A stretch of DNA of 32,000 bases from Candidatus Thorarchaeota archaeon (GTDB taxonomy: Archaea; Asgardarchaeota; Heimdallarchaeia; Hodarchaeales; Hodarchaeaceae). The notes beneath the pieces were generated by a model. It was given only the letters and a program-made list of their open reading frames with translations. It was not told the DNA's origin and searched no databases. This document shows, piece by piece, positions 1 through 32,000 of this stretch (positions are counted from its first letter, which is position 1; every line of letters starts with the position of its first letter). Where the stretch lies: the NCBI GenBank assembly GCA_048882505.1, contig JBHLRO010000004.1, positions 213,723 to 245,722 on the forward strand, in the 5' to 3' direction. The position numbers and the translations under genes are program-made.

Positions 1-177
1 TTAGAACCTGTACGACTAGATGACTTGGAGAATGATTCAGACTTGACAAAAGTGGCATTCCATGTCGAAAAGGAAGGTCTCGATGTAATGGATAGCGCGA
101 TTGATGATCCAGAATTTTTCAATACACTTGACCAGCTAGAGAAGAAGCGATTCTCGGTTATGTTAAACCTGCGTTAA
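1..177 (+). CDS. 3' end of an unknown protein (partial, runs off the left edge)
   Basis: Frame +1 is open from base 1 to TAA at 175-177 (LEPVRLDDLENDSDLTKVAFHVEKEGLDVMDSAIDDPEFFNTLDQLEKKRFSVMLNLR*). It ends 12 bp before the next co-directional gene. Not in the ORF track. Confidence 0.65.
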   Translation, partial: LEPVRLDDLENDSDLTKVAFHVEKEGLDVMDSAIDDPEFFNTLDQLEKKRFSVMLNLR

Positions 178-189
178 AGAGGCACAAAC

Positions 190-378
190 ATGCCAAAAGG
201 AAAAGAAGAGATCAAAAGGTTGTCAGAGAAAAAGAAGAAGCTTCTTAGCCAAGTAGAGGAACAGCTAGTTCTTCATTTGAAAGAACTGGGTTCGCTGCCC
301 GCAACTTCCTTAAAAAATTCTGATCCCCTCTTTAAAAAGCTTCAGTCCTATGCTTTGAAATGGCGCGATGAGAAATAA
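190..378 (+). CDS. Small basic helical hypothetical protein (62 aa)
   Basis: ATG preceded by AGAGG. Its stop overlaps the next start (TAATG), which suggests translational coupling to the SMC-like gene. Confidence 0.7.
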   Translation: MPKGKEEIKRLSEKKKKLLSQVEEQLVLHLKELGSLPATSLKNSDPLFKKLQSYALKWRDEK

Positions 379-2207
379 TGACACTAACTATTACATTACA
401 AAATATTGGCGGCATTGACGAACTTACCCTTAATTTTAGACAAGGTAAGAATTTGATTACTGCACCCAATGCTATTGGGAAATCATCATTTGTTCGTGGA
501 ATCGAACTTCTTAATATGCCTGGTAGTAAAATATCAAAGAGAAGATATTATTTCAATCTATTCACAAAATCAAGTTCAGTCAAGCTAGATATGGAAGGTT
601 ATGGGAAAGCAGAGAGACACTTTAATATTGACGGTAAAAAAATCACGGTGGTAGGAGATACCTTCCATCCCGAGAACCAGAAAGTGAATCTATTTAGCTT
701 GGCAACTCCAGATAACAAGCTTATAACTTCCATTACCACAGGAAGGAATTTAGAAGAACTCCTTACCCAATACTCAGATGTAAAATACTATTCTTATCTC
801 ATATCAGTCATAAAGAATCGTCTTTCAAATCTAAAGAAAGATCTCCGAATTTATTTAGTTTATGAGTCAGATGTTGAGAATCTAAGAAAAGAACGATCGA
901 ATCTAGAGCGAGAGCTTAGTAACGCGGAAAAAGATCGAAAATCTCTCCCCAAAATAAACCTTGAGGAAATTAAATCCCTTAAGGATTCGGAGGCACGATT
1001 CCAAGAGCTTACAAAAGAGGTAGCCAACCTAAAAAATATGATCGAGGCGGCTCACGATATAATTAAACTCGACAAGGCGAGAATACGCGATCAACAAAAA
1101 CTCTCGGATCGGATGGAGGAGGAAATCAAGAATTTTATGAATGATCATCCTCGGGTGGAGCAGGAAATAAGCCATCTGGTAACCCGTACCAAAGAAACAC
1201 GGAAGTTCCTGCAAGAAGTCAAACAAGAGAAGCGAGAAACAGAGAAGGCAATTAAAGAGGTAAGGAATTGGATTTCTCTGAGTCGTTCAATGGATTTGTC
1301 TAAATGTATAATCTGTGGACGTCCTTATAGCGAAAAAAACGCCAAAAATCGAGAAGACAAATTACTGGTCGAAGATTCGCACCAATCCAAGCGAATGAGG
1401 GAATATGAATTTCAAATTGATGATTTAGAGCGTCGAAAAGAAGACCTTGAATTACAGGTTCACAGAATAAAAAATGACAATCAACTTAGGATAAACAAAG
1501 CTCAAAAAGAAATCCGTCGGCTTAACCGTGAGATGCAGGAAAAGGAGGAAGAGATAGATTCCAGTAAAAAAACGTTGGAAATAAAATCATCAGAATTGAA
1601 AATCCTAGAAAAATCGATCGACGACGATTTAAAAACTAAAATCGAATTGATTACTGACCTTGATGCAAAAATCCAACGGATTTCGGGAAAAATTGAACAG
1701 GTAGAAAAGCAGATTGGTGAAAAATCCGATCGAATGGGCCAGGCGGATCTGGTTCAGGCCGAACATGAATTCTACCAGGTATTTCAAGAACATCTTGAAT
1801 CCAGGGAAAAGATTGTCAAAATGCTGGTTCTTGAAAACTTCAATGCTCAGATTAAATTTGTTTATTCACGATTAAAATTCCAAGATTTCGAAGAAATCAA
1901 AATTGATAACGAATTTCGCCTTATTGTAAGGCGAAAACGAAGAGGCGCTACAATTGACCAGCCTATCGAATCACTCAGCGATTCCGAGCGGATTACGATT
2001 GCTCTAATCTGCATGCTTGCAGGACGTGAGGAATACGTGAAGGATTATCCGATTTTCTGCTTGGACAAGGTTACGTTGGATTACGACCCAAGCCGATTTT
2101 CAATGATTCTCGATTACCTTGTTCAACGCGGGGTGCCCTATATTCTGGTTACAGCAGCAAAAAGCATTGAGGACAGCTCAGGCCAACTAGAAGTGGAATA
2201 TTTGTAA
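378..2207 (+). CDS. Archaea-specific SMC-related / Rad50-like coiled-coil ATPase with zinc hook (Sph/ClsN/arcadin-4-like)
   Basis: N-terminal 'ITLQNIGGID' strand and Walker A 'APNAIGKSS'. Long heptad coiled coils around a central CxxC hook 'CIICGRP'. C-terminal signature 'LSDSER' and Walker B 'PIFCLDK'. Confidence 0.85.
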   Translation: MTLTITLQNIGGIDELTLNFRQGKNLITAPNAIGKSSFVRGIELLNMPGSKISKRRYYFNLFTKSSSVKLDMEGYGKAERHFNIDGKKITVVGDTFHPENQKVNLFSLATPDNKLITSITTGRNLEELLTQYSDVKYYSYLISVIKNRLSNLKKDLRIYLVYESDVENLRKERSNLERELSNAEKDRKSLPKINLEEIKSLKDSEARFQELTKEVANLKNMIEAAHDIIKLDKARIRDQQKLSDRMEEEIKNFMNDHPRVEQEISHLVTRTKETRKFLQEVKQEKRETEKAIKEVRNWISLSRSMDLSKCIICGRPYSEKNAKNREDKLLVEDSHQSKRMREYEFQIDDLERRKEDLELQVHRIKNDNQLRINKAQKEIRRLNREMQEKEEEIDSSKKTLEIKSSELKILEKSIDDDLKTKIELITDLDAKIQRISGKIEQVEKQIGEKSDRMGQADLVQAEHEFYQVFQEHLESREKIVKMLVLENFNAQIKFVYSRLKFQDFEEIKIDNEFRLIVRRKRRGATIDQPIESLSDSERITIALICMLAGREEYVKDYPIFCLDKVTLDYDPSRFSMILDYLVQRGVPYILVTAAKSIEDSSGQLEVEYL

Positions 2208-2237
2208 ACCAGGTCGATTTTTCTGTGATAAGAATCC

Positions 2238-2597
2238 TCAGTCTCTTATTGCAATCGCATCAATCATAATAAGGGCATTTTTTGGCAAAGCAGCCACCTG
2301 AACCGTTACGCGGGCAGGGGGGTCACTGGGAAAGAATAATGCATATTCCTCATTTACTGAACCAAACAGGGAGATATCAGTTGGATAGAAGGTTGTTTTG
2401 ACAATGTCGCTAAGATAGAAGCTTTGAGATTCGAGAACGGCTTCTATTTTTTTGATCGCTTGTCTATTTTGAGTTCGGATATCAGATTCTATATCGATTG
2501 CGATTTGTCCCGATACAAAAACCTGCTTGTTGCCTGTGGCAAGAATCCCAGGAGAGCAGGATCCCAAGGTAGTCCCGACCGAAATTACTTGTTTCAT
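2238..2597 (-). CDS. ridA: Rid (YjgF/YER057c/UK114) family enamine/imine deaminase
   Basis: Motifs 'VFVSGQIAID', 'DIVKTTFY', 'VNEEYALFF' and 'PARVTVQVAALPKNALIMIDAIA' with the conserved Arg. Start moved from the track's 2678 to ATG 2597, which has a GAGGGGTGAT SD upstream. Confidence 0.9.
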   Translation of the reverse strand: MKQVISVGTTLGSCSPGILATGNKQVFVSGQIAIDIESDIRTQNRQAIKKIEAVLESQSFYLSDIVKTTFYPTDISLFGSVNEEYALFFPSDPPARVTVQVAALPKNALIMIDAIAIRD

Positions 2598-2658
2598 ATA
2601 ATCTATCACCCCTCTAGTGCTAGAATGGATAAATTTGGTGTTATTAACACTAGTTTCG

Positions 2659-3087
2659 TTAGCTATCAGGTAGGTCAAGCAGATTTAATCCAGTTTTAGG
2701 ATCATGCGTCCGCGTTGGTGGCGGAAGAGCCTGTAAAATATTAACTTCACAGGTTACAGATACAATACATCCTGGAAAGATATGACCGCCAATACTTGAA
2801 CCATCCTTTTTCCCAAATACTCCATGAAGATGTATAATGGGTTGTTTCCCTTTTGCAATGTTACCGGAAAGCGCCAGAATTTCTAGATTCTCATCGAATG
2901 CCATCTCGAGATACTTCTGTCCATCAAAAAAACCAATATTGGCTTTTGAGACAGCTCCCATTCCATGAATTATCCCTCCTTCTATCCTATAACGTTCACA
3001 GAATTCTTCGATCTTTTTGAAGATGTCATCTCCCCGGTATAAACGAAGGAGGTAGTTCTTCACGATATTTTGATGCTGATGTCTCAT
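2659..3087 (-). CDS. PPC/DUF296 domain protein (AF0104-like, Zn-binding His triad)
   Basis: 'LLRLYRGDDI', 'GMGAV', 'EILALSGNI', 'IHLHGVFG' and 'GGHI' match the DUF296 pattern. Confidence 0.9.
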   Translation of the reverse strand: MRHQHQNIVKNYLLRLYRGDDIFKKIEEFCERYRIEGGIIHGMGAVSKANIGFFDGQKYLEMAFDENLEILALSGNIAKGKQPIIHLHGVFGKKDGSSIGGHIFPGCIVSVTCEVNILQALPPPTRTHDPKTGLNLLDLPDS

Positions 3088-3160
3088 ATGAGCACCAGTA
3101 AATTCGAGGTTAATGGTTTTTTGCCCAAAGCCTGATGGGCCGTAAATTTGAGAACTTTCG

Positions 3161-3592
3161 TTGTCTCGTCATTTTCACTCCTCTCTCTACATCTTTAACG
3201 GAATATTATTAACTAATAACATCCCGAAAATTCAATTGAGTGCTAAGACCTTGAATAATTCCAATCAGGATGAGAACCTTCGTTTCTCACATAAAAGTTC
3301 GAATCCCGCGCTTGAAGAAGCACTTGAAATTCTCGATACATTGAAATACGATTTATCCCTTAGCGAAAGAACCATTTCCGATACCAAAACTGGCATTTAT
3401 TATTACTACGAGGAGAACCCCGAATCAAGGCTACATGCACGTACACTTGTGGGGATACTCAGTTATATGGTTTCTCAAAGAAATAACGAGCACTTGTCAA
3501 TAACCACTATAGCAAAAGCTCTCGATGTAAACCCTAGCTGGTTATCACGGAACAAAAAACGAATACTATCGGTTCTACAGAGAATACGATAG
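3161..3592 (+). CDS. Hypothetical protein with a single TFIIB/cyclin-like repeat ending in an HTH
   Basis: 'ILDTLKYDLSLSERTI...ARTLVGILSYMVSQRNNEHLSITTIAKALDVNPSWLSRNKKRI' follows the TFB core-repeat pattern (L.Ls...; aAa.lYia....e.rt..eiA....V...tir.r). The TTG start position is uncertain. Confidence 0.6.
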   Translation: MSRHFHSSLYIFNGILLTNNIPKIQLSAKTLNNSNQDENLRFSHKSSNPALEEALEILDTLKYDLSLSERTISDTKTGIYYYYEENPESRLHARTLVGILSYMVSQRNNEHLSITTIAKALDVNPSWLSRNKKRILSVLQRIR

Positions 3593-3676
3593 TTCCTCTT
3601 CTCATTCAGAGGAGCGATGGACAAAATTTAAATACGATCGTGTTGGGGGTGTTTACTGATCCTAAGGAATCTGGTT

Positions 3677-4675
3677 TTGGCGGAAATGAAAATACACTGT
3701 GATGCGCGTTGCACGACCTGTATTGAACCTAGAGGTAGGAGCCGAAACATTGATGATGACAGCACAGCTCATTATTGTGCAACCTGTCGGTCCGCATATT
3801 TTTGTGAAGTTGGAGTAGCTGAGCGGTTTTTAACGCCCGGATCTGAAGATTCTGAGTTATTCTGCGTAGAATGCGGAAATGAACTGATCTCCAAACCTTT
3901 TGACGAGATAACATTGGAGAAAGCAAGATTTCTAATGGATAATAAACTTCTTAGTCGGAGCGGAAAATTTAGACCATCTTTACTTCCAAGAATCAAGATT
4001 AAATCTTCATTATCATTGCTTTATGATCTTAAATCTATCAGTGCTTTTCACCAGTCCCTTATTACCGAATTAACACACTTATCAGGTCTTACGCCCCAGA
4101 TTATAACCAATTTTGCACGAGATTTCGGAATTGGTGAAACACTTCTTTCAAACCTTAATGGCGACACGGATTCAATCCTTGTCACTCTTGGAAGTGTATC
4201 GCCAAATTTTATCGAAATTCTACATGCAATCCTGGTCGGTCGCGATCCAACCATCGAAGGTGGTCTTGCCCTCCGGTTTTCTGTATACGCTGCGAACATT
4301 GCCAGCATTCTATTCATATCTCCCTCGGGAGCCTTGGTTCAATCGGGGCCTGCTGACATGTTGGCGTATGATCCAAACGGTATGCGGATCTGGATATATT
4401 GTTTCCCAGGTGTTGCGGAGGTTTTAGACCTGGAGAAAATAATTCGGCCATTACTTAACCCTGATGACCAATCCAAGTTCAATGGTGTTTCTGAAATCTA
4501 CTTAGTATCACAAAAAGGATTTTCCTGGACTGCACTCCAGATACTTCAGAAATATCCAGGGATAGTGGTTTCAGATTTTGGTAAACAGAGATTAATTCCA
4601 TTTACACTCTGGAAAGAAGTAGTAACCCCTGATTCCCGTCGTCCTGAAATAGCATTCGAGAAAATACGTTTATAG
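3677..4675 (+). CDS. Multi-Cys zinc-finger protein with a C-terminal restriction-endonuclease-like (Mrr-type) fold, probably inactive
   Basis: N-terminal C-x3-C-x2-C...HYC-x2-C-x5-C...C-x2-C. The C-terminal 'ADMLAYD...IWIYC' and 'IYLVSQKGFSWTALQ' resemble the Mrr-like D-x(n)-[EQ]xK core and the 'GFt..A' motif. Confidence 0.6.
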   Translation: MAEMKIHCDARCTTCIEPRGRSRNIDDDSTAHYCATCRSAYFCEVGVAERFLTPGSEDSELFCVECGNELISKPFDEITLEKARFLMDNKLLSRSGKFRPSLLPRIKIKSSLSLLYDLKSISAFHQSLITELTHLSGLTPQIITNFARDFGIGETLLSNLNGDTDSILVTLGSVSPNFIEILHAILVGRDPTIEGGLALRFSVYAANIASILFISPSGALVQSGPADMLAYDPNGMRIWIYCFPGVAEVLDLEKIIRPLLNPDDQSKFNGVSEIYLVSQKGFSWTALQILQKYPGIVVSDFGKQRLIPFTLWKEVVTPDSRRPEIAFEKIRL

Positions 4676-4691
4676 ACGCACGACCTCCGAT

Positions 4692-5234
4692 GTGATAGGA
4701 TTCTTGGTGTCAACTGAAGTTTTTTCTTCCTTTACAAAAGTGGTACTTTGGGGAAGCCGAAAAGTTGGAAAAACCTCGCTTTTGCGCCGTCTTCTAAACC
4801 TTCCTCCAAGTGAAAAATATCTTCCGACAATAGGGGTAAGAATCCACAATCTAGAGGCACATGTCAATGAAAACCATTACTACCTTCAATTTTGGGACGT
4901 TTCTGGGAATGAGATTTACCATGACCTAATATCATCACTAGTAAAGAATGCAGGATGCATGATCTTAGTATTCGATCATCAGAACAAAGAATCCCAAGAG
5001 GAAGTAATGGGTTTATATGAGAAAGTAAGAGAATTGGCTAAGAGTGTCCCAGTCCTAATAGTTGGGAATAAAGCGGAGGAAACAAAAAAAGAGGTTCCAA
5101 AACGGATGGAAAATTGGGCTCGAGCTCGAAATCTACGTATTCTCCCTATGTCTGCTAAACATGGAATGGGCGCCTCTCTTTTATTGAATATAATTGTTAA
5201 AACCTGCGGAATTCCAGTAAACCAAAGCAACTAG
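4692..5234 (+). CDS. Ras-superfamily (Rab-like) small GTPase
   Basis: G1 GSRKVGKT, G2 PTIG, G3 WDVSG, G4 NKAE, G5 SAK. GTG start. No prenylation motif. Confidence 0.92.
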   Translation: MIGFLVSTEVFSSFTKVVLWGSRKVGKTSLLRRLLNLPPSEKYLPTIGVRIHNLEAHVNENHYYLQFWDVSGNEIYHDLISSLVKNAGCMILVFDHQNKESQEEVMGLYEKVRELAKSVPVLIVGNKAEETKKEVPKRMENWARARNLRILPMSAKHGMGASLLLNIIVKTCGIPVNQSN

Positions 5235-5246
5235 GTTGAGTTTTAA

Positions 5247-5666
5247 TTATTTCCACGAGGATTCATCAGTATTTAGTTCCTCACATGAGGCCTGCACAAT
5301 TTCGCATTCATGCCATCGGGTTCCGTTTTGGAACTCACAAATTTCCCCAGTCACCTGACAGCAGTGATCCTCCTTTAAATACAGACACAAGCTTGTCATG
5401 ACAAGTCGAAGATTCATTTTTTCCGAAGGAAGTCCACGCAGATAGTTTTGGTGTAATTGATCTCGAATTTCCTGATAATTTTGAACCTGAAGTGTGGAAA
5501 GCATGCATCCCGTTTTAAAAGTAATTCCCCCAGCGATAAGACTGTTCTCGAACTCGAGGAAACTGAATAGCTGGCGCTGTAATGAATCTAAGATTTCATC
5601 GTCAACGTCGGGCATGCCCATCTGGTTGAGCATGTCTCGCAGATTTTTCCTGAAAATCTTCCACAC
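5247..5666 (-). CDS. Hypothetical protein with a C-terminal Cys/His cluster
   Basis: 139-aa ORF filling the gap between the GTPase and a divergent intergenic region. C-terminal C-x6-HCC-x6-C-x8-HEC. Confidence 0.7.
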   Translation of the reverse strand: MWKIFRKNLRDMLNQMGMPDVDDEILDSLQRQLFSFLEFENSLIAGGITFKTGCMLSTLQVQNYQEIRDQLHQNYLRGLPSEKMNLRLVMTSLCLYLKEDHCCQVTGEICEFQNGTRWHECEIVQASCEELNTDESSWK

Positions 5667-5874
5667 CTACATGGGAGGTATGCTAAGAGTAGTATTTAAG
5701 CTATTGTTTACACTTTCGCGAAGGAACACCAGATAGGGAAGGACTAAAAACATGTAGATTCCGATAAGTTTACGTTCCTGATAACCTGACCATTAATGAA
5801 GGATCATGATGTCAGGTATTTTACGTCCAATAAGATATTTCACTAGGCGTAAAAACGTGTAAAAGGTTCCAATA

Positions 5875-8784
5875 ATGCCTGAATATGACTACAACCCAGT
5901 GGTTTGGGTGTCACTGGCAACCGCATCGGGAATGTCCCTTATTAGTTTGGGGCAACCAGGCCTTCGTTCCGATCTGGACGAACAGGTATATACAGGTGGA
6001 CTTACTGCGGTGCAAGCCATGATTGGAGGGGAGGTGGGGGGGGATACAGGAAGATTTGTAGGAGGAAGTCATTACAATAAAACAGGCCGATTTTTGGTCA
6101 AGAGCGAGAATTTGGAGTTGGTTGGGCAATTTTTACTAATTTCTGAATCTCGTCAAACCGTGGCACCCGAACTGGTTCAGTATTACGAAGAACTGGTTAG
6201 TCGGTTTGCGCGAGAAACGCTGAAGACAGAGGAATTCAAAAAGACCCAGGATTTTTATGTTACCCTGGGGGTAGATGAAATTCTGGAAACCTTCTTCAAG
6301 GTAATAAATGAAGCCCGCAAACAGGTCTCTATTCCAACGAGTGAAGAACCTTTTAAGAACGCAGTACAAGAGATGTTGAATAAATCAATTAATGATTATG
6401 AGTATAGTACAACCTTGGTAAGCATTTCAGAGCTTAAGGGAAATTATCCTGCTCTTAAAGACGAAATCAGAGCCAAGCAATCATCTTTAACTGAAGATTT
6501 CACGAATGACTTACTTGAGCTTCTCACTAGTGAGCGTCCACATGCTTTGGTACAGTATCCGAAAATCAGCACTAAAAAAATACGTAAGGAACTCTCCAAG
6601 TATGTTCATGAAACAATTGAACAGCTAAACGTACAAGCAGGCTTGGAAGAGACTCTTCAAGAGTTTGAAAAAAATGAATTGCGGGATATCCTTGAAGAAT
6701 TCAGTTTGCAAGAAGTTTCTAAGGCAAACTTAGCTGCACGATTGGAAGAGGAGGTTTTACAGAAGTTTTTACGAGAATTTCCCCTTCTTTACCTTGCGGA
6801 TCCAAGTATTGCGAATTTTGCCCAAGTCATTGAAGATCTGAACAACCGGATCAGTGAGGAGTTTGATCTGGGAGGTACCCTGACACGCATTGTAAACCTC
6901 CTATTTGACAACACTCGTGAAAAAGAACAGGAAATGGTGATCCCGTATATAAGGTATTTTAGTGAGCAGTTTACAACTGGTTTAACTACATCGGCGTGGA
7001 AATACATCCAATTTATCTTCAAATTAATCTCCATGGAGACAGGAGTTGAACTAGAAAATGTGCTACCCCTGATTAAAGACGAGATTCCAGAGTCTCATTA
7101 TACCGAGGTCACTAAACAGGTTACACGTTACAAACTCAGTAAGGTAATCCCCATTTCCTTCACTGTCAAGAAAGCTAGCGATGTGCTCCCTTTTTATCGG
7201 AGCTTGTTCGCGGGTTTAGGTTTTGCAGTAAACACCCTGATAACTGAAACTGCCTTGGGACGAAACACTGCGGATAATTACATGGTTCGAACCCTAAAGA
7301 ACTACGATAATTTCCTCTACGATCTGCTTAAACTGGGATTTTTGGTCTCTGCGTACACATCCTTGGAAGGGGAAAGATCAAAGTTTGACTTTACCTTGGC
7401 CTATCCCAATATAGGAAATTTCGATGGGAATTTTGACCTGACGAATTTGGATGTAGATACACTTGTTTCAGCTATTAGTAGGGCGAGTGTTGAGTATATA
7501 GATGAAGAAAAACAGCTCATTGAAGGACGCTTGGAAGAGCTACGAAAAGGATTCGACAAACGGGCAAAAGACATTGAAAGGTTTTTGGGAAAATCACCCA
7601 AGGTTATTTCCAAGGGTTACTCTGGGACGGAAATAGGGGAAGTAAATGTTCTTTTTGACAAAAATAACCTGGTTGCACCACCAATTGAATCTATCTTTCA
7701 GGATATTAAGGACGATTACCGAAAAATCATCCAAAAAATGGAATCTTCGTTGGATAAAGTCGCTTCAGCGGCAAGCGAATTTTTGGCTGATAAGATTTCA
7801 GAGAAAAAGTTTCAAAATGAAGCATCAGATTTTGGATTTATAAATCAAGCACGTGACGGGGTTCAGAAGGTAATTCAAAAACAGTGGGGTAATATTGAAA
7901 GAAAGTATTCTTCTTTGGGTTCTTCTGTTGAGAAGCGTGTTCACGGATTAAGAAAAAGTCTGCAGAAAGCCTATTCTCAAGCAGGGCAGCCCGCAGCCTA
8001 TCTTCGGTTTGATCAAAAGTCTTATTCCCGCGGCAATATGGATATCTTCAAATCTCACTCTTCGATTACAGCGAATATAGAATCTACTATCGAGAAACGC
8101 ATGAAAAAGGAATCTATTATCACATTTGATAACTTGGGAGCATATGAATTTTTTGCCAATAGCCGTTCCCTTCCCCGGTCACTTCAGATCGCCTTGACCA
8201 ATGCTCTAGTTAATAAAGAATCATTCCCCTTCCTAAAAGATGCTACTTCAAATCTTAACCTTGAGATCCATAATGATATCTTCCAGTCCTACGCAGAAGT
8301 AATTGGCCAACGAACTAATGAAATCTTAACACAACTACTACAAGATGTCGGAGCGTCGATCAGAAAAGAATATTTTAGTTCAGATCCAGTTATAACGTTT
8401 TTTGAAAGTGGAAACAAAATTTTGGTACCTGCAATCGATTTGGGAGTTGTCTCGGAACGAGCCATGAAATCTCTTACTAATTTATTGGGTGAACGAATCG
8501 GAATTGAATCCCAACATGAGGAAGACCATAGTCTTCATCGTATTCTCGCCGCAATACCCACGTTCGGATGTAATTATTCGGATCTGGTTTGGGAAAGGCA
8601 CCATCATGGAAAAGAGATTACTCTAAACAAAGTCATGCTGCTTGTAAATTGGCATTCTCTTTTAGAAGAAAATAAGTTTTACCTGAACATAATTCGTTAT
8701 TCCGCCGCGATTTATTCTGATCGTGTAAAGAAAGGCGTTGAAAAAACTCTTATCCAGGTCGAAAGAAGCCTGACTTCCGGGTAA
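5875..8784 (+). CDS. Large alpha-helical protein with a probable N-terminal longin-like domain
   Basis: 969-aa ORF. The N-terminal 'VWVSLATASGMSLI...DEQVYTGGLTAVQAMIGGEV' matches the Asgard longin pattern (hhh...sG.ph...D..LhsGhLsAh..h..Eh). The rest is charged and amphipathic-helical. Confidence 0.75.
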   Translation: MPEYDYNPVVWVSLATASGMSLISLGQPGLRSDLDEQVYTGGLTAVQAMIGGEVGGDTGRFVGGSHYNKTGRFLVKSENLELVGQFLLISESRQTVAPELVQYYEELVSRFARETLKTEEFKKTQDFYVTLGVDEILETFFKVINEARKQVSIPTSEEPFKNAVQEMLNKSINDYEYSTTLVSISELKGNYPALKDEIRAKQSSLTEDFTNDLLELLTSERPHALVQYPKISTKKIRKELSKYVHETIEQLNVQAGLEETLQEFEKNELRDILEEFSLQEVSKANLAARLEEEVLQKFLREFPLLYLADPSIANFAQVIEDLNNRISEEFDLGGTLTRIVNLLFDNTREKEQEMVIPYIRYFSEQFTTGLTTSAWKYIQFIFKLISMETGVELENVLPLIKDEIPESHYTEVTKQVTRYKLSKVIPISFTVKKASDVLPFYRSLFAGLGFAVNTLITETALGRNTADNYMVRTLKNYDNFLYDLLKLGFLVSAYTSLEGERSKFDFTLAYPNIGNFDGNFDLTNLDVDTLVSAISRASVEYIDEEKQLIEGRLEELRKGFDKRAKDIERFLGKSPKVISKGYSGTEIGEVNVLFDKNNLVAPPIESIFQDIKDDYRKIIQKMESSLDKVASAASEFLADKISEKKFQNEASDFGFINQARDGVQKVIQKQWGNIERKYSSLGSSVEKRVHGLRKSLQKAYSQAGQPAAYLRFDQKSYSRGNMDIFKSHSSITANIESTIEKRMKKESIITFDNLGAYEFFANSRSLPRSLQIALTNALVNKESFPFLKDATSNLNLEIHNDIFQSYAEVIGQRTNEILTQLLQDVGASIRKEYFSSDPVITFFESGNKILVPAIDLGVVSERAMKSLTNLLGERIGIESQHEEDHSLHRILAAIPTFGCNYSDLVWERHHHGKEITLNKVMLLVNWHSLLEENKFYLNIIRYSAAIYSDRVKKGVEKTLIQVERSLTSG

Positions 8785-8830
8785 CTCATAGATTGCCGCT
8801 TTCCGGATTGGGTGGAGATTTAAATTATCT

Positions 8831-9490
8831 TTGGATGTGCATTTAACCATTAAAGCCAATATCAAGGTTTATCCTCCTCAAGAAGACTCATGGTTTCTAT
8901 TAGACGTATTAACCGAAGTTCTTACAAGCCCCGAATACGAAAAAAGAACTCAGGTGGTTCTATGTGAACTAGGTATTGGAACGGGTTATATTTCATTGAA
9001 TCTAGCCCAGCGTTTCCCCAATACACGGACCATAGGGATTGATATCTCTTTTGAAGCGGCTCAGTTCGCACATGAAAATCTGAATCGTTGTCTTCCCCGG
9101 ACCCATTTTGAGATTATCTGTACCAATATCTTGGATCCATTTGTTTTTGAGAACTTCAGTCCAGATATCATATTTTTCAATCCACCATACCTGTTGACCT
9201 CACTTACAGAATTTCAGAGGCAAGGTCCATTAATTCGGAGTTGGGCCGGCGGCCCAGGAGGGATCACTGTTATTCAACAGTTTCTCGCTGGTTTGTCTCA
9301 GTTTACCTTTGGACGGGCTTTCTTTCTTACCTCAAGTCTCAACGAAAACAGGGAGATCGAGGCCCAATTTGAGAATCAATTTCGATTAAATAGAATTGCC
9401 AGTCGGATAGCCGGAAATGAGGAACTGATTTGCTACGAGGTTACCATTAAGGATATACAACTCTCAGAGTTTATCGAGAAAGTCTACTAA
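8831..9490 (+). CDS. prmC: HemK2/MTQ2-type N5-glutamine methyltransferase (release factor methylase)
   Basis: 'VYPPQEDSWFL', SAM motif 'ELGIGTG', catalytic 'FNPPY' and 'WAGGPGG'. Confidence 0.9.
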   Translation: MDVHLTIKANIKVYPPQEDSWFLLDVLTEVLTSPEYEKRTQVVLCELGIGTGYISLNLAQRFPNTRTIGIDISFEAAQFAHENLNRCLPRTHFEIICTNILDPFVFENFSPDIIFFNPPYLLTSLTEFQRQGPLIRSWAGGPGGITVIQQFLAGLSQFTFGRAFFLTSSLNENREIEAQFENQFRLNRIASRIAGNEELICYEVTIKDIQLSEFIEKVY

Positions 9491-10177
9491 CGTAGAGAGC
9501 GAGTCTGGTTGTTCTAGGTAAAGCATTAACCTGTCTGTCGATTTTGCAAGCTCAGTAAGAGGAAGGATTTTGCGTTCATCTTCTTCGCGGAATATATTGA
9601 GGACCATAACGGAAGGAATCTTCAGATCTTCAAGAGATCTATTTATGAGGCTCTTTGGGATTGGAATCGAAACCACGGGAGGCTTGCTTAATTGAAGATC
9701 CATTTGACGATATAATTCTCTTACAATTTGAAACAAATTGTCAACAATGATTATCTGCTCCGATTTCTGTCCTCCTAAATAATGTACAAACGGCGGAGCA
9801 AATTGAGCTAGGAGAATCACTTTTAATTCGGTATTTGCAATGAAAGACATAATATTTTGGATTATTACTGGATCTTCGTGTAAAATAATGACCTTTTCCG
9901 CATGTTGGAATCCGATGTTTTCATAAAGATTGCGCTTGCCATATTCATCCCTCCTTTCTTCAACCAGAACGAGTACGTCCTGTTCACGGATTTCTTCTAT
10001 CCAATCAAATTTCCGGTCCGCGATTAGAGCTACTTTTGACTGTGCACCAATTTCTATGAGTCTTTCCAAAAATGCTTCCGCAAAGATGTTACTACCAAAT
10101 ACAAAGATACTATTCTGCCTTTCTACGGCCTTCTCGGCGAATTTTCTGATTTGTCGCTTTTTAAATAGGAAGCTCAT
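9464..10177 (-). CDS. Degenerate RCK (TrkA-N + TrkA-C) domain protein
   Basis: Rossmann-like 'SIFVFGSNIFAEAFLERL...VALIAD', 'IGFQHAEKVIIL' and a C-terminal RCK_C-like 'SLINRSLEDLKIP...IFRE'. Start set at ATG 10177, which has TAGGTGA upstream (track GTG 10186). Confidence 0.7.
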   Translation of the reverse strand: MSFLFKKRQIRKFAEKAVERQNSIFVFGSNIFAEAFLERLIEIGAQSKVALIADRKFDWIEEIREQDVLVLVEERRDEYGKRNLYENIGFQHAEKVIILHEDPVIIQNIMSFIANTELKVILLAQFAPPFVHYLGGQKSEQIIIVDNLFQIVRELYRQMDLQLSKPPVVSIPIPKSLINRSLEDLKIPSVMVLNIFREEDERKILPLTELAKSTDRLMLYLEQPDSLSTLVDFLDKL

Positions 10178-10186
10178 TGGATTCAC

Positions 10187-11431
10187 CTAAGAGTTCTCTT
10201 CTCCAGAAGTCGTAAACTTAAACTGTTCCGATCCTTCGTCTTGAAGTGGAGTGGTAGCATTTGTTTCGTTATCTGGCAAATGATTCTGGATTTGGGTCTT
10301 GTCTTTGGCCTTCTTCTTTTTGGGCTGTTTTGATCCTGGTGGCAGTTCTGTGGCGACTCTATTCGCGAGCATCATGTTGTAATTACCTAAAGGATCTGCG
10401 ATATAATGGATTACGACCCTATCGCCCTGTTGAAGTCTTTCATGAGGAGGTAGGAGAGTGTTACCTCTACGAATGAGTAAAGCTGTCAATTTAGGTATGT
10501 CTGCGGTAAAATTATCCCCCGTCGACCCTATATAAGTTCGAGGAATATCGATTTCAACAGTAGTAGGATAATCAAAATCTAGGGACAAAGAAGTAACTAG
10601 AGCTTCGACAGTTACCTCCAAATCCTCCAAAATTGAAAGGTGGGGATCTTGAACAAGTTCGCTGAACACCCACGCCGGCGTATATTGAGAAAGGAGGATA
10701 ATGTCCACATCAGGTCGAATTTTGCGGATATTTGTCAAAATATTTTGATTCAGTTCTATACTTTCTGTTAAAATCATTATACGACTTGCATTCAAAAATC
10801 CAATGATTTCGTATAGATTCTCTTTCTCAAATTCCTTGAAATCTTCCACTACGTATGTATCGATTCGACCCTTCAGAGTACGAACCCAGAGAAGATCCGC
10901 ATCAGCAATTAATGAAACTTTTTCTTCATAGGCATACTGAAATACCATTTCAAACAAAAAGCGTTCTGCAGGTCTTGAAGTTCCGAAGACATACGTGACA
11001 TCGCTTTTTGTATTGATTTTGTCAGTGTATTTCGAGATAGGTGACTTGATCATCAACCGGGCCACGATTGTTGTGAGGCCGATAATCCCAGATGCCCAGC
11101 CTAGGTTTGTTGGCTGTACAACGAAACGGCTCATGCTGTCTTGTAGCTTCCATGCTAAAAATGGATCACCTGGGATTAATCCCAATACGAAAGGCAAAAC
11201 CAGGATTAGGAAAATGAGGAACAGTAAAACCCCAAGGCCAACCCAGATGTATAAAATCAGCAAATCTCGAAGAGGAATAAAATACTTGAATTCCCGAAGC
11301 GCAATTCGAACTAGGAATTTCGTATTGGCTCGCACGGTTGTAAGAATATATTTAAAAGCTCGTATATTGTCTGAGAGGGTTCTTTTTTTCACTACTTGAG
11401 TAGGCCGATCTTCCGTTACTGCCTGGGTCAA
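10187..11431 (-). CDS. Membrane protein with ~2 TM helices plus degenerate RCK_N and RCK_C domains
   Basis: Hydrophobic segments 'LLILYIWVGLGVLLFLIFLILVLPFVLGLI' and 'LGWASGIIGLTTIVARLMI'. RCK-like 'YVFGTSRPAERFL', 'IGFLNASRIMIL' and 'LLIRRGNTLLPPHERLQQGDRVVI'. Confidence 0.75.
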   Translation of the reverse strand: MTQAVTEDRPTQVVKKRTLSDNIRAFKYILTTVRANTKFLVRIALREFKYFIPLRDLLILYIWVGLGVLLFLIFLILVLPFVLGLIPGDPFLAWKLQDSMSRFVVQPTNLGWASGIIGLTTIVARLMIKSPISKYTDKINTKSDVTYVFGTSRPAERFLFEMVFQYAYEEKVSLIADADLLWVRTLKGRIDTYVVEDFKEFEKENLYEIIGFLNASRIMILTESIELNQNILTNIRKIRPDVDIILLSQYTPAWVFSELVQDPHLSILEDLEVTVEALVTSLSLDFDYPTTVEIDIPRTYIGSTGDNFTADIPKLTALLIRRGNTLLPPHERLQQGDRVVIHYIADPLGNYNMMLANRVATELPPGSKQPKKKKAKDKTQIQNHLPDNETNATTPLQDEGSEQFKFTTSGEENS

Positions 11432-11551
11432 TTATTGTCACCAGAATATAGTAAACAAATGAAAAGCTTGAAATTGAATTTCGAACGAGCGGAGGAGAAG
11501 GCTGTCAGGATTTCCTCCTTCGTAACCGCGACTTACACATTTCACTTAGGT

Positions 11552-11719
11552 CTATCTTGATGTCGGAGGGGAGGTGGTTCCCCATTCCAGTTCACGTCTT
11601 AACAAATCTCGGATTGCAGTCCGAATGGCTTCAGATCGAGAACTATAGACTCCATTCCGCACTAACTCATCGAGTCCTTCCAAATATGTATTCGGTGCTT
11701 TAAAACTGATTAATTTCAT
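11552..11719 (-). CDS. Ribbon-helix-helix (CopG/Arc/MetJ, CdrS-like) transcriptional regulator, 55 aa; missing from the ORF track
   Basis: Hand translation: MKLISFKAPNTYLEGLDELVRNGVYSSRSEAIRTAIRDLLRRELEWGTTSPPTSR*. It has the classic RHH beta-strand and the 'G.Y.SRSEAIR.AIRDLL' motif. Confidence 0.9.
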   Translation of the reverse strand: MKLISFKAPNTYLEGLDELVRNGVYSSRSEAIRTAIRDLLRRELEWGTTSPPTSR

Positions 11720-11860
11720 GATATCCACACTCGAGGAGAGATTGGCAGCTTCGATTTTACATTTAAAATGATTTAGTTGTATTACTTTTCATGCAATCTG
11801 TAAGGGAATGAGAGAATGCAGTTTGAGTCCGACGCGTGGTGAATGCACGTATAAAGTTTC

Positions 11861-11880
11861 ATATATAAAACCGTTCCTTT
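11861..11880 (-). promoter_or_regulatory. Candidate archaeal BRE/TATA for the RHH-RCK operon
   Basis: The minus strand reads AAAGGAACGG-TTTTATATAT, a purine-rich stretch followed by a TTTAWATA match, ~140 bp upstream of the RHH ATG in a divergent intergenic region. Confidence 0.4.
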
Positions 11881-12127
11881 CAACTTTCGAGGTACAGATT
11901 TTTGCCTCTCAACCCTCCTAAAATTAGTTTAACCTTGAAAATGGGCTCTTTTCCGGATTTAAAATAGAAACTAGACGATTTTGCACGGCCACAACGCATA
12001 TTACTCATATGACGGTAAATTAGGAATATTTTTCAACTGATTCCTACACCATCCTGAAACATGATTTCGAACTATAAAAAAAATCCTTAAAAAACCTAAG
12101 CTAAGTATAACATCGGTTAGGTGAAAT

Positions 12128-12532
12128 ATGTTGTCGAATTCTCTTGAGAAAATTGCTACCCAGACGACCAAAGTCAAACAGAACTTAACTCGGGCATCGG
12201 AAATTGCCAAAAAAATGCCAGATAAACTCAATAGGCTCTACCAAACCAATACAGACCTGAAAAAGGAAAAAGAAGAGTTAAGAAAGAAGAATGAAGAATT
12301 AAATCAGCAAGTTATAAAGCTGGAAGCGGACTTTTCCGCCCTGAAAACGGAATTCGACCACAAGCTAAATACAAGCGAAAACAAGATCGTTTCAGTTCAG
12401 CGTGAGCTCGAAATTACAAAAGATGACCTAAAATCTAAAATAGACCAAATTAACGCGAAGGAAGAGCGAATCAAAATCCTCGAAACTCAGAATAAGGAGT
12501 TAATGGAAAATCTTCGTCGAAGATCGGAATAA
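12128..12532 (+). CDS. Coiled-coil hypothetical protein (134 aa)
   Basis: TAGGTGAAAT SD before the ATG. Continuous heptad-pattern E/K/L-rich sequence. Confidence 0.8.
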   Translation: MLSNSLEKIATQTTKVKQNLTRASEIAKKMPDKLNRLYQTNTDLKKEKEELRKKNEELNQQVIKLEADFSALKTEFDHKLNTSENKIVSVQRELEITKDDLKSKIDQINAKEERIKILETQNKELMENLRRRSE

Positions 12533-12571
12533 CGATGGTCTTCATCCACTGACAAACTTGGAGCTGGATCA

Positions 12572-13312
12572 TTGCGAATTGCCTTCATATCTGACATTCA
12601 CGGCAATGTGGAAGCGCTAAAAACAGTTTTACAGGATATTGATGATCATGGCGGAGCTGATCTATTTTGTTGTAATGGGGATCTAGTTGGATATTATGCC
12701 CACCCACGAGAGTCGATCAGCCTAGTACGAGAAACATGCGGAAAGAGAGTAATCGTAGGAAATCATGATGAGGTGGTGAGGGTTAATGGACAGGAGGAGT
12801 TTGAGAATGAAATTGAGTGGTTTAACCATATTGCCCGTAAGGCGTTGGTATGGACAAGAAACGAACTCCTGGATACTGAGCAGATGCAGTATTTAAGGGC
12901 ACTTCCCATTCAAAAGGAGATAAATGCACAATCAAAGAAGATTTTACTGGTTCACGGAACACCTGAGGAAAAATGGGAATACTTCATCGTTTATCAGGGG
13001 CCTGGAGGACTGATGGCTGAGCAGAAAACCAGAATGCGAGGCTGGCTAAAAAAATGGGATATTGTTGTATTAGGCCATACCCACATTGCGTTCTCGTACA
13101 AGTTTCGCGGACGATACGTAATAAATCCTGGATCCGTTGGTCAGCCTAGAGACGGAGATCCTAGAGCAAGCTATGCGATTGTGGATCTAACAGACACAAA
13201 TATTAAAGCTCAACTTAAGCGAGTGGATTATTCGATTGAAAATACATGTAATTCATTGGCAAAAGTGGATTTGGACGATTATCTTTGTCAAAGGCTCTAT
13301 AACGGCAGATAA
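12572..13312 (+). CDS. Calcineurin-like metallophosphoesterase (YfcE/PPP-related family)
   Basis: Motifs 'ISDIHGN', 'GDLVGY', 'GNHD', 'VHG', 'GHTH' and 'NPGSVGQPRDGDPRASY'. Confidence 0.95.
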   Translation: MRIAFISDIHGNVEALKTVLQDIDDHGGADLFCCNGDLVGYYAHPRESISLVRETCGKRVIVGNHDEVVRVNGQEEFENEIEWFNHIARKALVWTRNELLDTEQMQYLRALPIQKEINAQSKKILLVHGTPEEKWEYFIVYQGPGGLMAEQKTRMRGWLKKWDIVVLGHTHIAFSYKFRGRYVINPGSVGQPRDGDPRASYAIVDLTDTNIKAQLKRVDYSIENTCNSLAKVDLDDYLCQRLYNGR

Positions 13313-13537
13313 TTTTGAATTGAGAGTGGAACAAGGAGATACCAGGGAAATTGGGGGATTATTTTCTAAAGAAAAGATTTAAAAATTTGAAAATTGTCCA
13401 GTTCATTGTAATAATCGAACTTTAATGCCACTTCTTACCTTTTCACCCTCTATTAATTAGAGAAGATTCTCGATAATTCTCTATATGTCATAAAAAAGGT
13501 ATTAGAGGTAGCTCTTGTCAGTATATGGTGTGAAATT

Positions 13538-15544
13538 TTGTCTGGAGAGTATAGTGCGCGAAGTATTCAAGTGCTGGAAGGTTTAGAGGCAGTTCGGCGT
13601 CGTCCTTCGATGTATATTGGAAGTGTCAGCGAAACGGGATTGCACCACCTAGTGTGGGAAATTGTGGACAATTCTGTGGACGAAGCCATGGCGGGCTATT
13701 GTACCCGTATTGTGGTCATTGTAGGACAGACTGAGGGAGGATTAGAGAGTGTCACTGTTCAGGACAACGGACGGGGCATTCCCACTGATAATCATCCCGA
13801 TTATGATATTTCGTCTCTCGAATTGGTCACTACTAGGCTGCATTCTGGAGGGAAATTCGGGGAAGAAGCTTACAAAGTTAGCGGGGGATTGCATGGTGTT
13901 GGTATAGCTGTAGTTAATGCCTTGTCGAGCTGGATGCAGGTTAAAGTAAAGAGAGACGGCAGGATTCTGATGCAGGAATACGTGAAGGGTGAAACAATCT
14001 CTCATGGCCTGATTGAGGTTGAAGAAGACTGGGAAGAAGAAACAGGAACCAGAATTAGCTTTATTCCCGACCCCGATATCTTTGAAACAACCCATTTTAC
14101 CACCCAACAGATCAGGAGTAGATTAAGGGAACTCGCATTCTTGAATAAAGGACTTGAAATTTTATTAATTGACAATCGACGTTATCTCAGTGATTTAGAG
14201 GGAGCTAAACCAGCTGAACGAGATCATACGGATTCCGAACCAGAATCTAACTCTGAAAAGGCTCTTTCTGAATGGCGATATTACTACGAGGGGGGAATTA
14301 GAGCCTATGTCGAACAACTTGCGCCACAGAAGGTACATGAAGATATACCATACTTTGATGAAACTATTGAAACTACACAAGTCGAAGTTGCCTTGGCATA
14401 TGATCGCTCCGAACGTGATCTCGTCTATACATTCACTAATAATATAAATACCAAACACGGCGGAACCCACCTATCAGGGTTTAAAGCAGGATTGACCCGG
14501 GCGATTAATGCATATGTTCAGAAGAACGAGCAGTTGATAAGGAATACACGGCTTAAGAAGGAACTTAGAGATAAAAGATCGATTTTTAGCGGAAATGACG
14601 TAAGGGAAGGTTTGGTTGCGGTCGTTTCTGTGAAAGTTATTAATCCTCAATTCGAAGGTCAAACCAAAAGTAAACTTGGAAATTCAGAAGTTAAAGGCGT
14701 GGTCGAACGTGGGACATATGAGAATATCCTACGATTCCTCGATGAACATCCGGTCGATGGACGGGAAATTATTCAGAAATGTGAGGAAGCGGCCTCGATT
14801 CGTATGAAATATCGTCAGCTTCGTGAGGCAATCAAGAAGACTCAGGCGAAGGGAACCGGAAAGCTAATAGATTGTTCGGAAACGGATCCTATTAGGCGCG
14901 AGCTTTTTCTCGTGGAGGGTGATTCTGCTGGAGGAAGTGCAATAGAGGGCCGCTTTAGTGAATTTCAGGCAATTCTACCGCTTCGAGGAAAGGTTATAAA
15001 TGTCGAAAAGGCTCGATTGGAGAAGGCAATGAAAAACAAGGAGATTCTTGAAATCATAAGGGCTGTCGGCGCTGGTTACAAAGAGAATTTCCAGATTGAA
15101 AATGTACGGTACCATAAGATTGTCTTACTGATGGATGCTGATGTTGATGGGCATCATATTGTGTGTCTGCTGTTAACCTTCTTTTTTCGATATATGCCCG
15201 AGTTGATTGACGAAGGTTACCTTTATATTGCGCAGCCTCCGCTCTACAGAATCAAAAAGGGCAACCAAGAAACTTATGTCTTGTCTGATCAAGAAAAAGA
15301 TGAAATCCAACAACAATGGGGAGGTAAGACTGAAGTTAGTCGGTTTAAAGGATTGGGAGAAATGAATCCTCTTCAATTACGAGAGACCGTTTTGGATCCT
15401 GCGAACAGGATTCTCCTCCAAGTCACACGAGATAATTTGATTGAAGCTGAACAGATGTTCGTAACACTTATGGGACTTGAAGTTTCGCCCCGACGTAAAT
15501 TTATAACAAGTCACGCCCTCGAAGTTGAGAGTTTGGATATATAG
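13538..15544 (+). CDS. gyrB: DNA gyrase subunit B
   Basis: GHKL motifs 'EIVDNSVDE', 'DNGRGIP', 'GGKF' and 'GGLHGVG'. Toprim 'EGDSAGG', 'PLRGK' and 'DADVDG'. Typical C-terminus 'RRKFI...LDI'. Confidence 0.97.
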   Translation: MSGEYSARSIQVLEGLEAVRRRPSMYIGSVSETGLHHLVWEIVDNSVDEAMAGYCTRIVVIVGQTEGGLESVTVQDNGRGIPTDNHPDYDISSLELVTTRLHSGGKFGEEAYKVSGGLHGVGIAVVNALSSWMQVKVKRDGRILMQEYVKGETISHGLIEVEEDWEEETGTRISFIPDPDIFETTHFTTQQIRSRLRELAFLNKGLEILLIDNRRYLSDLEGAKPAERDHTDSEPESNSEKALSEWRYYYEGGIRAYVEQLAPQKVHEDIPYFDETIETTQVEVALAYDRSERDLVYTFTNNINTKHGGTHLSGFKAGLTRAINAYVQKNEQLIRNTRLKKELRDKRSIFSGNDVREGLVAVVSVKVINPQFEGQTKSKLGNSEVKGVVERGTYENILRFLDEHPVDGREIIQKCEEAASIRMKYRQLREAIKKTQAKGTGKLIDCSETDPIRRELFLVEGDSAGGSAIEGRFSEFQAILPLRGKVINVEKARLEKAMKNKEILEIIRAVGAGYKENFQIENVRYHKIVLLMDADVDGHHIVCLLLTFFFRYMPELIDEGYLYIAQPPLYRIKKGNQETYVLSDQEKDEIQQQWGGKTEVSRFKGLGEMNPLQLRETVLDPANRILLQVTRDNLIEAEQMFVTLMGLEVSPRRKFITSHALEVESLDI

Positions 15545-15565
15545 ACCGCCAGGAGTTAAGTTGAG

Positions 15566-18049
15566 ATGAGTTCCAATGTTAAAGTGGTCCCAATTGAACA
15601 AACAATGTCCAAGAGTTATCTTGAATATTCAATGTCAGTTATTACATCGCGTGCCTTGCCGCATGTTAGGGACGGATTAAAACCAGTTCATCGACGTATT
15701 CTATGGGCAGCGCATAATCTTGGATTAACCCATAATCGACCACCTCGAAAATGTGCTCGTATCTCGGGGGAAGTTCTTGGAAAATATCACCCTCATGGGG
15801 ATGCAGCCGTTTACGATGCTCTAGTACGGATGGCTCAACCTTTTTCCCTTCGATATCCATTGATTCAGGGTCAGGGAAACTTTGGAAGCATGGATGGACA
15901 GCCCGCCGCAGCCCAACGTTACACAGAGGCCAGAATGGAGGGTATTACCGAGGAAATGCTCCTAGACATTGGTAAAGAGACAGTGGACTTTGTCGATAAC
16001 TTTGATGGATTGGATAAGGAACCTGTTATCCTACCTACGCGGATTCCGAATTTATTGATAAACGGGGTCATGGGAATAGCGGTAGGTATGGCAACAACCA
16101 TGCCTCCTCATAATTTGGGCGAAGTAATCGACGGGGTACTCGCTACAATTAACAATCCAGATATTACTATTGACCAACTTATGGAATATATTCCCGGACC
16201 AGATTATCCAACCGGAGGAGTGATTCATGGAACTTCAGGGATTAAAAGGGCGTACCATAAAGGGCAGGGAACCATAATACTGAGAGCACGCTACCATACA
16301 GAGGAAAAAAAGGGAAAAACACGAATCATTATTACCGAAGTACCTTATCTTGTAAAACGGCAGGATACAATAGATAACAGAGGTTTGGTTGATATAATTC
16401 TAAGAGAAAAAGAATTAGGAAAATTGGCCGATGTGGGGAGTGTCAGGAACGAATCTAGCATTATAAACGGCACCAAAATCGTCATAACTTTGAAAAGAAA
16501 CGCTAATCTCGATATTGTCTTGAATCGACTTTTCAAATACACTCCAATGCAAACATCTTTCTCTATCCGTAATATGGTACTCGTAGATGAACTGGTAGGA
16601 GAAACAACAAGATATCGACCTAAACTTCTAAACTTGAAGGGGTTAATCACCGAATTCATCAACCACCGGTTCCAAATAGTCGAACGAAGAACGCAATACG
16701 ATCTCCGCAAGGCACGAGAAAGAGCCCATATCCTAGAGGGACGTAAAATAGTAGTGGCGAACTTAGACGAAATAATCGCCCTGATCCGCGCCTCTGAATC
16801 TGGTGCACATGCCCAAGAATCATTGAAAGAGAAATTTTTGCTTTCTGAAATACAGTCCAAAGATATTTTGGGATTACCGCTTCGTAGCTTAACCCGTTTT
16901 GACCAAGAAAAGATATTGCGAGAGTATGATGAAACTTTAAGGCAGATAAAAGAATATGAGTCAATCCTTAAAGATAAAGATCGGATCTATGAAATCATCG
17001 TTGATGAACTGAAGGAGATCAAGAAAAAGCACGGCGATCCACGTCGAACGCTAATAAGATCGGAATCGCTGGACTGGTCTGAGAAAACCGAAGAGGATTT
17101 TATAACCAAAGAAGATATAGTAATAACGCTAACAAGCAAAGGTTATATCAAATCTATACCTGCAGAAACTTATAAAGCTCAGCATCGGGGTGGCAAGGGC
17201 ATCAAGGCGATGGAAATCGCCAAGGATGATTATTTGAAAGAAATGATCGTATGTTCAACCCATGATACCCTCCTTTTTCTGACCGTGAAGGGCTTGGTTT
17301 ACACGAAACGAGGTTTTCAGATTCCAATCTCTAAACAACGAGTAACCAAAGGAGTAAATATCGCTAATGTATTAAAACTAGAACGTGATGATGAAATTAG
17401 AACAATAATCCCTGTTTCAGAATTCAATGACGGACACTACCTTATTACCGCAACCAAAATGGGAATTATCAAAAAAACTCCATTGAAGGATTATGAACGC
17501 ATAAGGTCAACGGGAATTATTGCTCAACGTCTGCGAGATAGCGACGTCATTATAGGGGCCAAAGTAACAGATGGATCGAGAGGTATAATTCTTGCAACAT
17601 TGAAGGGCAAGGCGATCCGTTTTCCAGAGGACGAGATACGTGTTGTGAAGAGAAGTAGTATAGGGGTTCTTGGAATTCGCCTAAATCAAGGCGATTATGT
17701 GGTTGATTTGGCTTTGGTCCATCCTGGTAAGACCCTCTTGACTGTGACAGAAAATGGCTATGGCAAACGCTCGGAGTTTAAACATTATAGAATAACAAAA
17801 AGGAATGGCAAGGGGGTCATCAATATGAAAACAACAAAGAGAAATGGAGATGTAATAGCGGTACGTAGCGTTGCTGAAGATGATTATCTCTTGATGGTTG
17901 CGAACGATGGTAAATTAATCCAAATTGAAATCTCAAGTATCCGAGTTATTGGGAGAGCAACCGCAGGCGTCACCTTGATGCGAGTAAAACGTGAGGAAGG
18001 AGTAAAGATTTCCTCTATTGCTATTTTATCCTCAGAGACGAACGACTAG
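15566..18049 (+). CDS. gyrA: DNA gyrase subunit A
   Basis: 'RALPHVRDGLKPVHRR', 'GKYHPHGD', catalytic 'AAQRYTEAR', an intact GyrA-box 'QHRGGKG' (17180-17200) and a beta-pinwheel CTD. The GyrA-box points to gyrase rather than topo IV. Confidence 0.97.
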   Translation: MSSNVKVVPIEQTMSKSYLEYSMSVITSRALPHVRDGLKPVHRRILWAAHNLGLTHNRPPRKCARISGEVLGKYHPHGDAAVYDALVRMAQPFSLRYPLIQGQGNFGSMDGQPAAAQRYTEARMEGITEEMLLDIGKETVDFVDNFDGLDKEPVILPTRIPNLLINGVMGIAVGMATTMPPHNLGEVIDGVLATINNPDITIDQLMEYIPGPDYPTGGVIHGTSGIKRAYHKGQGTIILRARYHTEEKKGKTRIIITEVPYLVKRQDTIDNRGLVDIILREKELGKLADVGSVRNESSIINGTKIVITLKRNANLDIVLNRLFKYTPMQTSFSIRNMVLVDELVGETTRYRPKLLNLKGLITEFINHRFQIVERRTQYDLRKARERAHILEGRKIVVANLDEIIALIRASESGAHAQESLKEKFLLSEIQSKDILGLPLRSLTRFDQEKILREYDETLRQIKEYESILKDKDRIYEIIVDELKEIKKKHGDPRRTLIRSESLDWSEKTEEDFITKEDIVITLTSKGYIKSIPAETYKAQHRGGKGIKAMEIAKDDYLKEMIVCSTHDTLLFLTVKGLVYTKRGFQIPISKQRVTKGVNIANVLKLERDDEIRTIIPVSEFNDGHYLITATKMGIIKKTPLKDYERIRSTGIIAQRLRDSDVIIGAKVTDGSRGIILATLKGKAIRFPEDEIRVVKRSSIGVLGIRLNQGDYVVDLALVHPGKTLLTVTENGYGKRSEFKHYRITKRNGKGVINMKTTKRNGDVIAVRSVAEDDYLLMVANDGKLIQIEISSIRVIGRATAGVTLMRVKREEGVKISSIAILSSETND

Positions 18050-18065
18050 GTGGAATGTACACATC

Positions 18066-21000
18066 ATGACTAAAGCCACGAAATCTACAAAAGCTCAACG
18101 TCCCAAGAGCGCCTCTAGCTCAAAGGCCGCACAGGAGAAAGTGGTAAAACGTTCCGCTGCAGACTTCTTTCAGGATAATAAAGCGATTGCTGGCTTCGAT
18201 AACACAATGCGTGTTGTTTTTACTAGTATTCGGGAACTGGTCGAGAATGGGTTGGACGCCGCGGAACGCGTTGGGCATCTACCTGAGATCAGAGTGACAA
18301 TCCAACGGCTCTCACGAGATGAAATTGCGAAGTTATTGAATGTAACTCAATTTGAATCTTCAGAAAAGATCGATTTTCTACATTTAACTGTAAGAGACAA
18401 CGGATCAGGAATCCAATCTGAATTCGTACCACCACTTTTCGGACGTGTTTTAACTGGTAGCAACTACGGTGCTCGCCAGTCTCGTGGACGATTTGGATTA
18501 GGTGCCAAAATGGTTCTTTTGAACGCTATGTCCTCAGTCGATCTTCCATTGGTTATTAAAAGTAAACATCTAAACGAGGATTTTACAAGTTACCATGAGC
18601 TTATGATTAATCTTGCAGAAAATGAACCTATCATCATTAACCGACGTGAGGTTCCCCAGGGAACAGCGGAGGCAATTCCAAACTCTGGAACCGAGGTTAG
18701 TGTAACATTCACAGGGGCCTGGGGCCTTGCTGCTCGCTATGTGTACGATTATTTCTCCCAATTAGCACTGATTACTCCTTATGCCTCCTTTTACATTCAA
18801 TTTCCAGATAGCGATGTTCCAGTCGAGATGGAAAGAGTGGTAGAAGAAATGCCTGCGTATCCTCAAATTGCAAAGGTACACCCTTGGGGAACTGATATAA
18901 CTCAGTTCAAGCGAGAACTTGCCGTAACTCGAGCTTCGACAATGGAACAGTTTCTTCAGGAGCATTTCCAGGGCATCGGCGCAAAGACAGCCAAAGATTT
19001 CCTAGAGTTCGTGGAAATCCAAACCGATAAGCCTCCCGATAAGTTGGAGGCAAGCGAAATTCGGCGTATCGTCCATGAGGGATTTGTGATGCCCGATTCG
19101 GATCCAAAGAAACGGCGTACGCAGAAATATTTTCCCTTTAAACGTCCAAGTGGTGATTCCCTTGCTCCCCTGGGAGAAAACCTATTGGTAAAAGGAATCG
19201 AAACAGAACTATCGCCTCAATTCGTGAGGGCGGCTTCCGGAGATGTTTCTGCCTATTCTGGTCATCCTTTCGTCATCGAAGCTGCTTTGGCATATGGAGG
19301 GCCAAACCTCTCTGGTGAGATAGGGAGCCCAAAGATATATCGGTTTGCAAATCGGATACCGTTATTGTTTGGGGCAGGAAATGATATTATCACAAAATGC
19401 GTCCAAAAAATGAATTGGAAGAACTACAAGATTTCAATAAATAAATCGCCTATTGCTATCGTAGTTTCCGTAGTTTCGTCAAAAATACCATTTCCAGAAA
19501 CCAGTAAGGAGTATATTGCCGATGTGGACGAACTACGGGAAGAAATAAATCGAGTTCTGCGAAAATTAGCACGGGGATTGAGTCAACATTTAGGCCGAGC
19601 TGAAAGAGAACGTCGTGAAAAACAACGACAATCCCGTTTTGAAAGCGCCGCTCCCAAAGTGTTACGTAACTTGATGAATATTGTAGAAGAGACCCCATTC
19701 ATTCTAGAATCAGATGAAGAAGTTGCAAAACTTGAAAAAGCTCTGGCATCGGCAGTTCCCAGACTTGTTCGTCGAAAATATCCGCCAAGTCCCGCCATTT
19801 CCAGTATTGGGGAATGGCTTCCCACTGAAACCTACGGAACTTTGGTCGAGAACGATTTTCAAACGATATTTCAGTTTTTAAGGGCATCTAACGCGGAATT
19901 GAGCAAAATCACAGGCTTTAGTGAGGATCGTATCGATGATATAAAGCGAAGAACGGTTAACGATAAAGAACGTTCAAAACAGGCTCCTCTTATGCGGGAA
20001 TTTGAAGTTTTTAGCAAGAATATCGAAGATGATTTTAGTAAATATCGTGACATGCTTCGAATACATAAGACATTCAATAAGCGTTGGATCGTATCGTCTC
20101 TTGATTTATTTGCAACCCCAGTTTCCCAATTAAGGAATATAGAAGGATTTCCAGAGAAATTAATCTATGAATGTAAAATTAAAGCTGTCGAAATTCGATT
20201 AAACCAGAATTCAAGCGAAACTATTACAATGGAGAACGTTGAATGGGTGACGGATGACCTTCTCAGAGGCTTTAGAAAGGCAAAAATCGATACCATATTT
20301 GATTATATAATTGGCTTCCCTGAAAAATTGGCCCAGATATCGTCCCTAAACCGTCGACTCATCGAATGGGTTAAAGACGAGATCAAGAGAGGAATTAAGG
20401 CCGGTTATATAGATCCTGAGAGCGTCATTGGAGCCGCCTCTTTTGATTGGATGGATTATAAGGTTACTCCTCGTCTTCGCGGTCGAAAAATCTCAAAGAT
20501 TAAAGAGTTTCTTCAAACACCCTCTGAAACATTAGCAGAGTTACCTGAACTGGCCGAAAATCTGATTTTGCGCTCGAAACAGCTTTTTAAAGATAAACTG
20601 GAAGATTTCAATGATCCTGACTCTCTTATGGCTATTCCTGGAATTTCTGAATACATGCAATCTGATTTGACGCGCTTAGAGATCCGTGGATTGGTTGATT
20701 TCCTTTTGAAGGGGGAGAATGAACTTCATATTGTTAGAGGTTTCACGAATCAACTTATTAACATGAAACTAGACGAGATCTATGAGGAGATCATCCAAAA
20801 CCATGAAGCCTTTCCCATAAAAAACGCTTTATGGCTGGATCCTGACTTAGAATCGAAACTTAAGAGCTACAGGATCAATTATGTTTACGATTTTGTGAAA
20901 ACTGCTTCCTCCGAGCTTGAAAAGATTAAAGGAATGGATCCCCACATTTTAAGGACAATAAAAAGTGTTTATGGAACTCCTATACCGTTTCTTACCCCAG

Positions 21001-24000
21001 CTGAAATGAAATCATTAGAATCGAAGAAAATTTTCTGTTTAGAAGAGCTTTATACAGCCGTAAATAATCAACTTCTCCCATCTGGCGCATTGCGCACCAA
21101 AGTAAAGGACCTACTGGACATCCTTTCTCAGCCAATTTGCTTTTTACCTGTTTCAAGCAAATATTACCTATTGTTTCATAATCTCGGAGTATCTAGGATT
21201 TTCGATCTACTTATTTGGAATGACGCGGATCTGCACAAAACCACGAAGGTTTCGTACCAGGTTATTGATCAGATCAAGAGTACACTAAGTTTGGATGAGA
21301 TAAGGGAGTTGATTGAAGAAAAATCAATACCAATACCTGCATTGGGCGGCAATCTAAAGGGTAAAGCGTGGGCACCTCTACTGGAATCAGGTTTAAGCGT
21401 ACAGGCTCTCTATTATGCACTTCCATATTCAACCAAAGAAATGGACGAACTTAATCTTACAGATAAGATGAGAAAACAGCTAGTTCGTTTCTTTAGAACG
21501 CCTGTGACAAATTTGCCGCAGATAAAATCGAAATGGGCTTCACGCCTCCATTCAAATGGTATTAGTACCTTTATTGAAATAATAAGTTGGTCCCGTGAAG
21601 AATTGGTGAGGATCCTAGGTCGAGAGCGTAGTTTCGTTGATAACCTTTTTTCAGAATTTCCTCCTCTTAGATCTGGAATGCCTGTAATTAGCTTAGGTGT
21701 CTTTTCGGCTACTGAAATGAAAATATTAAGAGATTCAGGGTTTGAAACGGTCGAGGACATTTATTTTGGGTTTAAAAAAGAGCTCTTTAGTATAATGGGA
21801 GTTAAATGGAAAAAAATCGAACGATACCAGCGCCGCCTCGAAACGCCAATCGCGATGCTACAGCTGGCGACAACGGCAGAGGGGTCGCAAATCCGGATCT
21901 CTCACGCGGGAATAGAGAGATTGGCGACGAATACGATCGATCAAATCATTAAACTCGTATACTGGGATGATTCGGAATTAAAAACCATTTTAAAAATGTC
22001 TGATGAGCGGGTACAAGAATTAAAAAGATCTATAGCAATTAAGGAAGAAGGAATGCCATTGGGTAGAGTCAGTGGATTTACTCGAAAAGTAGCCGCAACA
22101 CTGACCGGGTATGGCATTGAAACGGTAGAAGATCTATATTTTAGTGCATCTGAAGATATGCTGGATGAGGAAGATGACCTTCAATGGGATGTGGTTAAGA
22201 AAGCAATGGAAGCCTTGGATCTTCCCATTTCATACCTTACTGGAGTGATTCCAGATAATTATATTGAGAAATTACTTGGCAAACGCATAGATACCATTAT
22301 TCGATTCCTGATAACGTCTCCCGAGGAGCTCTCATCTGTACTCGGAACTCCAATTGATAATATCGAAAATTTCCAGCAAAAAATTAACCTTATCGATCTC
22401 CGTGAATCCGCTGAAACGTCCATTTCTATTTTGGACGGATTAAAAAGAAAGGATATTACCACATTCGCGAACGAGGGAATATTAACCGTTTTTGACTTCC
22501 TAACCAGTCCAGATGAACAGATATCAAGTGTGTTGGCCATTGATGTCAAGAAGGTGGAATCAATGAAAAAAGATATACACTTTTCAAGCATAGAGACCAT
22601 AAAGGAAGAAAAAATGATACCCTTGTCATCAATAGCTATTTTTGATCGAAAAACCGTCAAAAAACTGGCGCGCCTTGGAATAGAGAGCCTTTCTGATCTC
22701 TATTATGTTGCAACTTCAAAGAATTTGGAAGAGAGTGCGGTTGAATGGCAGGAAATTCTTGACGCCCGCATTGTGTTAGATATGCCAATAATAGCGAGTT
22801 CTGAGGTATCTCACGAGGAAATTGAAATTCTTCGTAAAGCAAAGATCGTTCGGATTTTGGATTTAATGATGGATGCTACCGAAACTCTGGAAAAGCGAAC
22901 AAAGCTCTCTAGTGATCGCATCGAAACCATTAAGAAATCGATCAACTTTAATGAAATTCTTTCCCTCATTAAAAACCTTTCTTCCCTAAAACTTGATTTT
23001 CCTCCCGATTACAAGAGAAAGATTCAGACCTTAGGCCTTCAGACTATTTACGATTTATTAGCCCATCTTGATCCTGAATTCTATTTGGGCAAGGTTAACG
23101 ATCGAGCATATCGAATAGATTCCAAAAACTGGGAATCTTTATTCTCAGTATTATCTATCCCCATTTCGTTAATTTTGGGTTTGGATCCTACAACCATTAA
23201 ATTATTAAATAAAAAACAGATTCGTACTATGAGAGATGCGCTTGTTGCGTCTGAAACAAGGCTAGAGGGTATTGAGGGTATTGAGCCAGCTGAATTTATT
23301 TCCGATCTAAAAGCCTTGAGTTTTTCTGAAATATTTCAGTTCAAACAGATACCTATGGTCTTTATCCCGAACTTACCCACCGAGTTCATTTTTCCTCTGA
23401 TCGATAATAAGATAACTAGGGTAAAGCACCTGTTGGATGCTTCTCATAGTGATGTAGCAGCAGTTTTAGAAACCTCAAGCGCGCGTGTCCGTAAAATACT
23501 TACCGAATTGAGTATGCCTATAATCATCAAATCAATGGAAGACAATTCGACTCCTCTAGGTCAGTTTTCCTCCCTTGTTTCGAAATCTACCCTACAAAAG
23601 CTTTCCAATGTTGGGATTAGCACCGTTCAAGAATTATATTTGCACGATCGTGAACAACTCAGCTATGAGGGACTCTCGGGATTATTTACTTTATTAGATC
23701 TTCCGATTAATCGGTTATCACCTGATATACCGACTGGGGATCTTAGGAAGCTGTCACAATACGGAATAAATACCCTGTTCCGATGGTTCTTAATGCCAAA
23801 TCCAAATCTTTCAAAAATACTAGGAATGGAGATCAGTGAGATAAAAGAACTCAAGAAAGAATTCGACCCAGAGACGGCTTCATCCGCCAAATTAAGTGAA
23901 ACGGATGTACCCCTAAAGGCTATCGTTGAGACGGGGTACATTGATTTTGATGAACTAGGGAAGGTTGGAATCCAAACATTAGAGGATATGCTATTTGCTG

Positions 24001-25034
24001 ATTTAGAAACTTTAGAATGCTCTGACAAGGTTAAAAAGCGCCTTAATGATCTGATTGATGCAGCAAACTCTTCATTAGCATATTATTCTTTATTAGATCC
24101 AACCTACGTCATGCCACTAGCATTTAACGGTATCACGTCCGTTAGACTATTGATTCAGAGTGATTTTTCACAGATTCGGGACAATATGGGCATCATTGAC
24201 GAAAATGAATATAATACAGCCCGTTCATCTGTGAATCTTGTTAATATTCTGACGCACAAGAAGACTGAATCCGAATTTCGCGTAAAACTGTCTTCACTAA
24301 GGGCCTTTACCCCCAAACAGCTAGAAGTGGTTCAAAAACTGGGAATAGATAATGTGGTTGACCTATATTTTCTTCTAGATCCAGATAAATGTCCTAAATC
24401 AGTAGCAGGTTCAGTGGATAGCGTCAAAAGAGTCTTAGAGAAGCCCTTTGCATCGTTAACTAGTATTAGTGCACCAAATTTAGCACCAAAGGTAGCTTTA
24501 TTATTTAACGCTGGAATTACTTCAATCATCGAATTTCTATTTTGGCCGAAATCTGATCTCGCTGAGCTCTTGGAAATTAAACGATATGAATTAAACAGGT
24601 TTAGAAAGATAAATCTTGGTGATTTAAGAAGGAAGAAGCTCGGTACCCCTCTCGAGAACTTTGTGAGACTCCCTGAAGAGTATATTAAACCTTTAAACGA
24701 ATATGGCATGGATTACATCGAAGATCTTTACTTTTACCTTAAGCGTTATCCAACACTAATACCTGACGATTCGATTCCAGGAAAAATGCGAAATGAATGG
24801 GTTAAGGATCTTGATTCGCCGATTGTGCGACTAGCGGGTTTGCCTATTCCCGTTACTCAGGAATTAATCACAAAGGGAGTAAATCGAATCATTGATTTCT
24901 TATATTGGCCTATGGATGAACTAAAACAGGTATATGGCTTATCAGAGACCAAAATAAAATCAATTAAGAAAAATGTCCGTTTAAGACGAAAAAAAGATGT
25001 ATTGGGACAACTAGACAAGTTTATGGGAGAATAG
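18066..25034 (+). CDS. top6B: DNA topoisomerase VI subunit B fused to a ~1750-aa array of HhH-like repeats
   Basis: 'RELVENGLDA', 'DNGSGI', 'RQSRGRFGLG', H2TH 'FQGIGAKTA', 'RFANRIPLLF', WKxY motif 'WKNY' and transducer 'KIPFPETSKEYI'. Start set at ATG 18066 (AGGTGG upstream) because the track's 18018 start overlaps gyrA. The frame stays open to 25034. Confidence 0.93.
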   Translation: MTKATKSTKAQRPKSASSSKAAQEKVVKRSAADFFQDNKAIAGFDNTMRVVFTSIRELVENGLDAAERVGHLPEIRVTIQRLSRDEIAKLLNVTQFESSEKIDFLHLTVRDNGSGIQSEFVPPLFGRVLTGSNYGARQSRGRFGLGAKMVLLNAMSSVDLPLVIKSKHLNEDFTSYHELMINLAENEPIIINRREVPQGTAEAIPNSGTEVSVTFTGAWGLAARYVYDYFSQLALITPYASFYIQFPDSDVPVEMERVVEEMPAYPQIAKVHPWGTDITQFKRELAVTRASTMEQFLQEHFQGIGAKTAKDFLEFVEIQTDKPPDKLEASEIRRIVHEGFVMPDSDPKKRRTQKYFPFKRPSGDSLAPLGENLLVKGIETELSPQFVRAASGDVSAYSGHPFVIEAALAYGGPNLSGEIGSPKIYRFANRIPLLFGAGNDIITKCVQKMNWKNYKISINKSPIAIVVSVVSSKIPFPETSKEYIADVDELREEINRVLRKLARGLSQHLGRAERERREKQRQSRFESAAPKVLRNLMNIVEETPFILESDEEVAKLEKALASAVPRLVRRKYPPSPAISSIGEWLPTETYGTLVENDFQTIFQFLRASNAELSKITGFSEDRIDDIKRRTVNDKERSKQAPLMREFEVFSKNIEDDFSKYRDMLRIHKTFNKRWIVSSLDLFATPVSQLRNIEGFPEKLIYECKIKAVEIRLNQNSSETITMENVEWVTDDLLRGFRKAKIDTIFDYIIGFPEKLAQISSLNRRLIEWVKDEIKRGIKAGYIDPESVIGAASFDWMDYKVTPRLRGRKISKIKEFLQTPSETLAELPELAENLILRSKQLFKDKLEDFNDPDSLMAIPGISEYMQSDLTRLEIRGLVDFLLKGENELHIVRGFTNQLINMKLDEIYEEIIQNHEAFPIKNALWLDPDLESKLKSYRINYVYDFVKTASSELEKIKGMDPHILRTIKSVYGTPIPFLTPAEMKSLESKKIFCLEELYTAVNNQLLPSGALRTKVKDLLDILSQPICFLPVSSKYYLLFHNLGVSRIFDLLIWNDADLHKTTKVSYQVIDQIKSTLSLDEIRELIEEKSIPIPALGGNLKGKAWAPLLESGLSVQALYYALPYSTKEMDELNLTDKMRKQLVRFFRTPVTNLPQIKSKWASRLHSNGISTFIEIISWSREELVRILGRERSFVDNLFSEFPPLRSGMPVISLGVFSATEMKILRDSGFETVEDIYFGFKKELFSIMGVKWKKIERYQRRLETPIAMLQLATTAEGSQIRISHAGIERLATNTIDQIIKLVYWDDSELKTILKMSDERVQELKRSIAIKEEGMPLGRVSGFTRKVAATLTGYGIETVEDLYFSASEDMLDEEDDLQWDVVKKAMEALDLPISYLTGVIPDNYIEKLLGKRIDTIIRFLITSPEELSSVLGTPIDNIENFQQKINLIDLRESAETSISILDGLKRKDITTFANEGILTVFDFLTSPDEQISSVLAIDVKKVESMKKDIHFSSIETIKEEKMIPLSSIAIFDRKTVKKLARLGIESLSDLYYVATSKNLEESAVEWQEILDARIVLDMPIIASSEVSHEEIEILRKAKIVRILDLMMDATETLEKRTKLSSDRIETIKKSINFNEILSLIKNLSSLKLDFPPDYKRKIQTLGLQTIYDLLAHLDPEFYLGKVNDRAYRIDSKNWESLFSVLSIPISLILGLDPTTIKLLNKKQIRTMRDALVASETRLEGIEGIEPAEFISDLKALSFSEIFQFKQIPMVFIPNLPTEFIFPLIDNKITRVKHLLDASHSDVAAVLETSSARVRKILTELSMPIIIKSMEDNSTPLGQFSSLVSKSTLQKLSNVGISTVQELYLHDREQLSYEGLSGLFTLLDLPINRLSPDIPTGDLRKLSQYGINTLFRWFLMPNPNLSKILGMEISEIKELKKEFDPETASSAKLSETDVPLKAIVETGYIDFDELGKVGIQTLEDMLFADLETLECSDKVKKRLNDLIDAANSSLAYYSLLDPTYVMPLAFNGITSVRLLIQSDFSQIRDNMGIIDENEYNTARSSVNLVNILTHKKTESEFRVKLSSLRAFTPKQLEVVQKLGIDNVVDLYFLLDPDKCPKSVAGSVDSVKRVLEKPFASLTSISAPNLAPKVALLFNAGITSIIEFLFWPKSDLAELLEIKRYELNRFRKINLGDLRRKKLGTPLENFVRLPEEYIKPLNEYGMDYIEDLYFYLKRYPTLIPDDSIPGKMRNEWVKDLDSPIVRLAGLPIPVTQELITKGVNRIIDFLYWPMDELKQVYGLSETKIKSIKKNVRLRRKKDVLGQLDKFMGE
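19788..25034 (+). repeat. Protein-level tandem array of ~28 HhH / RNAP-alpha-CTD / Rad51-N-like repeats (~62 aa average)
   Basis: Recurrent pattern [TM]P[IL]..[LI]..h.......L...GI.T[IV].[DE][LF][LY], e.g. SGFETVEDIY, YGIETVEDLY, EGILTVFDFL, VGISTVQELY, AGITSIIEFL, KGVNRIIDFL. I counted 28 cores by eye. The copies have diverged at DNA level. Confidence 0.85.
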
Positions 25035-25046
25035 GAGGTTTTACTT

Positions 25047-26447
25047 GTGGCTACAATCGTTATAGAAGATGCAACAGGTCTTTCAAAGAAAATTATCCAA
25101 AGCGAATTAGAGGAAGATAGCTCAGTCCGAATCATCCGAGCTCTGGTGAAAAAGGAACTCGATTTAGGTAAACAACCTTTTCAGGTGTTTTTCGGGAAAA
25201 AGCAAGACAAGAACTTTAAGGAGCTTAATGAAAGAACTTTAGATGAGTTTAAGGGGCTTAAAAAGGATAATATAGACCTGATATTGCGTATCCGAAGAAA
25301 AATTGACCTAAACAAACTTCAAAGTCTTCATAAAGTTGTTTCAGATCAGGATGTTGATCTTCCAGTAAGTGTATTGAAGGTTGATAATGTTGAGCCTTCA
25401 GAAACAAAACGCAGGTTACAAGATGTAGCTAGAGAGTTTCTTGAGGAAATTGCCGTTAATCCAGATGGAGCCGCCTTTCGAATTCCAGCCCGTAGTTCAG
25501 AAAATGTAGGGTATGATGATAGCTCAAAAATGGTTCTTTTGGGGAGTCATGTTGTTGATCGTCAGTTTCGTCATTTAAGTAGCGTTCAAGGCATTGTTCA
25601 GCTTACAGGCCTAATGCGGTACATTAATGAGATTCTTGACGCAGAAAAACATGCCACGAAGCGCCATTTATTCTATAGGGACGTGAATCTGTTCGGGAAC
25701 CAACGCGTCTCTGATACCTTGATAGAAGATTTGGGTGCCCTTCTTCGAGTATCTCGTAATTCTCTAAACGTAATTGCTTCTGCAAAAGGCAAAGTTATAG
25801 GCAGACTGACCTTTACAGAAGGTGGAGATTTCATAGATTGTACCCAGGGTTTGGGGGGGCATGCTATTACGCCTATGCTGGATCAAATAGATAATTTTGA
25901 AAGCGACGCGGAATTCGTTTTGGTAATCGAGAAAGACGCAGTATTTCAAGATCTGGCGGAAGACAAGTTCTTTAACTATATACCATGTATTTTGGTTACG
26001 GCCTCAGGTCAACCTGATATGGCCACACGTCTTTTTCTCAAACGATTGTATGAGGAGGTGAAACTTCCTATTTTAGGATTCTTGGACGCCGATCCATATG
26101 GATTGGACATCCTTCGGGTATATAGCATTGGTTCAAAGGCGTTAAGTTTCGAATCCGTTGAGATGGCGATTCCAGATATTCGTTGGTTGGGTTTACTTCC
26201 CTCAGATATAAAAGAATATCAGATCCCTAAATCGGTGCTTATCAAAATGACAGATAATGACATCAAACGAGCTGATGATCTTCTTAAGGAGGATTTCGTT
26301 AAATCACGGCCTGAGTGGGAGAGGCAAATCCAAATTATGAAGGATACGGGTCACAAGGCCGAAATTCAGGCCCTAGCTTCTAAAGATTGGCGGTTTATGA
26401 CGAATACCTATCTCCCGAGCAAGCTAGACTCTGGTAGTTGGGTTTGA
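25047..26447 (+). CDS. top6A: DNA topoisomerase VI subunit A (Spo11 family) with an N-terminal ubiquitin-like domain
   Basis: GGAGG SD plus GTG start. Catalytic Tyr in 'TKRHLFY' (codon 25674-25676), Toprim 'VIEKDAVF' and 'DADPYG', and 'KAEIQAL'. There are ~110 extra N-terminal residues. Confidence 0.95.
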   Translation: MATIVIEDATGLSKKIIQSELEEDSSVRIIRALVKKELDLGKQPFQVFFGKKQDKNFKELNERTLDEFKGLKKDNIDLILRIRRKIDLNKLQSLHKVVSDQDVDLPVSVLKVDNVEPSETKRRLQDVAREFLEEIAVNPDGAAFRIPARSSENVGYDDSSKMVLLGSHVVDRQFRHLSSVQGIVQLTGLMRYINEILDAEKHATKRHLFYRDVNLFGNQRVSDTLIEDLGALLRVSRNSLNVIASAKGKVIGRLTFTEGGDFIDCTQGLGGHAITPMLDQIDNFESDAEFVLVIEKDAVFQDLAEDKFFNYIPCILVTASGQPDMATRLFLKRLYEEVKLPILGFLDADPYGLDILRVYSIGSKALSFESVEMAIPDIRWLGLLPSDIKEYQIPKSVLIKMTDNDIKRADDLLKEDFVKSRPEWERQIQIMKDTGHKAEIQALASKDWRFMTNTYLPSKLDSGSWV

Positions 26448-26475
26448 TAGCCCGAGAAGAACCGGTTTTTCCCCA

Positions 26476-27165
26476 TTGTTGAGACTACTGATGCTGTCGA
26501 TGTCGTTCTTCATTGTTCCAGGCTTTGAAAACATCGATCATGGGGAGGTACGTCGAATATTAGATCTTGTTCAGAGCGTCATTGCTTTCTCACAGGGCCA
26601 ACCACTACATAAGAAAGCCATTGGTAGGATCACCAAAAAATTGGGGTCTCGAATGAGTGGTAGCATATTATTTCCTGGAGGGTCCAGTGTCCTTTTTGCT
26701 TGGCGTTTCCCAATCGAAAAGATCGGGGCTGTTGTGGTAAAACCTTACTATAATGGCACAATTACCCGCCTTCTGATACATTATTTCACCCAGATTGATT
26801 ATCTCCAAACTTACACAGATAAAGACTTCCTGTCTCCCAATGGTAAGGTAATTTTACTCAATATTCCTCAAGTGGTTGGTTTCGCGAAGATCGAAACCTT
26901 CAATCGTGAATTTCCAACTTTATTGGTAGAAGAAGCGCTGGGAGAATCTATTCAAGCAAATCCGACTTTGATTCGCCAAGTAAGCGAGATTGTACGTCGA
27001 ATGGCTTTGAAAGGGCTTATTTTCGACTTTTATCCTTCAAATTGGAAACTTCATGGAAAAAAACTGACTTACGTGGATCTATTGAGCTCAAATAAACTAA
27101 AAAATCTGAGAGAAAGAATTACTCAACTATTGGAAAAGATTGAGTCTCAGACAGCGAAAATGTGA
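26476..27165 (+). CDS. Atypical protein-kinase-like fold protein (Bud32/RIO/APH-like)
   Basis: Ordered kinase motifs: Gly-loop 'PGGSSVLF', beta3 Lys 'VVVKPY', 'IPQVVG', hinge 'LLVEEALG', catalytic loop 'GLIFDFYPSNW' and 'YVDL'. The start may be ATG 26491 or 26500. Confidence 0.65.
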   Translation: MLRLLMLSMSFFIVPGFENIDHGEVRRILDLVQSVIAFSQGQPLHKKAIGRITKKLGSRMSGSILFPGGSSVLFAWRFPIEKIGAVVVKPYYNGTITRLLIHYFTQIDYLQTYTDKDFLSPNGKVILLNIPQVVGFAKIETFNREFPTLLVEEALGESIQANPTLIRQVSEIVRRMALKGLIFDFYPSNWKLHGKKLTYVDLLSSNKLKNLRERITQLLEKIESQTAKM

Positions 27166-27180
27166 CTTGCAATATTGGGA

Positions 27181-27747
27181 TTATAACTCCCCGTCACGGT
27201 AATACACTGCGCGCCTTATTGCTGAAGCAAAAGCAGTCCCGACTCCTTTTCCCGTGACCGCAGAGGTGGGAAAGTAAGGGGCATTTAATTTATCTGCGAA
27301 CCTTTGTCCGATCTCATCCTGGAATTCCCTATCTTTGATGTCAATTTTATTTGCACAAAGTACCGCTGGCACAGTTCCTAGCGTTTTCTTAACTTCTTTC
27401 ACCCAATAGGGAAGTGAAATAAGGGTTGATTCTCGTGTGACATCCGCAACGTAGATAACTGAGTGTGCTCCTTCATAGAATATGGGACGAACCTTATCAA
27501 AGGTTGGTTGGCCAGAAAGATCCCAAAAAATCGCTGTTGTATGGCCTGCAGTTTTCTCAGGTGCTCTAATTTTCAGGAAAGATATATCGGCTCCAGCAGT
27601 TGGTTTATGTTCAAAATCTCTTCTCGTAAAGACTGATACAAGCTGAGTTTTCCCTACTAAGGGATCCCCCACTATTACGATCTTGTATTGAGCATGATGT
27701 GGAATTTCAAAGAGAATTTCTTCTTGGGACATGATAAAAAACTCCAT
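27181..27747 (-). CDS. Rab-like small GTPase
   Basis: G1 GDPLVGKT, G2 PTAG, G3 WDLSGQ, 'RPIFYEGA', G4 NKID, G5 SAV. The start may be the second ATG at 27732. Confidence 0.95.
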   Translation of the reverse strand: MEFFIMSQEEILFEIPHHAQYKIVIVGDPLVGKTQLVSVFTRRDFEHKPTAGADISFLKIRAPEKTAGHTTAIFWDLSGQPTFDKVRPIFYEGAHSVIYVADVTRESTLISLPYWVKEVKKTLGTVPAVLCANKIDIKDREFQDEIGQRFADKLNAPYFPTSAVTGKGVGTAFASAIRRAVYYRDGEL

Positions 27748-27877
27748 TCAATTGATCTTGAAAAGAAATATCTAAGATCGGGTTATTGTTGAAATCCTTG
27801 TCACGAAAGCTCTGAATATGTCCAGTTATATGAGCTATAAAGAACCCTTTGGAGATTCCTCTTTAAAACTTTCTTTA

Positions 27878-28033
27878 TTATTTCTCTGATTTGCTGATAC
27901 CTGATGCCGAATCCTTTCCTTCTGCTTTTAGGACTATCTCTAAATGTTTTGTACAGTAGTATTTGGTTTTATAGCTTGCGTAGTAAGGCTCACCGCATAT
28001 AGAACACTTTTTGGGGGTGTTTGGAGACTTCAT
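27878..28033 (-). CDS. Small zinc-finger protein (51 aa, CxxC-x13-CxxH); missing from the ORF track
   Basis: Hand translation: MKSPNTPKKCSICGEPYYASYKTKYYCTKHLEIVLKAEGKDSASGISKSEK*, followed by a second TAA. It lies co-directionally between the ACH-GNAT gene and the GTPase. Confidence 0.75.
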   Translation of the reverse strand: MKSPNTPKKCSICGEPYYASYKTKYYCTKHLEIVLKAEGKDSASGISKSEK

Positions 28034-28064
28034 TTTGATTCCCTTGTTACTCAAGAAAATTCCT

Positions 28065-29972
28065 TCACTCTTCTTCCATCGAAGAGGGTAAAATTATCGG
28101 TACTTCCCATGTTAATATTGTTTCCCCTCCTTCTCTTTCTATTTTTGGATTCTTGGCAGGTCCATTAGTTGAGAAATCCTTTAAGAGTGCAATCGCGGGC
28201 TTATTGTTTCCCATTAGCTCTGTAACGAATTTGCTTATTCCCCTTGCACTGGCAACTGTTGTCAGGCAATATAAGAAGAATCTAGCCAATCCCTGGTTTC
28301 GATAATCATCATGAACCAAAAGCGAGATTTCCGCGGCATTCTGATCACGTAATACATAGAAATGGCCTGTACCAATTATTTGCTCTGAGCTTATCGGTCC
28401 CAAAAAAGCAGCAATGCCAAAATCACTTTTAAAGTTCAGGTTTGCTTCCTTCTGCGCCTCTTTATGTGGCAAGGCGCGGATGGCGCTAAAATAACGGGAG
28501 AATCGCGCTTCAGGGGACAAAGAATAAAAAAACTTCCTGAGTTTATCTTCATCAGAGCTCAAAATCGGACGCACGCGAACCGATTCTCCTTTTTTCAAAG
28601 TAAAAAGTTCCTGAAAAGCGAGTGGATAGAGGAGGGCTTCAGAGCTGTCATAAAATATTTGATCGGGATAAATATACCCTAGCTCCAATGCATGTTGAAA
28701 AAGTTCTTGCCGGAACTTCGGGTGTGCCAACTCTATCATTCTAAGGACTCGTTCTCGTAACGATGCTCCATGTAGATAGGCTATTCCAAATTCTGTAACC
28801 ACATATTCAATATTTGCTCTGGTAATTGCCACTCCTGCTCCTGGAGTTAAATGCGCGACGATGCGAGATTTCTCCCCATTCTTTGCTGTTGATGGCAATG
28901 CAATAATTCCCTTTCCATTGGGCGCCATTTGAGCACCCAAATGAAGATCCGAGGCTCCACCAATCCCACTATATAAAATATGACCGAAACTATCCCCCAC
29001 AACTTGGCCAGTTAGATCTACCTCTATTGCGGAATTGATTGCGGTCATTTTAGGATTTTTAGCAATTATATTAGGATCAAGAACATAATCAGAGGGGAAG
29101 AATTGGAAGAAGGGATTGTTATTGACGGCGTTGTACAATTTTTTCGTTCCAACACAGAATGCTGCGACAGTCGCGCCAGTATGAATGGTCTTGGCGGAGT
29201 TGTTGACAACCCCACTCTCGATTAGATCAAGGACCGAGTCATAAATCATCTCCGAGTGTATTCCCAAGTCTTTTTTAGAGGTCAAATACTTGGGAACTGT
29301 TAAGGGAACCTTTCCAAAGCCAAATTGAAGTGTAGATCCATCTTCTACCAGGGTAGCGACATTAAAGGCCACTTTTTCGATTTGTGGAGAAACTGGAGGA
29401 AGTTTCCATTCAATCAGGGGGGCTCCATTCTCGACCAGGTAATCAATGCGTGAAATCGGAACGAGACTGCCGCCATAGGTCACAGGCATTTCTGGATTAA
29501 CCTCTGCAATAACCAATCTTGCATTTTCGATCGCAGCCTTGCTAATATCCACATTGATTCCCAAAGAGACAAATCCAGATTCATCTGGCATAGAAGTTTG
29601 GACGAGGGCTACATCTATGGGCAATACTTTATTTCGAAATAATCTTGGTATCTTTCGGGTTGAAAGAGGAGTGTAATCGGCTTTTCCTTCTCGTACTGCC
29701 TGTCTAAGATTGCCTGTTATGAAAAAACTGTTATAACGAAACCGATGGACGTATTGTTCCTTCACATACGGAGCAGATCCAAGGGAAATTGCGTGATAGA
29801 TTTCATTATCCAGCGTTTGCATTTCCATCGTTGATAAATGTAATAGAAGGAGTTGAGGTTCCGCACATCCCGCACCAGCGAAAATATGATCTCCAGGTTT
29901 TATCTGTGAAAGTGCTTCGGTCGGAGTGGTTAGTTTGGATTCCCAATCCAGCCCATCTACAGGTTGAAACAT
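28065..29972 (-). CDS. Acetyl-CoA hydrolase/transferase (4-hydroxybutyrate CoA-transferase-like) fused to a C-terminal GNAT acetyltransferase
   Basis: 'DVALVQTSMPDESGFVSLG', 'STLQFGFG', 'HSEM' (catalytic Glu), 'VDLTGQV', 'GIGG' and 'VVTEFGIAYL'. The GNAT part has 'VRVRPI', 'LSPEARFSRYFS' and 'VHDDYRNQGLA'. Confidence 0.92.
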   Translation of the reverse strand: MFQPVDGLDWESKLTTPTEALSQIKPGDHIFAGAGCAEPQLLLLHLSTMEMQTLDNEIYHAISLGSAPYVKEQYVHRFRYNSFFITGNLRQAVREGKADYTPLSTRKIPRLFRNKVLPIDVALVQTSMPDESGFVSLGINVDISKAAIENARLVIAEVNPEMPVTYGGSLVPISRIDYLVENGAPLIEWKLPPVSPQIEKVAFNVATLVEDGSTLQFGFGKVPLTVPKYLTSKKDLGIHSEMIYDSVLDLIESGVVNNSAKTIHTGATVAAFCVGTKKLYNAVNNNPFFQFFPSDYVLDPNIIAKNPKMTAINSAIEVDLTGQVVGDSFGHILYSGIGGASDLHLGAQMAPNGKGIIALPSTAKNGEKSRIVAHLTPGAGVAITRANIEYVVTEFGIAYLHGASLRERVLRMIELAHPKFRQELFQHALELGYIYPDQIFYDSSEALLYPLAFQELFTLKKGESVRVRPILSSDEDKLRKFFYSLSPEARFSRYFSAIRALPHKEAQKEANLNFKSDFGIAAFLGPISSEQIIGTGHFYVLRDQNAAEISLLVHDDYRNQGLARFFLYCLTTVASARGISKFVTELMGNNKPAIALLKDFSTNGPAKNPKIEREGGETILTWEVPIILPSSMEEE

Positions 29973-30174
29973 GGTTTTCAGACCCTGAAAAATGACTGAA
30001 AGGTTTATCCTATTCTCTGATATTAGTCTTCGGATTGAAATTCTTTGTCATAAGTACACTGTAACCTCAAACTCTTTCGGCAACCTATTGATTAGCTATT
30101 GTTAAGAGAAAATTCAAACCAGCTAGTTTTCAAAGATAACTCAAGCCAGCTTATCTGGTGGTATCCAATTAGGG

Positions 30175-32000
30175 ATGTGTGTTATTACGTCCACTCTTTC
30201 TTTTTCTCCTGATGTCATTAAAAATGGACTAGAAAACATAATTCAAGGTGAAGCTGTCAGTAGCGAAATTACGCGATATTTATTCAGTACTGATGCATCT
30301 GTATACCGTATCATGCCATCTTGCGTTGTTTTTCCAAAAAATCCTGAGGATGTGAGGACCGTCCTCAAATTTGCCAATTCTCGGGGAATACCAGTGCATG
30401 CACGGGGAGCAGGATCTGGTCTTGGTGGTGCCGCCCTTGGAAGTGGTATTATTCTCGCCATGAGAAAATTCATGAACAAAATAATCGAGATTAATGACGA
30501 GGAAAACTACGCTATTGTACAACCAGGTGTCATTTGCGGAAAATTGAACAATGAGCTTGCTAAAATTGGAAAAATTGTTTACGTAGACAATTCATCAGAA
30601 AATTACGCATCATTGGGTGGGATGATCGGTACAAACTCGTCAGGGGCTCATGCAGTTAAGTACGGGTATATGGCAGATTTTGTTGAAGAGTTAACTGTTA
30701 TACTGTCAAATGGGGAGGAAATAAAGACGCATCCAATGGAAATAGGGTCGCCTGAGTATAATGAGATCACGGCTCACAATACACTCGAAGCAGAGATTTA
30801 CAAAACCGCTGTTAGCCTTGTTAACAATCAAAGGACGCGGGAGCTTATTGCAACAAACTTTCCAAAGGTTCGCATGAGTGTCAGTGGGTATAATATTCGT
30901 GATCTTATTAAGGGTAATGTCATCGATCTGTCCAAACTCTTTTTAGGTTCTGAAGCTACTCTGGGGATAGTTGTAGAAGCGAAGCTGAAGTTGATCCCTA
31001 AACCCACCAAAAAATCGTTGGTCGTTATCGAATTTGAAAATCTGATGAACTCAGGTACAGCGGTGGAGATAATAGTCAGAGAAATTGGACCTGCTGCGAT
31101 CGAAATCCTCGGTAAAAGCGTTCTAGAGATTGGAGTGAGTGTCGACCCCTCATTAAAAGAAGTACTACCTGATCCATTACCTGATAATGTGCTCTATGTT
31201 GAGTTCGATGAAGAAAATCCCCAGGCTAGAGCAGACAAGGTCGCTCAGGTTCGTAAGGTAATTCTCGAGGAGAAAAGGCTAGCAAAAGATATGAAAGCCA
31301 GTGATGATCCTGTAGAGCAAGCTGCACTATGGAAAGTAAGAAAGGAAGCAGTTCCTCTTTTGCAAATCCTTCGTGGCGATCCCCGACGGATAATGGCATT
31401 TGTTGAAGACCAAACTGTGCCCTTAGAACATTTAGGAAGCTACATGACTACCCTACGAGAACAAGTTTTCCCCAAGCACGGGATTAAAGCAGCCATTTAT
31501 GGCCATGCAGCCAAAGGACTGGTACACACACGTCCGTTTGTAAGCACGCGGGATGCAAAGGATCTACAGATTATTGAGAAAATCGCAGAAGAAGTAAATA
31601 CCACTGTTATCGGATTCGGGGGGTCAATTTCAGGGGAGCATAATGACGGGTTCACACGTATTAATTTCATTAAACGCCTGTACGGAGAAGAAATTTATGA
31701 CATTTTTAAGCGAATAAAGAAAACCGCGGATCCGAACACCATTCTAAATCCTGACAAAAAAATCACAGAGAAGAAGAATCTTCTAACGTCCAACCTCCGA
31801 TATGGAGCCAATTACGAAAGCATTCCCTTGGAGACCAACCTTGTTTGGCTAGAAAAACGGGCTTTTGAGGATGAAATCGAAAGCTGCCATGGATGCGGTA
31901 AATGTACTGTTGAATTCTTACCGGCGCGTGATTGCCCAATTTATCGGGCCAAGATCGATACGACTGAAGAACTATCGGCTCCCCGAGCGCGATCGAATTT
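30175..32000 (+). CDS. FAD-linked 2-hydroxyacid oxidoreductase with a 4Fe-4S domain (GlcD/Dld/YdiJ-like), partial at the right edge; missing from the ORF track
   Basis: Frame +1 is open from ATG 30175 to the end of the window. Motifs 'TDASVY...VVFPKN', 'ARGAGSGLGG', 'LGGMIGTNSSG', 'GSEATLG', 'YGHA', 'GSISGEH.DG' and 'LNP', then the Fe-S motif 'CHGCGKC'. Confidence 0.92.
   Translation, partial: MCVITSTLSFSPDVIKNGLENIIQGEAVSSEITRYLFSTDASVYRIMPSCVVFPKNPEDVRTVLKFANSRGIPVHARGAGSGLGGAALGSGIILAMRKFMNKIIEINDEENYAIVQPGVICGKLNNELAKIGKIVYVDNSSENYASLGGMIGTNSSGAHAVKYGYMADFVEELTVILSNGEEIKTHPMEIGSPEYNEITAHNTLEAEIYKTAVSLVNNQRTRELIATNFPKVRMSVSGYNIRDLIKGNVIDLSKLFLGSEATLGIVVEAKLKLIPKPTKKSLVVIEFENLMNSGTAVEIIVREIGPAAIEILGKSVLEIGVSVDPSLKEVLPDPLPDNVLYVEFDEENPQARADKVAQVRKVILEEKRLAKDMKASDDPVEQAALWKVRKEAVPLLQILRGDPRRIMAFVEDQTVPLEHLGSYMTTLREQVFPKHGIKAAIYGHAAKGLVHTRPFVSTRDAKDLQIIEKIAEEVNTTVIGFGGSISGEHNDGFTRINFIKRLYGEEIYDIFKRIKKTADPNTILNPDKKITEKKNLLTSNLRYGANYESIPLETNLVWLEKRAFEDEIESCHGCGKCTVEFLPARDCPIYRAKIDTTEELSAPRARSN

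Follow-up and report, generated by a model that had tools for sequence, protein, structure and literature searches.

The window, meaning the whole 32,000 nt stretch of DNA that was analysed, comes from an Asgard archaeon of Heimdallarchaeia/Hodarchaeales type and contains the genes for gyrase and topoisomerase VI (Topo VI) in the order gyrB-gyrA-top6B-top6A. This cluster order is conserved, and the adjacency of gyrA and top6B is kept across the genus. The top6B gene is exceptionally long, and its product consists of a Topo VI B subunit core followed by an array of helix-hairpin-helix (HhH) units. The features are:

13538-15544, + strand: gyrB, directly upstream and on the same strand as top6B
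15566-18049, + strand: gyrA, with its stop 16 nt ahead of the top6B ATG
18066-25034, + strand: top6B, complete gene (2,322 codons and a stop), with no other long frame in this interval
18066-19700, + strand: canonical Top6B core, aa 1-545 (N-terminal strap, GHKL ATPase, H2TH, transducer)
18234-18260, + strand: N-box ELVENGLDA, aa 57-65, aligned with the S. shibatae motif
18396-18413, + strand: G1 box DNGSGI, aa 111-116, aligned with the S. shibatae motif
18486-18509, + strand: G2 box GRFGLGAK, aa 141-148, aligned with the S. shibatae motif
about aa 264-338, + strand: H2TH, contiguous alignment over the S. shibatae H2TH region and a weak match to NFACT_N (H2TH-containing)
19146-19628, + strand: transducer, Topo-VIb_trans at aa 361-521 (Pfam E 2.3e-51, full model 1-159)
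19416-19427, + strand: WKNY, aa 451-454, the transducer WKxY motif
19497-19520, + strand: switch-Lys region ETSKEYIA, aa 478-485, with K481, aligned to SAGKESIA
19629-19790, + strand: post-transducer helical segment and linker, aa 522-575 (alignment to 2zbk_B reaches aa 541; model helix at 550-562)
19791-24980, + strand: array of 28 (HhH)2-type units, aa 576-2305, mean period 62.0 aa
24276-24980, + strand: distal tip of the array, units 25-28, aa 2071-2305, with conserved charges of +3.5, +4.0, -4.5 and +3.4
24981-25031, + strand: basic C-terminal peptide RLRRK-x-DV-x-G-x-LD-x-YM, conserved among orthologues
25047-26447, + strand: top6A, 466 aa, matching 2zbk_A with E 3.7e-59

From the ATG at 18066 the top6B frame runs uninterrupted for 2,322 aa, with a predicted product of about 265 kDa, and a 93 %-identical orthologue (P0002) is of equal length. 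A TTG at 18018 is an alternative start that would run over the gyrA stop, and the length of the orthologue favours the ATG. The original prediction had named a stop codon or frameshift near 19790 as the finding that would split the frame into two genes; none was present in the contig from run X1, in run X2 or in the relatives. A single X1 contig covers 18000-24094 with 0 differences. Run X2, which belongs to a separate study, shows substitutions only, with no indels and no joints, and 36 of the 40 variants listed are at the third codon position. No DNA-level tandem repeats were found in the array region, and more than 60 full-length relatives are known from independent assemblies. On these grounds, together with the single contig across the junction and the lack of indels in both runs, an assembly or frameshift artefact was ruled out.

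The array is under strong purifying selection. In 26 orthologues with 57-62 % identity the tail aligns gap-free, with no unit gained or lost in the family. The core has a dN/dS of 0.062 and the tail one of 0.111, and the two tail segments with the lowest values, residues 1141-1640 (0.063) and 2001-2322 (0.079), match the core in constraint. The distal tip falls inside the second of these.

Residues 21-541 matched the S. shibatae Top6B (2zbk_B) with an E value of 2.6e-84, and the same core matched the M. mazei Top6B (2q2e_B) with 4.3e-65. The Pfam HATPase_c match at aa 55-150 scored 26.1 bits, marginally below the cut-off of 26.4. The order of GHKL, H2TH and transducer is the same as in the canonical archaeal Top6B of S. 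shibatae (530 aa) and M. mazei (621 aa), and this locus shares with canonical archaeal Topo VI both the catalytic motifs and an adjoining Top6A partner. The giant protein is a Topo VI B subunit with a normal GHKL-H2TH-transducer core in which all catalytic motifs are kept, and the intact core in a single ORF that had been described from the letters was confirmed. The enzyme is a type IIB Topo VI, with putative ATP-dependent strand passage by an A2B2 assembly.

In M. mazei, the segment corresponding to aa 522-575 is a C-terminal helical hairpin through which Top6B is fixed to the winged-helix domain of Top6A (PMC13040014). Beyond it the proteins differ. The S. shibatae Top6B ends in one or two helices, whereas the giant ends in approximately 1,750 aa of HhH units. 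The M. mazei Top6B ends in an Ig-like C-terminal domain of about 100 aa, whereas the giant is all-helical here and fourfold larger in total. An Ig-like, beta-rich domain of the M. mazei type after the transducer was ruled out, as both structural models show a tail made up almost wholly of helices.

The adjoining Top6A keeps the catalytic tyrosine of the FYR motif and the Toprim motifs EKD and DADPYG. It has about 118 extra N-terminal residues, and a Pfam scan gave nothing significant for its first 198 aa or for the 229-aa ORF downstream. A second, ordinary Top6B gene was not found in this 94.5 %-complete genome. With only one Top6B gene and an intact Top6A beside it, the giant protein is the cell's single housekeeping Topo VI B subunit.

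Within residues 576-2305, an HMM trained on the tail itself detected 23 units at significance and three weakly, and two more were seen only in the models; among 20 shuffled tails used as a control, 19 gave 0 matches and one gave 1 match. DSSP assignments on two AlphaFold models gave 14 + 14 = 28 helix-hairpin-helix units whose anchors lie 62.0 aa apart on average, in line with the approximately 28 repeats of about 62 aa that had been predicted. The unit consensus, TPISSLSGLPPKTIKKLRKNGIDTIIDLLFWSDEELSKILGVSEDRIEEIKKELK, agrees with the signature read earlier from the translation (tPi..l..l......L...GI.Tv.dl). In the distal half there is a partial alternation of A-type units (GI-ETVEDLYF, without the second hairpin) and B-type units.

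The model of residues 546-1440 has a pLDDT of 88.5 and a pTM of 0.74, and that of residues 1441-2322 has values of 84.0 and 0.55. Both are almost entirely helical and include just two short stretches with pLDDT <50 and no disordered linkers. By prediction the whole array is ordered and packs as a defined rigid arm, with the inter-domain geometry across about 900 residues uncertain as the models rest on alignments of 39-42 rows. An A2B2 enzyme would bear two such arms.

Each unit is a compact five-helix domain with two helix-hairpin-helix motifs (the DSSP pattern recurs 28 times, the A-type units being without the second hairpin motif). The VIA wide search matched a single unit to the RAD51D N-domain with Z 9.4 and an rmsd of 1.9 Å over 58 residues. 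Other matches were to the AF1548 C-domain (Z 8.7), RAD51C (8.6-8.7) and Pol iota (8.0) and, more weakly, to the alpha-CTD (6.5-6.9) and NusA-AR2 (6.7), with SAM domains also present; Z values below about 13 can occur by chance among helical folds, and the sequence-profile matches agree with these fold matches. The HhH/SAM-like matches expected from the sequence were obtained. Pfam totals over the units were 81.9 bits for RAD51D_N (cut-off 27.3) and 61.6 bits for HHH_5 (cut-off 27), and RNA_pol_A_CTD fell slightly short (22.2 bits against 23.8). In profile searches the nearest sequence relatives were NusA-AR, alpha-CTD and RAD51-paralogue N-domains (E 2e-4 to 1e-3). The best single-unit structural matches, N-domains of RAD51/RadA paralogues, alpha-CTD and NusA AR1/AR2, span Z 9.4-6.5 and rmsd 1.6-2.8 Å over 56-63 residues. 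Such domains occur once or twice per protein, whereas here 28 linker-free units form a subfamily of their own.

When the two roughly 890-residue models were compared with the PDB and AFDB clusters using Foldseek, nothing significant was found, and the best rows for the two (E 0.011 and 2.8e-3) had a TM of about 0.08, the models being too long. Fragments of topoisomerase V (Topo V) topped the array-level rows (E 0.011-0.18, TM 0.08), also non-significant. To our knowledge, Topo V of Methanopyrus kandleri is the sole characterised topoisomerase with a long C-terminal tandem (HhH)2 array, and the array described here is the longest of this kind we know of, the benchmark being the 12 domains of Topo V. 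Topo V had been proposed as the closest precedent and remains the sole array-level structural neighbour, although a non-significant one. The likeness consists of the C-terminal tandem (HhH)2 array and the best array-level Foldseek row. The catalytic domains, type IC in Topo V and type IIB in the giant, are unrelated, the domains number 12 and 28, respectively, and the DNA-facing cavity of Topo V is slightly positive whereas the tail of the giant is net acidic, with some units strongly so. The likeness between the two arrays is convergent, not homologous.

A full-text literature search found no published description of the giant Top6B HhH array, as the original prediction had supposed. Villain et al. 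2022 (PMC9348778) report gyrase-encoding Asgard archaea in which Top6B has a C-terminal extension and propose that it is an adaptation to gyrase. There the extension is named merely 'a globular domain', and the searchable text gives no size, HhH identity or repeat count for it. Database entries for the giant Top6B are annotated just as 'DNA topoisomerase VI subunit B'.

A search for full-length homologues found that the architecture is class-wide and so not unique to this genome. Of the six families of the class that were sampled, five have a giant Top6B (about 2,300-4,340 aa) as sole copy, and these (f1-f5) all carry gyrase, the GyrA-CTD being detected in 8/9, 22/23, 7/7, 1/1 and 2/2 genomes, respectively. 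The sixth family, f6, has neither. The GyrA-CTD was also found in f13 (39/41), f26 (3/3) and f21 (1/1), where Top6B is 993-1,178 aa long in the four genomes measured; the remaining 19 families sampled gave a single match, in f10 (1/43). For 14 of these 19 a Top6B ORF was listed, and it is 500-760 aa long in all but f6 and f19. The exception to the link with gyrase is f19, which has a giant Top6B with a basic tail yet no gyrase found in 4/4 genomes, and the correlation as a whole involves few independent lineages. This family-level survey agrees with the co-occurrence of extension and gyrase reported by Villain et al. 2022 (PMC9348778). Across families the array varies two-fold, from about 28 to about 60 units, and over the class the accessory region ranges from about 1,750 to 3,800 aa.

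The tail has a pI of 5.56 and a net charge of -25, and the core a pI of 9.0. An acidic tail (pI 5.0-6.2) is common to nearly the whole family. The neighbouring GyrB (pI 5.45) and Top6A (pI 5.52) are likewise acidic, so the tail is better described as not enriched in positive charge than as unusually acidic. Each hairpin has one Gly; across 613 aligned units it is kept in 54 % for hairpin 1 and in 36 % for hairpin 2. In the same alignment, conservation between units is almost purely that of the hydrophobic core and there is no basic position common to all, the position equivalent to alpha-CTD R265 reading as basic in about a third of units. Unit charge is unit-specific and conserved among orthologues, with a between-unit SD of 3.26 against a within-unit SD of 1.54. 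Units 5, 13, 15, 23 and 27 are conservedly acidic (-4.5 to -9; unit 13 is at -9.1 +/- 1.0), which excludes a continuous DNA track. The C-terminal peptide was considered as a PIP-box and this was ruled out, as its residues are not spaced as in Qxx[LIM]xx[FY][FY] and the Gln lacks conservation.

We tentatively prefer a reading, at a probability of roughly 45 %, in which the arm engages DNA or chromatin as an accessory, governs the choice of DNA segments that come to the enzyme and thereby determines which substrates it acts on or where it is localised. The array begins just after the segment anchoring Top6B to Top6A at the DNA gate, and this is where the G-segment arms leave Topo VI (PMC13040014). 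Only some of the units, basic ones, would touch DNA, chiefly those of the distal tip (25, 26 and 28) together with the RLRRK peptide; the rest, which include several strongly acidic units, would serve as a rigid spacer, with no uniform DNA-coating track. Contact through a subset has a precedent in Topo V, in which only some (HhH)2 domains touch DNA. Such an arm could make Topo VI favour crossings between distant DNA segments or between separate molecules (decatenation), and this bias could divide labour with the co-occurring gyrase, encoded immediately upstream in this genus. The conserved basic charge fingerprint of the distal tip and the basic C-terminal peptide were counted for a DNA reading, along with the starting point of the array and the DNA-encircling (HhH)2 domains of Topo V. 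The net acidic tail, the weak conservation of the hairpin Gly and the acidic units were counted against it, as were the protein-binding NusA acidic repeats among the nearest sequence relatives, the few lineages behind the gyrase link with f19 as its exception, and the unit-specific, orthologue-conserved surfaces, which are a hallmark of scaffold or docking arrays.

We consider it rather unlikely that the arm is instead a docking scaffold or tether that does not bind DNA, its 28 surfaces anchoring Topo VI to replisome, segregation or chromatin proteins or to the envelope. Topo VI would then be sequestered or targeted, so that it does not compete with gyrase; a 'sequestration' idea for Topo VI is reportedly found in Corbett 2007 and likewise in Villain 2022. 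The acidic repeats of NusA bind proteins, and NusA-AR, alpha-CTD and RAD51-paralogue N-domains serve in protein docking as much as in DNA binding. That these relatives and the SAM domains among the fold matches are all protein-contact domains speaks for docking, as do the unit-specific conserved charge, the restriction of likeness between units to core residues, the net acidic tail and a unit number that is constant within the family (26 orthologues). The co-occurrence of giant Top6B with gyrase and the proposal of C-terminal extensions as a gyrase adaptation (Villain et al., PMC9348778) point the same way. However, no gene with a known docking role was found among the conserved neighbours, the two-fold variation in length is odd for a fixed set of partners, Topo V is a DNA-binding precedent for HhH domains on a DNA enzyme, and the distal tip and C-terminal peptide are basic.

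It is improbable that the arms act through geometry alone, as an architectural cage or ruler in which two rigid arms fence off a volume and select the T-segments that reach the ATP gate. Plectonemic neighbours would be excluded and catenane crossings favoured, with no need for specific binding of DNA or protein. This would accord with the high pTM and the absence of flexible linkers, with strong selection on the whole length, acidic units included, and with the position of the arm, which leaves Top6B at the DNA-gate end (PMC13040014). The Topo VI of M. mazei acts preferentially in decatenation and responds to the geometry of the crossing (PMC8837201). The uncertain inter-domain geometry of models built on so few alignment rows counts against a cage, and the unit-specific surface conservation suggests that something is bound. 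A query for a tip-to-tip ring, in which two copies of residues 2001-2322 were submitted to complex prediction, scored 0.00 and counts neither way.

A decidedly improbable possibility is that two rigid arms, each tens of nm long and made of 28-60 HhH domains, bridge or entrap distant DNA or dock chromatin, having co-evolved with the acquisition of gyrase and partitioning supercoiling control from decatenation. If true, they would be a functional analogue of the scaffold role of eukaryotic Topo II or of SMC-type arms. The original proposal of a uniform, non-specific DNA-wrapping and processivity arm like that of Topo V, coating tens of nanometres of duplex, has very little chance of being right: it has in its favour the tandem (HhH)2 architecture, the weak Topo V rows at the top of the Foldseek list and the Topo V domains themselves, which surround DNA, touch it directly at few points and raise activity (bioRxiv 10.1101/2021.08.20.457074), but against it stand the net charge of -25 with strongly acidic units such as unit 13, the poorly conserved hairpin glycines, the lack of basic positions common to all units and an array-level similarity to Topo V that is non-significant.

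The Asgard class of this archaeon is often placed nearest the eukaryotes, and its only Topo VI B subunit bears an accessory of approximately 1,750-3,800 aa that is under strong constraint. Whether DNA, as in the DNA- or chromatin-engaging reading that we prefer, or protein, the ligand of the arm would reveal how gyrase and Topo VI divide their labour in these cells and would directly test the gyrase-adaptation hypothesis of Villain et al. It might also expose a new coupling of topoisomerase action with chromosome organisation.

Polymerases have been made more processive and more salt-tolerant with HhH domains of Topo V (PMC8313265), and the giant array is, by the same token, a natural library of 28 divergent HhH modules. 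Within this genome the unit subfamily is confined to top6B, and it is rare in general, with 159 representatives among 1.84 billion. Stand-alone arrays were considered and rejected, as the strong matches with no core are nearly all internal fragments of giant Top6B on short contigs. A few unrelated proteins have 4-7 alpha-CTD-type units, which belong to a different subfamily.

A single long frame occupies window positions 18018/18066–25034 (+ strand), and translation from the ATG at 18066 gave a stop-free top6B product of 2,322 residues. A 93%-identical orthologue is likewise 2,322 aa long, in agreement with this start. A TTG lies in frame 16 codons 5' of the ATG (window 18018–18065), and a start there would overlap the gyrA stop (18049); on the orthologue lengths, we favour the ATG. 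The gap of 16 nt between the gyrA stop and this ATG is consistent with co-transcription. Residues 21–541 aligned with the solved S. shibatae Top6B (E 2.6e-84), and the core was found to be intact, as originally predicted, with all of the following elements preceding the HhH matches.

Features of Top6B (window 18066–25034, + strand; residue numbers)
55–150, HATPase_c domain (Pfam)
57–65, N-box, ELVENGLDA
111–116, G1 box, DNGSGI
141–148, G2 box, GRFGLGAK
361–521, Topo VI-B transducer (Pfam, E 2.3e-51)
451–454, WKNY motif
478–485, switch-lysine segment, ETSKEYIA
remainder after the transducer, Pfam matches to RAD51D_N, HHH_5, RNA_pol_A_CTD and further HhH families

The continuity of the frame from core into array, a point on which the original prediction depended, holds in two sequencing runs, neither of which shows an indel or joint. 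In run X1, window 18000–24094 is covered by one contig with 0 differences, and the independent run from another study (X2) differed by substitutions only, 36 of the 40 listed falling at third codon positions. Repetition at the nucleotide level is absent. Comparison with the 93%-identical orthologue gave the core a dN/dS of 0.062 and the tail one of 0.111, and two tail segments (residues 1141–1640, 0.063; 2001–2322, 0.079) were as constrained as the core. The tails of 26 orthologues with 57–62% identity could be aligned essentially without gaps (tail identity 54%, core 79%), and therefore each unit has its own orthologue. Top6B is single-copy in this genome (94.5% complete), where the repeat subfamily is confined to it.

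Slices of 70 aa from the tail matched other tail slices at E 1e-6 to 1e-9, and an iterated HMM seeded from these matches settled at 23 units, each about 55 aa long, plus three weak ones, spanning residues 576–2305; shuffled tails gave essentially zero units. Two AlphaFold models, built from 39–42 orthologous rows, covered residues 546–1440 (pLDDT 88.5, pTM 0.74) and 1441–2322 (pLDDT 84.0, pTM 0.55). Each contains 14 copies of the helix-hairpin-helix secondary-structure signature, including where the list derived from sequence had seemed to skip units, which brings the array to 28. Together with a mean anchor-to-anchor distance of 62.0 aa, this bears out the predicted count of about 28 and period of about 62 aa. 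A-type units (GI-ETVEDLYF, lacking the second hairpin motif) partially alternate with B-type units over the distal half, and unit similarity is higher at lag 2 (35.3) than at lag 1 (28.0). Over the two models together, pLDDT fell below 50 in two six-residue stretches only and long linkers were absent; the high pTM over about 890 residues suggests that the units pack as a defined rigid body, not as beads on a string.

When single units were compared with about 48,000 solved chains by a method independent of Foldseek, the matches were the RAD51D N-domain (Z 9.4, rmsd 1.9 Å over 58 residues), the AF1548 C-domain (8.7), the RAD51C N-domain (8.6–8.7), the Pol iota HhH thumb (8.0), the yeast Rad51 N-domain (7.1), RNAP alpha-CTD (6.5–6.9), NusA-AR2 (6.7) and SAM domains (5–6). 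The 23-unit profile matched NusA AR1/AR2, alpha-CTD and RAD51D/RAD51 N-domains by sequence. As structure and profile concur, the units are assigned as (HhH)2-type domains, and the HhH-like fold that had been expected was recovered. With Foldseek the whole-array models had no significant structural neighbour; the top rows were Topo V fragments (E 0.011–0.18, TM about 0.08), and AFDB clusters yielded nothing better.

The tail is acidic (pI 5.56, net charge −25), as in nearly all family members. In an alignment of 613 units, conservation falls on hydrophobic core positions; the two hairpin glycines are conserved in 54% and 36%, and no basic position is common to all units. From orthologue to orthologue each unit keeps its own charge (SD 3.26 between units, 1.54 within them). 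Units 5, 13, 15, 23 and 27 are strongly acidic. Units 25, 26 and 28 are basic, and beyond them lies a conserved C-terminal peptide, RLRRK-x-DV-x-G-x-LD-x-YM.

To our knowledge, Topo V is the only characterised topoisomerase with a tandem (HhH)2 array, a feature shared with the Top6B described here even though the array-level structural match is not significant. Topo V activity is raised by these domains, which encircle DNA but touch it directly at few points and whose interior is slightly positive (bioRxiv 10.1101/2021.08.20.457074). In M. mazei a helical segment fixes Top6B onto the winged-helix domain of Top6A, adjacent to the DNA gate, and there the DNA arms exit along Top6B (PMC13040014); the array in our protein starts right after the equivalent segment. 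Because of this position and the Topo V precedent, we favour some engagement of DNA by the arm. Our leading, still tentative reading (probability about 0.45) is a rigid arm in which a subset of basic units, above all at the distal tip, would touch DNA or chromatin and so bias the segments handled by Topo VI; decatenation would plausibly be favoured where gyrase manages supercoiling. A pure protein-docking scaffold is the strongest rival, though an unlikely one, and a geometric cage is considerably less probable. The uniform non-specific wrapping arm originally proposed is improbable: the (HhH)2-type array on an intact Top6B stands, but uniformity fits poorly with the acidic tail, the weakly conserved hairpin glycines, the lack of a basic position common to all units and the conserved acidic units, an argument from charge tempered by the acidity of GyrB and Top6A from the same locus.

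This is a bona fide Topo VI carrying an unprecedented accessory arm. In public databases such proteins are named only 'DNA topoisomerase VI subunit B', and HhH-family matches are already computed for them. In agreement with the original prediction, openly searchable full text and targeted reading of topoisomerase VI, Asgard and archaeal-topology papers contained no account of a Top6B with an HhH array. Villain et al. 2022 described the extension in gyrase-bearing Asgard archaea as a 'globular domain' (PMC9348778), and Brinkmeier et al. 2022 entered Asgard TopoVIB as 'CTD +'. The giant Top6B is real but not confined to this genome, as 201 surveyed genomes from the phylum showed.

Top6B size and genomes with a GyrA C-terminal domain, by sampled family
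f1 (own class): ~2,312–2,342 aa, sole copy; 8/9
f2 and f4 (own class): ~4,140–4,305 aa, sole copy; 22/23 and 1/1
f3 (own class): 2,258–3,587 aa, sole copy; 7/7
f5 (own class): >2,500–2,820 aa, sole copy; 2/2
f6 (own class): two copies, ~505 and ~1,110 aa; 0/3
f13, f26, f21: 993–1,178 aa; 39/41, 3/3, 1/1
f19: giant of ~2,290 aa, ~6 kb from an ordinary 564-aa copy; 0/4
Other classes, mostly: 500–760 aa; remaining families, one genome only (f10, 1/43)

Extended Top6B and gyrase co-occur at the family level, with few independent events and f19 as an exception; this accords with, and sharpens, the observation of Villain et al. Tail length is graded: the HhH tail of P0106, a Top6B of 1,074 aa, is short. 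The unit profile had 159 matches among 1.84 billion representative proteins (27 at E ≤ 1e-30), the strong ones being nearly all giant Top6B proteins, whole or as internal fragments. The giant/ordinary pair of f19, which belongs to another class, is at G041:C6:522196-528528 (locus L015 and vicinity). P0048, P0049 and P0052, which match the f19 giant in length and may come from that family, have basic tails (pI 6.8–8.9) in contrast to the acidic tails elsewhere. Another Top6B relative, P0082 (1,386 aa), contains intein/homing-endonuclease families (PF14528, PF14890), so its extra length differs in origin from the HhH array. In several Asgard genomes (including G181, G184, G152, G115, G157 and G163) GyrA C-domain repeats lie in frames of 1,266–1,738 aa instead of the usual ~810–850 aa; such frames may represent GyrA with an extension, a fusion or an intein. 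Four small, unrelated public-metagenome proteins of 450–1,050 aa (P0109, P0111, P0113, P0114) carry 4–7 tandem RNAP alpha-CTD-type domains and make up a separate, apparently undescribed family of tandem HhH arrays.

The same-strand order gyrB, gyrA, top6B, top6A is conserved within the genus and at 61% identity, and is absent from f2. The top6A product (466 aa) retains the catalytic tyrosine and Toprim motifs. It matches solved Top6A from residue 119 onward only, with no Pfam or PDB sequence match for residues 1 to ~118 (window 25047–25400). A coiled-coil ORF and a metallophosphoesterase lie 5' of gyrB (block window 12128–18049; counterpart L017:4062-9984, an orthologous locus), an order also retained down to 61% protein identity; given this conservation, the block from the coiled-coil ORF to top6A may be a single unit of regulation. 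Directly 3' of top6A is a basic 229-aa ORF (window 26476–27165, + strand, pI 9.85) without a Pfam match, which occupies the equivalent place at the orthologous loci L016 and L017, where it measures 221 and 183 aa. The next gene in every case is an oppositely oriented Ras/Arf-like small GTPase (here window 27181–27747, − strand).

Follow-up and report, generated by a model that had tools for sequence, protein, structure and literature searches.

A predicted integral ubiquitin-superfold domain at the N-terminus of topoisomerase VI subunit A in Asgard archaea

Subunit A of topoisomerase VI (Top6A), the DNA-cutting subunit, corresponds in archaea to Spo11, the initiator of meiotic recombination. 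We analysed a window of 32,000 nucleotides of DNA from a Hodarchaeales-type Asgard archaeon, in which an open reading frame (25047-26447, plus strand) encodes a Top6A of 466 amino acids. An initial annotation of the window had read the first residues of this protein, by eye, as resembling ubiquitin. This raises the question of whether the segment is a translated ubiquitin-like domain (UBL) and, if so, what such a domain might do on a topoisomerase. In the literature we came across no description of a fusion between a ubiquitin-fold domain and a type IIB topoisomerase or Spo11 homologue. The Top6A lineage that contains the window copy has been reported to be the one closest to the eukaryotic proteins (PMC12680538).

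Gene architecture and translation start

Pfam placed TP6A_N at residues 184-242 and Toprim at residues 290-460 of the 466-residue protein (PF04406, 2.6e-18, and PF21180, 2e-64) and matched nothing in residues 1-100. When aligned to PDB chains, the canonical Top6A core began only at residue 119, which corresponds to residue 12 of S. shibatae 2zbk_A (E 3.6e-59), and residues 1-118 therefore form an extension (Table 1). Across the canonical archaeal proteins compared (S. shibatae 2zbk_A, M. jannaschii 1d3y and M. mazei 2q2e/9o0g) the E values ranged from 4e-59 to 1e-35. The window protein has in common with them, and with Top6A/Spo11 in general, a 5Y-CAP (TP6A_N) domain with a catalytic tyrosine, presumably Tyr210 (window 25674-25676), a Toprim domain with the DxD motif (DADPYG) and an adjacent top6B gene, as well as the Top6B-binding N-terminal helix. 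F209/Y210 and D347/D349 are invariant columns (30 sequences for Y210, D347 and D349). Canonical Top6As, however, have 369-389 amino acids, of which about 10-40 precede the B-binding helix, whereas the window protein carries 118 additional residues, consisting of the UBL and a tether.

Table 1. Features of the top6B-top6A locus in window coordinates
Feature	Position	Strand	Basis
Giant Top6B, ~2,322 aa	18066..25034	+	ORF list, Pfam, orthologue sizes
Shine-Dalgarno-like GGAGGT	25034..25039	+	Read directly; overlaps the top6B TAG stop; 7 nt before the GTG start
Predicted ubiquitin-like β-grasp domain, Top6A aa 1-85	25047..25301	+	AF2 models, Foldseek, VIA-align, orthologue Pfam matches, conservation, charge
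Conserved tether, aa 86-118	25302..25400	+	Alignments of orthologues; pLDDT
Canonical Top6A/Spo11 body, aa 119-466, and stop codon	25401..26447	+	Pfam, PDB alignment, invariant columns

The tether consists of an RRK-(V/I)-DL junction, a helix at residues 89-98 and a motif predicted with low confidence, DLPVSVLKVDNV, in which P106 is invariant; pLDDT was about 50 for residues 100-115 in the AF2 monomer model. The tether helix and an LPxG/S motif are also present in Asgard Top6As that have no UBL. In the full-length AF2 model the tether is followed by a long helix at residues 117-137, which we take to be the one that binds the transducer end of Top6B, as in the published Topo VI holoenzyme structures.

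The top6B gene ends 12 nt upstream of top6A. Its product is about four times the normal size, unlike the partner of canonical Top6As, and consists of GHKL and transducer domains followed by about 1,770 amino acids of HhH-type repeats (Pfam: HATPase_c, Topo-VIb_trans at 2.3e-51, and many HhH families). A 229-residue gene downstream of top6A (26476-27165) was considered as a clade-wide partner and rejected; it is genus-restricted and belongs to no Pfam family.

Translation of the extension is indicated by several observations. The GTG start codon of top6A is preceded, at a spacing of 7 nt, by GGAGGT; the closest orthologue, like about half of all orthologues, has ATG at the equivalent start codon, and orthologues carry purine-rich GGAGG/GGATG-like motifs in the equivalent position. 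The ratio dN/dS was 0.03-0.38 for the UBL and 0.014-0.03 for the core, indicating purifying selection on both, with the UBL evolving 5-10 times faster than the core. The Shine-Dalgarno-like motif, the ATG of the orthologues and the purifying selection place the start at the segment itself, and not downstream of it, an outcome that the initial annotation had singled out as fatal to a domain.

Fold and sequence relationships of residues 1-85

AF2, supplied with an alignment of 22 sequences, predicted a β-β-α-β-β-α-β order for residues 1-85 (pLDDT 70-87), with β1 at 2-8, β2 at 16-21, α1 at 27-38, β3 at 45-51, β4 at 58-59, α2 at 65-73 and β5 at 78-84; the order of the elements was identical in the isolated-domain and full-length models. 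With the predicted model as query, the top 50 Foldseek matches in the PDB were all PB1, UBL, ubiquitin or UBX domains (probability 1.00; target-normalised TM-scores mostly 0.60-0.81 for single-domain chains). Comparison of the model by VIA-align with 48,161 chains also gave a top 50 made up entirely of the ubiquitin superfold (Z 9.9-7.6, rmsd 1.9-3 Å over 70-85 residues). The expectation from the initial annotation that residues 1-90 would form a β-grasp was thus borne out by the predicted fold.

Judged from the model, the UBL is structurally closest to PB1 domains and to integrated UBL domains. The eukaryotic integrated (type-2) UBLs (DUSP-UBL of USP4/11/15, TBCB/TBCE, the N-terminal domain of SMCHD1, USP7) superimposed with Z of 8.4-9.1; they are likewise attached β-grasp domains without di-Gly, and act as protein-protein or regulatory modules. 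The UBL of SMCHD1, a GHKL-ATPase machine, had the top sequence identity in the VIA-align list (19%, Z 8.7). The likeness is at the level of the fold only; the hosts are different proteins, in another domain of life, with no partner known to be common to both.

PB1 domains (p67phox/p40phox, MEK5, NBR1, p62, Par6/aPKC) gave the best structural matches, with Z of 9.0-9.9 and rmsd of 1.9-2.9 Å over 76-83 residues, and were also at the top in Foldseek. They share with the window UBL the β-β-α-β-β-α-β order with a true second helix, at residues 65-73, where ubiquitin has a 3-10 turn. It is conceivable that the UBLs associate with each other in the manner of PB1 domains, with front-to-back pairing that joins two Top6A protomers or several holoenzymes. 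We consider this improbable, however, as the Pfam PB1 model matched one of 27 orthologues (E 0.017), and the alignment contains no conserved acidic OPCA-type motif, the equivalent hairpin being basic; no PB1 sequence signature is apparent either. In addition, the gaps in Z between PB1 and other UBLs were below 1-2 and do not discriminate between them.

At the level of sequence, HMMER aligned residues 12-86 of the window protein to residues 8-74 of ubiquitin, including ERTLDEF with GRTLSDY and DLILRIR with HLVLRLR. This independently reproduces the register drawn by eye in the initial annotation, although the E values of the single window sequence against mono-ubiquitin chains, about 0.3-0.9 (0.35-0.87), are within chance. 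A profile of 22 orthologues matched almost exclusively ubiquitin chains in an unchanged register, with E of 0.03-0.3 for mono-ubiquitin; the value of 4e-7 for poly-ubiquitin is inflated because the repeats are summed. BLASTP between the window UBL and that of a Borrarchaeum orthologue was not significant, and hhalign of the window UBL with the single ubiquitin of its own genome gave a probability of 9%; such single-sequence tests left homology unsettled, and profiles and structure were needed. Against Heimdall free ubiquitins, hhalign gave 59%, in the correct register, across β2-α1-β3.

The UBL region of the window protein reaches no Pfam threshold and has no Pfam match. The N-terminus of the Borrarchaeum orthologue (L038), in contrast, passes two cut-offs, scoring 30.3 bits with PF00240 (cut-off 25.4) and 32.3 bits with PF11976 (Rad60-SLD; cut-off 23.8). 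Six of the 27 orthologues matched PF00240, and five matched UN_NPL4 below threshold (best E 0.0027). A UBL-only profile ties the families together with E of 1e-13 to 1e-5 (at Z = 1e6), and reaches the Borrarchaeum protein with 19 bits. Since the Borrarchaeum orthologue passes the cut-offs and the orthologues align, membership of the window UBL in the superfold follows transitively.

The free ubiquitins of the same class (77-80 amino acids) share the superfold with the Top6A UBL, and β5 of the latter, L-(V/I)-L-R-(L/I)-R, resembles LVLRLR of ubiquitin. In contrast to the Top6A UBL, which is basic, has RRK in place of GG and has a β3-β4 loop about 5 residues longer, they end in a GG tail and are clustered with E2-like genes. 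PF00240 at E <= 1e-5 detected no Top6A UBL in 41 genomes of the class. Language-model look-alikes of the segment scored at most 0.83 and included several ubiquitin-family clusters, which we treat as leads only.

It could still be argued that the segment is non-functional, being an untranslated leader or a decaying remnant that resembles ubiquitin by chance, given that single-sequence similarity is at chance level, Pfam finds no match and evolution is faster than in the core. Against this, 66 genomes of two classes have an open frame and a conserved protein sequence here, dN/dS is well below 1, start codons and ribosome-binding sites are conserved, the β-grasp prediction is confident and reproducible, and one orthologue, that of Borrarchaeum, scores above Pfam thresholds. 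These observations in effect refute a non-functional segment, which we regard as extremely improbable.

The domain is not a conjugatable modifier. In the window protein, β5 is followed by R84-K85-I86-D87-L88 (RIRRKIDL), and GG was found at the UBL boundary in none of 27 orthologues, among which the junction RRK-(V/I)-DL is itself conserved. Unlike Ub, SUMO, NEDD8, SAMP and Urm1, the UBL has no C-terminal Gly-Gly and is neither stand-alone nor cleavable. All its occurrences, in 66 genomes, are at the N-terminus of Top6A frames ~465-495 amino acids long, with a single copy per genome. A HMMER search with residues 1-125 over 1.84 billion representative proteins returned six matches, all of them truncated Top6A fragments, and searching 301 Asgard genomes with a profile gave no convincing match outside Top6A; the few weak matches (E 2e-4 to 1e-2) fell in unrelated open reading frames, such as an SfsA-like gene. 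The description of the segment as an integral, non-conjugated UBL without di-Gly, first made by eye, therefore stands. On the strength of the models and profiles, residues 1-85 of the window Top6A are very probably an integral, permanently attached ubiquitin-superfold domain.

Distribution and origin of the fusion

UBL-Top6A was present in 66 of the 301 Asgard genomes, across two classes, and the UBL was found only on Top6A. The carriers are Hodarchaeales, Heimdallarchaeum, Kariarchaeota-labelled MAGs and Borr-/Sifarchaeum (Borr-/Sifarchaeia), and within these lineages nearly all sampled genomes have the domain. The UBL-bearing Top6As form one clade (support 100/99). This clade is paired with giant Top6B, and the fusion was gained a single time, at its base.

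The complete partner Top6Bs that were checked, from families f1, f3, f5, f6 and f20, have 2,286-4,305 amino acids, and the partners of Asgard Top6As without UBL have 543-1,123. The Top6B frames of family f7 (2,820 and 2,532 amino acids) and family f2 (1,323 and 1,359) are perhaps shortened by contig ends. Co-occurrence of the UBL with giant Top6B, which the initial annotation had proposed to survey, was thus confirmed in the genomes checked; since all cases go back to one evolutionary origin, the co-occurrence counts as one event followed by retention. A sister lineage (f4) has a Top6B of 1,123 amino acids with a shorter HhH array and a Top6A without UBL, from which it follows that an HhH arm as such needs no UBL.

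In the genomes checked, the UBL accompanies a Top6B of 4-8 times the normal size, and the pair defines an unusual, much enlarged Topo VI in the carrier lineages named above. The 85-residue domain is a testable handle on the assembly, DNA engagement or turnover of this enzyme, and extends the known Asgard repertoire of ubiquitin-like proteins by an integrated UBL.

Possible roles of the domain

We analysed the surface of the UBL. The window domain is basic (pI 9.5), and 25 of 27 orthologues have a pI of 9.0-10.3 and a net charge of +2 to +10; the remaining two, of family f5, have a pI of 5.8-6.2. The conserved positions are L12, L40, F48, K52, K55, an aromatic residue at 57, L60, R83 and R84. 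L12 and F48, the equivalents of L8 and I44 of ubiquitin, are hydrophobic in 100% of orthologues. The equivalent of ubiquitin V70 is hydrophobic in this genus and charged in other families, and the interaction surface is therefore not uniformly conserved.

The tether (~30 residues, with a short helix and a DLPxSVLxVDN motif) links the UBL to the canonical N-terminal helix, with which Top6A grips the transducer end of Top6B. Because it joins the two, it would put the UBL at the junction of the A and B subunits, where the HhH arm emerges. We suggest that the basic UBL may be an interaction module internal to the holoenzyme, whose task would be to dock or position the arm of HhH repeats, or DNA held by it, against the cleavage core. 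The contacts might be made via the hydrophobic patch of L12 and F48, the basic β3-β4 loop (K52, K55 and the aromatic residue at 57) and R83/R84. This is the reading of function that we favour, if tentatively; the integral identity of the UBL and the docking of the arm, taken jointly, amount to a plausible proposal at somewhat below even chances. In its favour are the pairing of the UBL with giant arms, the basic character of the domain, and the Lys-rich tails that sister lineages carry at this terminus, accompanied in one lineage by HhH motifs. The faster evolution of the UBL relative to the core, the variable V70 equivalent and the UBL-free HhH arm of f4 speak against it. The Top6B arm is acidic overall in most lineages and basic in f3, so that simple charge complementarity between arm and UBL is not general. 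A complex prediction for Top6A residues 1-118 with Top6B residues ~500-1299, made without controls, scored 0.00 against a mark of 0.32, and weighs neither way.

It is also possible that the UBL contacts DNA directly, the basic β-grasp replacing a Lys-rich tail and touching the G- or T-segment by the transducer stalk without involvement of the Top6B arm. This would be consistent with the basic pI of 25 of the 27 orthologues and with the conservation of K52, K55, R83 and R84. Top6As of sister Asgard lineages begin with Lys/Arg-rich tails, and that of lineage L079 has a 350-residue Lys-rich N-terminal extension with two HhH motifs, suggesting that this terminus is favoured for DNA-binding add-ons. 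However, ubiquitin-type β-grasp domains are mostly protein-binding modules, the conserved hydrophobic positions of exposed type suit a protein interface better, and the two f5 orthologues are neutral or acidic. We regard direct DNA contact as rather unlikely.

The initial annotation had noted that Asgard archaea encode components of the ubiquitin system, and these are indeed present in the same genome, which has four E2-like genes, a 77-residue ubiquitin with a terminal GG and two more UBL proteins. Of 41 genomes of the class, 39 have free ubiquitins. Along the lines proposed in the initial annotation, the UBL could mimic ubiquitin, as a handle for the Cdc48 N-domain, proteasome factors or ubiquitin binders of ESCRT type, by which Topo VI would be extracted or degraded, for instance when trapped on DNA. 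Besides the bona fide ubiquitin system of the genome, the hydrophobic nature of L12 and F48 in all orthologues points in this direction, as do the sub-threshold matches of five of 27 orthologues to UN_NPL4, a Cdc48-binding UBL, a UBX-p97 complex among the Foldseek matches, and the fit of the Borrarchaeum orthologue to the ubiquitin and Rad60-SLD models. The V70 equivalent is, however, charged outside this genus, and the FPR signature typical of UBX domains is missing from the β3-β4 loop, which reads KKQDKNF here (KKxDKNF) and KKW(Y/F) in the other families. Moreover, the UBL is strongly basic, which ubiquitin is not, and it is specific to the clade with giant Top6B, whereas the ubiquitin system occurs widely among Asgard archaea. 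Mimicry of ubiquitin therefore appears unlikely, and its particular form, in which the UBL recruits Cdc48, the PAN-proteasome or a ubiquitin receptor to free DNA of giant Topo VI that has stalled or become covalently trapped, is more doubtful still. Were it true, the archaeal group nearest to eukaryotes would have, hard-wired and in prokaryotic form, a precursor of the ubiquitin/SUMO-dependent pathways by which eukaryotes clear topoisomerase and Spo11 adducts.

Returning to the arm-docking role that we prefer, add-ons at the same place are known from Top6B. The Top6B of M. mazei has a C-terminal Ig-like domain (PMC11302465). This domain and the HhH arrays of the Heimdall group are, like the UBL, lineage-specific additions at the site where the transducer helix meets the N-terminus of Top6A; they are, however, carried by the B subunit, whereas the UBL is carried by the A subunit and is a predicted β-grasp.

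Start and fold of the Top6A N-terminal domain

Because homology to solved structures begins only at Top6A residue 119 (residue 12 of the S. shibatae protein, 2zbk_A), residues 1–118 form an N-terminal extension. The first 100 residues have no Pfam match, and database annotations of close relatives list the two Top6A Pfam domains only. GGAGGT lies 7 nt ahead of the GTG and overlaps the top6B stop codon. The nearest relatives have ATG at the equivalent codon (Met-Ala-Thr start), and orthologue stop-to-stop frames stay open for 0–20 codons 5′ of the inferred start. Within the genus, dN/dS of the ubiquitin-like domain (UBL) was 0.03–0.38 versus 0.014–0.03 for the catalytic body, i.e. 5–10 times higher, and the UBL is clearly under purifying selection. 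The relatives' ATG and this selection place the translation start at the UBL and not downstream of it.

Features of the Top6A region (positions in the window; residues of Top6A)
Feature	Position (strand)	Residues	Remarks
top6B	18066–25034		About 2,322 aa; upstream of top6A
HhH-repeat C-terminal arm of Top6B	19700–25034
top6A	25047–26447		466 aa; GTG start; begins 12 nt after top6B
UBL	25047–25301	1–85	First 85 codons of top6A
Short helix		89–98	Follows the UBL; full-length model
Low-confidence stretch		About 100–115	pLDDT about 50; full-length model
Tether motif DLPVSVLKVDNV	25356–25391	104–115	P106 invariant; V112 96%
Long canonical helix		117–137	Full-length model
TP6A_N		184–242	Pfam
Toprim		290–460	Pfam
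Downstream gene	26476–27165 (+)		229 aa; 28 nt 3′ of top6A; no Pfam family; found within the genus only
Ras/Roc-family small GTPase gene	27181–27747 (−)		PF00071, 1.7e-30; opposite strand to top6A

AlphaFold2, run on an alignment of 22 orthologous N-termini, predicted β1 (2–8), β2 (16–21), α1 (27–38), β3 (45–51), β4 (58–59), α2 (65–73) and β5 (78–84) with a pLDDT of 70–87 for the block, and these elements were unchanged in a full-length model (30-sequence alignment, mean pLDDT 82.4). The whole top 50 of a Foldseek search against the PDB consisted of PB1 domains, the UBLs of USP4/11/15 and TBCE, ubiquitin and a UBX domain. An independent VIA-align run over 48,161 representative chains gave Z of 9.9–7.6 and likewise a top 50 made up entirely of the ubiquitin superfold, led by PB1 and TBCB/TBCE-type UBLs. 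Since both top 50s are all of this superfold, the predicted structure is the β-grasp proposed in the initial annotation. Neither of the outcomes that would have counted against that annotation, another fold or a downstream start, was seen. It is also conceivable that the UBL self-associates as PB1 domains do, which we consider very improbable.

Ubiquitin relationship and attachment

On its own, the window's sequence is only suggestive of ubiquitin. phmmer against the PDB placed ubiquitin chains at the top, aligning Top6A 12–86 with ubiquitin 8–74 and thereby reproducing the register first drawn by eye, at E values of 0.35–0.87 for mono-ubiquitin. The profile of the 22 N-termini matched ubiquitin almost exclusively, in the same register (mono-ubiquitin E 0.03–0.3); its 4e-7 for poly-ubiquitin is inflated, as repeats are summed. 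The decisive sequence argument comes from the orthologues. Scanned singly, members of a 27-orthologue alignment hit Pfam ubiquitin (6 of 27) and UN_NPL4 (5 of 27), and the Borrarchaeum orthologue exceeded the curated thresholds for PF00240 (30.3 bits) and Rad60-SLD (32.3 bits). In addition, a profile of the UBL columns only joined the families at E values, for a notional database of one million, of 1e-13 to 1e-5 (Borrarchaeum, 19 bits), and when hhalign compared the UBL family with 22 free ubiquitins from the window's class, the probability was 59% in the correct register.

Judged from its genes, the window's genome has a real ubiquitin system. It encodes a ubiquitin of 77 aa whose last residues are TTGG (G000:C11:33441-33674; L050:1474-1707), two longer UBL proteins with STAG ends and acidic N-terminal tails, and four UQ_con (E2-like) genes in three clusters with ubiquitin/UBL genes, on contigs G000:C11 (locus L050), G000:C9 (L051) and G000:C18 (L052). 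Free ubiquitins are present in 39 of the 41 genomes of the class, in which PF00240 never detects the Top6A UBL at E ≤ 1e-5.

At the end of the UBL, β5 (LILRIR; LVLRLR in ubiquitin) leads into RRK-(V/I)-DL, a junction conserved throughout the 27 orthologues, none of which has a di-Gly there. The UBL is thus a permanently attached domain and not a modifier precursor, in line with the non-conjugated UBL initially proposed.

Distribution and pairing with giant Top6B

Of 301 Asgard genomes searched with a profile, 66 have the UBL, each in single copy and invariably as the first part of a Top6A frame of ~465–495 aa; it was not found in family f4 nor in ~230 genomes of other families. The carriers are six families of the window's class and f20 of another class. 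The window's genus takes in Hodarchaeota, 'Hodarchaeum mangrovi' and B3_Heim; further carriers are Heimdallarchaeum endolithica, H. aukensis, a Kariarchaeota MAG, Borrarchaeum and Sifarchaeum. Njordarchaeota Top6A lacks the UBL, as matches there start only at about residues 88–108.

Top6A type and Top6B size by Asgard genome family
Family	UBL on Top6A	Top6B (aa)
f1	Yes	2,312–2,346
f20	Yes	2,286–2,293
f7	Yes	At least 2,820
f5	Yes	About 3,470–3,500
f3, f6	Yes	4,148–4,305
f2	Yes	Frames of 1,323 and 1,359, possibly incomplete (assemblies fragmented)
Other Asgard, conserved copy	No	543–694; one lineage 1,103
f4, Heimdall class (L062 = G033:C39; L031–L036)	No	1,108–1,123

From these sizes, the anticipated co-occurrence of UBL and giant Top6B is real: complete partners have at least 2,286 aa, versus 543–1,123 aa without the UBL. 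When the Top6A body was used for a maximum-likelihood tree, all 22 UBL-bearing sequences formed a single clade (100/99) in which Borrarchaeum is sister to the others; a single gain of the UBL suffices, and the co-occurrence reflects one origin on this tree. However, f4 Top6B ends in a shorter HhH array (about 570 aa) and f4 Top6A (~400 aa) has a Lys-rich tail only; the HhH arm as such therefore needs no UBL. The earlier interpretation is thus supported in part, for the integral UBL and its co-occurrence with giant Top6B.

A full-text literature search (Topo VI, Spo11, Asgard, ubiquitin-like/β-grasp) found no published description of a UBL–Top6A/Spo11 fusion. Two recent surveys, on Topo VI distribution (PMC11302465) and on the Asgard replisome (PMC12680538), do not describe it; the replisome survey does not mention ubiquitin, and treats the conserved Asgard Top6A as closest to eukaryotic Top6A/Spo11. 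The confirmed observation of a UBL on Top6A thus adds a Topo VI that carries an integrated UBL and is coupled to a giant B subunit.

Family f4 encodes a further Topo VI pair, canonical in type but divergent (about 510 + 380 aa). In Borrarchaeum weybense (G077:C6:515000-530000, JAHQJS010000006.1), and likewise on Sifarchaeum contig JAECRW010000020.1, two Topo VI pairs lie no more than about 15 kb apart: giant Top6B (2,293 aa) with UBL-Top6A, and canonical Top6B (571 aa) with Top6A (389 aa). In several genomes of the window's genus (G017:C256, G009:C1, G003:C11 and G018:C117), N-terminal Top6B matches contain a single in-frame TGA or TAA codon, which may simply precede the true start.

Possible role at the A–B junction

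In published holoenzyme structures, the transducer helix of Top6B is bound at its end by the N-terminal helix of Top6A. Because the arm starts where the Top6A helix binds, and the UBL lies ~30 residues upstream, the UBL must be next to the arm root. We tentatively propose that it works within the holoenzyme, docking or positioning the arm or its DNA, a function that is experimentally accessible.

The UBL is basic in 25 of 27 orthologues (pI 9.0–10.3, net +2 to +10). It is possible, if unlikely, that it contacts DNA directly. The Top6A body is acidic (pI 5.2), as are the arms in f1, f5 and f6 (pI 5.3–5.6), three of five sampled families with the UBL; the arm has a pI of 6.8 in f20 and is basic (9.1) in f3. 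Within the arm, 200-aa blocks alternate between basic and acidic, which would be unexpected if the whole arm bound DNA uniformly.

L12 and F48 (ubiquitin L8 and I44) are hydrophobic in 100% of orthologues; the equivalent of V70 is so in the window's genus only. Further conserved surface candidates are R83/R84 and a longer β3–β4 loop that bears K52, K55 and an aromatic residue at position 57. Alternatively, the UBL might be recognised as a handle by Cdc48, by the proteasome or by ubiquitin-binding receptors, which we regard as doubtful.

The UBL is followed by a tether, a helix plus DLPxS/GxLxVDN motif, that Asgard Top6As without the UBL also have: DLPVSVLKVDNV and the preceding short helix are conserved in all 'conserved-type' Asgard Top6As. 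DLPVSVLKVDNV may be a strand folding against Top6B; its low confidence in the monomer model would be compatible with folding onto a partner. In other lineages the Top6A N-terminus carries Lys-rich tails. In family f11, a 709-aa frame of conserved-type Top6A (locus L079, G044:C63) has a ~350-aa Lys/Pro/Ser-rich low-complexity extension with two clear HhH motifs (LPGIGSK.., VPGVGKK..), which are thus on the Top6A N-terminus and not on the C-terminus of its Top6B of just 694 aa. Given such tails and the HhH extension at this same terminus, accessory modules have evidently been added at the A–B junction repeatedly.
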